DNA from: Blastocladiella emersonii ATCC 22665
Lineage: Eukaryota > Fungi > Blastocladiomycota
Reading direction: 5' to 3'
Length of the DNA: 64,000 nucleotides
NCBI GenBank assembly: GCA_025594325.1
Contig: JANHCV010000006.1
Span: 930,001-994,000 of the forward strand
A model generated the notes under the pieces. The model had not been told where the DNA came from. It ran no database searches and saw only the letters and a program-made list of their open reading frames with translations. Shown in pieces: positions 1 through 64,000 of this stretch; positions within the stretch are counted from its first letter, which is position 1, and every line of letters starts with the position of its first letter. The position numbers and the translations under genes are program-made.

Positions 1-1435
1 GCGGCTGCTGCGGCATGCTAGCCGCCGCGACGGCCGCGATCGCCATATCGGGCGCGGTGGCGATCAGGTTTCCGTTGGGCCCGACCATGGGTGATATGGT
101 AGCGGCGTAGTGCGGACCGACGAACGGCGACGCGTGCGCGGTGGCGGGCGCCGAGGCGGACATGAGCGCCATGGCGGGATCGTGTGCGCCGGGGAGGGGT
201 GTTGGTGGAAGCGAGGCGTGCTGCTGTTGTTGTTGGGACGGATGAGGAAGATGGTGGTGGTGTTGCTGCGTGAGATGATGGTGGTGGTGGTGCTGGGACT
301 GATCCTGCAGTCCCTGCTGCTGTTGCTGTTGCGCGAGAGCGAACCCGAGCCCGTTGGGCGCCGGTGTCGTAGTCGTAGTGGCGGCGCGCGGCGCGCCGTG
401 GTGGACGAGCGGGGAGGGGATGGGCGCCTGCAGCGATCCGGGCGGGTGCATGCCGCCGCCGTTGGCGAGGTGCTGCTGGATCTGCGGCGAGACGTGCATT
501 CCGTTGCCCGGCGTCGAGCCCGCGAGCATAAGAACAGCGGCGGGCGGCGCGGGGCTCGGGTGCGCCGAGGACGACTGCGAGCCAGTCGCACTCGACTGCG
601 CGTTCATGAGGTTGGCGAGCGACGGCAGGTTCGCCATGCCACTAGCGGCGGGGTGGTGGTGATGATGATGGTGGTGGTGCAGGTCCGAGGTGGAGAAGAC
701 GGACGAGTGCAGGTCAATGGCCGACGACAGGTGGGGCAGGCCGGCGGTGATGCTTGGCAGCGTCGAGTGGTGGTGCGCGTGGTGCTGCTGGTGCTGGTGG
801 TGATCCATGGGCGGCGGCGCGCTCAGGCCGCCGACCGGCGAGGGCGAGAGGAGCGAGGGAAGCTGCTGCGAGTGCTGCTGCGACTGCGAGTGCTGCGACT
901 GGTCGGATGCGAGTCCCATGGCCTGGTCGAGCGTGCCAGCGCCAGTGCCCGCAGTCACGCCCGCGGCGGCAGCGAGGTCCTGGGCGTGGTGCGCGGCGGT
1001 GCCGAAAAGGACCGGGTCGGCAGCGGGACTCTGGCCGATCGAGGACGCGGCGTCGAGGCCAGAGGGCGCGGGCGAGGCGGCGGCAGCGAGGCTCACCGAG
1101 GGGCTGTGCATGGCGGCGGCGGCGGCAGCGGACGCGGCGTCGTTGGCGACGAGGTGGTCCTGGAACATGGTGGGCTGCGCGGAGGCGAGCGAACCGGGCG
1201 CGAAGCTGATGCCGGGCATGATCGCAGCCGCCGGTTGCTGCGGTTGAGGGGGAACCGGCGGGCCCATGGCGGACGCGAGGTCGGCGGCAGCGGCGGCCTG
1301 CGCCTGGTCGGCGGACACGTCCGAGCGAGGCTCGGTGTCGTTGAGCTTCTGCTGCTCGTGCTGCTGCTGCACCTCGACCACGGCCGGATCGGCAGGCGCG
1401 GGCGCGGCGGTGGGCGCCTCGAGCGGCAGATCCAT
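1..1435 (-). CDS. 5' part of a gene running off the window start; Ala/Ser/Gln/His-rich low-complexity N-terminus, possibly a nuclear regulator
   Basis: ATG at 1435 (MDLPLEAPTAAPAP...) opens a stop-free frame to the window edge. Codon usage is host-like, with poly-His and poly-Gln runs. Missing from the ORF track because no stop codon is reached. Confidence 0.6.
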   Translation of the reverse strand, partial: MDLPLEAPTAAPAPADPAVVEVQQQHEQQKLNDTEPRSDVSADQAQAAAAADLASAMGPPVPPQPQQPAAAIMPGISFAPGSLASAQPTMFQDHLVANDAASAAAAAAMHSPSVSLAAAASPAPSGLDAASSIGQSPAADPVLFGTAAHHAQDLAAAAGVTAGTGAGTLDQAMGLASDQSQHSQSQQHSQQLPSLLSPSPVGGLSAPPPMDHHQHQQHHAHHHSTLPSITAGLPHLSSAIDLHSSVFSTSDLHHHHHHHHHPAASGMANLPSLANLMNAQSSATGSQSSSAHPSPAPPAAVLMLAGSTPGNGMHVSPQIQQHLANGGGMHPPGSLQAPIPSPLVHHGAPRAATTTTTPAPNGLGFALAQQQQQQGLQDQSQHHHHHHLTQQHHHHLPHPSQQQQQHASLPPTPLPGAHDPAMALMSASAPATAHASPFVGPHYAATISPMVGPNGNLIATAPDMAIAAVAAASMPQQP

Positions 1436-2275
1436 GGGGCCGGCGAGGATGAGAGTGTGTACAGGTGACGAAAGCTACATGGCCAGACAACGAAAAAGGT
1501 GAGTTGAGAGCGGCAGGGAGCAGGTGGGTGGCGAAGCCGGGCGGCGAGGTGAAGCGACCGACGCGGCGCGATGCGCCACCTTGGGCTCGATCTCCTCCTC
1601 CCCCTCTCTCCGCCCCCGCGCCCGCCTGTTGGGGGAAGCACAGCAGCCAGCGTACCTCGCGCAGTCTATCGGCTGAGCCGCCGAGGGTGCGCAGGTGCGT
1701 CGCGATGCGGGATCAGCGGCAATCACGCACGGGCTCGAGGTCGCGGTCACGGTGCTCGCTCGTAGTCGTCGACAGGCCAGCCAGTCGATGGCGCGGGTGA
1801 GCACGCGCGCGGGTAGGTGGTACGGCGGCGCTCGTGCGTCAGCGGCGGCGGACGCTGGTTGGTCCGCGGCCGGCGTGGAAGGGGGGACAGGGATTTGCGC
1901 AACGACGGGGCCAGCAGCGCGCGGAACACGGGGCGTCGCGGATCGCAGGGGGCGGTGGGTGCGGCGGCGGCGGCGGCGGCGTCAGCGGAGCGACGTGAGT
2001 GGTGGACCGGCGGGCAGGGTGAGGCAGCGGCGAGGCAGCAAAGTCCGGGACTTGGCCGGGTTCGAACAGCGGCAGAAGGGCGGTTTTCGGCGGGAGAGAA
2101 GGGCGGTTCGGCAGATGACGGCGCCAACCAATAGCCGTGCGGCAGCCGCCGGCATCAGTGGTCGCCTGGGCTCACCTGACCGCAGACGCTAATTTTAGGC
2201 CGTGTCTCTCGCTCTGTCTCGCGGCTTCGCCTCACCTCACGAAGTGTCTCCCTCTCAGCATCGCACACAGCAACC

Positions 2276-3589
2276 ATGGATCACCCACAGCAAGAAGCGC
2301 AACCACAAGCACCGCCGCTGCCCCCCGTGATCGAGTTCTACAGCGGGATCGGCGGTCTGGCGTACGGGTGGTCGCGCAGCCGGCGCGGCCCGTCGCTCGG
2401 CCGCGCCACGACCGCCTTTGACATCAACGAGCACGCCAACGCCGTGCACTCGCACAACCGTCCCGAGTGCCAGATCGTCGGCGACATTCTGGCCCTGACG
2501 CCCGCCGACCTCGACGCGCTCGCCGGCCGGTACTGGCTGCTGTCGCCGCCGTGCCAGCCCTACTCGCGCCGCGGGAACCGCCTCGGCGCCGACGATCCGC
2601 GCGCGCAGTCGTTCTTGGGGATGATCGACGCGCTCCCGGTCATGCAGAACCCGCCCGAGGGTCTGCTGATCGAGAATGTGCTGGGCTTTGAGCGCGACGA
2701 GACGTACGCGCGCCTGTGCAAGACGCTCGATGACTGCGGGTACTACCACCAGTCGTTCATCTTCAACGCGGTCTGTCTCCCTCCTTCCCCATGACCGTAC
2801 CACGCACGCGCTGACACGGACACGACGTAGAACGCGCTCATGATCCCAAACTCGCGCCCGCGCTTCTTCCTGATCGCGCGCAAGTCGCGCGCCTTCCCTT
2901 CGCCCTCGGGCACCCTGCACACGGACCTGTCATGGCTCCTCGCGCAGTACCGCCCTGACCTCCCCACCTCCCCGCGCCCGATCGCCGACTACCTTCGCCC
3001 GTCCGCCGCCGCCACACGCGCCGCGCACCTCGCCATCCCGAACGCGCAGCTGTGGAAAGCCGCCGCGCAGTACGACGTCGTGTGGCCCGCGGACACGCGC
3101 AGCTGCTGCTTCACCAAGGCGTACGGCCGGCACGCGCGCGGGTCCGGGTCCGTCCTGTGCGGATCGGGGGACGCGACGCGGGCGACGCTCGACTTGGCGC
3201 TCGCTGCGACCGCCGCACAGCTCCCCGCCGTCGCGGCGGCCGTCGACGCGCGGGTTCGGGACCGGCTCGCGAAACGCATGCCGCCGCCCGTCTACGCGCG
3301 CGTCGTGGCGGGGAAACCGCTCGCGGGCAAGTACGCGCGCATGGTCGACGAGGAGCGCGCGAACGCGTGGGCGGACAGCGAGGTGGTCCCGCGGTGCCCG
3401 CTCGCGGACCTTGAGCTCCGCCATTTCGCGCCCGAGGAGATGGCGGCCCTGCACGGGTTCCCGGACGACCTCGAGTTTCCTGCCGACAAGGTCACGACGA
3501 AGCAGGGGTGGCAGCTTGTCGGGAACAGTCTCAATGTCGAGGTGGTCGCGGTCCTGCTCGACTACTTGCTAGACGACGAGGACGAGTGA
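2276..3589 (+). CDS. DNMT2: tRNA (cytosine-5)-methyltransferase, DNMT2/Pmt1 family; 2 exons (intron 2771-2830)
   Basis: Motifs EFYSGIGG (I), LLSPPCQPY (IV), IENV (VI), IPNSRPRF (VIII), CFTKAY (DNMT2-specific) and GNSLNV (X). The GT..AG intron joins ORFs 2276-2794 and 2840-3589 in frame. Confidence 0.92.
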
Positions 3590-3618
3590 TACACAAAACT
3601 AGATGATAGTATTACTCT

Positions 3619-5214
3619 TCACAGCTTGGCCGCCGAGACCTCGGGCTTGGGGAAATCGGGCGCCTCGAACCCGACGGGCGCTGGGACCTTGAGGCTCGGG
3701 TCGGCCACGGCCATGAACTTGTACACGGTGCCCATCTCGCGCGCGGACATGAGCCGGGTGAGCGCGGTGCGGATAACGTGCTTCTCGTCGGCGTTGGCCG
3801 TCGACCGCAGCAGACTGCGCGCGCGCTCCTCGATCCCGAGCCGCGCGAGAAAGTGGCGCTGCGTCGTCGGCCCGAACACGTTGAGCGCGGGCTTCCCCGC
3901 CGCCGCCGCGTTGGCGGGCAGGTACGGTTCGAGCGCCCACCGCAGGAGCGAAAAGTCGACGTCGGCCGACAGGTCGGCCTGACCGGGGCGCGAGAACAGG
4001 TGCGTGAACTGGTGCTGGTGGATGGCGCGCAGGCTCGCGGGCGCAGGGTGGTCGTTGCCGTAGTCGACGATCAGGCCGGATCCGCCCGACTTGCCCAGCA
4101 CGTCCGCGATCCCCTGCATCGCGCCCGTCGCCTCGGGACACACCTCGATCACGTCGCCGACGGCGTGCGACGTGTACCGGCCCGTCGCGTCGACGAGCGC
4201 GCCCACGGAGGGCGTCTTTTCGGGGGCCAGGACGTAGCGGAAGTGGTACGGGCTTGAGGGGAAGGAGTGTGAGCGGTGGGAGTGAGGGTGCGTGTGAACC
4301 GGACGTACGTATCGGTCGACTCGTCAATGTCGACCATGATCTCGCGCCACCCGTTCTCGGTCTTCTACTCGTTCACGCGCGCGTATGAGCTCCCCATACC
4401 GCCAAGACTCGAGCGGAAGGACGCGAACCTTGAACTTGAAGATGGGGAGAGCGTCAAAAAACTCGTGCGCGACGAGGAACGTGTGGTCATCTAGTGCGAC
4501 ACGAATCAGCAACCCGGTACAACCAAAGTAGCAATGCAGGGCGAGCAGCGCACCCTCGACGATATCCTTGACATTCTCGTACCAGCACAGCTCGAGTCCG
4601 TCGGCGAGCCGCGCGTTCTGGAGGTGGTGGAACTCGTTGCGGGACTCTTTCTCCACCGCGCACCCACGCGCCTTGGCGATCGCCTTGAGCTGCTCCTCGC
4701 GCAGGCGCGGGGACGCCTCGACAAACACGATCCGGGCGAGCGCGCCAGCAAAGTCGGCGAAGGCGCCAAGACTCCGGGTCATGTCGGCCATGAGCGTGCC
4801 CTTCCCCGGCCCGAGCTCGACGGCCTGCACCCGTCTGGGGGCGCCCATCTGCAGCCAGTTGGACATGAACCAGACGCCGATCAGCTCGCCAAAGATCTGG
4901 CTGATCTCGGGGCTCGTCACGAAGTCGCCGCGCAACCCGAACACCTCCTGCTGCATGTAGTAGCCGCTGACCGGGTGCGTCAGCACGCGGCGCATGTACT
5001 GCGCGACCGACAGCGGGCCGCTGAACCGGATCTGGTCCGCCATCTCCTTGATCAGCGGCGTCAGCGGCTCCTTGCCCGGCACCTCGACGATGGCGCCGGG
5101 GACCGGCTCGAGCGGCGCCTTCGGGTCGTGCGCGAGCGAGGCCAGCGAGCGCCGCGCGATGGTGGATGCGAGCGGGGCGCGCAGGCGCGTGCGGGAGGTC
5201 CGCAGGAGATACAT
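3619..5214 (-). CDS. NDUFAF7: Protein arginine methyltransferase NDUFAF7/MidA (complex I assembly); 4 exons
   Basis: GDFVTSPEISQIFGE, VELGPGKGTLM, AHEFFDALP, GLIVDYG and DLSADVDF motifs, plus a presequence-like N-terminus. Introns 4553-4491, 4428-4365 and 4308 to about 4253 restore the frame. Confidence 0.92.
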
Positions 5215-5561
5215 GGCGAGTACAGTGTCGATGGCGAGAGAGAAGGGGTCGGCTGCACGCGCGATGCTTTGGACTCAAGACACAGCGGCTGCCACGGCCA
5301 TCGCGGGCGCGTGACTCTAAGTGCCGCCTCGAAAACGTCGCCCAGCCAGCGGACGCGTCGCCGCCACGGTGTCGCGCGCGTCGGCGTGTGTGGCGCGGCT
5401 CGCTCGCCATCGCCGGTCCCTCGCCCGCACTCCCTCCCGCGACGACGAGGTGCCTGAACCACCCACTCTACGCCCATGTAAGTCCCCGCAACGCGCGCGA
5501 TCCGATCCGATGCCATGGATTGGCTGACACGTTCATGAGCGTGTAGCTGCAACCGACGACC

Positions 5562-6578
5562 ATGTCTGACTTTGGCGCCTTCTCCTCGGGCGACCCGACC
5601 GCCGACTTTCTTGCGCGCGAGCGTGCCATTCTCGGTGCGTTTTGCTCGCTCTTGCGCGTGTGCCGCGCCCTCCCTAACCGCTCCCATCCCCGTCTCGTCT
5701 AGGCGACGACGCGGCCTTCGTGACGGGCGACATGACCGGCACCACGGCCGCCCCGGCGCCCGTCGACTTCCCGGACATGTCGGCGTTCCCGCCCGTCGAC
5801 GCGTTCGGCGACTCCGCCGCGGCTCCGCTCGCCGCACCCGTCCCGACCATGGCGTCGGCCGTCCCCGCCGACTTTTTCGGCGCCCCGCTCCCGTCCGACT
5901 CGCCCGCGCCCATCGGCGTCGGCGCCGCGGTCCCGCTCCCGAGCTCGCCGGCCCCGCAGCCCGTGTTCGGCATCGTACGTTGACTCGGCGAGACTGTGTG
6001 GTTGACTTGAGCTGACTTTGGGGGATGTGTAGGCCGACTCGAACCCGTTCGGCGGCGCCATCTCGCCGACGCCCGTCTCCACCTCGACGACCGGTTTCGG
6101 CATGGGTGGCGGCATGGGCGGCGGCGACTTTGAGTCGGAGGCGCAGCGCGCGTGGCGCGAGTCGTTCCAGCAGACGATTGCGGAGCGCGACGCGGCCGAG
6201 GCGCGCGCCAAGCAGGAGACGGTGGCCAAGGCCAAGGCCGACATCGACAAGTTCTACGAGGAGTACAACGCCAAGCGCGAAAAGGCCCTCGCCGAGTCCA
6301 AGGCGCTCCAGGACCGCATGCTCAGCGACATCAACGACACCCAGTCGGGCACCTTCTGGGAGCGCGTCCTCAAGCAGATCGAGGTCGCCTCCGCGGGCTC
6401 GGCCGCCGAGGGCGGCGATGGTGTCAAGGGTGGCAAGGCGGGCAAGCTCGCGTCGAACGCGTCGGCTGCGACGGCCGCCAAGAAGCCCGCTGATGCGCCT
6501 AAGCAGAAGGACGTGACCCGCTTCAAGCAGGTGCTCCTCTCGCTCAAGGCCGACAAGGCTACGGCGCCCGGCGCGTAA
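5562..6578 (+). CDS. CLC1: Clathrin light chain; 3 exons (introns 5635-5702, 5975-6032)
   Basis: N-terminal DPTADFLARERAILG, ESEAQRAWRE coiled coil, WERV and DVTRFKQVLLSLK C-terminal motifs. Confidence 0.87.
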
Positions 6579-6848
6579 GCTCCCGCGTGTCCCACCCTGC
6601 TGCCCCTCGCCACTCGCTCCCCTCCTTCTGATCTGACCCCGATCCGACCGACCGACCGAATGATTGATTGATTGTCGAATTGAGTTGTTATATTTCATCG
6701 TTAGGTTATGTGCAACTGAGGGAGAGAGGGGAGAGTATTCCTGCTTGGTGAGCGAGCGGGCTCGGAGCGGAGCCGCTTGCTGGTCGTCGGTTATCAAGAA
6801 AATCGCGTTAAGTTTAGGAGAAGTGAGTAGAATAGACAGGTCGCCGAC

Positions 6849-8570
<1,722 letters not shown>

Positions 8571-8859
8571 GGTGTGGGGTGGGGCGGCGTCAGCGGGACC
8601 GTTATGCAAGCGGGCTCGCAGGAGAGGGGGCGAGAGGAGATGGGCAGCGGGAAGGCGCGTTGGTTGGGGACCGCGGCGCACCCGCACCCGCAACCGCGGG
8701 TTTCGCCCCGCGCGTGGGGTCACCTGGACGCCCGAAACCGCCCTGTATTGCGTTTTTGACCCTCCTCGGCCTTGGTCGCGGCCATCGACCTCGGACCACA
8801 CCGTTGCTGCCTCACACGAAGCTTGACCACTTGGCGCAACGTTCACACGCATCAACACC

Positions 8860-9186
8860 ATGTCCACTTCCGCCGCCATGACCCTGTTCGGCCGCGCGAC
8901 CGCCGCGGCCACTGCGCCTGCACCATCGCTGCTGGGCTCGATCCTGTCGCGCCTGGCGGTCCCCGCGCCGCTGGCCGGTCTCGTGTCGGGGATTCTGTGG
9001 GCGGTGCCCAAGTCGCGCACGACGCACGGCAAGAAGCGCATGCGCATGTCCAACAAGGGCCTCAAGAACCTCGAGAACATCACGGCGTGCCCCGTGTGCA
9101 AGGGCCCCAAGCTGCTGCACAACGTGTGCCCCGGGTGCCTCGCCCGCCTCGAGCGCCGCCGCAACGAGGTCCTGCGCAAGGACTGA
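8860..9186 (+). CDS. MRPL32: Mitochondrial ribosomal protein bL32m
   Basis: WAVPKSRTTHGKKRMR followed by CPVC..KLLHNVCPGC, after a presequence-like N-terminus. Confidence 0.87.
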   Translation: MSTSAAMTLFGRATAAATAPAPSLLGSILSRLAVPAPLAGLVSGILWAVPKSRTTHGKKRMRMSNKGLKNLENITACPVCKGPKLLHNVCPGCLARLERRRNEVLRKD

Positions 9187-9280
9187 GCCGCACGCGCGCG
9201 ATTTGATCCGTTTTCCATTGTCTTTATACAGGTAGCATTTCCCCATCGTTCATCGATCTATGTACATCTTCGTTCGTGGA

Positions 9281-10579
9281 TCACAAAACCGCGGCCAAAA
9301 CCATCATCACCGCGACCGCTACCGCGACCGCGCCTCCTCGTGGCGGCCGACCCCGCGCGTCGCTCGCCGCCGACGCGCCCCACACGACCGTCGGCCGCCA
9401 CGTATCCGTGTCGATATGCACCACCGCACCCTCCGCGCTCCCTGCCGCGACAAGCACCGGCCGATCGACGCCGTTGCGACACTCGCGCTCGCTGACGACG
9501 CGCCACCCGTGCTCCGCAAACCACCGCGCCGCCGCCGGGATCTCGCCCGCCGGCGCAAAGTACACGTTGGACGTGATCTGCGGGTGGTACTTGAGCCGGT
9601 CGGGCTCTGCGCCGGGCGGGAGGAACGGGAGGAGCAGGCGCCTTGGCATCTCCGCGACCGACTGCACGGGCCGCTGCCACATCGGATCGTGCTGCACGCC
9701 GCCCACGAGCTCGGGCGCCGGCGGCGCAAGGCCCGTGACGACGGGGAGCCGCAGGCCCGCGAGGAGCGCTGCGTCGTCGGCCGCGGCCGTCGCGCTGGTC
9801 CCGGCGTCCGCGGCGAGGACCACGAGCCGGTTTGTGGGCGAGGCGCCGACGCACCGCTGCAGCCCGACGTCGCACGCCAGCAGCCGGTCCGCGAGGATCA
9901 TGGCGCAGTCGTACGCGCACGTCTCGCACGTCTCGTCGGCGTCGCACAGGCCGTTGCCGCACCACGGCGCGCGCGTGGCGAGGGTCAGGTTGGAGAAGGG
10001 GAGCGGGTCGGATGTGGCGATGCCAGAGGTGTCCTGCAGCGCGTCGGGCGTGGGGAAGGGAGATGGAGAGTGGGCGCGGGCCGGGTTGAGCAGCTGCGTC
10101 GCGACCTGCGTCGAGCCCGCGAGCATCGCGATTGTGGTCACGGCCGACGGCGGCGCGGCTGCGGGCGGTGATTGATTCGTTGGTTCGGGCGCGTGGAAGA
10201 CTACGGACCCGCCGTCAGTGGCCGTGGTCGTGGAGGTGGGGATCAGCTTGGACTTGGCCGCGGTCGACGAGGAGGGCAGCGACGTGATGGCCGCGATCGA
10301 CTTGAGCGTGGCGGTGGTACTCGACGTCGTATTGCCGACGGCCGTAGTCGCGTTGGCGGTCACGGTGCCGTTCCCGCGAGCCGAGTCGTACGCGAGCGCC
10401 TTGCGCAGCCGATCGAGGAGCTTGTGGAGGCGGATTGGCAGCCGCCACGGCAGCGGGACCGTGACGTTGGCCGTTGGCGTGGGTGCGGGAGGTTGCGCCG
10501 TGGTCGTCTGAGCCGCGACGTGTCCGACGGCCAAGAGAAGGACGAGGGCTAGCGCCACACCGAGCGCGACCACGGCCAT
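9281..10579 (-). CDS. Secreted, probably GPI-anchored protein: signal peptide, Ser/Thr/Pro stalk, Cys-rich module and degenerate polysaccharide-deacetylase-like domain
   Basis: MAVVALGVALALVLLLAVGHVAA/Q signal peptide from ATG 10579, CGNGLCDADETCETCAYDC module, HGWRVVSERECRNG resembling the CE4 C-terminus, and a hydrophobic C-terminal tail. Confidence 0.65.
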   Translation of the reverse strand: MAVVALGVALALVLLLAVGHVAAQTTTAQPPAPTPTANVTVPLPWRLPIRLHKLLDRLRKALAYDSARGNGTVTANATTAVGNTTSSTTATLKSIAAITSLPSSSTAAKSKLIPTSTTTATDGGSVVFHAPEPTNQSPPAAAPPSAVTTIAMLAGSTQVATQLLNPARAHSPSPFPTPDALQDTSGIATSDPLPFSNLTLATRAPWCGNGLCDADETCETCAYDCAMILADRLLACDVGLQRCVGASPTNRLVVLAADAGTSATAAADDAALLAGLRLPVVTGLAPPAPELVGGVQHDPMWQRPVQSVAEMPRRLLLPFLPPGAEPDRLKYHPQITSNVYFAPAGEIPAAARWFAEHGWRVVSERECRNGVDRPVLVAAGSAEGAVVHIDTDTWRPTVVWGASAASDARGRPPRGGAVAVAVAVMMVLAAVL

Positions 10580-12059
10580 CACCGACCGCGGCGGCCATGC
10601 GCGTCCACGGCGGCCGCACGCGCGCGACATGAGGGTGCTGCTGCGAGATCTGGTGCAAGCGGGGATGGGACCGGAGGCACGATTCAGGAGAAGCACGGCA
10701 CACGCGCTACTTGTGGTGAGCAACGCGAGGGCGGGTTGTGGCCAGCGGCGACCTAAACACACACGCAGGGCAAACGCGGGTTAGAGATGATCAGTTGCGC
10801 GGCGGCGCCGCAGCCAGGGTGCCCGGGTGCTCGGGACTTCTTCCACCGGCCCGCGGCGGTCATGATGATGGTGATGACGGTGTCGCATGGCCATGGGCCG
10901 CGGCCCGCCGCCGCCGGCCATCGCGATTGGCCCGTGGTGCAGAGATCATTTCCGCCCGCCGTGCAGGACCCTGCCATGCGCAGCAGCGCGTGGCCAGGGA
11001 TGGTGGGCGCGAGCTCGATCAAGCGTCGCATCACGGCGCGGCGGCGCGGCAGCGGCGATGGTGGCCATGGTCATCAACACGCGACAGGTTCTTCCGTACC
11101 ACTCTTGAGCTGAACCCGAGCTTTAATGATGACTTCTCCCACACAATATGCGCGTCGGGAGCAGGTCGCGGCAGCGCTGCCGAGTATAACCGAAGCTAAT
11201 TTCGGGACGGAAGAAGTCCGCGTGCGATGGTCGGCACGCGGTGCTCTCGGTCACCGCCGCGGGCAATGATGATCGAGCGGTGACGGCGGCGCCTGATTAG
11301 GTTGCAATGCGGGCGACCGACGCGCTGGACGGGCGGGCAGGCAGGTCGGTACAGTAGCGGTGAGCGGGTGGGTCGGCGTGAAAACGGCGGCGGGCAGCGG
11401 TGGTGATGGTCGCCAACTCGACGCGTCGTTCGTCTCGTTCTACGGTCAAGGGAGAGAGCGAGAGCGAGCACGCGAGAACCCTTGACCTGGCCATGGTCGC
11501 CAGGAATTGGGTTATCCTGGGTCCACCGCTCCGCGCGACTGTGGCGAAGCGCGGCGGCAAATCGGCGCGCCGTCGCGACGCGTATAAGCTCGAAACTCCC
11601 GCCAGGTGTACCCTCCCGCCGCGGGCCATGGCGCAGCCAATCAGGCCTGGGGGTGGCGGACATCAGGCGTTGCTCGCCGCGTTACAGGTTTTCATTGTTC
11701 GTCGGTGGTCGCCGCCTCCGCCACCGCCGCTGCGCTGATGCGGTGGCCGGGCGGCGGCGGCGGAAGAACGTGGTGGCGCAGCAGCAGGAGTCACGCTGAG
11801 ACGCGACGCGTCGGGTGGATTCCGAGGTTGGACACGCATGCAAAATTGGCAACGGTACATTCGGTTAACGGGAAAAGGGATACAAGGGTGCGTCATCGAC
11901 GACGTCGGGGGTCGCACGGTGTGGGAGCGAGGCGAGGCGAGGGCGGAGGGGGCAGCAGCGAGGTATCGTACAGGAGGAGCAAGGAGGAAGATAAGGAACA
12001 TAACGAGTCTAGGCAGCTACCAGGCGCGCACCCCTACGCCCGTCTGGCCATCATCCCGA

Positions 12060-12778
12060 TTACAGGAGGAGGGCAGCGACCCCCGCGCCGACGGCGGCAG
12101 CGACGCCCGCGGCGCCGGCACCGACCGAGCCGGCGGCAGCGGACCGCGCGGACGCGGAACCCGCGGCGGTGCCGTTAGCGCTCCCGGCGGCGGCCGAGAG
12201 CGGGTACAGCGTGGCGGTGGCGACGACCGTGTTGGACTGCAGCGAGAAGATCTTGATGTGGTTGAAGTCGTCCATGCTCTTGCCCGAGTCGAGCTTGAAG
12301 ACGCGCGGGATGGTGCCGTCGGACGTGGTCACGGGCACAGTCGAGATCGGGAACGCGTTCGTGTCGTTGACCTCGCCCTTGACGCCGTACATGACGGTCT
12401 GCCCGAGGTCCGGGTAGTACGTGAAGTTCTTAAGCACCAGGTTCTAGATGGCGGTGTGGGAGGTCAGTCTGACGGTATCCGGTGCCGAGGAGTGCACAGA
12501 AACGTACGCAGCCGTCCTGATAGTCGAGGAAGCCGAACACCTGCGCCTTGATGTCGCTCCGGTCGCCGAACTGCGTAATCTGTTCACGGCGAGCGCGCAG
12601 TTTAGCTCACTGACGCATCTCAGTGCACCACACCGAGGCGTACCACGGGCTGGATGGCAACGGGGTGCTTGGCCGCGAACGCCGCGGGGACCTTGGACGG
12701 GTCGCACACGGCGGCCGACGCCGAGGCGGCAGCGAGCGCCATGACCGCAACGGTGGCGACGAGAATCTGGTTGAGCAT
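12060..12778 (-). CDS. Small secreted, probably GPI-anchored protein with a DM13-like domain (196 aa); 3 exons
   Basis: Signal peptide MLNQILVATVAVMALAAASASA. Phase-0 introns 12643-12580 and 12507-12444 give a continuous frame. DGC..L.NFTY and SMDDFNHIKIF resemble fungal DM13 proteins. Ala/Gly/Ser spacer followed by a hydrophobic tail. Confidence 0.65.
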
Positions 12779-13133
12779 TTGCGGTTGCGGGTGGTGGTTG
12801 GTCGTTGATTACGTTGCAATGTTCAGAGAGCAATGTGGGAGAGCGAGAGGAGACTCAAGGTCAAGGTTTCCCTCCTGCCGTGCTGGCGAGGGCGACCTGA
12901 CTGAGCGAACGGCTCAAGGAAAAACGCCACCCACCCACCCCCAGCATTTAATTCTTTTCGGGAAAATGAGCCGTCACCTGACCGCGATCATCCCCTTGGC
13001 CTCGCGCGGGATTCGAGACGCGTCTCGAACCTCCTGCTGATGCGAAAAGTGATGATGATCCAAAGAGTTCCCATTCAAAGAGGACAAAAAAATGAGAAAC
13101 GGTAGAGAGAGGGGAGACTAAAAGAGGGCGGCG

Positions 13134-16100
13134 CTAGTACCGCACCGCGGCAGCGACCTCAGCGACCTGCTCGCGCCACATGGCGTCCCAGACATCGTCG
13201 AGCGCGTCGGGCCGCGCGAGCATGCGTCCGACGGCGCGGTCGACGACCTCGGGCCGGAACCCGAGGTGCAGGGCGCGCCCGCGGACCGCCGCCGCCCACA
13301 GCCGCACGACGCGCGCATGGCCGCGGCGCGCAATCTCGGCGCGCACCGCGGTCCGCCGCTCGGGGTCCTCGGCCTTGGTCCGCGCGCGGTACGTGCCGTA
13401 GATGGGCCGGTGGTCGGACGTGCGCGCCTCCATGCGCGCGTACCCGGTGCAGATGATCCCGCGCCGCGCCAGCAGCGTGTCGGCGAGCGCGGCCGCCGCG
13501 GGCGACGTGACGGGGTCCGGGATGATAGGGACGAACCCGAACGGGTCGGGCTCCGCGAGCACGGCGATGGGCAGCGGGACCGCCGCCGCGGCGCTGCTGC
13601 TGTTGCTCCCGCCGCTGTCGTCGCTGTACGTCGACGCGGCGGACGAGGCCCCGCCGAGCGCGCTGGCCGCGGCCTCGTCCATGAGCCCGTCCATGGGCGT
13701 GACGCGGTGGTGCGCGGCGTGCTTGCTGCGGAACAGGATGCGGTCGCACCACGCTGGCAGCCGCTGCTTCTCGGACGAGTCCCACTCGTCGGTCCCGACG
13801 TCGTACTTGTACGTCGGCACGAACGCGAGCGGCGCCTCGTTGAAGGGCGCGAGCGCCGCCGACATGGCCGCCGCAGCCGCCGCGTTGGCCGTGGCCGACG
13901 CGCTCCCGGAAGCCGAAGAGCTCAACATCGCCGACGCCGAGACCGCGGCCGCGGACCGGCGCAGCTTGACGAGCTGGTCGGCGTGCCACACGGCCTGCCA
14001 CCGCGCGGTCGCGTCGGCGTGCGCGTGCATGCACTCCTCAGCGAGCGCGAGCGGGGACGTGTGCGCGGGCTCGCCGATCTGCGGCGGCGGGTGGTGCCGC
14101 GCGCCGGGCCCGCCGTGCGCGCGGACGACGCCGTCGAGCTGCGCCACGAGCCCGGCGCGCGTCCCATCGATGCGGTAGTTGAGGTCGCCGATGAACCACA
14201 CGTGGTGGTGGTCGTCGACGTACCGGCCGTCGGCCGCGTACCGGAACTTGTCGCCGACGGACCGGAACTCGGTCGAGTCGAGGATCGTGTGCGCGTTCTT
14301 GTTGCGCGCGGGGACCTCGTCCTGGCCGGCCGCGAGGTGGGCGACGACGAAACAGAACGAGGTATCGTCGACCGTCAGCCGCGCGACGAGCGCGCCCTTG
14401 TTCCCGTGGTACCCGCCCATCCCCGTCTTGACCTGCTGCGCCTCGACGAGGGGCTCGTGGACGCGCTCGGCGGCCACGTCGGTGCGGACGAACACGAGGC
14501 ACGTGAGCCCGACCATGAACTGCGCGACCATGACGCGGTACGACGCGGGCGGCTCACCGATGCGGCGCGCGGTGTTGGCACCGTGCACGACGGCGCCCGC
14601 GTGCGCGGCACGGACAGCTTCCGCCATGGCCTCGGCCCACCGCCGGTGCTGCTTCTCGTGCGCCGTGGCGTTGGGCGCCTTGTCCTTCTTCTTGCCCGTG
14701 ATCTTCTTCACCGACAGGAACGTGCGCGCCTGCTTCTTCTTGTCCTCGAGGTTGACCGTCTCCTGGAACGCGACCACGATGAGCTCGGGCGGGTGGCCCG
14801 TCCGCCGCACCGCCTGCCCGACCCAGTCCTCGAGCCGGTTCAGCGGCTCCTCGACGACACCGCCGGGCGGTGGTGGCGCAGACGACGCGGATGGCGGGGG
14901 TGGTGGCGGGTAGTTGGGCGCCTGCAGCGACGCGGCGCTGGCGCCGTGGGATCCCGCGAGCGGCGGGGTGCCCGTGCCGGGGGCGCCCGTGATGGGTGCG
15001 TCCATGATGTTCATGAGGCCCGCGGTATCGGTCACGGACGCGTTGGCGTGCTTGTGCCCGCCGCGCGTCAGCGTCGAGAAGAACCCGCCGCCGTTCCCAC
15101 TGCTGCTGTGCGACGACGAGCCCGACACGGAATGGTGATGATGATGATGCTGCTGCGGCGCCGGCGGCGCGGGCCCGAGCGCGGCGGCCGCCTCGCGCTG
15201 CTGCGCGTGGACGACCACGTCCTTGGGCTGCGACGCGTCGAGGTTCCAGGAGCACACGAGCAGCGAGAGGTCGCGGTACGTGGCGTACGTGTGCTCGTCG
15301 CGGGCCATGTGGACGCCGATCCAGTCGTCGAGCAAATCGGCGTCGAGGAGCGACACGACGGACCCGTCGTGCCAGACGGCCGCCGTGGCCACGGTATGCA
15401 CGGGCTCGAGCGTGTGCCCGTGGAACGTCGGGATCGCCGCGAGCCTTGCGTGCGGGACCATGCGCGCGACTTTCCCCTTGTCGGCGCCGTGCGCGTAAAA
15501 GTCCTTGACGAGGACCCACTGCGGCAGGCCGTCTCCCCCAGAAACGGGCCGGACGAGGCGGAACACGAGCACTTTCGACGTGACGAGCCCGACCCAGACG
15601 AACCCGGGCCGCGGGATGAGCAGCGTCGCGATGCGGTACGGCGACGCGGCCACGACCTGGCGCGGCGTGCGCGTCGCCGTGTCCCACACGACGATCTTGC
15701 CGTCGTCGTGACCCGACAGCACCCAGTCGACGTCGTCGTCGAACCCGACGAGCCCCGTGGCCGCGCCCGCCGCCGCCATCGTCGCGGTCGTGGTGCTCCC
15801 GAGCGACGCCTGCGACGCCATGGACCGCGTGCGGCGGTGCGGCGGGGTGGGCGCGAGGCGCGGCGCCGACCCAGTCGAGGAAGGTGGCGGGGCGGGCGGC
15901 GCGTAGGGCGTCTCGGGCGCGGGCGTGGCGGCGAGACACGTCACGGCGCCGACGGACGGCGGCACGTGCACGCTGCCGACGGCGAAGGGGAGCGACGGGT
16001 GGACCGTCGGGTTGAAGATATCGATGACGCGCGGGAACTTGGCGTGCGAGATCCACAGGAACGGGACCGCGCCCCACGTCATGGTCACGGCGGTCGGCGA

Positions 16101-18358
16101 GTCGTCTTCGCCTGCCGGAGCGGCGGCGGCTGACGTCGAGCCGGTCGTGGTCGCGGCCGTCGCGTTGGCGGCGGGGTTGTTGGGGTCGCCGGCGTTGGGC
16201 CCGGACTCGGTCGGGATCCCACCCGAGTACAGGTCGGCGACGGACCCGTTCGCCGCACCCGCGCTCCCATTGTACCCGACGGCCGAGACCATGGTCGCGG
16301 TGGCGACGGGCGTAATGGGGCTGAACCGGAACGACGCCACGGTTTTCGCGTCGAGCGAGATGTACGGGTGCGCGGCGACGAACGGGCCGCGGTCGGGCAC
16401 CTCGACGCCGGCGGGAGCGCGCGCGGCGCCGTTGGACGAGAAGACGTGCGCGTAGATGGAGTTCTCGAACACGGAAAAGACATTGTCCTCGTCGATCGTC
16501 CACATCTGGTACCGGTACGGCAGAATGTGCACGATGCGCCGCCCGCGCGCCGACACCTTGCGTCGCTCGAGGACGACGGGCGCGTGCGCGTCCCAGTCGG
16601 CGGGCACGCGGACAACGTGCGCCGTGTAGTTGGCGACGCGGACCGCAGGCACACCGGGTCCGCGGAACCGCCCGAGGACGTCGACGGCCCAGACGTCCCC
16701 GTTGTGGAACCCGAGCCACAGGACCGCGTTCGCCTCGGCACGGACGTGCGACGGCCGCCACGCCATGGCGGTGACCTTGAGCTCCGGGTGCGTCAGGTAC
16801 GAGACGAGCTGGCCGGACCGCGCGTCGTGCACGCGCGTCACGTCGCGGTGGCCCGTGACGACCACGGTCCCCGCGATCGCGAGCGCGCGGACGACCGGGT
16901 GCGTCTGCTTGCCGGAAGTTATGATCACGTCCTCGGTGCCGGGGACCCGCGGCGCGTGCCGGTTCGACCGGTCGACGGGGAACACGGGGACGAGCGACGC
17001 GGGCGGCGCAGCGGCACCGGTCCCGAAAATCGCGGACCCGGACCCGGACCCGCTCGCGGTACTCCCGCCCGTGCGCATGATCCCGAGCGGGGCGAGCGGC
17101 GGCGCGCCGTTCCCGGTACCGCGTGGTGGCGGGGGCGGCGGCGGGCCAGACGAGGACGGCGAAGTGCCGAGCGCCGAGAGCGCGGCGCTCGAGATCTGCG
17201 GGCGCGCAGGGAGCGGCGGGGGCGGTGGCCGGCGCGACTGCGCCGCGGTGGTCTCGCTGCTGCCCGTGTGGTGTACGGTGACGGGCGTCGGCGGCGCGGG
17301 CGACCGCGGCAGCGTGCCTCCCGAGGCAGACGGGCGGAGCGGGACGGGCGGGGGCGGCGGCCGGTCGCCGTTGGCCGACATGCTCCCGCCCGTGAGCTGC
17401 GGGCGGATCGGGAACATGGGCGACGCCGGGACCGGCGGCGTGCCGCCACCCGCTGCGCTCAGCGGTTCGACGGACACGGACCGGCTGCGCGTGCCGGGAG
17501 TCCCAAAGTTGGGCCGCGACGCGGGCGGCGGGGGCGGGCCACGCGTGCCCGTTGGCGTCGTGGACACGGCGAGCGCGGCGGTCGCGGCGGCCTGGAACAT
17601 GTTGCGCCGCGCGGCGACGGACGGCGAGGTGCCGCCACCCTCGGGGTGAGACGACGCGGCAGCGGCGGCGGCAGCTGCAGCAGCCCACGGGTTCCCGTTG
17701 AGCGATGGCGATGGCGACGGCGGCGGCATCGCGCCGGCGCTCCCGGGCGGCGTCGCGTACCCTCCGAGCACGCGCGCGGTCGAGACACTGCGTCGGCGCG
17801 GCGGTGGCGGTGCGGGTCCGCGGGCGCTCGTGAGCGATGGGGACGGCGAGCCGATGGGCGACGGGCCCGCCGAGCCCGACGCGGTCTGGAGCGAGAGCAG
17901 CTCCATGGCGCGCGCTACACTCGCGGACGCACGGTGTCAGGTCCACGCCGCTCGATCCGATCGGTCCCTGAGGCACACGTACACGGCGACGCGTGGCGGA
18001 GCACCGAGCTGGTAGGCGGCGGCGACATGGGTTTGCCGAAGGCGGCGGCCGGGTCGAACGGGTCGTGTCCGGCGGAGGAGGGGGACGGATTCGGGCGCAC
18101 GGGCGACGGCGAGAGCGGGACACCGGTCCCGAACGCGACCCACCCGGGCCGTGCGGCAGCGGCCGCCGATCCGTCAGCAGCCGATAGTGGTGGTGGCGGC
18201 GGCGGCGGTGCGGCGGCCGGGTCGGCGAACGGGTCGAGCATGGCGGGCGACTCGAACGGGCTGCGCGCCGACGACGCGGACGGCGGGCGCGGGAAGCCCG
18301 GTTGCGGGTACTGGCCGTGGCCGTGGCCGTTGTGGTTGTGGTTGTTGAACGGATGCAT
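13134..18358 (-). CDS. Inositol polyphosphate 5-phosphatase with Pro-rich N-terminus and WD40-like region; 2 exons (intron 17982-17915)
   Basis: Catalytic motifs WFIGDLNYRI, FVPTYKYD, PAWCDRIL and SDHRP. An upstream exon from ATG 18358 (MHPFNN..) splices in frame through a GTACGT..CTGAC..GTGTAG intron to ORF 13134-17906. Confidence 0.9.
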
Positions 18359-18747
18359 GGCGCTGGTGAAGAGGGAGAGCAGAGCGGTGGCGCGTCGTTT
18401 ACATGGAGGCGCGGCGGCCGCGGACGGGCGACGCCAGGCGCAGCAGCAGCGAGTGCGGTCGCGGAATCGTGGCGTGCAGATACGAGATACGTTGCAGCGA
18501 GTACGGCGGAGAAGAGAGCGGGCAGTGGCGAGGAAGGGGAAGGTCGGGGCGACCAACGCGCTCGCGCGACTCGATTTCGCAGCGGCCGCCCTCCTCATGC
18601 AGGGCGCTTGCGCCACAGTGGGGCCACGCTCGCTCGCCTCGATGGCCATGCCATGACCATGGCCGCGCGCGGGGAACACGATGACGCTGGTCACACACAC
18701 CGCTAGAGAAAATGTATTGCTATGGCTATGCTCGTCATCATCATCAA

Positions 18748-21700
18748 TCAATCGGACCGGCCAAGGGCCCACTTCCAGATCACCTTCTCGGCCGCGGACG
18801 CCGCCGTGGCCGCGCCCGCCGCTGCTGCTGCAGGTTCCGCGCCGGCCGCCGCCGCTGCCGCGATGGCCACGGGCGCCGGCGGGGACACGCTGCCGTTGGA
18901 CGACGGCGCGAACAGGCTCGGCCGCGTGATCGGCCCGATGAGCGCGCCCGCCGTCACCGCTGACCCGTTCCCCCGATCCGACGACGTCGCCGCAGTCGGC
19001 GTGGTCGTACGGTGCACTGACCGCCACGTCGGCGGCATCGCGAGCGTGCTGGCCGTGAGGAGCGACGCGTTACTGTTGCTGTTGCTGCTACTCGCCACGG
19101 GCTGGCTGCTCGCGACCGACGACCCGCTGCCGAGCGCCATCTTGGACACCATGTGCGACAGAGACTGCGCCCACGACGACCCGTCGGTGCTGCTGCGCGT
19201 CGTCGTCGCGCCGCTGCTCGCGGTGCTCCACGTCGACACGCCCGATGCGGTCGGGGACGGGGAGACGGGCACCACGACGGCCTGCGGGATCGACGGCGCC
19301 GAGTGCCGCGCGAGGAGCGCCGTGGACGTCGCGAGTGCCGCTGCTGCTGCCGGTTTCGCGACGGGCGCGGGCGCCTTGAACGCGGTCCGCGGCGGTGTCG
19401 GGTTCGCGACCCCGTGATACACGCGGGCGAACAGCTGCCGCACCGCGAGGAGCCGGCGTGCGCGCCGCGTGAGCTGCTGCTGCTGCGGGGCGGCGGGCGG
19501 GTCGGGGAGCGTCTTACTCCCGTCGAGGGACAGCGACGAGGACGAGGACCCACTGGACCCTGGCGTGCGGACCGCCGGTAGTGGCGGCGGGACGACGACG
19601 TCGGCTTCGTCGTCGCTCTCGTTCCCGCCATCCTCCTCGTCGGGAACATCGTCGACGCGCGCTTCGCGGAGCGGGAGCGGCGGCGGGGCGTCGCCATGAT
19701 GGTGCTTGCGCCGCTTCCCGCCGCCGTGTCTGCGGCGGCCGTGGTGGTGGTGGTGGTGGTGGTGCGTCGACCCGCTCGACGACGATGACGAGGCGGACGC
19801 GGATTTGCCCGCCATTTCGTCTTCATCCTCGTCGGGCGCAACGATGAGCAGCGATCCGTCTACGAGACACAGATCGTCGTCCTCGTCCTCGCTCGGCTGC
19901 AGCGGCGGCTGCTGGGCCGGCTGCATGACCGCCGCGACCGAGCAGCACCGGCACCCGCTGAGCGGCGGCGTCGACCCGGTCGGGCAGAGCGACGCCGCAG
20001 CCGCCGCTGCTGGCGCGTGGACGCTCGTGTGCGACCACCACGACGCGGACAGGGACTGCGACCAGTCGTCGTCGCCAGCTGCCGCCGCCGCAGGTGCCGG
20101 GATCGCGACCGCCGCGTGTGGAATCGCAGCGACGGGCGGGGGCGACGCGGGACCGAACATGAGCCCGTCGTCGTCGAGCGTCATGGACGACGACACCGAG
20201 CTCGCGCGCCGCCGGTGCTGCCGCCCGCCTCCCGCCACCTGCGGGACCGTGTGCGAGTGGTGATGGTGGTGAGGGTGCGGCGGGTTCGACGCCGTGCGCT
20301 GGCGCGGCCGCGTAGACCCGGCCGACGAGGACGCGGGCGACGCGAGGATCGTGGTGCGGACCATGTTCGGATTGGGCGACCATGCGGTCGAGCCAGCCGA
20401 ACTCGACAACCACCCGTGCGAGCTCGCGCTGGCTGGCGTGGTGCCCGTCACGGGCGGGTTGGACAGCGACGACTTGCGCTGCCGCCCGCGCTGCTGCTGC
20501 TGCTGCTGCTGCTGTGCCGTGGTGGCGACAGGCTGCGCGTGGCGCGGCGGCTGGAAGCTGCGCGGCGACGCGAACGGTTCCGAGTCGGACGACGGGAACG
20601 CGGCCGACGACGAGGACCACGAGAACGGGCTGGTCGAGAGCGCGCCGCCGGTGGCAGATGCCGACGCGTGCGCAAGCGCGGTGGGCCGCGACGGCCGCCG
20701 GTTCCGCGCCGCGAGCGGGAGCGCGAGGCCGGGCAGTGCTGGCGGCGCGCCCGCGTCGTCCTCGTGCTCAAGGTCAAACTGGTCGTCGTCGCAGTGGAAC
20801 CGGCGCGCCGCCGCCGCATGCGATGCGTTGCCCATGGGCGCCGAGACGAGGTCGGGCGACATGGGCGGGCTGTTCACGGTCGCAGGTGCCGCGTTGAACG
20901 GGGCGGTGGGGGCGAGGAACGGTGTGCCGCCGCTCGCGGGCGACCGCGACGCGGACCCGCGCGACGGCTCGTCGACGGACGACCGGTGCCACTGCGACCC
21001 GCCCTGGAGCATCGAGATGAGCTGCCACGACGACGAGTACGTCGGCGTCGGCGTCGTGGTGCATGTGCTGACATGCGTCGCGGGCGTTACCGCCGCCGCT
21101 CCCGCCGTCGCGTCGGAATCGGCACTGCCCATCGGGTGCGACGAGGCGTGCGGCGACACGAGGCCGCAGCCGACCGAGATGACCGACGACGCGACCGAGT
21201 TGGCGGGCGAGTGCGGGATGGACGCGGCCGAGTCGAAGCTCGCACTGGTCGGCGGGGCCGAAGTGACGGGCGCGAGCACGGTGCCGCTGCGCGAGATGCG
21301 GCGGAGATGGCGTTGGTGCAGATGGCGCGGCGGGACGGGGATCGCGCTCGCGGGATGGCCGCGGCTGGGAGGTGTCGTCGACTCGGTCGCTGCGGCGGCC
21401 GCCGCCGCCGGCGCGTACGTGAGGTTCGGCGCGCTGCTCGAGAGCGAGGGCACGCGCTGCCGTGGCGCGACGGCAGCCATGGACACGGGTGCCGGCTGCT
21501 CCACCTCTGCCACCGCCGGTGGTGGTGGCAGCGGCGACTCGTCCTGCTGCTGCTGCCGCTGCGGCGGCTGCTGGATCCTCGGCCGCCGCCTTGCCGCTCC
21601 GCCGCTCCCGCGGACGCCAAATTCGCGCTCGTCGAGGATGAAGAGGAGCATGTAGAAGCAGAAGGCGAAGATGTCCTCGCCGCGGGACGTGCGGTCGCAG

Positions 21701-23558
21701 AGCAGGTGGTTGAACAGGAGCCAGTCGTAGGCGACGGTCAGGTACAGGACTTCTTCGGCGGCGAGCGAGGCATGGGCGAGGCCGTCGGCCCACAGCGACA
21801 GGCGGATCCACGACACGAAGGCGGGGGTGCGGTCCCAGCCGGAGATGCAGTGGACGAGGATGCCCGGCTTGGGCAGCGACGCGTCGTCGCAGGAGGCATC
21901 GGCGTCGTCGGAGAGCGAGGCGAGGATCAGCTTGAGGTAGTTTTGCGTCATGGTGATGATCTAAGGTGCAAAGAGGTCAGCCATGTCCCGCTCGAATCGC
22001 GAGCGAGTCAGGCCACGTACGTCCCACGACTTGTACGCGTCCCATTCAGGTAGCGACGAAGACGCTGCGCCGGCCGACAGCTGCTGGAGGATCGAGGCGC
22101 GCGCGACGTGCAGCTCGGCGTCGACAAAGGTCTGGGACCAGTCGAAGCGCAGGTTACGGCCGCAGTACCGGTTGTCCTTGAACTCGCGAAAGAACTCGAC
22201 GCCCGGGTAGGGCACCGAGACGAGGTGAAAGTCCTGGTAGCTACACGATCCCACGTCAGCTACGAATGCGCTATAGGACGCAAGAGCCCGTACCGGTTGT
22301 GCGTATCGGCCTTCTCGCTCGACGTGAGGGTGAGGCCGTACTTGACCTTGCGGTGCTCGACCATGAGGTCAAAGATGTCGACGACGTGGAGCGCGTTGAG
22401 CAGGGCAATGTCGGCGGTGCGCTGCTTCTCCATGGTGGTGGCGCGGGCCTCGTCCTCGGACGACGCGTCGAGCAGGAGGTCGCTCGGGCTCGTCGTCGCC
22501 GTGACCTCGCTGCCGGTGCGGGCCGACGCGCGGGTTGGCGAGGTGGGCGAGCGCGGCGCCGAGGAACGGAAGCCGAGGCTCGGCGACTTGGAGCCAAGGC
22601 TCGCGGGCCCGGACGGCGGGACCGACGACGACGCGTGGGCGGGCGAGGTGGGCGCGAGCATTGTGGCCATGGTGGGCGAAGCGGCCGAGGCGCTCGGGCT
22701 CGTCGCGCCCGTAGACGGGCCAAACGAGCCGTAGCCCGAGAGGAGCTGGCGCGTCTTCTCGCCGAACCGGTTGAGCAGGACCTCGGCCTCGTTGGACAGG
22801 GTAGCGGAGCGGCAGATGTTGCGTCCGTTGACGGCGAGAACGGGGACGACGAAGCGCGATCGAACGCGGGCGAAGCGCGAGCGGTGGAAGAGCGAGCGCA
22901 GGGCGGCGGCATCGTTGACGAGCGGGCCGAGGCCGTCGGGGTCCTCGGTCTCGGGGACGAGGATCCACTCCGGGTACGACTTGCACGCGTCGTTGTGGAT
23001 GGCGGCCACGGCGTAGTCGCGCGCGAACAGCGAGTGGACGCGCTCGTGGATGGCGCGCAGGACGGGGGCCACGGAGTCGTCGGCGCGCTGCGATGGCTGG
23101 AAGGTCCAGAAGAAGGTCAGCAGCGCGTGCAGGTCGCTCTCGGACACGGTCGACGCGGGTGCGGATGATGGCGGCGTTGGCGAATGGCCGTGGTGCGCGT
23201 CGGTGGGCGCGGCGCGCAGACCCGACAGCGGCGTGGGCGACGGCGTCGGGAGCAGGAGGCCGCTGCCCTCGGACACGGAGCGCATCGAGGCCAGCGATGG
23301 AGGGGCCGCCAGGTCGTTGGCGCGCGTCGGGGTCGGTTCGGCGAGCGGTGGAGGCTCGAATGGTGGAGGTCGCGAGGGAGCAGCGGCGGCACGAGCAGCC
23401 GGCGGCGACGCGGCCGACATGACGGCGACGGCAGCAGCGGCAGCGGCCGAGATGAGGCTCGCTTCGGGCGAGTCGCGGTGGTGGTGGTTCGAGGGCGGCG
23501 AAGTCGATGGAGGAAAGTAGTGCGTCAGCGGAGGCAGCGAGTCGAGAGAGGCGGCCAT
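18748..23558 (-). CDS. MTMR14: Myotubularin-related protein 14-like phosphoinositide 3-phosphatase; 3 exons (introns 22293-22241, 22020-21961)
   Basis: LVHCISGWDRTP CX5R active site followed by RLSLWADG, RFVVPV, NICRSATL, FDLMVEHRKVKYGL and PYPGVEFF, all typical of MTMR14. Very long low-complexity C-terminal region. Confidence 0.87.
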
Positions 23559-25033
23559 GGCGAGCGAGCGAGCGAGTGCGGGGATGATGGACGGCTCGCC
23601 CGCTGGGTGCGGAGAGCGAGGGCCGGATCGAGGCCGGCGCCGCGGGTCAGGCCGCGGGTCCAGGGACCGAGGGGAGCGGGAGCGGGAGCGGAAGGGAACG
23701 CGTGAGAACGGGACCCGCCGCAATCAATCACGGACGGGCGGCCACAATCTCGCGGGCGGGGAGGGCGCGGGCGCGTGTGCTCCGAGCTTCGGCCACGCGT
23801 GCGAACGGGGATCGGCACGCCGGCCGGGTTGCTCGCTTGCTGGGCAGCGAGTTGCCGTCGTGTCGGGGTCGTGTGTGCAGGTCGCGGATGCCCAAGAGTC
23901 ACCGCGAGAGGCGCAGCCGAGGAGCTGTGGCGCAGTGCTGCGGACAGCAACCAGGGCGCTCGGTGGTGCGGCGCCGCAGGATTTCGGGGAGGGTGCCGCT
24001 GCGGGTGGCGCGACGAGCGGGCGAGTGGGGGCGCGTTGCAGCAAGTCGGGGCACCGGGCGGCGTGGGCGGCAGGGGATGGGAGCACGTCGTCGGGAGGCC
24101 CCGCTGGTTGCAGCGGGAGCAGAAGCATCGAGGGAGGGCCCCGGGCGGGCGGGGCAGCGGGTGGGCTGGAGAGCGGTCGGCTGTTCGCGGCGAGGTGGCT
24201 CAACGCGTGAGCTGCATGCCAGGTGGGCGTGGCAGGCGCATCAGCTGATGCTCCCCAGTCCCTTCCGCCACCGCCACGCTGCCTCGCCGGGCGGTCTCGC
24301 AGCCGCTCTCAGCCGACGTCCGTGCGATCGCTGGCCTACCAACTTGGTGCAACTCGTTGCCCCCACGTAGCTGTACACGCGTCTCCGAGTGGGATCTTGC
24401 GTGCCCTTGCCCACCGTTGCTCGCAAGGTGCGCCCACGTCCACCACGGCGCTGGCGGGCCACCTCCCCGTCCTTCGACCTTGGAACGGCGGTTTCTTACC
24501 TCGGCGAGCGATCCCGCCCTCGTGCTGGCCGCTCGGCTCGAGGAAACCGAGATCCGGAGGGACCATGAAGACCCCGGATGCCTTCCGGAGCAGCACGAGC
24601 GCGCCGTGTCCGCGCCGTGCACCGTTTTGCAGCGAGTTGTCCGCGCACAGTTTGCGTCCCTCGCCATGGATGCCGGCGACGGAAGTGGTGAGGGTGGTCG
24701 GCAGCCGCGCTCCGAACTTTTCCGACCGAACCGGCGTTCCACGTTCGTTCGGTCGCTCGCCCCCGCCTCCGCTTTCACTTCCCCGCCCGCCTGCCAGCCG
24801 CCAGCGCCGCCTTTGGATCGCCGCTTCCCTCCTTACTGACGCTCTCGGCCCTGCCTCCTATCCACGCTCTCCCTCCGTCGTCAACTAGACGCTCCGTTTT
24901 TGCTACGCATCGACACCCGCATCGCGTCCTTTCTTTGGCAGGGAGACCACGCCGCACTCTGCTGCTCGCTTGATCTGCCACGCCGACACACCGACGAGGG
25001 TTGGACCCTTGCACCCGCACCGACCACGACGAC

Positions 25034-26562
25034 ATGCCCGACGGCAAGCAGCCACCGCGCGCCCCCGTCGAGGACGACGACATCCCGCGCACCTCGTCCA
25101 CCGCCTCCATCCCGCGGTCCCTGCCGCACCTCATGTCGTTCCGCCGCACACCCAAGCCGGCGCACCCGGCCGACCACGACCACGACCCATTAGCCGCGTC
25201 GCATACCCTCGACGCCGACGATGTCTACCTCGACGAGGAGGACTCGGACGACGCCGTGTGCGCGCCGAGCCAGGAGCGTCAACAGCTCAAGTACCTCCTG
25301 TACGTTGATCTTGTCTGGTCCTGCTACGCTCCTCGATCATTCTGACCCGCTCGTCTCTCCCCTGTCCCCAGATGTGGTGCCGTTGCTGGAGGTACGGATC
25401 CGTCGCGCCCTCCTCCCCGCGACTGTCACGTCGTCGCGAACCCCCTTCCGCGCGACCGAGACCGACTAACACTCGCTCTACTCTCCGCGTAGCCGTCTCG
25501 CGAACCTGCACCGCGCCGCTCGACCGCCTCAAGGTGCTACTGCAGACGCAGACCTCGGCGCCGGGCGCCGCCGTCGCCGCGCCGTCCTTCCGCACCTCCA
25601 TGACGCACCTGCGCCACGCGTCCACCGCCATCTACCAGGACGGCGGCATCCGCTCCTTCTGGCGCGGCAACGGCATGAACTGCGTCAAGATCGTGCCCGA
25701 GTCCGCCATCAAGTTCTACGTGTTCGAGCAGTCCAAGCGCCTCGTCGCCACCATGCAGGGCTGGGACCCCGACGACCCGGAAACCAACATTGGCGTCCAC
25801 GGCCGCTTCGTTGCCGGCGGGCTCGGTGGCCTGTGCTCGCAGTTCTCCATCTACCCGATCGAGACACTCAAGACCCGCGTCATGGCCGCGACCCAGGCCC
25901 GTGCCGCTGCCGCCGCGGCTGCGGCTAACGCGCAGTCGGCTGCTGCTGATATCGCTGCTGCTGCGGCCGCCGCCGTGCCAAAACCCCGCGCCGGCCTCTC
26001 GCCCGCTGCTGCCGCCGCCGCGGCACCGCACCTCCGCCCCTACTCGACGTTCGCCGCCTCCGCTGCCGCGCCGGCCGCGCCACCAAATCCGCAGAACCTG
26101 ATCATGCACACGGCGCGCGACATGTGGCGCGAGGGCGGGTGGCGCGCCTTCTTCCGGGGTCTGGGCCCGTCGCTGATCGGCATCGTGCCGTACGCGGGCA
26201 TCGACCTGGCCATCTACGAGACGCTCAAGGGGACGTACGGGCGGATGCACGCGGACCCGGTGACGGGCGACCTGCCGACGCCGCCCGTCATGTACCTGCT
26301 GGTCATGGGGACGATTAGTGGGAGCGTGGGCGCGACCGCCGTGTACCCGCTGTCGCTGATCCGCACGCGGCTGCAGGCGCAGGGGACGCCGGGCCACCCG
26401 GAGCGGTACGCGAGCGCCATGGACGCGGTGCGCAAGGCGTACGCGCGCGAGGGAGCCCGCGGGTTCTACAAGGGACTCGCGCCCACGCTCATCAAGGTGA
26501 TCCCCGCCGCTAGCATCTCGTACGTGTGCTACGAGGGGATGAAGTCGCTTGTCGGGTTGTGA
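25034..26562 (+). CDS. SAL1: Mitochondrial carrier, SAL1/SCaMC (ATP-Mg/Pi) subfamily, with no recognisable EF-hand domain; 3 exons (introns 25300-25371, 25392-25492)
   Basis: Three carrier signatures (PLDRLK, PIETLK, PLSLIR) and subfamily motifs KIVPESAIKF and IVPYAGIDLAIYETLK. Confidence 0.8.
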
Positions 26563-26765
26563 CGCGGTTCTCGTTCGCAGCGGTTTTGTGTGTTCCTTCC
26601 CCTCCTTTCGTTTTGGTCGTGTTCCTCTTCCTCTCCGTAGTACGTTTTGCCTCTCTACAACAACTCCTTCATTCATTCTCATTCTACTTGCCCCAACCCC
26701 ACCACCCTACTCCTTGCTGTCGCATCTAAGCACGCAGAATACATTTCATGATACACTCGCACCCA

Positions 26766-27941
26766 TCACGCGTCCGCGTCCGCCTTGCACGCCGCGTCAA
26801 TCTCCTCCTGCGACTTGCCCACGAACCGGTTGCGGTCGAACCACACGTCGAGGTCAAGCTCCTCGAACCCGACGACGCCCGCGTCGCGCATCGCGCCGAG
26901 CTGCTCGGGCCGGTGGAGCATCGCGAGGACGAACTCGGCCGCATCGACGAGCCGCGGGCCGGGCCGGTTAAAGTGGTGGTTCCCATCGACGAGCATGACG
27001 CGCTTAGGCCGCGGGCTGAGTTGCCACCACCACGCGTCGTCGCGCGCGAGCACGATGCGCAGCTCGCGCTTGGTCGTCGGGATATCGAGCCCGCACGGCG
27101 CGATCAGGAGGACCTCGGGCCGCGAGGCCACCAGCGTCTCGGTTGGGATCCGGAACGATTTCGTGTAGGGCGACGCGCCGTACGCCCACTGGTCCCACCC
27201 GGCGACCACGTCGGGCATGTCGTTGGCGTCGCGCAGAATCGTGTTGAGCGGGTGGTACCCGCCCGCGAGCTCGATGAGTTGCGGGGTCCAGTGCCCGCCG
27301 AAGAAGATCGGGTCGACCCACTCGATCATGGCCACGTTCGGCCGCGTCGTGACGTGCGCCTTGGTCCAGTCCTCGATGGCGCGCAGCCGCGCGAGCAGGC
27401 CGTTGTACACCTCGCGCGCCGCGGCGTCCTGCCCGACGGCGCGGCCCACGTCCAGCACGTTCTGCAGCACGTCGTGCAGGCTGTTCGGGTTGAGCGTCAG
27501 CACCGTGGGTCGCGGGTGCATCGTCGCCGCGACGCGCTCGACCGTCTGCAGGTCGATCGCGCACACCTGACAGATGTCCTGCGTCAGCCAGAGGTCCGGG
27601 CGCAGCGACTTGATCGTCTCGATCTCGAGGTTGTACAGCGAGTTGCCCTGCGACAGCGCCTCGCTCACCTGCTTGTCGACGTCGGCCGACGTCGTGAAGT
27701 GCGTCTTCTGCGACGTCAGGATCGGCCGGTCCGCGACCGTTTTCGGGAAGTCGCACTCGTGCGAACGACCGACGAGCAGCGACGCGCCTGTCGGCAGCAG
27801 GCACAGGATCTCGGTCGCTACAACGGCGTGTCGAGGTCAGCGATCGCATTCGGGGTTGCGCCGCGTGTGCGTGTGCGTACCCGACGGAAGGACCGAGATG
27901 ATGCGCTTCGGCGGGAAGATGGCGCCCGAAGTCGACGACAT
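26766..27941 (-). CDS. Bacterial-type substrate-binding protein (TroA/BtuF-like, class III); 2 exons (intron 27880-27818)
   Basis: RIISVLPSATEILC, LVGRSHECDFP, LTQDICQVCA, EWVDPIFFGGHW and FNRPGPRLVD match the cobalamin/Fe-siderophore binding-protein family. No signal peptide. Confidence 0.8.
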
Positions 27942-28836
27942 GTTCATGCGAATACGTTGCAGCGAGTGCGGTCTACGGCCGACGTCCAATGCAGCGCGAA
28001 GGAGGGAGAGCGGGCGAGACATTGCGAATCGGCAGGGAGAGAGGCATCGGGCGAGCTCGGGTCCCTGCCTTGAGTGTGGCGGCCCCCAAAACGCGTGAGC
28101 GCGGATCAAGGCCAGGATCAAACGCGTCGCGACGAAGCACGGCCAGCAATCAATCAAGACGCATCTCAGTCCGCTCTGACATTCATCGACCTGCGTGCTT
28201 TGAGTCCGCTCCCGTGCGGACGCGCGGAACCTGTGGACGTCGCCCATCCATCTGCGCGCACTCATCGCCATCGTCACCAACCTCGGGCGCCGCCGCCGCC
28301 ACTCACAGGCGCGGAAGGTGGATATTAGTAGGCGCCAACGACCGCCGCCATGGCGTCGTTCACAAGCAGCTCCCAAGGTCGGTCGTAAGGGAAAATTCGC
28401 GCGGCTGTGCGGACCGTGTCCTCCTCACGGCCGCGACCTTGCGACGCGATGAGTCCGCGCGATGCGATGTGATGTAAGCGGGGTCGGCATGGCGCCATCG
28501 CATTTCAACCAGTGCGGCCCGAGCACCCGCGGCTGGGGGCCGAGATGGTCATAGGGCACTGGGACGAAGGATCCGATGACCCCGAGTGTGCGGTCGCGCG
28601 ATCGTGTGGCGCAATGGCGCAACCGCATGGCTGCGCCACCTGCATCTGCGGAAGCTGACGCCATGCTCCGTGTGAGCGCTGAGACAATCTTGCTTGTCCC
28701 ATCCGGCCCCCGCGAGAACGGGTGGGAAGTCGCCGAGGGCCGAGGTCGCTAACTTGCTATTGCGCCATACAGCTCGCGGGCCGTATCTCGAACCTCGCGC
28801 TGGGATCACAGAGCGGAGAGGGCGAGAGCGGATCCG

Positions 28837-28842
28837 TATAAA
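28837..28842 (+). promoter_or_regulatory. TATA box upstream of the permease
   Basis: TATAAA 90 nt before ATG 28927 in otherwise GC-rich sequence. Confidence 0.45.
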
Positions 28843-28926
28843 GTCAGCAGCGCCCCCGCGTCCTCGACTCGGTTCTAGCACCCATCCTTCCACCACCTTG
28901 CTCCGATCTACGCAGCCAATACCACC

Positions 28927-30544
28927 ATGGGATCGACATTGCTCAACAAGTTCCTCATCAAGAAGAGTGTGGAGAACATCCAGCACGAGGCCGAGAACAA
29001 CGGGCTCAAGCGCTCGCTGACCGCGCTCGACCTCACCATCGTCGGCGTCGGCGACATTATCGGCGCCGGCATCTTCGTCATCACGGGCACGGCCGCCGCC
29101 AACTACGCCGGCCCCGCCGTCATCCTGTCGTTCCTCTTCTCGGCCATCGCCTGCGCGTTCGCTGGTCTCTCCTACGCCGAGCTCGCCAGTCTGCTCCCCG
29201 TGTCCGGCTCGGCCTACACGTACGCCGCCGCGACGCTCGGTGAGCTGCCCGCGCATGTCGTCGGCTGGGACCTCATGCTCGAGTACCTCGTCGGATCGGC
29301 ACTCGTCGCGCAGGGCTGGACGGCCTACCTGCTCAAACTGCTCAAGAACTTTGACGTGACCCTCGACCCGTCGTGGACCAGCACCCCGTACGAGTGGAGC
29401 GACGTCGACGGATTCGTCCCCGGTGCCGGCTACATCAACTTGCCCGCCCTCCTCATCGTGTTCCTCGTTACGGGCGTCCTGATCCTCGGCGCCAAGCAGT
29501 CGGCCGGTTTCGCGGGCGTGTTCGTGGCCATCAAGCTCGCCGTGATCCTGCTCTTCCTCTTCGCCACCGTCGGCTACGTCGAGCCCAAGAACTGGTCGCC
29601 CTTCATCGTCACGCCCACCGAGGAGGACATTGCCAAGGGCCACAACTTCGGCTGGGGCGGCATCTTCAAGGCCTCGTTCAACATCTTCTTCTCGTACATC
29701 GGCTTCGACGCCGTCTCGACCACCGCCGGCGAGGCCAAGAACCCGGCCCGTGACCTCCCGATCGGCATCCTCGGCTCGCTCACCATCTGCACCCTTCTCT
29801 ACATCCTCGTCGCCCTCACGCTCACCGGTATCGCGCCCTACCGCACCCTCGCTGGCGGCGCGCCCCTCGCGACGGCGGTGACGGCTCTCGGCATGAAGTG
29901 GCTCTCGATCTTCGTCAGCATCGGCGCTCTCGCTGGTCTCACCTCTGTGCTGGTCGTCGCGCTCATGTCGCAGCCCCGTGTCTTCTACTCGATGGCCACC
30001 GACGGTCTGCTGCCGCCCATCTTCGCCAAGCTGCACCCCACGTTCAAGACGCCCGTGTTCCCGCTCCTGCTCAACGGTGTGCTCGTCGGTCTCTCGGCTG
30101 CGTTCCTCCCCATCGACGTCCTTGGCTCGTACGTGTCACATCACTTGTCACCTCGACTCAACACTCGCCCCCATCACCTCGCTGCTCAAATCAGCTCACT
30201 AACCACGCAATATCACCAACAACAGCGCAACATCTTCGGGCACCCTCTGGGCCTTCATGATGGTTTGCACCGCCGTCGGTGTGCTCCGTTTCACGCGTCC
30301 CGACATCGAGCGGCCGTTCCGCGTGCCCGGCGGCCCGATCCTGATCCCCGGCCTCGGCGTGCTCAGCTGCGGGTTCCTCCTCATCTCGGGCGGCCGTGAC
30401 GGTCTGATCCGTCTCTTCGGCTGGATGGCGATCGGCCTCGTTGTTTACTTTGTCTACGGTCACCGCCACTCGAAGTACGCCGAGCACGCCAGCCGCGAGC
30501 CCGCACCTGTGCTCAAGGCGGCCGACGCCAAGCTCGAGGCCTAA
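28927..30544 (+). CDS. APC-superfamily cationic amino acid transporter (CAT/YfnA-like); 2 exons (intron 30129-30225)
   Basis: IIGAGIF, AGPAVILSF, YAELAS, GSAYTY, YIGFDAVST..EAKNP and C-terminal RPFRVP. Many transmembrane segments. Confidence 0.9.
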
Positions 30545-31429
30545 GCCTTCGCTTCAATCAGTTTTGTGTTTTGTTCTTCACCGTCACATTGACAACCCAT
30601 CGCGCGTGTACATATAAATCGAAATCGTGCTGATCAAAGTTTCCATCATGATCACGTGAGTGGCGCAGCGCGTCCATCGAGGTGCTTCGTCGGAGTAGGA
30701 AGGTGCCCATCGGCGCAATCAAGCAGTGAGTTGCAGAAAAGAACCAAGTCTATGACCTACGAGCTTCCCTTGGGCTCGCAGCTGATTGTACAGCCTGTGA
30801 TCGGTTCCTGCGTTTGTCTGCTTACCGCTAGCGCTGTCGCGGCCGCACCGAGATTCCGAAATTCCACTGCCGAACGAACGAGACGACGCGTTGCTCTCCG
30901 TCATTTACAGCGTTGTCTTTAGCTGGACGCCCCAGCTAGGCGCGGACGGCGCAGCAGCGCGGCGCGTACTGACAGCGGCGGTGGCGGCCTTGGTCAAGTT
31001 CTTGGGCGAGAAGGTGGCGCCGACAACGATGCGGTCGCGGCTGTCGCCGGCGGGCATGGTGGCGCGCTGCGCGGGTGACGAGCGGGCAGTGGATGCAGTT
31101 GTGCGAGTAGTGGGGCGAACCCGCCGACGGCAGGTGAAGATTTGACCAGGCGTGCGACTACGTACGCGGCCATTCTTGGTTTTCCCTCGCAACTTCCATG
31201 CAGTACGCTACCTTGCGTTCAAGGCTAAGCAGTTACACATCAATCAGTGTGGGCCCAGCAAATGCATGTCATCCCTCCTTAACTGGCTCAGAACGAGATT
31301 ATTGCGCCGCTCCTCGTGATTATATGCGTCGCTCCTCGTGACTAAATGCATGCTCTCGCCTCCCAGGACAAGGTGTTGTCGTCCAGATGACCAGGTGCGC
31401 TAAGAGTCTCCCTCAAAAGTAGGAGCCTC

Positions 31430-31906
31430 ATGATATCAACTCAAACCTTGATAAAAACAGATGGGATCAGCAGTCTCGAGCGAGTCCTTGTTTCTAGCAC
31501 GCGACGCTCAACCTTGAGGACAACCGAGGAGCCAGGTCTCGATGAGGGTGCACGCGCCGTTGTCCGCTTCAGCCTCGAAAACAAGACCGTCTTTGTCCGA
31601 CGCACAATAAGAAGTTGCGAGCAGTATCTCAACATTTTCGGACACAGGTACTCCGTTCCGAACCTTCGGCTCGTCCTTCATGAAACTGCAGTCACCCGCA
31701 TGCGGATTAACCACAAGCTCGGCCAGGTCGATGGGCTCTCACTCGCGTTTTTGCATGTATACGACAGCGAGCCTGACCTGACTTTCACTGGAGGTGTCCG
31801 GCGCCTTGCTGCGCTTTACTCTCAATACTTGGCACTAAGTCAAGAAATTTGGGAACTTGAAGTGCTTTGCCGAGCTGTGAGGGAACGAATTCACGCGGAC
31901 GCTTGA
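31430..31906 (+). CDS. Orphan ORF (158 aa) in a lower-GC island
   Basis: Protein-like composition with an amphipathic helical C-terminus, but no host-type codon bias and no recognisable motif. Confidence 0.25.
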   Translation: MISTQTLIKTDGISSLERVLVSSTRRSTLRTTEEPGLDEGARAVVRFSLENKTVFVRRTIRSCEQYLNIFGHRYSVPNLRLVLHETAVTRMRINHKLGQVDGLSLAFLHVYDSEPDLTFTGGVRRLAALYSQYLALSQEIWELEVLCRAVRERIHADA

Positions 31907-32766
31907 AACCATTAGGCATATTCAGCGCACGATCCTTTCGCGCGTCGTTTGCTTCGACCCGCACACGCACACCGACAATCGAATGTCCAGTGTCAGCTCT
32001 AAATATCCGTGATTCTTTTTTGGTTCGCCTCCTAATCCATAAACGACACTGCGTTCCAGCTTTCTTCTCGCGAGCTTTTCCTCCCCTCCTCCCCCTCCTC
32101 CGTCATCTTGGATGTAGATACATGTAGTGCGTTTCTTGTCGCCCATAAGTGATATCGCTGCCACGGGTATTGAAATCGGCTGAGTCGCAACCACTGGTCG
32201 ATCTCACGGAGCAAACCGTTGCGTTGCAGTAGCGTCGGACGACCAGACGCTGCATTTATGGTGCAGCCGTCAACTTGCAGCGACGTCGGCTAGAAGGCTT
32301 GGGCGCACATCTCGAACTCATCTACTTCACGCGACACGCGACGTCGCTGCGGGCTGTTGAGACGCGACTGGATATCATGTGACGTGAGACATGTGGCGCA
32401 GGCGGTCCAGCCAGGCGCGTGGAGCCGAGTTTTCGCTCGCTTTGGATCCCTCACTGCTCTTGCGAGAATGCCCGATGCTAAGCCAATGAATAACCTCCTG
32501 CATTTTTATCACGGGGCCTCATCGAGGTATTTGTCACTTTGAGACATATTCAGGCCGCCTAGAACGTCCATGGCGAGAGGCGACACCGGAGCTGTGAGGC
32601 ACCGGAATCGCTCAGCCGCACCCCGATCATCAAAATTTTTGACAGGTTTGCGGTCTGGGCGCCAAGCTGCTCGATCGAGGCACCCCCATTCTTGGACCCT
32701 TCGTCCCTCGCTCTCACTCTGACCGTACCAGTTGTCTTTGGCCACATGAAAGCTAATGCAATCTAA

Positions 32767-35070
32767 ATGTCGTCGCTCTTGTACCTCGGCCTGACCGAGT
32801 TCACCTTGTGGTCCACGGCGACCCGCCTCGTCGCGGCGAGCGTCCTCGTCACGCTCGTCCACCGCGCGCTCTTTGCCCACCGTCCAGCGCTCCCGCTCGT
32901 CATGTCACTCTCGCTTCCCGCTGGGCTGACCGCCGGAGCCCGTCGCGCCTACGCCCAGGCCCGCTCCGGCCAGACAGCCCAGGTTTTCCTGGTCCTCGCC
33001 CTCACGGTCATGGCCGCCACCGCAACGATCGCCGACTTCACGCTTTCCTCGATCTTTGGCTCTCTTCGCGCTGATCGCGAGGCCCGCATCGTGTGGGCGC
33101 GCCCGAGCGATCCGACCAAGCGACCCATGATATCAACTGCTCTTACTGGGCAGCTCGCGTCGCGCGATCTGGTGTACGGCGCGCTCCGCAGCATGATGCC
33201 AGACAACCTCAACCCGGACCGCGACTGGCTGCGCACCGGCGGGTCGCTGGACGAGGTCGATACCACGCTCGCGCTTCTGCACCCTGGACTTTGCGGCCTC
33301 GCGCCGAACAAGCCCTCCCCGTTCGACGTCTCCCGCATGGTGACCGGCAACTCGCGGATCTTGCCCGAATACCTCACGTTTGACCCGCGCGGCGATGTCA
33401 CGGCGGGAACCCAGCAGCTCTTTGTGAATCTCATGCTTGTGCCAACGGATAACGGTACGGCTCAAGTTGACGTGACAACGATTGCGATCCCCGTCCCGAT
33501 CCGGTCCAGCGTCAACTCGGAGGGCCAGTTGCAGGGCTCGACCGACCGTAGCGACGGTGCTCTCGAGCAGCGTCAGTTCAGCTACGGCGTCTCGTCTACC
33601 TCCAACCGGATCACCGCTTACAACATGACGTGCGGGCTCGCGCCCGATGACGTGCGGACCTGGCTCAATGCACGACTTCGCGGCCCCAAGCCAACAGTCG
33701 CGCCCTTTGTTGGTTACGGCAAGTCTGGTGGCAGCGGCTACATCAACCCCAGCACCATGTACTACTCGGACATCAGCAACTACCGCAGCTTTGGTGGCAC
33801 CTTTGGCGGTTTCGCCGCCGGGATGTTGGTTCACACGACGCCAGAGTTGCTCAAGAGCGGCGTGTTCGAAGTTCTCACGTTTGGATCGCAGATGACTGGC
33901 ACCGGCGAGCAACGGCAGACGAGCGTTGCTGTCGCGTCGGACCTTTACTTTAGCTCGAGCAAGGACAATGTCGACATGTCGACGCGGGATACGATCACAG
34001 CTCCAATCGAGCTGCAGTGCTCCAACGCTTCCCGCTCCATGGGCATCTTTAACGCAAACTCTTCCGTCCCAGTCGTCGAGACTCAATCGGGCGATGGAGG
34101 CGGCAGACCTTACTCTGACGTACCCACCGCTCTCTCGACATGCCGCCTCCTCATCCGCGGCGCGCAAAGCAGCATCTTTTCGCAGCGCGTGCCCGCCAAC
34201 GACTCGATGCCGCTGCTCACGTATCTCGCGGGGGCTCAAGTGTGCCGCTCCCAGCTCACCGTCTTCAAGGCTTCACTTACTGGCCCTTACACCGCCCTGC
34301 GCGGTGCTTCGTCGGGCGACGCTATCTCGGATCTCATTGGCACGGTGCGCATCGTCCCTCAGTCCCGCCCGCACTCGGTGCGTTGCATCAACGACGCGGC
34401 AGTCAAGTCGAAGTCGCAGCCGACGCTGTGGACCACGCTGCTCTCGCGCGTCCGCTCCACGGTGTTCAACAGTAACTCGAGCGACGCAGGCGCCGATCTC
34501 GGCGGCGGCTGGGCGACGACGTACCTGACGCCAGCCAACACGGGCGGCTGGGCGCAGCAGGCGCAGGCCGTCAAGACGTACGAACTTCCCGCGGGCCCGC
34601 AGATGTTCGTGCAGACCGTGATCGGCGTGTACGTTTGGGAGCTCATTCTTTCGTTCGCGGCCGCGGCGGCCGTGCTTGTGCTCTCCATGGGATTCGGCTG
34701 GGGCGACCAGCACACTGCACCGCTGGCGCTCATGTACGACTTTGACTACGTGCCGAATGCGGCGCGACCGGACCCGCCCGCCGATTTGCGCCACGGCGTC
34801 GAGGGGATCGACCTGCTCCAGCCGACCAAGCTTGTTGCCGTTGAACTCGCGACGGTCCCGCGCTCGCGCGTGCTTCGTGTCGTTCCCGCTGCGTCGTCCG
34901 AGACCACGCTGCAAGCTGCTCGGTGGGAAGCCGGTGCCGGCGAAGGCGAAATCGTGGCGACCGCGGCGAGCGTGGGCGAGATCCAGCAGGCGCTGCGCGA
35001 GCGCTACCCGCTCAATCGCGAGAACAAGGATGTGGAAGATGGGCTGCTTGGTCAAGATAGCCGTGCCTAA
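32767..35070 (+). CDS. Uncharacterised intronless membrane protein (767 aa): N-terminal hydrophobic segments, large Ser/Thr/Gly-rich domain, one C-terminal TM
   Basis: Long ORF with moderate codon bias. Hydrophobic stretches near aa 20-35, 72-95 and 615-645, and several N-x-S/T sequons in between. Confidence 0.7.
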   Translation: MSSLLYLGLTEFTLWSTATRLVAASVLVTLVHRALFAHRPALPLVMSLSLPAGLTAGARRAYAQARSGQTAQVFLVLALTVMAATATIADFTLSSIFGSLRADREARIVWARPSDPTKRPMISTALTGQLASRDLVYGALRSMMPDNLNPDRDWLRTGGSLDEVDTTLALLHPGLCGLAPNKPSPFDVSRMVTGNSRILPEYLTFDPRGDVTAGTQQLFVNLMLVPTDNGTAQVDVTTIAIPVPIRSSVNSEGQLQGSTDRSDGALEQRQFSYGVSSTSNRITAYNMTCGLAPDDVRTWLNARLRGPKPTVAPFVGYGKSGGSGYINPSTMYYSDISNYRSFGGTFGGFAAGMLVHTTPELLKSGVFEVLTFGSQMTGTGEQRQTSVAVASDLYFSSSKDNVDMSTRDTITAPIELQCSNASRSMGIFNANSSVPVVETQSGDGGGRPYSDVPTALSTCRLLIRGAQSSIFSQRVPANDSMPLLTYLAGAQVCRSQLTVFKASLTGPYTALRGASSGDAISDLIGTVRIVPQSRPHSVRCINDAAVKSKSQPTLWTTLLSRVRSTVFNSNSSDAGADLGGGWATTYLTPANTGGWAQQAQAVKTYELPAGPQMFVQTVIGVYVWELILSFAAAAAVLVLSMGFGWGDQHTAPLALMYDFDYVPNAARPDPPADLRHGVEGIDLLQPTKLVAVELATVPRSRVLRVVPAASSETTLQAARWEAGAGEGEIVATAASVGEIQQALRERYPLNRENKDVEDGLLGQDSRA

Positions 35071-35726
35071 TAGATAGATGAGAGGTTCCGTCTTAAAAAG
35101 TAAGCTGTGTTTGTACCCGATCAAGCTTGTGATCCATGATCAGTGCCGTGATCTCGCGACGCGACGCGTTGCGCCACACGGCACGAACGACTCAGCCACG
35201 CGCGGTTCGGAGAGAAACACACAGTCAAGTTCATTCGCTCGCGGCAGCAACACCCGCTTCACATGTCTCCGCCAACTCTTCGTCTTCTTGAATCGGCGAC
35301 AGGCGGGGATTCTGGGGGTGGGGTACTGATACGGGCACGGCTACGGGCTGATGAGGCAAGGGAGGAGCAGAAGGTGCAATCGATGGCGAGCTGGAGGAGA
35401 GAGATGTGTACAAAACGGGGAGTGATGCTCGGTTGGGCAGCGACGGCCAACCCGTGAGGAAGCGGAGTGTGAGCGCGCCGGCGGCCGAGACCGCGACGAC
35501 TCCCAGGACCACGGCGGCGGCGAGTAGGGACCAGTTGAACGAGGGAACAGCGAGGCGCCACGCGGCGAGGCCGAGAGCGGCGGCGGCTGCAGCGACTTGG
35601 CGGTGGGTGATGGCGGGAGTGGAGGAAACGGGGGAAACATGCGATGAGGAAGCAGGAGTTGGCCACGCCGCCGGCGTCCGCGGCGACCCAGGCGGCGTCG
35701 GCGCGGGCGGCGGGCGGTGGGCGTGG

Positions 35727-37341
35727 TCAAACCCTCGACCCGTGATACCCGGCCTCGCGGGCGCTCGTCGCGCGCGGGGACCAGCCGCCGCCCTTCCCAC
35801 CGCCGTAGCCCGTCGCGGACGCGCGGTCGGGCGACTGCGGGAACGCGGCGGCGGTCGAGCTCGGCGGCGGAGACGGGTGCACGTCGAAGCCGCTGGTGGC
35901 GCCGGGCGAGTGGACGAGCATTGGCGCGATCTGGCGCGACACGAGCTTGGGCGGCGGCGGCGGCATGGGCGGCGGCGGGCTCGCGGACGACGGGCCCATG
36001 AGGTGAGCCACGTCCTCGTACGACGTGATGCCGGCGGGCCGCGCGCGCGACGCGGAGCGGTGCCGTGGCGCCGGGTGGTGCACGGGGACGGCGGGCGCCG
36101 AGTCGAGCGTGGGCGCGGGCGGCGCGGCGCGGTGGTGCCGGCTCGATCGCCGGCGGACCGGTGCGCTGGCGGGGTGCGCGGCGGAGGGCGCGTCGACGGC
36201 CGAGTGGAACATGGGTTCGGCTCCGTGGTCGTGAACGGCACGCGCGTCGTGGAAGACCTGGTCGTCGGGCTGAGCATGGTGGTGATAGTGCGACGCGGCG
36301 GGTTGTGGAGCAAAGTGCGCGTGTGGGTGCATCGTCGGGGATACCGCGTGCCGCGACGGCGATGGTGGCCATGTCGGCGAGAGCGCGCGAGGTGGGGACA
36401 GCGCTCGCCGCTCGGGCGACGCGTTCCGCCGCACGGGCGATGCGGGCCGGTGGACAACGAGCGATGCGGCCGCTGCCTGCGCCGCCGCGACAGAGTGGTT
36501 GGACCACTGCTGTACGTTGCAGCAGTGCGCGTAGGCCTTGCCGTAGAGGGCATTGGACTGGTGGACGAGCTGGGCGTGGCATCGGTCGGCGAGGAAGGCG
36601 ACGTTGCGGTGCTCCTCGCCCATGATGGCGTCGAACTGGGCGTTCTTGATGCCCTCGAGCTCGTTGGCGAGGCGGGCGAGGTCGCGCAGGGCGCCCTGGT
36701 ACTCTGTGATGTGGGCATTGGCGGTGCGCGGGTCGCCGCGGGCGCGCGGGTCGTTGACGAGGGTGGACGAGACCTTGGCGACGCCGTGGCGCTCAATGGC
36801 CTTGACCTGCTTGGTGTTGTGGTCGCGGGCCTGGCGGAAGCGGTCGGCAGTGGCCTTGATGTTGGCCTTGTGCGCGGCGTAGTTTTGCCGCAGCGGGTCG
36901 ATGAGGTCCGACTCGAGCTGCACCGCGCTCGTGTCGAGGCCCGCGGCGAGGATGGACTGGAGCGTGGCGAACTGGCGGATCGCGTTGGCTAAATCGGCGG
37001 GGTGATGAGTGTGTGCGGTGGCGGAGATGGTGGCGCAGCAGCAGCGAGGCCCGCGTACCCGGCGCGTCCGAGAGGGATGGGGCCGAGTCGGCAAAGTTGG
37101 CGAGCGTCGCGGCCACGTCCCGGGCGCGGTTGGCGAGGGTGCGCATGGCCGAGGTCATGTCGCCGACGACCTTGATCACGTCCTTGTAGGCGCGCTTGGC
37201 GTCCTCGATCTCGGTCGACGTGACGGACGCGATGACGTTGCGCGGCGGGAGCAGCAGCGGCGCGTCGCCCGACACCATGCCGCCGGCGGCGGGCGAGGCG
37301 GCGCGGTGGTGGTGGTGGTGGTTGCTGCGGAGGCGCATCAT
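35727..37341 (-). CDS. IMD/I-BAR-like protein (Ivy1-like) with Pro/His-rich C-terminus; 2 exons (intron 37058-36989)
   Basis: About 250 aa of amphipathic helices (KRAYKDVIKVVGDMTSAMRTLA, FATLQSIL, LIDPL, YQGAL..L) consistent with a BAR-type fold. The splice restores the frame. Confidence 0.6.
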
Positions 37342-37946
37342 CTTGTGCTCAATCGACGAGGGTTGGGTGATGAGCGGCGGAAGCGGCGGCCGAGGAGAGA
37401 AGTAGCGGCAGCAGCAACGGCGATGGGGCCAATGACCGCCTTTCCTCGAATGGTGCTAGCGCGCGGGTTGCGCGTGCCGAACCGCGTCAGCGTCTACGTG
37501 ATGTATCCCGGGCGGAAATGAACAGGGCGATGGAGGGAGGAGCAGCCGACGCGTGGAGCCGGGCCGGGGAGGCGGGCCGTGCGTGCGTGGGAGCAAGGGG
37601 GACGCGTCGGCTCGCGGCAGGTGGCTGTGGCGGCGGCAGGCGTTGCTCTAAGTGGTGGGAACCGCCGCTGTTACTCTCGTTCGCTCTGACTGCCGCGAAA
37701 ATCGGTCTGGCCGGGATCAAAGCGGTGGCGGGCCGGTCCAGAGACGGCAGTTGCATGCAGTGGCGGGGCGCGGATCCATGGTGACGACGGCATCGACGAG
37801 GGCAGGGCGGAGGAGGGCGGGGATGGTCAGGGCGGAGCGGTCGGCTGCCGTGACCCGCGGACGTGCATCCGGGCCCCGCGGCCTGCCCCGCGGCCTTCCC
37901 AACGCGGGAGGTCGGTGGGAGAGGGATGAGACAGTCGCGTCTCGCG

Positions 37947-38010
37947 GCGCGTTTCAGCGCGAAAACCGGCGCACGCGGCCGTCACGCGAGCGAGCGGAAA
38001 CCAGTCTTGA
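37947..38010 (+). promoter_or_regulatory. Copy A of a duplicated 46-bp element containing E2F/SCB-like GCGCGAAAA and several CGCG cores
   Basis: 37947-37992 matches 44430-44475 at 45 of 46 positions, with looser similarity for a further 18 nt or so. Confidence 0.6.
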
Positions 38011-38507
38011 CCTGGCAGGACCTGGGGGCTCGAACGCCGAGGCCGAAGGTCGAAGCCGTGGGGCCGAGGCCCGTCTCGACAAGTACTATAAGTCGCCCTG
38101 GGGGTCTCGGCACACCCCGCAGCGTGTCCGCGGGGCTGTTGTCGCCGCCGCCGCCGCCGCCGAAGGGCCCCATGAAGCATCATGCACCGCCGTCGTCCGG
38201 CACCGACACGCCGGCGAACGCGATCGCGGGAGCCGTACGTCGCAGCCACTGCTGTGAGGACCGCGGACGGCCCCCGCAGCGCGAGTCGGCGTCCGTCGCG
38301 CGCTTCGTCGTGGCGCAAACCCAGGACGGGTCGGACCGGGTGCCGCCCCGCCGCTTCGGCTTCCTTCTCCGCTCAGGGGGGGCTGCGTTGGTAGTTTCGG
38401 CTTGGCGTTGAGGCGGCCGAGGGCGGCTCGGAGGCTCGCTGGAACGACTGGGATTCTCTCTCTCCCTCGCTCTCCGCCGTTGAGACAAGCAACCTCAGAA
38501 AATTGCA

Positions 38508-39224
38508 ATGTTGGCTTCGCACGAACGTGTACCCTCGGCAGACCACGTCCACGGCCCTCGGTGTTTGGAGTGGGCCGCGCGCCGTGGTGCTGCGGGCCAG
38601 CTCTCGTTGGCGGCCGTCGGCCCCTGCGCGCGCGCACCCGCCTCGGAGCAGACCCTCGGGGAGGTTGTCGAATCCTCTCGGGATCGCATGTCCGATGTTC
38701 TCGATGTTTCGCACCAGCTGAAGCGCATTCACAAGGAGGCGCACTCTCGAGTCACGTTCGCGGTCTAGGAGCTCCAAAGAGCAATCGATTTCTTGACTCG
38801 AGTCTGTAACTCAATGATGCGCCGTCCGAGCGAGTACCATGTTCTCCTCGCTCAACTTGCCATGTTCTCCTCGCTCAGCTTGAGCCGCGCCTTATCGACC
38901 TTAACGCCTTCTTGGCGCGTGCGGGGGGAGGTTCTGGACCTCGTCAACGCCTCGGCCGCCAAGCTCGGAGGTGAGTTCACGGACCACGGCTTCCTCTCGC
39001 CATTCGCCACGATTGCAGGCGCTATCACGCTTCTTGGCGAGGCGGCATATCTCAAACGAATCGTTGGGACCCCCTTTGGCAAACTCTTTGAATGCGTCGA
39101 GCAAGCAGATCAAGCTATCGTCTCGGCCGGCTATGACTTTGCTGAAATGCGTGCTCGCAGGACGGGCATTGCCAACTACCCTCCCTGCTACTACCACGAG
39201 CAGCGAGGCTGGCAACACTCGTGA
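38508..39224 (+). pseudogene. Orphan helical-protein reading frame interrupted by one in-frame TAG (38766-38768)
   Basis: ORFs 38508-38768 and 38793-39224 share a frame and read as continuous protein-like sequence across the stop. The TAG could instead be a splice acceptor. Confidence 0.3.
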
Positions 39225-40477
39225 CGCAGAACAGGACTTGAGCCTCAATGTATTTCTTGATTCTTCACTGATGTCAACCGTAGATCATCTTTTGAAAGAG
39301 AGGCATTTCGGCTCAACGCACTAGCGGAGCCCCCCAACTCACTGACCCTGGCGCATGCTGAACACCATCACGTCCCGGACTCGATAGGCGCCTCGCACAT
39401 TCCGGGCACACTGAAAGACTGGGCGCTTGGGTTCGGAACTTGCAATTCTGTTACGTTGCACCAAGTCGTTTGTAGCCTTCTAGGGTCGGGAGCCGTCGAC
39501 AACCTTCCGAAACGCGAAAGAACGCGAAGTGGCTCAAGCGTCACGTGTGTGGCGCGTCGCGTCGCGTCGCGCAACGCGTTACGCGTTGCAACGCGAGTTC
39601 CGTTGCAATCCGCCGCCGATCACCACGGTCTCAATACCCAGAGGCTCTACGCAAGGGTGAATCACGGCAATCATGATGCAACGCGATGCTGAAGCTCATG
39701 AAACGCGCAGCGCTCGGCCGTCGTCGCGAGCGCGGCCTCCCAACTTGCTTGACGGACCCCGAAGAGTGCGATTCAGACTTTAAATCATCTGATTCGTATT
39801 TGACGCACAGAAAGTCGCGGAGCGACGCTGCGCTCCGCGATGGACGGACTTGCGACCCGCGCGACCAAAGAACGGCCTTGAAATGGCTAGGTCCTCGCGA
39901 TTCAATCATTTCCGTCATGACGTAACTATTCTGCTATTTTGGCTGTCCTCGGTTGCATCGACTCAGTCGGATATGGCGGCTGGGCCAGGGACGCCGGAAC
40001 TGCGTTGACGAGGGTAGGACTCGCGCTTTGAACCGCGCAAGGCGAAGCGAGCCCCGCGAACACGTGCTGGTGAGCTCACGCGAGCTCAGCTCGATGTCAC
40101 GCGCGCCGTGCGAGACGCGTTTGCGAGACGCTCGCGCGAACACGCACACAAGTCCTTCGCCCACGTAGCGACGCGGCAACGGCTCCTCGCAATGGATCTC
40201 TCCCAGCAACGGCAACCGAGTCACATGGGCGACTGGCCTTCGAGCTCGGTTTCGTTCAGCCGAGTCAGTCGGTCAGTCGGGCGCCGCGGGCCCGGTCCCC
40301 CACGCTGCTGCCTCCCTCCCTCTCTCCCTCCCGCTGCGCCGTGCTGCCTCCCTCCCTCTCCCCTCATCGCCGCTCGACCCGTCTCCCCTCCCGATTCTCC
40401 CTAGTGGTCCTCCCTCGTCGATTATCACGCTTCAAGATTGCCTCCCGGCTCCAAGGAAACACCCCCCGCAGCAACAC

Positions 40478-42541
40478 CATGTTCGCCATCACCATCTCGT
40501 CGCCCAAGGTGCACTCGCAGTCGCAGTCGTCGGCGCGGTCCACCGTGTCGCCCAAGCCGGCCGCCAAGAAGTCGTCGCTGTTCTCTTCGTCGTCGCGCGC
40601 GCCCAAGGTCCCGCTCGCTGCCGTCCATACCCATACCCTCAACGTGGCTGCTGGCTCGGCCACGGCGGCGGCGGGCGCGGGCCCCGCGAAGCAGCGGTCG
40701 CCCATGGACCGCCTCGCGGCGTGCATCAAGACGGCGTTCGGTCGACTCGTCCCCGGCCGCAAGCGCGCGGCCAAGGCGGCCAAGATGGCCAAGACGGCGG
40801 CGGCTCAGGCGGCGGCTCCTGCTTGTTCTGCGTCCCCGGCCACCTCCATGGCCCGCCTCGCCAAGCAGCAGTCGACGTCGCAGCACCTGTCGGTCGAGAA
40901 GTCGGTCAAGGACTTGTACGTTGCATCCAGTCGCGACTCGTGGTGCTGCAAGTACTGGCACTCATCTCGTTCTTCGCCTCGTGTAGCACTACCTCCGCTA
41001 CCACCACCTTCGGCTCGCGGCGCAACAGCTGCCGTGACAGCAGCAGTCTCGCGCTCGACGACGTCGAGGTGGCGGTGGCGGCGGTTCCAAGTCCAGCGGT
41101 CGCGTCGGACTCGACGCTGCCGGCTGGCACAGCTTCCGAGGTCGGTACCAATACCAGCGCCAGCTCCACGACGGCTGCGCAGGCCGACGGCTCTGGTACC
41201 GATTTCGAGGACGAGGGGCTCGCCACCGAGTCGCTCGTGGCCACGGACCCGACTACCGAGATCCAGCTCCAGATCTCGTTGTCGCTCACGTCCGAGGCCG
41301 AGCCCAAGGTCCAGGCGGTCGACCCGATCGCCATCATCGAGGAGTACGAGGAGGTCAAGCAGGACGGCCCCGTCGTCGAGGCCGCCGTCGAGCGGGAGCG
41401 CCGCGACTCGGGCGTCGCCGAGGACATTGCCCAAGGTGTCGCCGCGGTGCTCGCCGTTCAGCAGCTGCAGCAGCACTCGGTCGCGCAGCAGCAGGTGGTG
41501 TCGGTCCAGCTGCAGAACTCGGTCGAGCAGCAGCAGGAGTCGGCGGTCGAGCTGCTCGAGGTGCCCATCGCGCCAACTACGACCGCGTTCCCGTCGGTGC
41601 CCGAGCTCGCCGCGGTCCCGTCGGTGCTCGTGCCGCCGGCGCAGGTCCCAGTCGTCGTCAACTCGGCGCCCGTGACAACGCCAGGCGTCGCCGAGACCGA
41701 GATCCCCGCCGCCGCACCGGTCTTCATCCAGGTCGCTGACGTCGAGGTCCAGGACGCGCCCGTGCAGTCGCCGGCCGTGGCGCGCGTGGCCCACGCTATG
41801 CTCGCGCTCCTCAACATGTTCCCGGCCACGGCGTCGCTCGCCCGCGACCAGGCCAAGAACATTGCGACGCACCTCGCGCCGTCGCACCTCGCCGTCGACC
41901 TGTACAAGTACGCGTGGTCGAGCTCGGCCGCGCGCAAGTGCGGCACGTCGGGCCAGGTCATGCTCGCGACGCCCGTCAGCGTGTCGCGCACCATGTGCCC
42001 GGTCGAGTTCGTCTGGTGGGGGTCGCGCCCGATCCCCGTGGCGCTGCTCCGTGGCACGACCGATGCCGAGAAGATGGCCGACACGACCAAGGTGACGATC
42101 GGCCAGCTGTACCAGTTCGTCGCGGCGGCGCTGCCCGACGACGAGCTCGAGCGGCTCGCGGTGCTCGACGAGGTGGCCGCCGCGTACCCGGCCCAGCTCA
42201 AGCCGCTCGCGCTCGTGCTCGGGTTCATGTTCCTCAAGGCCGGCAGCAAGCTTGCCGACGCCGTCACCAAGCTGCTCGCGCTGTGGTGGTTCGACGGCCG
42301 CACGCACCCCACCGTGGCACCGGGTGCGCTCGACACGGTCGGTGGCGAGCAGGCGTCCGACAAGATCAAGGCCGTGTGGCGCGAGCTGCTGGCGGCGGGC
42401 GCGCGCGAGTACCGCGACACGATCCGGACAGACTTCCTGACGCCGGCCGAGTTCATGCACGACAAGCGCACCGCGGACGACCCCGCGCTCGTCCGCGCAA
42501 TGGCCAAGGCCAAGGAGACAAAGAAACCGGCCGAGCAGTGA
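40478..42541 (+). CDS. Uncharacterised protein: basic N-terminus, acidic low-complexity middle and a roughly 250-aa folded C-terminal domain; 2 exons (intron 40916-40986)
   Basis: Strong host codon bias. A GTACGT..GTGTAG intron joins MFAITISS.. to ORF 40721-42541 in frame. Confidence 0.75.
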   Translation, partial: HVRHHHLVAQGALAVAVVGAVHRVAQAGRQEVVAVLFVVARAQGPARCRPYPYPQRGCWLGHGGGGRGPREAAVAHGPPRGVHQDGVRSTRPRPQARGQGGQDGQDGGGSGGGSCLFCVPGHLHGPPRQAAVDVAAPVGREVGQGLVRCIQSRLVVLQVLALISFFASCSTTSATTTFGSRRNSCRDSSSLALDDVEVAVAAVPSPAVASDSTLPAGTASEVGTNTSASSTTAAQADGSGTDFEDEGLATESLVATDPTTEIQLQISLSLTSEAEPKVQAVDPIAIIEEYEEVKQDGPVVEAAVERERRDSGVAEDIAQGVAAVLAVQQLQQHSVAQQQVVSVQLQNSVEQQQESAVELLEVPIAPTTTAFPSVPELAAVPSVLVPPAQVPVVVNSAPVTTPGVAETEIPAAAPVFIQVADVEVQDAPVQSPAVARVAHAMLALLNMFPATASLARDQAKNIATHLAPSHLAVDLYKYAWSSSAARKCGTSGQVMLATPVSVSRTMCPVEFVWWGSRPIPVALLRGTTDAEKMADTTKVTIGQLYQFVAAALPDDELERLAVLDEVAAAYPAQLKPLALVLGFMFLKAGSKLADAVTKLLALWWFDGRTHPTVAPGALDTVGGEQASDKIKAVWRELLAAGAREYRDTIRTDFLTPAEFMHDKRTADDPALVRAMAKAKETKKPAEQ

Positions 42542-42798
42542 TTGAATGAGTGGTGTCGATGCCTTGTAAGCCCATTTTCCTAGTTTTGTTTGCCCATCCC
42601 ATTCATTGTTGTCCGCATAGGTTGTTGTTTTCGCGGGCATCGGCGGCGGCCATGGCCGTGGCGACGTTTCTCGCCCGCCTGACGACCGAGTAATTTGCCC
42701 TTCACGTTCTGTACCACTCATAGTTTTAATCCATCTGTTTTTGCGTTCCTCTGATCGACTCGTCCGTTCTCTCATCTCGCTTGGCATCAGTGCAAGGC

Positions 42799-43413
42799 TC
42801 AAAGCTCGATGATGTTGACCTCGACCTGCATCCCACACCCCTCGCACACGTCGAACCCCTCCTTGTCCTCGTCGGGCTTGAAGTCGTGGACGTGGGCCTC
42901 CTCCTGCTCGGCCCACAGCGAGGTGCGGGTCGCGTTGCGGAGCTGGGCGAGCTTCTTCTTGAACTTGGTCTCCTTGCGCTTGACCTTGTCGTCTTCGCGG
43001 CGCGCGTACTCGGCGTCCATGGCGTCGAGGCTGCCCCACTTGTCGATGGCTTTTCGATCTCGCCGCGCAGGTACAGGTACGTGTCGTAGTACGTGTTCTT
43101 GAGCGGGTTCGGCTTGCGTCACACCTTGAAGTTGCCGACCACGGTCAGCTCTTCCTCGGTCAGCAGGTAGTCCTACGTCGGGTTCGATTCGCGGGTTAAC
43201 GAGCAGTGAAAGGATGGGTTGAGCGCGGGCGTGGCGTACCTGGCGGGCCTCGGTCTTGGTGAGCAGGGCGTACTTCTCGGGCAGCTTCTCCTTGCACGCC
43301 CAGCGCACGTTGACGTCAAAGTGCTCGACGTAGCGCCTGTCGAGGTCGAGCGAGCCGCACTCGACGCACTCCGGTGCGAAATCGGGGTCGAGAGGGACGG
43401 CTATCGTAGTCAT
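42799..43413 (-). pseudogene. XPA: DNA repair protein XPA/RAD14 homologue with a nonsense codon, a frameshift and a lost zinc ligand
   Basis: CVEC zinc finger, KYALLTKTEARQDYLLTEEEL, KPNP, YLYLR and KWGSLDAMDAE. CGC replaces the third Cys (43305-43303), TGA lies at 43121-43119 and a frameshift at about 43051-43054. Intron 43239-43173. 5' exons probably extend towards 44140 but are not resolvable. Confidence 0.8.
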
Positions 43414-44429
43414 GCATCAGTGAACCAACGTGCGCTGCCGCTGTTGTTGCTGTTGGGCGGCCGCACCTGCGGCAGCCTCGGCGGCGGGGTGGCGATCATG
43501 ACGGGTTTGTCGGCGAGCGCGTCCTCGTCATTGATGGAGGGGAAGGCGAACCGGCCCGAGCAGGGTCACGTAGGTGGCGTAGAGCGGATCGAGGCGCGGG
43601 TGGCCGTGGAAGGCGAGGGCCCGCGACGGGAAGTACTGCAGCGGCGGAGTGCGCACGGGGAGCGTGGGCGAGCGAGGCGTTGGTGAGCAGGCCGCCGAGC
43701 GCCGCCCTGATGGCAGTCGTCAATTACGGAGAGAACACCTAGGCGCGGGAGGTCCGTTCAGCATTACGAAACCGCTGCCGCGCGCGAGCGCGGAGAGGAT
43801 GGTCGCGTACCTCGGGGTGGCCATCGACCGCCGCTCGGGCCCGTTGAGCTTGAAGACGCCGGTTTCGAGCAATTGCTGGGTCGGGCTATTCTCTGGCTGC
43901 TACACGTGGAGGAGCGGGTTGGTTGGTAGAGGCCTGTGTCGAAGCGGGTCGCGGCAGCGAGATCGAACAGCAGGGCGGCACGCCGCAGCTGGCTGCCGAT
44001 TGAGATCAAGATGCGCTTGTGGAAAGAGGTTACCTTGCGGATCTCGGGCGTCGAGGTCGTGCTGCAGAGAGCGGCGGCGGCATCGGGCGTGGGCTGTCCG
44101 TGGACGGCACGCGCGCGGGTGGCGCGATGGCGATGGGGACGCGGGCGGGCCACTCGCAGTGACGGCAGCGGATGGCCAGCTTGCCGCCCGGTGCCATGGT
44201 GGGTGAGCGTGGTCAGCAGAAGGCTGCCGAGCTCGCTGCGGGTCGTCGTGGTGCGTGCAACGGGGCGGCGATTCATATCGAGCCGGACATGGCCGAAAAG
44301 ATGCATGAAGTTCCAGAGGGTAGATCACATAGAGCCAAGTCGGGAACAGGTGTGCGGAGAGCGTAGCGATTGAGGAGGGAGCAGAGCGGCGGCGGGGTCC
44401 GTTCCGCGAGGCGCATCGCGTCAGAGGAA

Positions 44430-44492
44430 GCGCGTTTCAGCGCGAAAACCGGCTCACGCGGCCGTCACGCGAGCGTGCAAAACTGGTTTTGA
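44430..44492 (+). promoter_or_regulatory. Copy B of the duplicated 46-bp element, between the XPA locus and NIC96
   Basis: 45/46 identity to 37947-37992. Lies about 130 nt upstream of the NIC96 ATG. Confidence 0.6.
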
Positions 44493-44604
44493 GGTCGCTC
44501 GCTCACCGCGCGACTTCTCTCGCAGACGCGGCAGCAGTCGCAGATCACCCCCGAGACGCCCCACAGACGGCGCCCTCGACCCTCCCCACTCGCTGCAACG
44601 CACC

Positions 44605-47518
44605 ATGGTGTCGCTCCAGGACCTCCTCCAGCAGTCGCGGCAGCTGCAGGGCGCGCTGACGCCGGCCGGCGCGCCCGACCTGCACCGGTCGCTCGAGCAG
44701 GTCGCCAACCGCTCGCTCAAGCTCGCCGAGCGCAGTGTCCGCGAGCAGTCGATGCGCGGCCCGCTCGCCGCCTCGGTCGAGACCACCGCGTGCGTGTGCC
44801 TTCTGCTTGCCATCACGCCGCGACCACTACCGCTCACACTCGTTTCCTGTGAACAGCCAGTCGTTCCTCGCCTCGGCCGGCTTCAACTCCGAGGCCCTCA
44901 AGCACGACCTCGATGCCCTCGACATCACCCGCTCGCTCGACGCGGTCCGCCCCGCCGCCGACATGGACGTGCCGGCCTTCCTCGACAACGAGCACGACAA
45001 CCTCGTCATGGCCGCCCTCGAGGAGACCAAGACCCACACCGCGTGGGACGCCGAGTGCCTCGTCCAGCAGGCCCTCAACGCCGAGTGGGAGGCCACGCGC
45101 CTGCGCTTCTGCTCCGAGCTCGACCTCGCCCCCGCCTCCTCGGCCGCCACCGCCATGGACGTGACTACCACCGCCGGCATCACGAGCGCCGCCGCCATGG
45201 GCTCGCGCGGCCTCGGCGCCTCGCCCGCGTCGGCCGCCCAGCCCGGCTTTGCCGCCCCGCTCACGGCCAAGGACCAGGCGTACATCCGCGCCCTGACCGC
45301 GCTCAACGAGAGCACCGTGCGCGACGACATGCTGGTCGCGGACGGCGCCGCCAACGCGGACCTGGTCGCCGACTCCCGCGCCGCGACGCTCGCGCACGGC
45401 GGGCCCGCCAGCGCCACCCTCGCGTCGCTGTGGGACCTGACCCACACCATCCTCGCCCCGGCGTCCTCGGCGCCGCTGCAGTACGCCGCCACCTACCTGT
45501 CGCCCGCGGCGGGCCGCGGCGACGATTCGGCGCGCGCGCAGCTCCTGCACGCGTTCATGTCGCGGGCGCGCACGCACCTCGAGGCCGGGTTCTACGCCAT
45601 GGTCGAGGACACGATCCAGCGCCAGCCCAAGGCCGCCATGGCCGGCGGCGACCCCGACGTCGTGCCGCGCGTCGCCGCCTTTGTGCGGTCGCGCTTCTTC
45701 AAGAACTACACGTGGGACCTGCCCGCGCCCGAGCTCAACGGCGACGAGGTGCCGTTCTGGGCCGTCGCCTTTTACCTGCTGCGGTGCGGCAAGCGCGCCG
45801 AGGCCCTCGCGTACCTGCGCGACAACGTCCAGTACATGGCCGAGAACACGTTCCCGCAGTACCTCGCCGAGTGGATCGACGGCAACCTGACGCCCGAGCT
45901 CGAGGGCCAGATCCGTACCTACTACACGGAGCTGCTCGTCCGCGCCAAGGCCGCCGACCACCGCAACGCCCTCGCCGCGGCTGACGTCTCGGCGGCGGCC
46001 GCCGCCATGGCCGTCGACGCGGCGCCCGCGGCGGGCGTCGACCCGTACAAGCTCGCCATCTTCAAGCTGGTCGGCCGGTGCGACCTCGCCAACAAGAAGC
46101 TCGACCAGATTGTCGGTGCGACCGAAGACTGGATGTGGGTGCGGCTCATGCTCGCGTCGACGGCCGACGACAAGTACACGCCGTTGGACGTGCAGGCCGA
46201 GGTGGCCGCGCTCGAGGCGTATTTCGCCAACCAGCCGCCGCTCAAGTACGTGCACATGCTCGTGACGTGCGGCCTGTTCGAGAAGGCCGTGACGCAGCTC
46301 GCCAAGACCGACGACATGAAGGGGGAGGCGCTCCACCTCGCGCTCGCCCTGCACCACTACGGGTGCCTGCGGATCCCCGCCAACCCCGTCGACCCCGTCA
46401 CCATGCAGCTCGATCTCGGCGTCGGCTCCGGCGCCGGCGCCAACCGCGCGACCGGCCCCGCGTACGTGCCGCTACAGACACTCATTGCGCAGTTTATCGC
46501 GACCAAACTCGCGGCCGACCACGCGGCGCAGCTGCAGTACCTGGTGCGCCTGCCGCACTACGCGCTCGCCGGGAACCCCAAGTACACGGCGGTCGGTCCC
46601 GCCGGGCCCGCGATCGCCGCCGAGTACGCGGCGTGGCGCACGGATGCGTACCGCAAGGCCGTGGCGTGGGTGCGCACCGGGTCGAACGCGTCGCCCATCG
46701 AGATCGCGCCCGCGTATCTGTTCCTGCTCGGCATGGCCGACATGGTCGAGTTCCAGTCGCAGATCGTGGCCGAGGCGGCGCAGCTCGCGCGCGACGAGGA
46801 CGCGCTCGAGGACGCCATCTTCCTGTTCGCGCAGTGCAACGACACGCCGTCAGTCTTCGAGTGCCTGATCCAGGCGCTCGCGCGCGCGTTCGACCAGGGC
46901 CCGCACATGCTGGTGTCGTCGGCGTCGCTTCCCGGCACGGACCTGCCGCCGGGCGCCCGCGAGGGTCTGTCGTCGGGCACGCTCGGCGGCGTCCTGTACG
47001 CGGCGGACCACGTCATCAACTACTTTGACTCGCTCCCCGACATAGTCGCCGACTGGAAGGCGACGGGCGCGGGCAACGGGGTCGCCGAGGCCGCGCTCAA
47101 GGACCGCGCGCACCGGCTCGCGCAGCTGCGCACCACGGCCAAGCTCCTGCGCGACCTCGTGTACGTGCAGTCGCTCGCGTCGACGCCCGCGCAGGAGGGC
47201 ATGGCGCTCGACGCGCTCCGCGGCACCGAGCTCGTCCCGCTCAACGGGAACGCCCCGCTCGACCGGTTCGTCGACCGCATCCGCCAGGTCCCCGCCGAGG
47301 TCCAGGCGTGCGTCCCGCGCCTCCTCCGGCTTACCATGGACCTCCTCGCCCGCGCACACCGCCAGGCGGTCGCGAACCGGCTCAACGACGACGCCGCGCA
47401 GTACCGCGCCGCGGCGCGCCAGGTCCGCGCGTTCGCTGGCCTCGTGCCGATCAAGATGGAGGCGCAGCTCCACGCGATGCTCGCGCAGAAGGAGGTCGAG
47501 ATGTCGGCCAAGTTCTAA
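44605..47518 (+). CDS. NIC96: Nucleoporin Nic96/Nup93; 2 exons (intron 44790-44856)
   Basis: MVSLQDLLQQSRQL..PDLHRSLEQV N-terminus, PFWAVAFYLLRCG, DPYKLAIFKLVGRCD and EDWMWVRL, as in the Nup93/Nic96 family. Confidence 0.9.
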
Positions 47519-47561
47519 GGTCGGTGTGAAGGCTACGGTGGATATATCTAATTGATTGAGC

Positions 47562-47963
47562 TCAGGTCTCCCACGGCTTGCGGCGCGGCGCCAGCGTCGC
47601 CGGCGTCGGGGCCGCGTCGTTGAGCTTGTCCGGGATCTCGCGCACGCCGGGCACGGGTTTGCCCTCGGACACGAGGCGCACGATCTCGGCGAACGAGGCC
47701 GGGTACGCGGGCTCGGTCGCGGCCGCTGTGGGCTCCGGTGAAGCGGGAGCAGGAGCGGGCGCAGGAGCCGAGGCAGCAGCAGCAGCGGTCAGGCGCGCAT
47801 AGTAGAACCGGCGCGCCTTGTCGGTGGCGGCGGGGTGGTCGGCGGGATCCGCGACCCCCGCGAGGATCGACTTGAGCCCGGCCTGGAACGTCGCGTCGCC
47901 CGCAAAGTCGTAGCTCTCGAACGGCGCGAGCGCGTTGCTGGAAGTGTTATGCTGCGAATCCAT
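47562..47963 (-). CDS. PEX39: PEX39-like peroxisomal PTS2 import factor (KPWE-motif protein)
   Basis: FESYDF..D..FQAGL helix, YPASFAEIVRLV..GKPVPGVREIPD and a terminal RKPWE motif. Confidence 0.72.
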   Translation of the reverse strand: MDSQHNTSSNALAPFESYDFAGDATFQAGLKSILAGVADPADHPAATDKARRFYYARLTAAAAASAPAPAPAPASPEPTAAATEPAYPASFAEIVRLVSEGKPVPGVREIPDKLNDAAPTPATLAPRRKPWET

Positions 47964-48226
47964 GGCTGTTGGGCGTGGAGAGCAGAGAAAAAGTTATGTG
48001 GCGCAACGCCTGGCTCATTGCGATCGGGCGCAGCGCAGGTGAGGTCAGCTGATGCGTCCGCCGACCCAAACAGGCCAGTGCCGTGCAACCTTCCGCGGCC
48101 GCCGCGATGCACGGCGCGAGGGAATCGCCCATCGCCGACCACGTCGCCTGTTGCTGCCGCCGCCGTCGCACCCTCGCCGTCTTCCTGCAACTGCAACCGG
48201 CCTCCCGGAGACTGCCGCCCACCACC

Positions 48227-49833
48227 ATGCTGTCCGCTGCCCTGCGTCTGACCGCGAAGCGCAACGTGGTACGTGCGCAGCATTCGGGGGTTGGTGGATG
48301 GTGGTGCTTCGCCGGATGGAGTGCACTCGCTCGTTTGCTCCCTGAACGATGGATGAATCAACAACGAACGGAATGGGATTAGAGGAGGGAGCACGAGTGC
48401 GCTGCCATCGCGAGCAAACCACGCCTCCACCAACGCCGACACGAGGACCCCATACCAACACCCGCTATCCCGTGTAGCGCTCGCTCGCCACCGCGTCGTC
48501 GTCGTCGTACCCCGGCGCGCTCCTCAATGTGCCCAAGACCCAGGTGACGCGCCTGCCCAACGGGCTCACGGTCGCGACCGAGTCGAACCCGGCCCTGGCC
48601 ACGGCCACGGTCGGCGTGTGGATCGACTCGGGCTCGCGCGCCGAGACCAAGGCCAACAACGGCGTCGCCCACTTCCTCGAGCACATCTCCTTCAAGGGCA
48701 CCAAGCAGCGCACCCAGTCGGGCCTCGAGATCGAGATCGAGAACATGGGCGGCCACCTCAACGCCTACACGTCGCGCGAGCAGACCGTCTACTACGCCAA
48801 GCTCTTCTCGCAGGACGTGGCCAAGGGCGTCAACATTCTGGGGGATATCCTCCAGAACTCGACCCTCGACGCCGGCGCCATCGACCGCGAGCGCGCCGTG
48901 ATCCTGCGCGAGGCCGAGGAGGTCGACAAGCAGGTTGAGGAGGTCGTCTTCGACCACCTCCACGCCGCCGCCTTCCCCGAGAACGCCCTCGGCTACACGA
49001 TCCTCGGCCCCAAGGAGAACATCCAGACCCTGTCGCAGGCCGACCTGCAGGCCTACATCAAGAACAACTACACGGCCGACCGCATGGTCGTTGTCGGTGC
49101 CGGCAACGTCGACCACGCCGAGCTGTGCAAGCTCGCCGAGACCAACTTCGGCAAGCTGCCCCAGGGCTCGGGCAAGGCCAAGTTCGTGCGCCCCGCCTTC
49201 ACCGGCTCGGACGTGCGCATCCGCGTCGACGACATGCCCACGGCCCACATTGCGCTCGCCGTCGAGGGCGCGTCGTGGACCTCGGCCGACCACTGGCCCC
49301 TCCTCGTCGCCTCGGCCATGATCGGCTCGTACGACCGCGCCGCCGGCAACGCGCACCCGTCGTCCAAGCTCGCCCAGATCGTCGCCAAGCACAACCTGGC
49401 CAACTCATTCACCTCCTTCAACACCACCTACTCGGACACGGGCCTGTGGGGCATCTACATCCAGTCCAACAACCGCGACAACCTCGATGACCTCGCCCAC
49501 TTCACGGTCCGCGAGTGGATGCGCCTCGCGACCGCCCCCTCCGAGGGCGAGGTGGCCATCGCCAAGCAGCAGCTCAAGACCTCGCTCCTCCTCGCCCTCG
49601 ACGGCACCACGCCCGTCGCCGAGGAGATTGGCCGCCAGATGCTCGCGTACGGCCGCCGCCTGTCGCCCTTCGAGATCGACCGCCTCGTCGACGCCGTCAC
49701 CGTCGAGGACGTGAAGCGCGTCGCTAACGAGTTCATCTACGACCGCGACCTCGCCATCGTCGCCGTCGGCCCCGTCGAGTGCCTCCCCGACTACAACCGC
49801 ATCCGCTCCGCCATGAACCTGCTCCGCTACTAA
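48227..49833 (+). CDS. MAS1: Mitochondrial processing peptidase beta subunit; 2 exons (intron 48269-48477)
   Basis: HFLEH zinc motif, LNAYTSREQTVYY and YSDTGLWG. Exon 1 encodes the presequence MLSAALRLTAKRNV. Confidence 0.97.
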
Positions 49834-49986
49834 GCCGTTCCGCTTGGTGGTTTTGCTGGTGTAACCTTGCGCATTTGTTCTCCCCTTCCTCGCTTCACTT
49901 TCCTCACCTCCCTCCTCACCCCTCCCTCTTATGATAAACACCTAAGTTCTCCATGTTCACCATCATCCCACCAAACACCTTCTTCA

Positions 49987-51226
49987 TCAGACCGAGATCC
50001 CCCCGTACGGCTTAGTGTGCACATACCCCGGGCCATGGGTCTCGTACTCGTCCCTGCTCACGTACGCCTTGGCGTCGGGGAACACGAGGCGCGCCAGCAG
50101 CGACGCGCCGAGGTACCCCGCGAGCCCCGCCGTCTTGCCCGCGTACCCCTCGAGGTACTCGGGCGTGTCGCGGAACCGCACCTCGCGCGGCTGCGTCTCG
50201 CCCAGCGTGCTCGTGATCGGGAACACGAGCCGGAGATCGAGTTCGAGCCGTTCGCGCACGTGCGCGATCCGCGATGCACCGGGACCCGTCACGACCACGG
50301 CGTCGAGGAGCGAGATCCGCGCGGCCGCGTCAGAACCGTCGACCGCCGAGACGACGGTTGACCACAGCGCGACGAGCAGCGCGTCGACGGGCGCCGTGCG
50401 CAGCGACGCCGGGATCGGCGTGTCGCCGAGCGTCGTGGACGGGACGATGTGCGTCGGGAGCGACGCCGACCACAGGTCCGTCGCGGCCGCGAGCGTCGAC
50501 TCGGGGATCGCGCGCGTCGCGGCGTCGGTGTCGGGGTGCGAGAGGAACGCGCGCGCCACGTCGACCATGCCTACGGGCGACAGCCGCGCCGCCGTTTTGA
50601 GCGGGACCGCGTCGACGACGGGCGTCACCTCTACACGTTCCGGGAATGAGAACGCCGTCGCACGGGGGCGAAGCAGGAACGCGCGCACCGATGCAGTCGT
50701 ATCCGATCTCGACGACGATGCCCGTGACGCAGTTGACGCCGAACAGCGCGGCGACGGGCGCCGGGCACGTCGCGAACCCGGGCACGTTGCACTCCTCGAA
50801 GAAGAACTTGGTCGCAATCTCGACGTCGGCCTTTGTCCACGCGCTGGGCACCAGCAGGAGCACCGGGTGGTCGCCCTGCCGCCGCGAGATGCCGAGGTCG
50901 CGCTGGTACACCTGCTTCCTACACGGCCGTGGGTGTTCAGGAGGTTGGATGGGGAGGGCGAGGGGATCGCAGCAGAAGTACCAGTGCGCGCACAGCGCGG
51001 GCCAGTCGCGCACGATCCCGCGCTCCATGGGCGACGGCTGCGAAGGGTCGAACGGGAAGAACTAGATTGACCCGACGGTTCGCTCAGTCACCGTCGTGAA
51101 CCAGCAGAGTACAAGCAAGCAGGGCGGTACCCGACACTGCGGGTCAAGCGGGCCCGTCAGGCCGCCCGAGGTGCCTTCGGCGCCCGGGATCAGCACCACG
51201 TAGCGCTCCTCGCGATTGAGTGACAT
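49987..51226 (-). CDS. ARP9: Actin-related protein, Arp9-like; 4 exons
   Basis: Spliced product MSLNREERYVVLIPG..PMERGIVRDW..HPVLLLVP..FFFEECNVPGF..VTGIVVEIG..VVVTGPG..YLGASLLARLVF..YVSRDEY. Three canonical introns. Confidence 0.7.
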
Positions 51227-51488
51227 GATGGAGAGTCGATGCGTTGCAATAAGTCGTCGGGGTCGGGTGCAAGAGCAAGAGGGAGGGCGGCGAGAGTCGA
51301 AGGCGGTCGGCGGCGCGGCGCGACCTCCTCCGCCGTCGCGAGAGTCTCCGACCGGTCCTCGGAGCTTCTCTTCTCTTCCCCCCTACTGGAAGCGCAGGTA
51401 ATCATCATGTATTGCTCTATGCATCGAATGGAATGGACATCGACCAAGTGGCGCCACGCGTCGCGGCCACCGGGGCGCCGCTCCTTGG

Positions 51489-52442
51489 TCATGACCGCCA
51501 GTTGGGCAGCAGCGCGGCCATCTCGACGTCGATCGCTCTCGGTCTCGCGTGCTTGCCCCTCTTGAAGAGCAGGGAGCCGATGACGATCATGAGCGCGAGC
51601 AGCGCCAGGGTCGCCTGCCACGCGAGTACTTGCCGCGCGCCGCCGACCTTGACCACTTGGGCGGCGTCATCGACGGACAAGTTCGTGAGGGTGGTCAGGT
51701 TGCGGAACTCGTCGGGGATCGGGCCGGTAAGCTGGTTCCCGTCGAGCACGCTACAGGGCGGGGTGCAGGCGGTCAGTGACTGAGCTTCGAGCGGTGCTTC
51801 GCCCGATTCAACGCACAGTGACGTGAGCTTGCGCAGCTTGCCGAGTTCTCGCGGGATCAGACCTGTGAGCTTGTTGGATTGCAAATCTCTAGCAGCGACT
51901 CGACGTGTCAGCGAGCGCAGCTCATAGTCGGAGCGGGAGAACAGTCGTACAGGGACTGGAGCTGCGAGAGCTCGCCGAGCTCCGCAGGGATCGGGCCTGA
52001 GAGCTTATTGTCGTAGAGCTCTCTAGCGTCGACCGGGTGGTGAGAACGTGGGCGGGTCGAGATGTTTAACAGCCCGTACGTACAAGACTTCGAGCTCGGT
52101 GAGCTGGCCCAGTTCCTTGGGAATCGTGCCGGTCAGGTTGCGGCCAGCGAGGTTGCTACAATACTCGCTCTGTCAGTGGACGCGAGACACTTCATGTCGA
52201 CCAGCCAATCGTACAGCATGCGAAAGCGGCCACGCTCGTCGCAGGTGATGCCCGACCAGGAGCAGCAGTCTGCGTCTGCTCCCTTCGATCGGCAGTGATG
52301 GTGGCAACGATGTCGCAGTCGCTCATCGCGTTGTTCACTCGCGGAACTCGACAGCGAGTGGAGGCGCTTGATTCTTTGAAAGGGAAGTTGCGACGGTCCA
52401 GCAGCGCAGCAAGCTCGGTGCCGTTGATCCAGCAGCGAATCC
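51489..52442 (-). CDS. Plant-type LRR receptor-like protein (Cys cap, 4 LRRs, TM, short tail); 5' end unresolved, possibly a pseudogene
   Basis: DCCSWSGITCD cap. Exons 52155-52084, 52022-51951 and 51888-51817 are 72 nt each and a fourth LRR starts at 51750, all matching LxxNxLTGxIPxELGxLxxL. TM VLAWQATLALLALMIVIGSLLF followed by KRGK. Confidence 0.7.
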
Positions 52443-52964
52443 CTGTGGCGAAAGCAGGGTTGGGTCGACGTAAGGGAGGGAATGAGGGTGCTTCCGTCGC
52501 GTGAGGCGGACTACCTGGGCCCCTCGACTGCGGTTACAGCTTACCGCAGCGAGCAACCTGGCACCCGTTGTACAGCCACCCGGTAAGATGGACGGCGGGC
52601 TTCGTGCAAACATGTACTTTCACATGGGCGGGCCGACGTTCAAGGTGACTAGCAACCGAGGCCACCGATATGCACGCGCATCCATCCATCAACTCGTTTA
52701 CTCCTGTGGGTCGCACCAAACTGATTTATCAGTCTCTTTTGCACGTAAGGCTCGTTATCGCGCGCGTCACCTTCCGTGTCGGCGCAGGCCTGTCCCGAAC
52801 AAACTGCGAGACAGCCTGCGGGACATCACGTGTGTGGCTGAACGCGCCGTCGCGTCGCTCATGAGCGCGGGGACGTGAGGACGTGGACGAAGAGCGCAGT
52901 CATGGACCACGCGCTGCGGCATCCTTTTTCAAAGCAGAGGAATGAGGGACGCTGAGGAAGTACG

Positions 52965-53669
52965 TTAGGGTAAATGAGCAAACTGAAGCGTATCTATATC
53001 ATTCACGAGGAGTAACTCCCGTCCGAACATGCAGCCCCCACGGCCATCACCAAACTCGAGTCTCGTGCAACAATCCGGCTCCGCGCTGCGACGCGACTGG
53101 TACAGAGAGCCGCACTCGCGCGGGCGGCGCGGCTTTTTCACGGCGCCAACGCGAGTACGGCCCAAGCAGCGCGGTGCGGGAGGCGGCGGACAATACTCGA
53201 GCGATGGCAACGGGGTCGGAGAGTCCGGTGATTGCGGAGTGCCTGCTTCCCAAGGAGCTTTGAGTCTATCAAAGGATACATGTGGTGATTTGTCCGAGAG
53301 CAACTCCGTGAGCTCCTCCGCCTCTCAAGGACTGAACTTGGATTTGGTTTGGAGAAGCGGGCGCGTCATCCAGCGATCTAGTGCGATGGCGAAGCCCGCG
53401 GAAAGCTGGACAGTTGTGAAATTCGCACGGCAACGACAAGTCGTCGGCCACAACAGACGCCGAGTTCATGAAGTGGAGCTGGTACCGCCGCGCATCGCGT
53501 TAAATAGCTCCGTCAGCCGCGAGCCGTCGGCCTTGTCCACACTCGTCAGGCACTTCACGGACTCGAGCGATCTTAGTTGCGCCCACGTCCATCGAAACGA
53601 AAAGAGGTAGATCATTCTGCTGTCGTCCTCGGGGCTCGGGAAGACTGGGCCTCGAAGCCGACCATGCAA
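52965..53669 (-). pseudogene. Decayed reading frame upstream of the LRR gene
   Basis: ORFs 53466-53669 and 52965-53303 share a frame with two intervening stops. The sequence is protein-like and helical, with no recognisable family. Confidence 0.25.
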
Positions 53670-53940
53670 GAAAACGCAATACTCCTCGACGGCGCGAGAA
53701 TCTCATCGCTCCCATCCACCAATTCGATTGCATCCAGTCTTGATTCATGATTTGTTAGGGAAACCAATGTGGGAGAGAGCTGGCTCGCTCGATGGCGCGA
53801 GGGTCGGCAACTGGCGCGCGCTCTGACTCACGCGCTGACGTGCTCGCGCCGCTTAAGGATCTCGCGAAGAGTTGAAGAAACTGAATGCGCATGTACAACG
53901 TTGAATAGAATACAGAGGAATGGAAAAAAAAAGACTTCCA

Positions 53941-56380
53941 CTACTCTTGAGACGCGCGGCCGACGTGCTGGATCAGGCAGTACATGCCCATGAGCGCATC
54001 TCGCTCGCCTTTGCTGATCGTGGCCCACGACTTGCAGTGGTGCTCGGGGCGGGACGGGTAGAAGACGCGGAAGCGCGACGGCGCCTTCTTGGCGTACAGC
54101 TTGGTCTGCGTAAGGTGCAGCAGCGCCGCGTCGGCGACCGCGCGCATGATCGCGTCCGGGTCGTGGCTGCCGTCGCCGTGGGCGTGGGCCTCGGCCTGCT
54201 GCTTGAGCGTGTCCTCGAGCCGCGCCATGTACTGCAGGTACGCCGTAACCTCGGCGGCGTGGGCCGCGGTCTTGAACAGCTCGGGGTACACGGCCTGGAC
54301 CTGCTCGCCGAGCACCGCCGACTCGGCAGCCATGGCCTCGCGGAACGAGCACGGGTACCACGAGCGGTTCTCGCTCTTGGTCGCCGTGCCGACCGACGTG
54401 TCGAACGTGGTCGTGAGATCGATTCGCAGCTCGTGGTGGTCCTGGGTGAGCGCGCCGACGCGCGACGCGGCCTCGAGCGACATGGCCGGCCGCCGCTGCT
54501 TCATGAGGTACTTGCCGAGGTAGTCGACGGGCGAGTTGGGCGCGTCGCGCTCGACGCGCAGCAGGAACTGGAAGTAGCCGGCGCCGAGGTTCTTGGCGAT
54601 GGCGCGGCCGGAGCCGTGCTTGTTGCTGGCCTTGGCCTAGTCGACGGCCGACGCGTCGCGCACACCAACGCCCGTGATGCCGTCCGGGCTGGCGAGGTTG
54701 TCGCCCTTGGCGGACATGCCGGACAGCACGTCGCCGACCGATCTCGGCTTGATCTTGCGCGAGGCCGACTTGACGACGCGGCGGGCCGCGGCCTTGATGG
54801 ACGAGACCGACTTGCACATGACCGAATTGGCCGACTGCGCGATCTGGCGCACTGGAGCTGTTGGTGACCGGGTCGAGTCGCGGGCAGCGTCGCGGGCCGC
54901 CGTCAAGTCGCGCGTCGACTCGACGCTGGACGACTCGGGCTCCGCCTTGGGCAGCTCGGCGTGCTGGACCGGTGCCGAGACTGGGTCAGGATGCGCGGGC
55001 AGCGCCGTGGCGACTACCGAGCTCGCGGGGGCCGAGTCCTCGGCGACGAGCGTGAACGGGTGGCGCACCGTATCGTGGTGCGTGGCGGCATTGATGGGCG
55101 CGAGGAGAGTCTAAGCGACGAGACACACGCGTCAGATACCAGTCAAACCAGCTCGAAGCTCCGAATGAACGTACAGTGGTGGTAGTGGTGGCCGGGATCT
55201 CGGCGGCCTTGACGGGGATCTCGGCAACCTTGATGAGGTGAAGCTGCTGCTGCTCCTGGGAGCGCTTAGAAACCGAGTCGAGAAGAGCGGAGAGCTACAC
55301 GGCCACGAGGGTCAGAACGCACACGAGCTCAGGGTACCACATCAGGATCACACCTTGAAGTGACTGCTGTGCGAGGCGAGTGCCGGGAGAGTGGGTGCGG
55401 CCGAGGTGAACGGGTCGGCGGGCGGCGAGAGGCACAATGCGGACACCAGCGAGGAAGGAATGGCGACATCGGTCGCAAACGGCTACACGTCGCGGCGAGG
55501 GAGCGGGTCAGGGCCACGACACGCACGGACCGAGGTCATGACGAAGCGGTACCTCGCTGGAGCTGACGTGCGAGCCGGCCGACGACGAGGACAGGTGCGA
55601 GTCCGACGATGGCGAGCGAGGGACGATGTAGCTCCCGAAGAGCTGAACGATCACACAGCGCGCGAGAGTCAGTGCATGCTCGAGTCGGACGAGCGCAACG
55701 GCTCGAGGGAAACGTACGTTGTGGGAGCCGAGCCGCGAGCCAGCCGACGACGACGAACGCGATGCAGCCGAAATCAAAGACGAGGATGAGGTAGACGGCG
55801 ACACCGCGTGCGCGAGCGTGTCGTGATGCGGGGCCGCGTCCGGTGCGGCGGTCTGGCCCGCCGCCGCGTGCGCCAGGAAGAGAGGCACGTCCGGCCCGTT
55901 GTCGACTTGGTCGGCATACGGACGGTGGTACGGCTTCTCGCGGATCTGGGCGGCGGCGGCGAGCGGGAGCGAGGCGAGGGCGGGCGCGGGGGTAGTCGCC
56001 GGGATGATGGTGGTGGTGGTGCTCGCGGCGGGCGAGTTGGTCGTCGTCGGGATGGCGGCCGTGATGCCGAGGGTCGAAATGGAGCCGGCCTTGATGGTAG
56101 CCGGCGACGTGGCCGACGACAACGAGGCGGGGAGGGCCTTGGTGGTGGTGCCCGAGACGGCCGGGGCAGGAGCGACCGAAGCCGTCGCCGAGTGGAGCGA
56201 CATGGTCGAGTACGCCTTGACGAGGGCCATGACGTTGGTCTTGGCGTTGGTGGGCGCCGAGCGACGGCACGACGACGACGAGGTGAGGCTGGCCGAGGAG
56301 CCGGCAGCAGCCGAAAGCGACTCGAACAGCGAGATCTTGCTGGTGACGCGGTCAGCGACGGGGATCTCGTGGATGGTCAT
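53941..56380 (-). CDS. Five-exon uncharacterised gene (723 aa if read through) with a Dpy-30/RIIa-like motif, interrupted by an in-frame TAG at 54639-54637
   Basis: Four canonical phase-0 introns (55717-55643, 55552-55483, 55353-55295, 55174-55111). Host codon bias on both sides of the TAG. FQFLLRVERDAPNSPVDYLGKYL resembles a dimerisation/docking motif. Confidence 0.65.
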
Positions 56381-59269
56381 GGTGGCGATGCGGGACGCGA
56401 TGGTTGGCGGTGCGCGTGGGTCGAGTCAAAGTCTACGCGAGGAACTCGGTGAGCATGGCCGCGCGTCACGGCGACACGGCAGGAGAGCGTACGGAGGTAG
56501 TAGACTGGCCGCGAACAAGGCCGGTCAAACTTGGTGGTGGTGGCGAAGCAGAGGGAGGCAGGGTCGGCAGTGACGATGGGGTCCAGGCGCGGATCCGATC
56601 AGGTCGAGCCGTGCTGGATCGAAGTGGTCGGCAGCTAGCAGCAGGGACGAGGGCGACGGCACAGGATGCGTGTGCGGGTGGCTCTCGAGGGGGTGCGGGG
56701 AAGGCCGAGTCGTCGATACGGGGAGCACAGCTGGTGAGCGGTGGTGCGGATGCCGAGGTCTGCTTACGGGTGCGGAAGACGATCGTGAAGCCGGTCGTCG
56801 TTGCGGAGGTCCGTCGGATATGATACTGTTACGAGTTTGATCCGAAAGAGAAGGGTCGAGTGAGCGATGGTGGGGGAGGGGGAGGGCGGGCGGGCACATG
56901 AGGGCCCAGCCCCGCGGCGTGCGAGACCGTTGCATGGGCATGGGCTGGCATCAGGTTAGCGTGGGAGGCGGCGAACTGACTGACGGGTTGGCAAACGCCC
57001 ATGGTTTGAAGCGAACGGAGCGCGAAGGGTCAGTGTTCGTCGCGTGTCTCGCACAAGACACATGACCCGTCGCCAAGGACCGAACTGATCGCGGCGACGG
57101 ATCACGGAATATATCACGACGTGATGGCCTAGACGGCGTTGAACAAGCTGCAACGTGTACTGTCAGACACGGCTGGCAACGGCGTCGTCAGTGGAGTGGT
57201 CGAAAGCCCGGCTGAGTCCCCTTCAGTAGGCCGTGGCGATCTGAGGTGACCGACCTGCTGGGTCGTCGAGCGGGCATCAGTCCGCTCCGAACCCGGACGC
57301 GCTCACGATTGGAACATACGAGCGGATCAGCGTGTTGCTCACGCGGTGTTGCTCCGAGTGCTGAGCAAGCAGATCGAAAGCGCTCCTGACGTTTGAGTGA
57401 CGTTCGACGGGGTCGAGGCGGCGGAAGGAAGCGCACGGTTGCGAGCGAATGTATAGGTGGAGCATCGGGGAGGCCGCGGGGGAGACTCGAGGGAGGAGAA
57501 CCGTAGAATGGAATCGGACGCGTTACAAGAGCAGTAGAGCTCGCGCGGAGCACGGTGTGAGCGTGGGTCGCGGCGACGAGGCGGAGGTACAGGATCCAGT
57601 GGGTGCGCGGTCGCGAGTGGGGTTGGGAGGGACTCGGGAGGACGTGCAGAGTGGAGGGAGCAGTGAAGGAGGCTGGGCGAGATTGTGGGTAGAGCGGAGT
57701 ACGAGGTCGGGGACGGTGACGAGGCAGGGGAGGATCGGGAAACACGCTACCGCTGTCGATCCGTGGTGATTCCATCAAGTCGATTCGGGCTACATGGCGG
57801 CGGGACAGCGGATTAGTGGCTGAGGAGCGAGCGAGTGCGTGTCGATGGTTCCGAGCACAGCAACGCGTCGACGCGTTGCTCATGGCCGCGTGCGCGTGGG
57901 ACCGCGTGGCGCCGCCACGATCGACGCCGCGCGCCCGTTCCCGCGCGTTGGGCCGCTGGCCAGCAGGGGTTCCCTGCTGGCTGGCAACCCGACTCCACTG
58001 CAGCTCGTCGAGATGGGCCACATTCGTGCGATCCATGGTGAGTGCGGCTGTCGCAGCAGGCGCAACGGCGGCGGCTAACACGTCCCCGGGCACCCGCCGG
58101 TGGCGGGCTGACCGCGACGGCGATCGCACCCGCACGGCCGCGCGTCGGCGTGAGTACTGGCGACTCCCTGCAACTAAGCGGTATAGATATCGGTGATCCG
58201 GGTGGCGGGCGAGATGAGGCGGTGAGGATGTGCCCGAACGGCGGCCCACGGCGGACCTCGAACGCTTCTGACGCGGAGGCCGCGCGAGGGCACACTTGAG
58301 TGATGCGCCAGAGTGTACATACCGGACAGGCTGATGGAGTACCAGTGCCGTACTGACACAGAGAAGATGGAGCAGTGCTCGTTGACGGCGCCGACGCACC
58401 CGCGCGAGTCGCCGCGGCAGGATGGCTCCATCGAGGCCCGTGATGCGCGCCGTGTGACGGGGATCTCGAAGAGAAGCTCAATGCCGCACGCGCGGCCCAT
58501 CATTGCGCTCGAAAACCGTCCGCACTCGTCGCCGACGAGCGGGGTGCTTGTGCGAGGCGCGCACTGATCGCGATCGTGATGGACTCGAGCGGCTCGACAC
58601 GCGACAAGGCCCGCAAGGGCTCGGCAAGCATGGCCATGGTGCCTGCGGTGGGTTGCATGAAGATACATTGCGATTTGTGGGTGTGTGGCGGCCGGTGCTG
58701 GAGAAAGGGGGAGCGATGAAGGGAGAAGGGAGAGCGGCAGCGAAAATGACCGACGCGTCGAGTGACGCGACCCGTTTGCTGCTGCCACCACACCACACCG
58801 GCATCCCTATGCTCGCTCGACCACCCTCGCCCACTCATAAACTATGCTGCGTGTATTCAATGGCACTGCCAATCCGTCCTCCACCTTGCACCGCTTGCCG
58901 CCGGCGTGTCCGGGACCGCGCTGCGCCGTGGCGGCTGGCGCGAATGCAGCGAGCGGCCACGCCCGCCCCGCCGCCGCCGCCGCGCTGCTGCTGTTGTTGC
59001 CACTTCTCGCGCCGCCGCGGTACGCGAACAGCGGGGACTACGGGGACTGGACGAGGGTGCCCGAGCGCGATGACGACGAGGGCGTCGGGGAAGCGGCCGC
59101 GGATGACGACAAGGACGATGCGTCGTGGAAGCGGCCGCGGATGACGACGACGGTCCGGCGTATGGTCGCCGCGCGGTACGCGCACGCCGTGGGCGCAGCT
59201 CCTCGACCGTCTCGCGGGCAATGTTGATTCGGTGCATGAATCCGGTCGGTGGTGAGCTCGCGCGAGGAA

Positions 59270-59700
59270 GAGAGACCCGACAAAGATCTGCTCAAGGTGC
59301 TGGAGGCGGACATGGGCGAGGTCGGTGAGCTGTACTGTGTGGCGAGCACGGCTGTTGTTGATGAGGACGACGCCGCAGCCGTCGCGGCCCTACACGTCAC
59401 CTACTCCACGTCGAGGTACTCGACGTGGTCGGGTGTCGCGCGCCGTGACCATGGCCGTGTCATCGTTGAAGTGGACGCCCGAGATGCCGTTTGTCGGCTG
59501 GCACCCGAGCCCGAACATGAACGAGAGCCCGATGCACTGGACCGTGTGCACGATGGGCGGCGCCGTGTCCGCCGCATCGGCCACGCGCGGCGACTCGAGA
59601 GCTCGATCCCGAACACGGTGCCGTCGCCGCCCAGGTGCGCCAAGTGCCACGACAGCGACAGGTTGCAGTGCATGGCCTCGACGACGCCAGGCGCTTGCTC
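59270..59700 (-). pseudogene. Decayed Polo-box domain fragment (Polo-like kinase relic)
   Basis: APPIVHTVQCIGLSFMFGLGCQPTNGISGVHFNDDTAMV (about 59560-59447) aligns with Polo box 1 (KW.DYS.KYGLGYQL.NG..GV.FND.T.MV). Then DHVEYLD and VRLQHLEQIFV follow in shifted frames, with a stop between them. Confidence 0.65.
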
Positions 59701-61549
59701 GCGCGGCAGACCCGATGCCGTGAGGGCGGGTATGGTCGGCGCGGACCCGGACTCGAGGACAGCGGCGAGTAAGATGCCATCGCGGCAGTCGTTGTCGTGG
59801 TCGCGCGGAACTCCTGGGCGCCGTGCCAGTGCTGGAGGGCGGTTTCCTGGAGCCGCGACTACCGCGACGGCATCTCACCCATGGCCGGCGCCGCGATCCG
59901 CAGGTTCATAAACGACTCGGACCCGGTGCGCACGAGTACGGCAGTGGCAGCGGCACCCATGCCGGGCGTGGTCGGGCAGGTGGGCAGGCCCGCGAGCGGG
60001 GACGCCATGAGGCTGGTCGCGGACTCCGACCGCGACAAGCCGCGCGAGTCGACGCACATCGATTAAGCGGCGTTGATGGCGGCGCGCAGCCGTGTCGGTT
60101 CCATGGCCAAGCAGGCCCGGTCGACGCGGCGAATGCAGCGGCGTAGCGATGTAGAGCGGCAGTGACAAGGACGAGGATCGCGCAGCCGGCTTCGAGTCGT
60201 GGGTGGCGTGAAGTTGGCGGTATGATGAGACAGAAACCCGCTCTCGCCGTTGAACCGGCCACACGTTGAGGTGGTCAATGATGGGCGTGCGCACGAGCGA
60301 CGGCGCGCCGGTGGTGGAGAAGCTCGTTGGACGTGTACGTGCGCCCAATGACGGAAGAGGAAGACACAAACGGCTAGACGTTGCACGCGGCGGATTCGTG
60401 GAAGCAGCGGTTTCGCGCGATCCGCGGGGCTCAGACAGCAGCTGGTGGTCGCGTCGAGATGAGCCACGATGCGCGCGGAAAAGCAGGCCGTGCGCGGACC
60501 CGAGCAGGGGCTTGCCGTCGGCGTTGACGGCGGGCAAGCGTCGCTTCGGCGGCACACACGAAGCCCAGCAGACGCGCATTGAGCATGGCATCGACGCCTC
60601 GCTGCCTTGGTCGCGTTTGAGCCCCATCGCTCGTGCGGCTACTCGATGCATCGTGGTTGAGGTTCCCGTCATCACGCACATCGCAGCGTAGAAGGGGCCG
60701 CGTAACATACTGGTACCGATCGGCGACCTGTACGGCCGGGGCCGGGTAGGGACAGGTGCGGCAAGACCCCGCCTGATGATGACCGGCGTCGCGGCAAGTG
60801 GTGCGCAGTTACATTGCAGCGAGTCATTTGCATAAGATACATGGTATGCGACCGTCATGGCGGAGAACGAGCGGGATGACGAACGAACCGGCGAACCGGC
60901 GCCACCGCGCGTCGCGTTTCAGCATGACACAGCCGTCGGCTGACGGCCGATTTAGAAGGCTAAGTCGCCAACCCCTCCCACGCCCCGCAAATTAAATCTA
61001 ATAATTGCGGGAGCACCACTAAAATTGCTCGTCCGACATATCAGAGCCGTATGTGCAATTTGAGCCGGGTCGGATATGTGACTCAATTCAAGAAGCTAAG
61101 CTTTAAGTGCCTTTTTCGTCCGAGCGACCAAACTGAAAGTTTTTTTCAACTTTGCACGGTCGGACGAGTTCTCGGTACCCCGACACCTCGACTCGGATAT
61201 TTTCACGTATTCCGGGCCTCTGAAGGTCGCTAATCACGGATCTGCCCTCAGAGAAATGTTTCCGATGCACCTTGAAATCAAGCAGCTAAGTCGAGTCACG
61301 TGGGCGAGCTTCGAGTCATAGCCAGCGACGTGACGTTCACGTCCGCGTGACCGCTAAGCACGCGCTGACCTGCTCCCGCCCATGTCTGGCGACTTTTACG
61401 GCAGTAGCTGCAGCAAAACCATGCACAGACGATCGCGCAGAACAACAAACGAGACGCTTGTTCACTCGAGCGGCCCTGGCGCGAGGAAGCGAGTACTCTT
61501 CGGTTGCAACTGAAGAGAGCTTGACAGGCTTCAGGAGCAGTCAAGCGAA

Positions 61550-61612
61550 GCCGAGATCAAGGACGCGGCAAGCATGATGCCGAGATCAAGGACGCGGCAA
61601 GCATGATGCCGA
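61550..61612. repeat. Perfect 29-bp tandem duplication
   Basis: GCCGAGATCAAGGACGCGGCAAGCATGAT occurs twice (61550-61578, 61579-61607), followed by GCCGA. Confidence 0.9.
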
Positions 61613-61896
61613 ATCGTTGATAGCCTCTTTCGCGTCAAGAAGGAGGAGATCAGTCGCTGACAAGAGAGAGTTTAGAAGCGCGGTTTTTATCTCAACTCGA
61701 TCATCGAGCGGGGACAAGGCGGTCGAGGAGAACGGCGCAAGAGGAGAAAGGAGGGAGAGGAAAGAGCAAGGCAAAGAAGTTCAACGAGAAGGAGGGGAAA
61801 GGAGACAGGGGGGACGAGAAAAGCAAACGACGAGGGGGGAAGAAGCACATCGCGGTATCTGCGATGGAGGCAGAGGGTGGTGACGGGCGGGAGGGC

Positions 61897-62916
61897 TTAG
61901 TGGCAGCCGTCGCCGTAGTAGCCCGACTCGTAGCCGTGGCCGCTGTCGCCGTAGTAGCCCGACTCGTAGCCCTTGGAATCGTCGCCGTAGTAGCCCGAGT
62001 CGTAGCCCTTCGAGTCGTCGCCGTAGTAGCCCGACTCGTAGCCCTTCGAGTCGTCACCGTAGTACCCGGAGTCGTAGCCCTTCGAGTCGTCGCCGTAGTA
62101 GCCCGAGTCGTAGCCCTTCGAGTCGTCGCCGTAGTAGCCCGAGTCGTAGCCCTTCGAGTCGTCGCCGTAGTAGCCCGAGTCGTAGCCCTTCGAGTCGTCG
62201 CCGTAGTAGCCCGACTCGTAGCCCTTGGAATCGTCGCCGTAGTAGCCCGAGTCGTAGCCCTTCGAGTCGTCGCCGTAGTAGCCCGAGTCGTAGCCCTTCG
62301 AGTCGTCGCCGTAGTAGCCCGAGTCGTAGCCCTTCGAGTCGTCGCCGTAGTAGCCCGAGTCGTAGCCCTTCGAGTCGTCGCCGTAGTAGCCCGAGTCGTA
62401 GCCCTTCGAGTCGTCGCCGTAGTAGCCCGAGTCGTAGCCCTTCGAGTCGTCGCCGTAGTAGCCCGAGTCGTAGCCCTTCGAGTCGTCGCCGTAGTAGCCC
62501 GAGTCGTAGCCCTTCGAGTCGTCGCCGTAGTAGCCCGAGTCGTAGCCCTTCGAGTCGTCGCCGTAGTAGCCCGAGTCGTAGCCCGAGTCCTTGCCGCAGT
62601 CGTCGCCGTAGTAGCCCGAGTCGTAGCCCTTCGAGTCGTCGCCGTAGTAGCCCGACTCGTAGCCCTTGGAATCGTCGCCGTAGTAGCCCGAGTCGTAGCC
62701 CTTCGAGTCGTCGCCGTAGTAGCCCGAGTCGTAGCCCTTCGAGTCGTCGCCGTAGTAGCCCGAGTCGTAGCCCTTCGAGTCGTCGCCGTAGTACCCGGAG
62801 TCGTAGCCCTTCGAGTCGTCACCGTAGTACCCGGAGTCGTAGCTGCCGTACGAGTCGTCGCCGTAGTAACCCGAGTCGTAGCCCTTCGAGTCGCTGCCGT
62901 AGCCGTAGCCGGTCAT
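61897..62916 (-). CDS. Gly/Tyr/Asp/Ser tandem-repeat protein (339 aa), 27 copies of GYDSGYYGDDSK
   Basis: ATG 62916 in an ACCACCATG context like other genes here. All codons are host-optimal and substitutions between units are synonymous or conservative (D/E). No signal peptide. Confidence 0.8.
   Translation of the reverse strand: MTGYGYGSDSKGYDSGYYGDDSYGSYDSGYYGDDSKGYDSGYYGDDSKGYDSGYYGDDSKGYDSGYYGDDSKGYDSGYYGDDSKGYESGYYGDDSKGYDSGYYGDDCGKDSGYDSGYYGDDSKGYDSGYYGDDSKGYDSGYYGDDSKGYDSGYYGDDSKGYDSGYYGDDSKGYDSGYYGDDSKGYDSGYYGDDSKGYDSGYYGDDSKGYDSGYYGDDSKGYDSGYYGDDSKGYESGYYGDDSKGYDSGYYGDDSKGYDSGYYGDDSKGYDSGYYGDDSKGYDSGYYGDDSKGYESGYYGDDSKGYDSGYYGDDSKGYESGYYGDSGHGYESGYYGDGCH
61900..62905. repeat. Coding minisatellite, 36-bp unit, about 27 copies
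   Basis: Near-identical GTCGTCGCCGTAGTAGCCCGAGTCGTAGCCCTTCGA units with no spacers. Confidence 0.95.
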
Positions 62917-63716
62917 GGTGGTGGAGGGGGTGGGGTGGGGTGGGGGTGGGGTGTGCAAGAGTGCAAGGGAGAGAGGACTGGGAGGCGCTCGCTGTCGAAT
63001 CGAGAGGGAGGGATGCGGGGCGGCGGCCGCTATTAATCGGCCGGCGAGCGGGACGCGGGGGAGGGCGAGGGTGCAGAGCAGCGGCGACAGCAACAGCGAG
63101 GCGGGCGATGCCCACGGCGAGGCAGCAGCTGCCGAGCGAGCGATCTCTCTCAGGCCAGCGGCGTCGCTGCGCGCGAAGGAAAGCGCAGGTCCACGACGAC
63201 GACAACGGCCGCGTGTGCCTGCGCGTCTTGGCGCGACGCCAGCTGGCGTATGGAGCTAGCAGAAACGCGAGAGAGCAAGCATCGGATCGGGCCCTGCCCA
63301 TGGTGCTGCGCTAGGTCCACTTGCGGCGCGCCGAGTCGTCTTTGGACCCGGCCGCGCCAAGCCGCGAAGGCCGCCGCCGTCCTGGGTCCACTTTCGCGGA
63401 GCTACGCGTGGCCGCAGCGCGTCGCTCGTTGCATCCAGTTGCGTTCCATCTGCTTGCATCGCTCATCGGGAAGGTGCGTGGGGCCCCGGAGCTCGAGCGA
63501 GTCAGCGAGCGAGCGAGGTGTGGCGGCGGACGACGCCGCGGCGCGTGGGTCACGCCATTTCGCGTCGCGTCTCCAAGTCCCTGAGCTGAGAGACAGAGGC
63601 AGGAAGCACGGCAAGTCGAAGACAGAATACGAGATATAGTACACTAAGAAGAATACAAACGGCTTACAATGACGAAAATCAAACTCGGAGCGCAGTCATA
63701 CACGCGCTCCCCTTGC

Positions 63717-64000
63717 TCAGATGAGCGCCGCTATGGCCGCCGCGACGGCCTCGGGGGCCGGCGCGACCATGGGCATCTCGATGCGGTCGAAGAAGTCGAC
63801 CATCTTTGCCACTTCCTTGGCGTACGAGCCCTCGATCGGCGACGCCTTGGCCGTGTACAGCGACGTCAGCACCGGCGTGATCAGCGGGACCATGCGCGGC
63901 GGCGCCGTTGTGCCCTTGGCCGCCGCCGCCACCACCTTGGCCTCCATCATCTCCTTGACGCCCTTGACCTTGTCACACACGTTGTTGAGCGCCATGATGC
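63717..64000 (-). CDS. 3' end of an uncharacterised gene running in from beyond the window
   Basis: Host-biased codons (..KMVDFFDRIEMPMVAPAPEAVAAAIAALI stop). The frame is open to the window edge. Confidence 0.6.
   Translation of the reverse strand, partial: IMALNNVCDKVKGVKEMMEAKVVAAAAKGTTAPPRMVPLITPVLTSLYTAKASPIEGSYAKEVAKMVDFFDRIEMPMVAPAPEAVAAAIAALI

Follow-up and report, generated by a model that had tools for sequence, protein, structure and literature searches.

The closest described systems to the locus reported here are Rad14 of S. cerevisiae (PDB 5LCL, 5A39, and 5G32) and human XPA (1XPA and 6RO4), together with the unprocessed pseudogenes that arise by partial segmental duplication. 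The locus is a gene fragment in the fungus Blastocladiella emersonii ATCC 22665, derived from that species' orthologue of Rad14 and XPA, and its exons 2 and 3 code for the zinc finger, the DNA-binding core (XPA_C), the C-terminal helix, and the Cys-containing tail. The fragment lies within a 64-kb stretch of DNA (hereafter "the window"), which corresponds to positions 930001–994000 of the 2,021,495-bp contig JANHCV010000006.1. Positions 42799–43430 of the window (minus strand) are very probably an unprocessed, 5'-truncated duplicate pseudogene of B. emersonii rad14/XPA, with nucleotide excision repair (NER) served by the intact parent gene, which encodes P0002.

Sequence data

The assembly was generated from PacBio HiFi reads (6.37 Gb for 34.27 Mb), polished using Pilon with 65-nt Illumina reads, and purged of duplicated contigs (PMC9730499). 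By our own division of the two figures, the HiFi depth is ~186x. Four runs of one sample (X1–X4) contain the stretch and were compared as Logan contigs with a 98% likeness cut-off. The parent locus was extracted from the same contig and is numbered separately (L001), with exon 1 of P0002 starting at L001 10001. The polarity of substitutions was assigned by alignment with eight outgroup XPA/Rad14 proteins, from B. britannica, Catenaria, Allomyces (two), Kickxellales (two), and Ascomycota (two). The features of both loci are listed in Table 1.

Table 1. Features of the window copy, the parent rad14 gene, and the duplicated block. Positions without a prefix are window coordinates.
Feature	Position	Strand	Remarks
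Inverted segmental duplication	38456–43430		blastn 86–92% identity to L001:10464–14829; ~4.9 kb
Neighbour gene P0038 (663 aa)	40479–42541	+	orphan, lineage-specific
rad14 exon 3 copy	42799–43172	-	374 nt versus 378 in parent; stop codon 42801–42799
86-nt "intron" of P0001	43039–43124	-	GT..AG; spans the TGA and the deletion
Intron 2, retained	43173–43239	-	67 nt, GT..AG, versus 60 nt in parent
rad14 exon 2 copy	43240–43400	-	161 nt, equal in length to parent; encodes zinc finger
Intron 1 remnant (3' end)	43401–43430	-	MAFFT alignment with L001:10458–10489
Window copy (GenBank model P0001, 153 aa)	JANHCV010000006.1:972799–973413	-	annotators' model for the window locus
Parent rad14 (P0002, 320 aa)	JANHCV010000006.1:768960–770047	+	complete, three exons
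Parent exon 1	L001 10001–10424		followed by intron 1, 65 nt
Parent exon 2	L001 10490–10650		followed by intron 2, 60 nt
Parent exon 3	L001 10711–11088		

The parent rad14 gene

A protein search with the 204-aa open reading frame (ORF) of the window copy (42802–43413) as the query identified two B. emersonii ATCC 22665 entries annotated as "DNA repair protein rad14", P0001 and P0002, both encoded on this contig. The two loci are ~203 kb apart in opposite orientation, and their surroundings differ: the parent is flanked by genes for a NIPA transporter, a kinesin, and an amine oxidase, and the window copy by genes for Nic96, an M16 peptidase, and actin. Translation of the three-exon parent model reproduces the deposited P0002 exactly. 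The protein carries DSRAGFL in its N-terminal part, CVEC...VCWAC with all four zinc-finger Cys residues, FKAWRKPNP with a Trp where the window copy has TGA, HDMYLYLR, and GEIEKYAIEKWG. The XPA_C domain of P0002 scores 66.3 bits against a Pfam cut-off of 25, and the XPA_N score of 23.6 bits is slightly below its cut-off of 27.1, as is that of the B. britannica orthologue. The alignment with full-length yeast Rad14 (5lcl_B) spans residues 56–314 at E 3.6e-37 and takes in the N-terminal region of the YEYNF..MQDS..GF motif; P0002 can be aligned with human XPA as well. With a C4 zinc finger, an XPA_C domain above the cut-off, and near full-length similarity to Rad14, P0002 is, as judged from its sequence, an intact Rad14/XPA orthologue. 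Around residues 103–109 of P0002, within exon 1, DSRAGFL takes the place of SGGGFL in B. britannica and RGGFL in Catenaria and Allomyces, such that Ala stands in for one Gly of the Gly-Gly-Phe motif of the ERCC1-binding type.

An earlier note, made from the window alone, had claimed that XPA/RAD14 appears inactivated here, that a real loss would mean either NER deficiency or a functional paralogue elsewhere, and that a second XPA copy should be sought. The frame in the window is dead as claimed, but XPA is not inactivated in the organism: the search yielded an apparently intact paralogue, the complete 320-aa P0002 on the same contig, and of the two consequences foreseen only the paralogue holds. 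Since a complete XPA is kept ~203 kb away, the window copy appears to be an ordinary pseudogene and not a case of repair loss. Read alone, the window copy would suggest a false NER defect in a zoosporic model fungus. No XPA-module protein other than P0001 and P0002 was found in B. emersonii by a word-based protein search (lengths of 112–560 aa), and a third rad14 copy was rejected on the same search.

Structure of the window copy

The XPA/Rad14-like frame of the window runs from 43413 to 42799 on the minus strand and contains one GT..AG intron. Exons 2 and 3 share ~92% nucleotide identity with the parent in blastn (tblastn E 9e-71), and descent from an XPA/Rad14 gene is thus evident from both blastn and tblastn. 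Intron 2 has diverged far beyond the exons, with 14 mismatches and 7 gap columns among the 100 alignment columns in which it lies. Ahead of exon 2, base-level alignment extends the homology by only ~25–30 nt upstream of the intron 1 acceptor, to a breakpoint at ~43426–43430. The remnant of intron 1 contains the sequence CTGAT, which resembles a branch point, as well as the AG acceptor (43402–43401). It also contains, at 43413–43411, a fortuitous ATG, which serves as the start codon of P0001.

Upstream of ~43430, no homology to parent exon 1 was detected by blastn, base-level alignment, or comparison of the flanks, and parent residues 1–141 have no tblastn match within the 64-kb window (best E 2.7). 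Because the homology begins inside parent intron 1, the window copy never possessed the promoter or exon 1, which encodes ~141 aa and carries both the start codon and the ERCC1-type motif. The sequence LRDPARAG, which had been proposed as a vestigial ERCC1 motif, belongs to this unrelated DNA, and the proposal is therefore withdrawn. An upstream frame (SGRFAFPSINDED..., followed by a GT donor) was considered as a substitute first exon and rejected, as it is out of phase with the acceptor at 43401 and shares no homology with the parent.

Two marks of a duplicated pseudogene were found, namely an intact parent elsewhere in the genome (P0002) and introns at homologous positions accompanied by a co-duplicated non-coding flank. 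The retention of intron 2 and of part of intron 1 argues for a duplicate made at the DNA level and against a retrocopy. By contrast, the features of a functional XPA are lacking. The C4 zinc finger pattern CX2CX17CX2C is broken (CVEC, 17 residues, RWAC, with Arg as the third ligand), the XPA_C (PF05181) core is interrupted by a TGA and a 4-nt deletion, and neither the N-terminal ERCC1-motif region nor the native start codon is present. Even when the window copy is read piecewise, XPA_N reaches only 21.1 bits (cut-off 27.1), and the piece between the TGA and the deletion reaches 16 bits for XPA_C (cut-off 25).

Lesions, polarity, and selection

Several independent lesions, not of the homopolymer type, had been claimed to kill the XPA-like frame, and all of them are present in the assembly sequence. 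The codon CGC at 43305–43303 replaces the third zinc ligand (C174R), which is Cys in the parent and in all eight outgroup proteins. The in-frame TGA at 43121–43119 (FKV*RKPNP) corresponds to TGG in the parent (W213), and Trp is found at this position in six of the eight outgroups. The Met before LYLR reads ACG (M226T) and is conserved in 8/8 outgroups. The fourth lesion had been described as a frameshift in an A-run; the frame does change at 43051/43050 (GEIEK / AIDKWG), but comparison with the parent shows a 4-nt deletion and not slippage in the run. The missing letters are GTAC or TACG of the parent sequence ...GAAAAGTACGCC..., by which Tyr237 is lost and the frame is shifted. In addition to C174R, the exon 2 copy carries K152E, S157G, K163R, and seven synonymous changes, and the exon 3 copy carries R219L, H224Y, and further changes. 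In total, the exon 2 and 3 copies are separated from the parent exons by 12 synonymous and 12 nonsynonymous substitutions, one nonsense mutation (TGG>TGA), and one 4-nt deletion.

The alignment with the outgroups places C174R, W213*, R219L, H224Y, and M226T as derived changes on the window copy, together with the missing aromatic residue at position 237. At residue 212 (A212V), on the other hand, the window copy retains the ancestral Val. The one-sided damage and the ancestral state at this residue together indicate that the two sequences evolved independently.

By the Nei-Gojobori method, dS between the window copy and the parent is 0.116 and dN is 0.030, a ratio of 0.26. Strong constraint on both copies (omega 0.05) was rejected by a binomial test (p=2.6e-5), whereas a neutral window copy paired with a constrained parent was not rejected (p=0.105); omega values of 0.5 and 1 for the window copy were indistinguishable in this test. 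The ratio of 0.26 is lower than the ~0.5 expected under full neutrality since the duplication, which may reflect past constraint or gene conversion. The C-terminal 83 aa of the window copy differ from the parent at four residues.

Read and assembly support

The truncation junction is bridged without differences by contigs of X1 (10.7 kb) and X2 (1.8 kb), from 43307 to beyond 44100, and contigs of the same two runs bridge the distal junction (38200–38952), again with no difference. The assembly required purging of duplicated contigs (PMC9730499), and the two rad14 copies could accordingly be suspected to be alleles or haplotigs of one locus misplaced on the same contig. However, two bridged junctions, non-coding divergence of 8–20%, a distance of 203 kb, opposite orientation, and entirely different flanking genes all oppose this reading, and its chance of being correct is close to nil.

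At 43305 and 43119, no contig of X1–X4 at 98% likeness has an alternative letter. The CGC and TGA codons rest only on this lack of a contradicting contig and on the quality of the assembly. Position 43050 lies outside the contig coverage of X1–X3 at the 98% cut-off. The depth at this hole is ~393, compared to ~143 in unique DNA; it follows from this excess that the two paralogues were probably collapsed in the Logan contigs, with the collapsed path falling below the cut-off. The X4 contig, with a depth of 6x, covers the site and has the deletion, together with an additional T following 43050 (A5 and not A4). If this T is real, the deletion amounts to net 3 nt and is in frame. Contigs of X3 and X4 have loose ends at window positions 38909, 42771, and 43064, which we take to resemble 454 adaptor and loxP-linker sequence. 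Reads from 454 sequencing are prone to homopolymer-length errors, and the HiFi and Illumina data were for this reason given more weight than the X4 contig. Whether the run is A4 or A5 leaves the verdict unchanged, as neither the truncation nor the TGA nor the loss of the zinc ligand is affected by it.

The extra base of the low-depth X4 contig in the A-run at 43050, the hole of X1–X3 at the same place, and the capacity of Pilon to mis-polish paralogous regions with 65-nt reads lend some weight to the view that errors of assembly or polishing produced the lesions and that the window holds a second rad14 gene, shorter but functional. We consider this view extremely unlikely. The HiFi assembly is ~186x deep, the frameshift is a 4-nt deletion and not a homopolymer slip, and the deletion recurs in the very contig with the extra base. 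Mis-polishing with reads of the parent would have raised the likeness of the copies instead of lowering it, and no contig of any run has another letter at 43305 or 43119. Moreover, if all three lesions were reverted, exon 1 would still be missing at a junction that contigs of two runs bridge.

The GenBank model P0001

The annotated product of the window copy starts with MTTIA, retains VRWAC, and leaps from ...GNFK to WGSLD... across the 86-nt "intron" listed in Table 1. This segment is homologous to coding sequence for parent residues 212–241, the most conserved part of XPA_C. BLASTP between P0001 and P0002 shows a 30-residue gap, and P0001 covers only positions 1–22 of the 51 in the XPA_C profile. 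Owing to its homology to parent coding sequence, the "intron" is most likely an artefact of ab initio gene prediction. A splice that rescues the frame was rejected, as the sole GT..AG pair in this region belongs to the 86-nt "intron", which cuts out the conserved coding core together with the TGA and the deletion. Reassignment of the stop codon or editing of the TGA at the RNA level was also rejected, being needless with exon 1 missing and the other lesions present.

The unspliced 204-aa ORF (43413–42799) is open from ATG to stop, and its middle consists of out-of-frame and intron sequence. Long open frames are frequent in DNA of 68% GC. The locus could nevertheless be read as a live, neofunctionalised short gene, in which P0001 or the 204-aa ORF would keep the XPA C-terminal region and either regulate NER factors or compete with them. 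This reading could draw on the open 204-aa frame, the 153-aa product predicted in GenBank, a pairwise dN/dS of 0.26 that is under the neutral expectation, and a C-terminal part of 83 aa with just four differences. Against it, the start codon of the short gene sits in an intron remnant, the 86-nt predicted intron is a homologue of coding sequence whose removal takes out the core of the DNA-binding domain, a zinc ligand is lost, and the 204-aa ORF is out of frame and intronic in its middle. The data for the window copy are also compatible with omega values of 0.5–1, the promoter was not co-duplicated, and a search for RNA runs of this stretch yielded none. A live short gene is therefore highly unlikely, and we retain the interpretation of a truncated pseudogene.

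The main value of the locus concerns annotation, as one of two rad14 entries in GenBank derives from a gene fragment. The P0001 model bypasses a stop codon and a deletion by splicing, and the repertoire of repair genes would be overestimated if it were counted.

The duplicated block and the neighbour gene

In blastn, L001 10485–14829 corresponds to window 43405–38456 at 86–92% identity. The duplicated block consists of the rad14 fragment (partial intron 1, exon 2, intron 2, and exon 3), the 3' intergenic DNA, and a complete neighbour gene, whose copy at the parent locus encodes P0039 (682 aa). The neighbour gene has no Pfam match, and no relatives beyond P0038 and P0039 were found by a word-based search. 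The low-complexity N-terminal part of the two proteins has diverged with indels, and the C-terminal ~250 aa are almost identical.

At the nucleotide level, the 3' part of the neighbour gene, which codes for its folded C-terminal domain (window 41860–42554 and L001:11323–12020), differs between the copies at only 5 of 700 positions, with 400 nt identical, compared to 8–20% divergence between the parent locus and the window in the DNA flanking this tract. By our own estimate, ~20 synonymous differences would be expected in the tract at a dS near 0.12. Since only 5 differences are present, the tract was likely homogenised by gene conversion or by a later exchange. The identical tract stops ~250 nt short of the rad14 fragment and does not include it.

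The proximity of this tract is relevant to the possibility that the rad14 fragment is not inert. The fragment might be transcribed from the intergenic region shared with the divergent Nic96 gene and modulate NER through a regulatory RNA or a short polypeptide comprising the XPA C-terminal part. Alternatively, as gene conversion is suggested within the block at a distance of only 250 nt, the fragment might trade sequence with intact rad14 and serve as a reservoir of inactivating alleles. We assign such a role a very low probability. The rad14 fragment is instead presumed to be functionless, and the block would persist through retention of the neighbour gene, with the rad14 piece as a passenger.

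The copies of the block differ in other respects. Window positions 39781–40516 (736 nt) have no counterpart at the parent locus (L001 13517–13521), and some run contigs with a joined form, in which CAACAA stands between the two sides, skip these 736 nt; the latter are most likely contigs of the parent locus. The parent-locus copy of the neighbour gene has an in-frame TAG at L001:12176–12178 in its low-complexity part (VVATT*IHAG). P0039 lacks the residues around this TAG, and its model appears to excise the stop via a short intron. The parent-locus copy of the neighbour gene may thus be partly decayed itself.

A transposon or repeat at the breakpoints was considered and rejected, as a blastn comparison of the two flanks with L001 and the window revealed only a direct repeat. 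The repeat is 49 nt long (49–64 nt), CGCG-rich, 96% identical between its copies at 37947–37995 and 44430–44478, and absent from L001; the copies lie ~0.5 kb and 1 kb beyond the ends of the duplicated block. Comparison of the window with itself also revealed a long tandem array at 61905–62902, with a 36-nt period and ~90–94% identity between shifted copies.

Origin of the window copy

The following sequence of events is proposed. A segment of ~4.9 kb would have been copied, in inverted orientation, to a site ~203 kb off on the same contig. The copied segment would have extended from the interior of rad14 intron 1 through exons 2 and 3 and the 3' intergenic region to the end of the downstream orphan gene, which was included in its entirety. 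The rad14 part would have arrived without the promoter, the start codon, and exon 1 (residues 1–141) and would have been unable to produce Rad14 from the outset. Drift would then have removed the zinc ligand (C174R), introduced the stop (W213>TGA), exchanged conserved residues (R219L, H224Y, and M226T), and deleted 4 nt. The neighbour gene was kept, its C-terminal domain being homogenised between the copies, while the rad14 fragment would have been carried along. A single duplicated block would thereby have had contrasting fates, with a truncated passenger that decays and a complete neighbour that is kept and homogenised.

Comparison with known systems

Unlike Rad14 and XPA, the window copy is without the N-terminal third of the protein, has Arg as the third zinc ligand, contains a stop and a 4-nt deletion in XPA_C, and gives Pfam scores below the cut-offs even piecewise. 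It resembles the unprocessed pseudogenes that result from partial segmental duplication, with which it shares an intact parent, introns at homologous positions, truncation at the breakpoint, multiple lesions, and perhaps relaxed constraint. Nothing essential separates it from typical members of that class, although the adjacent gene is retained with a conversion-like tract and the annotation still presents the fragment as protein-coding rad14.
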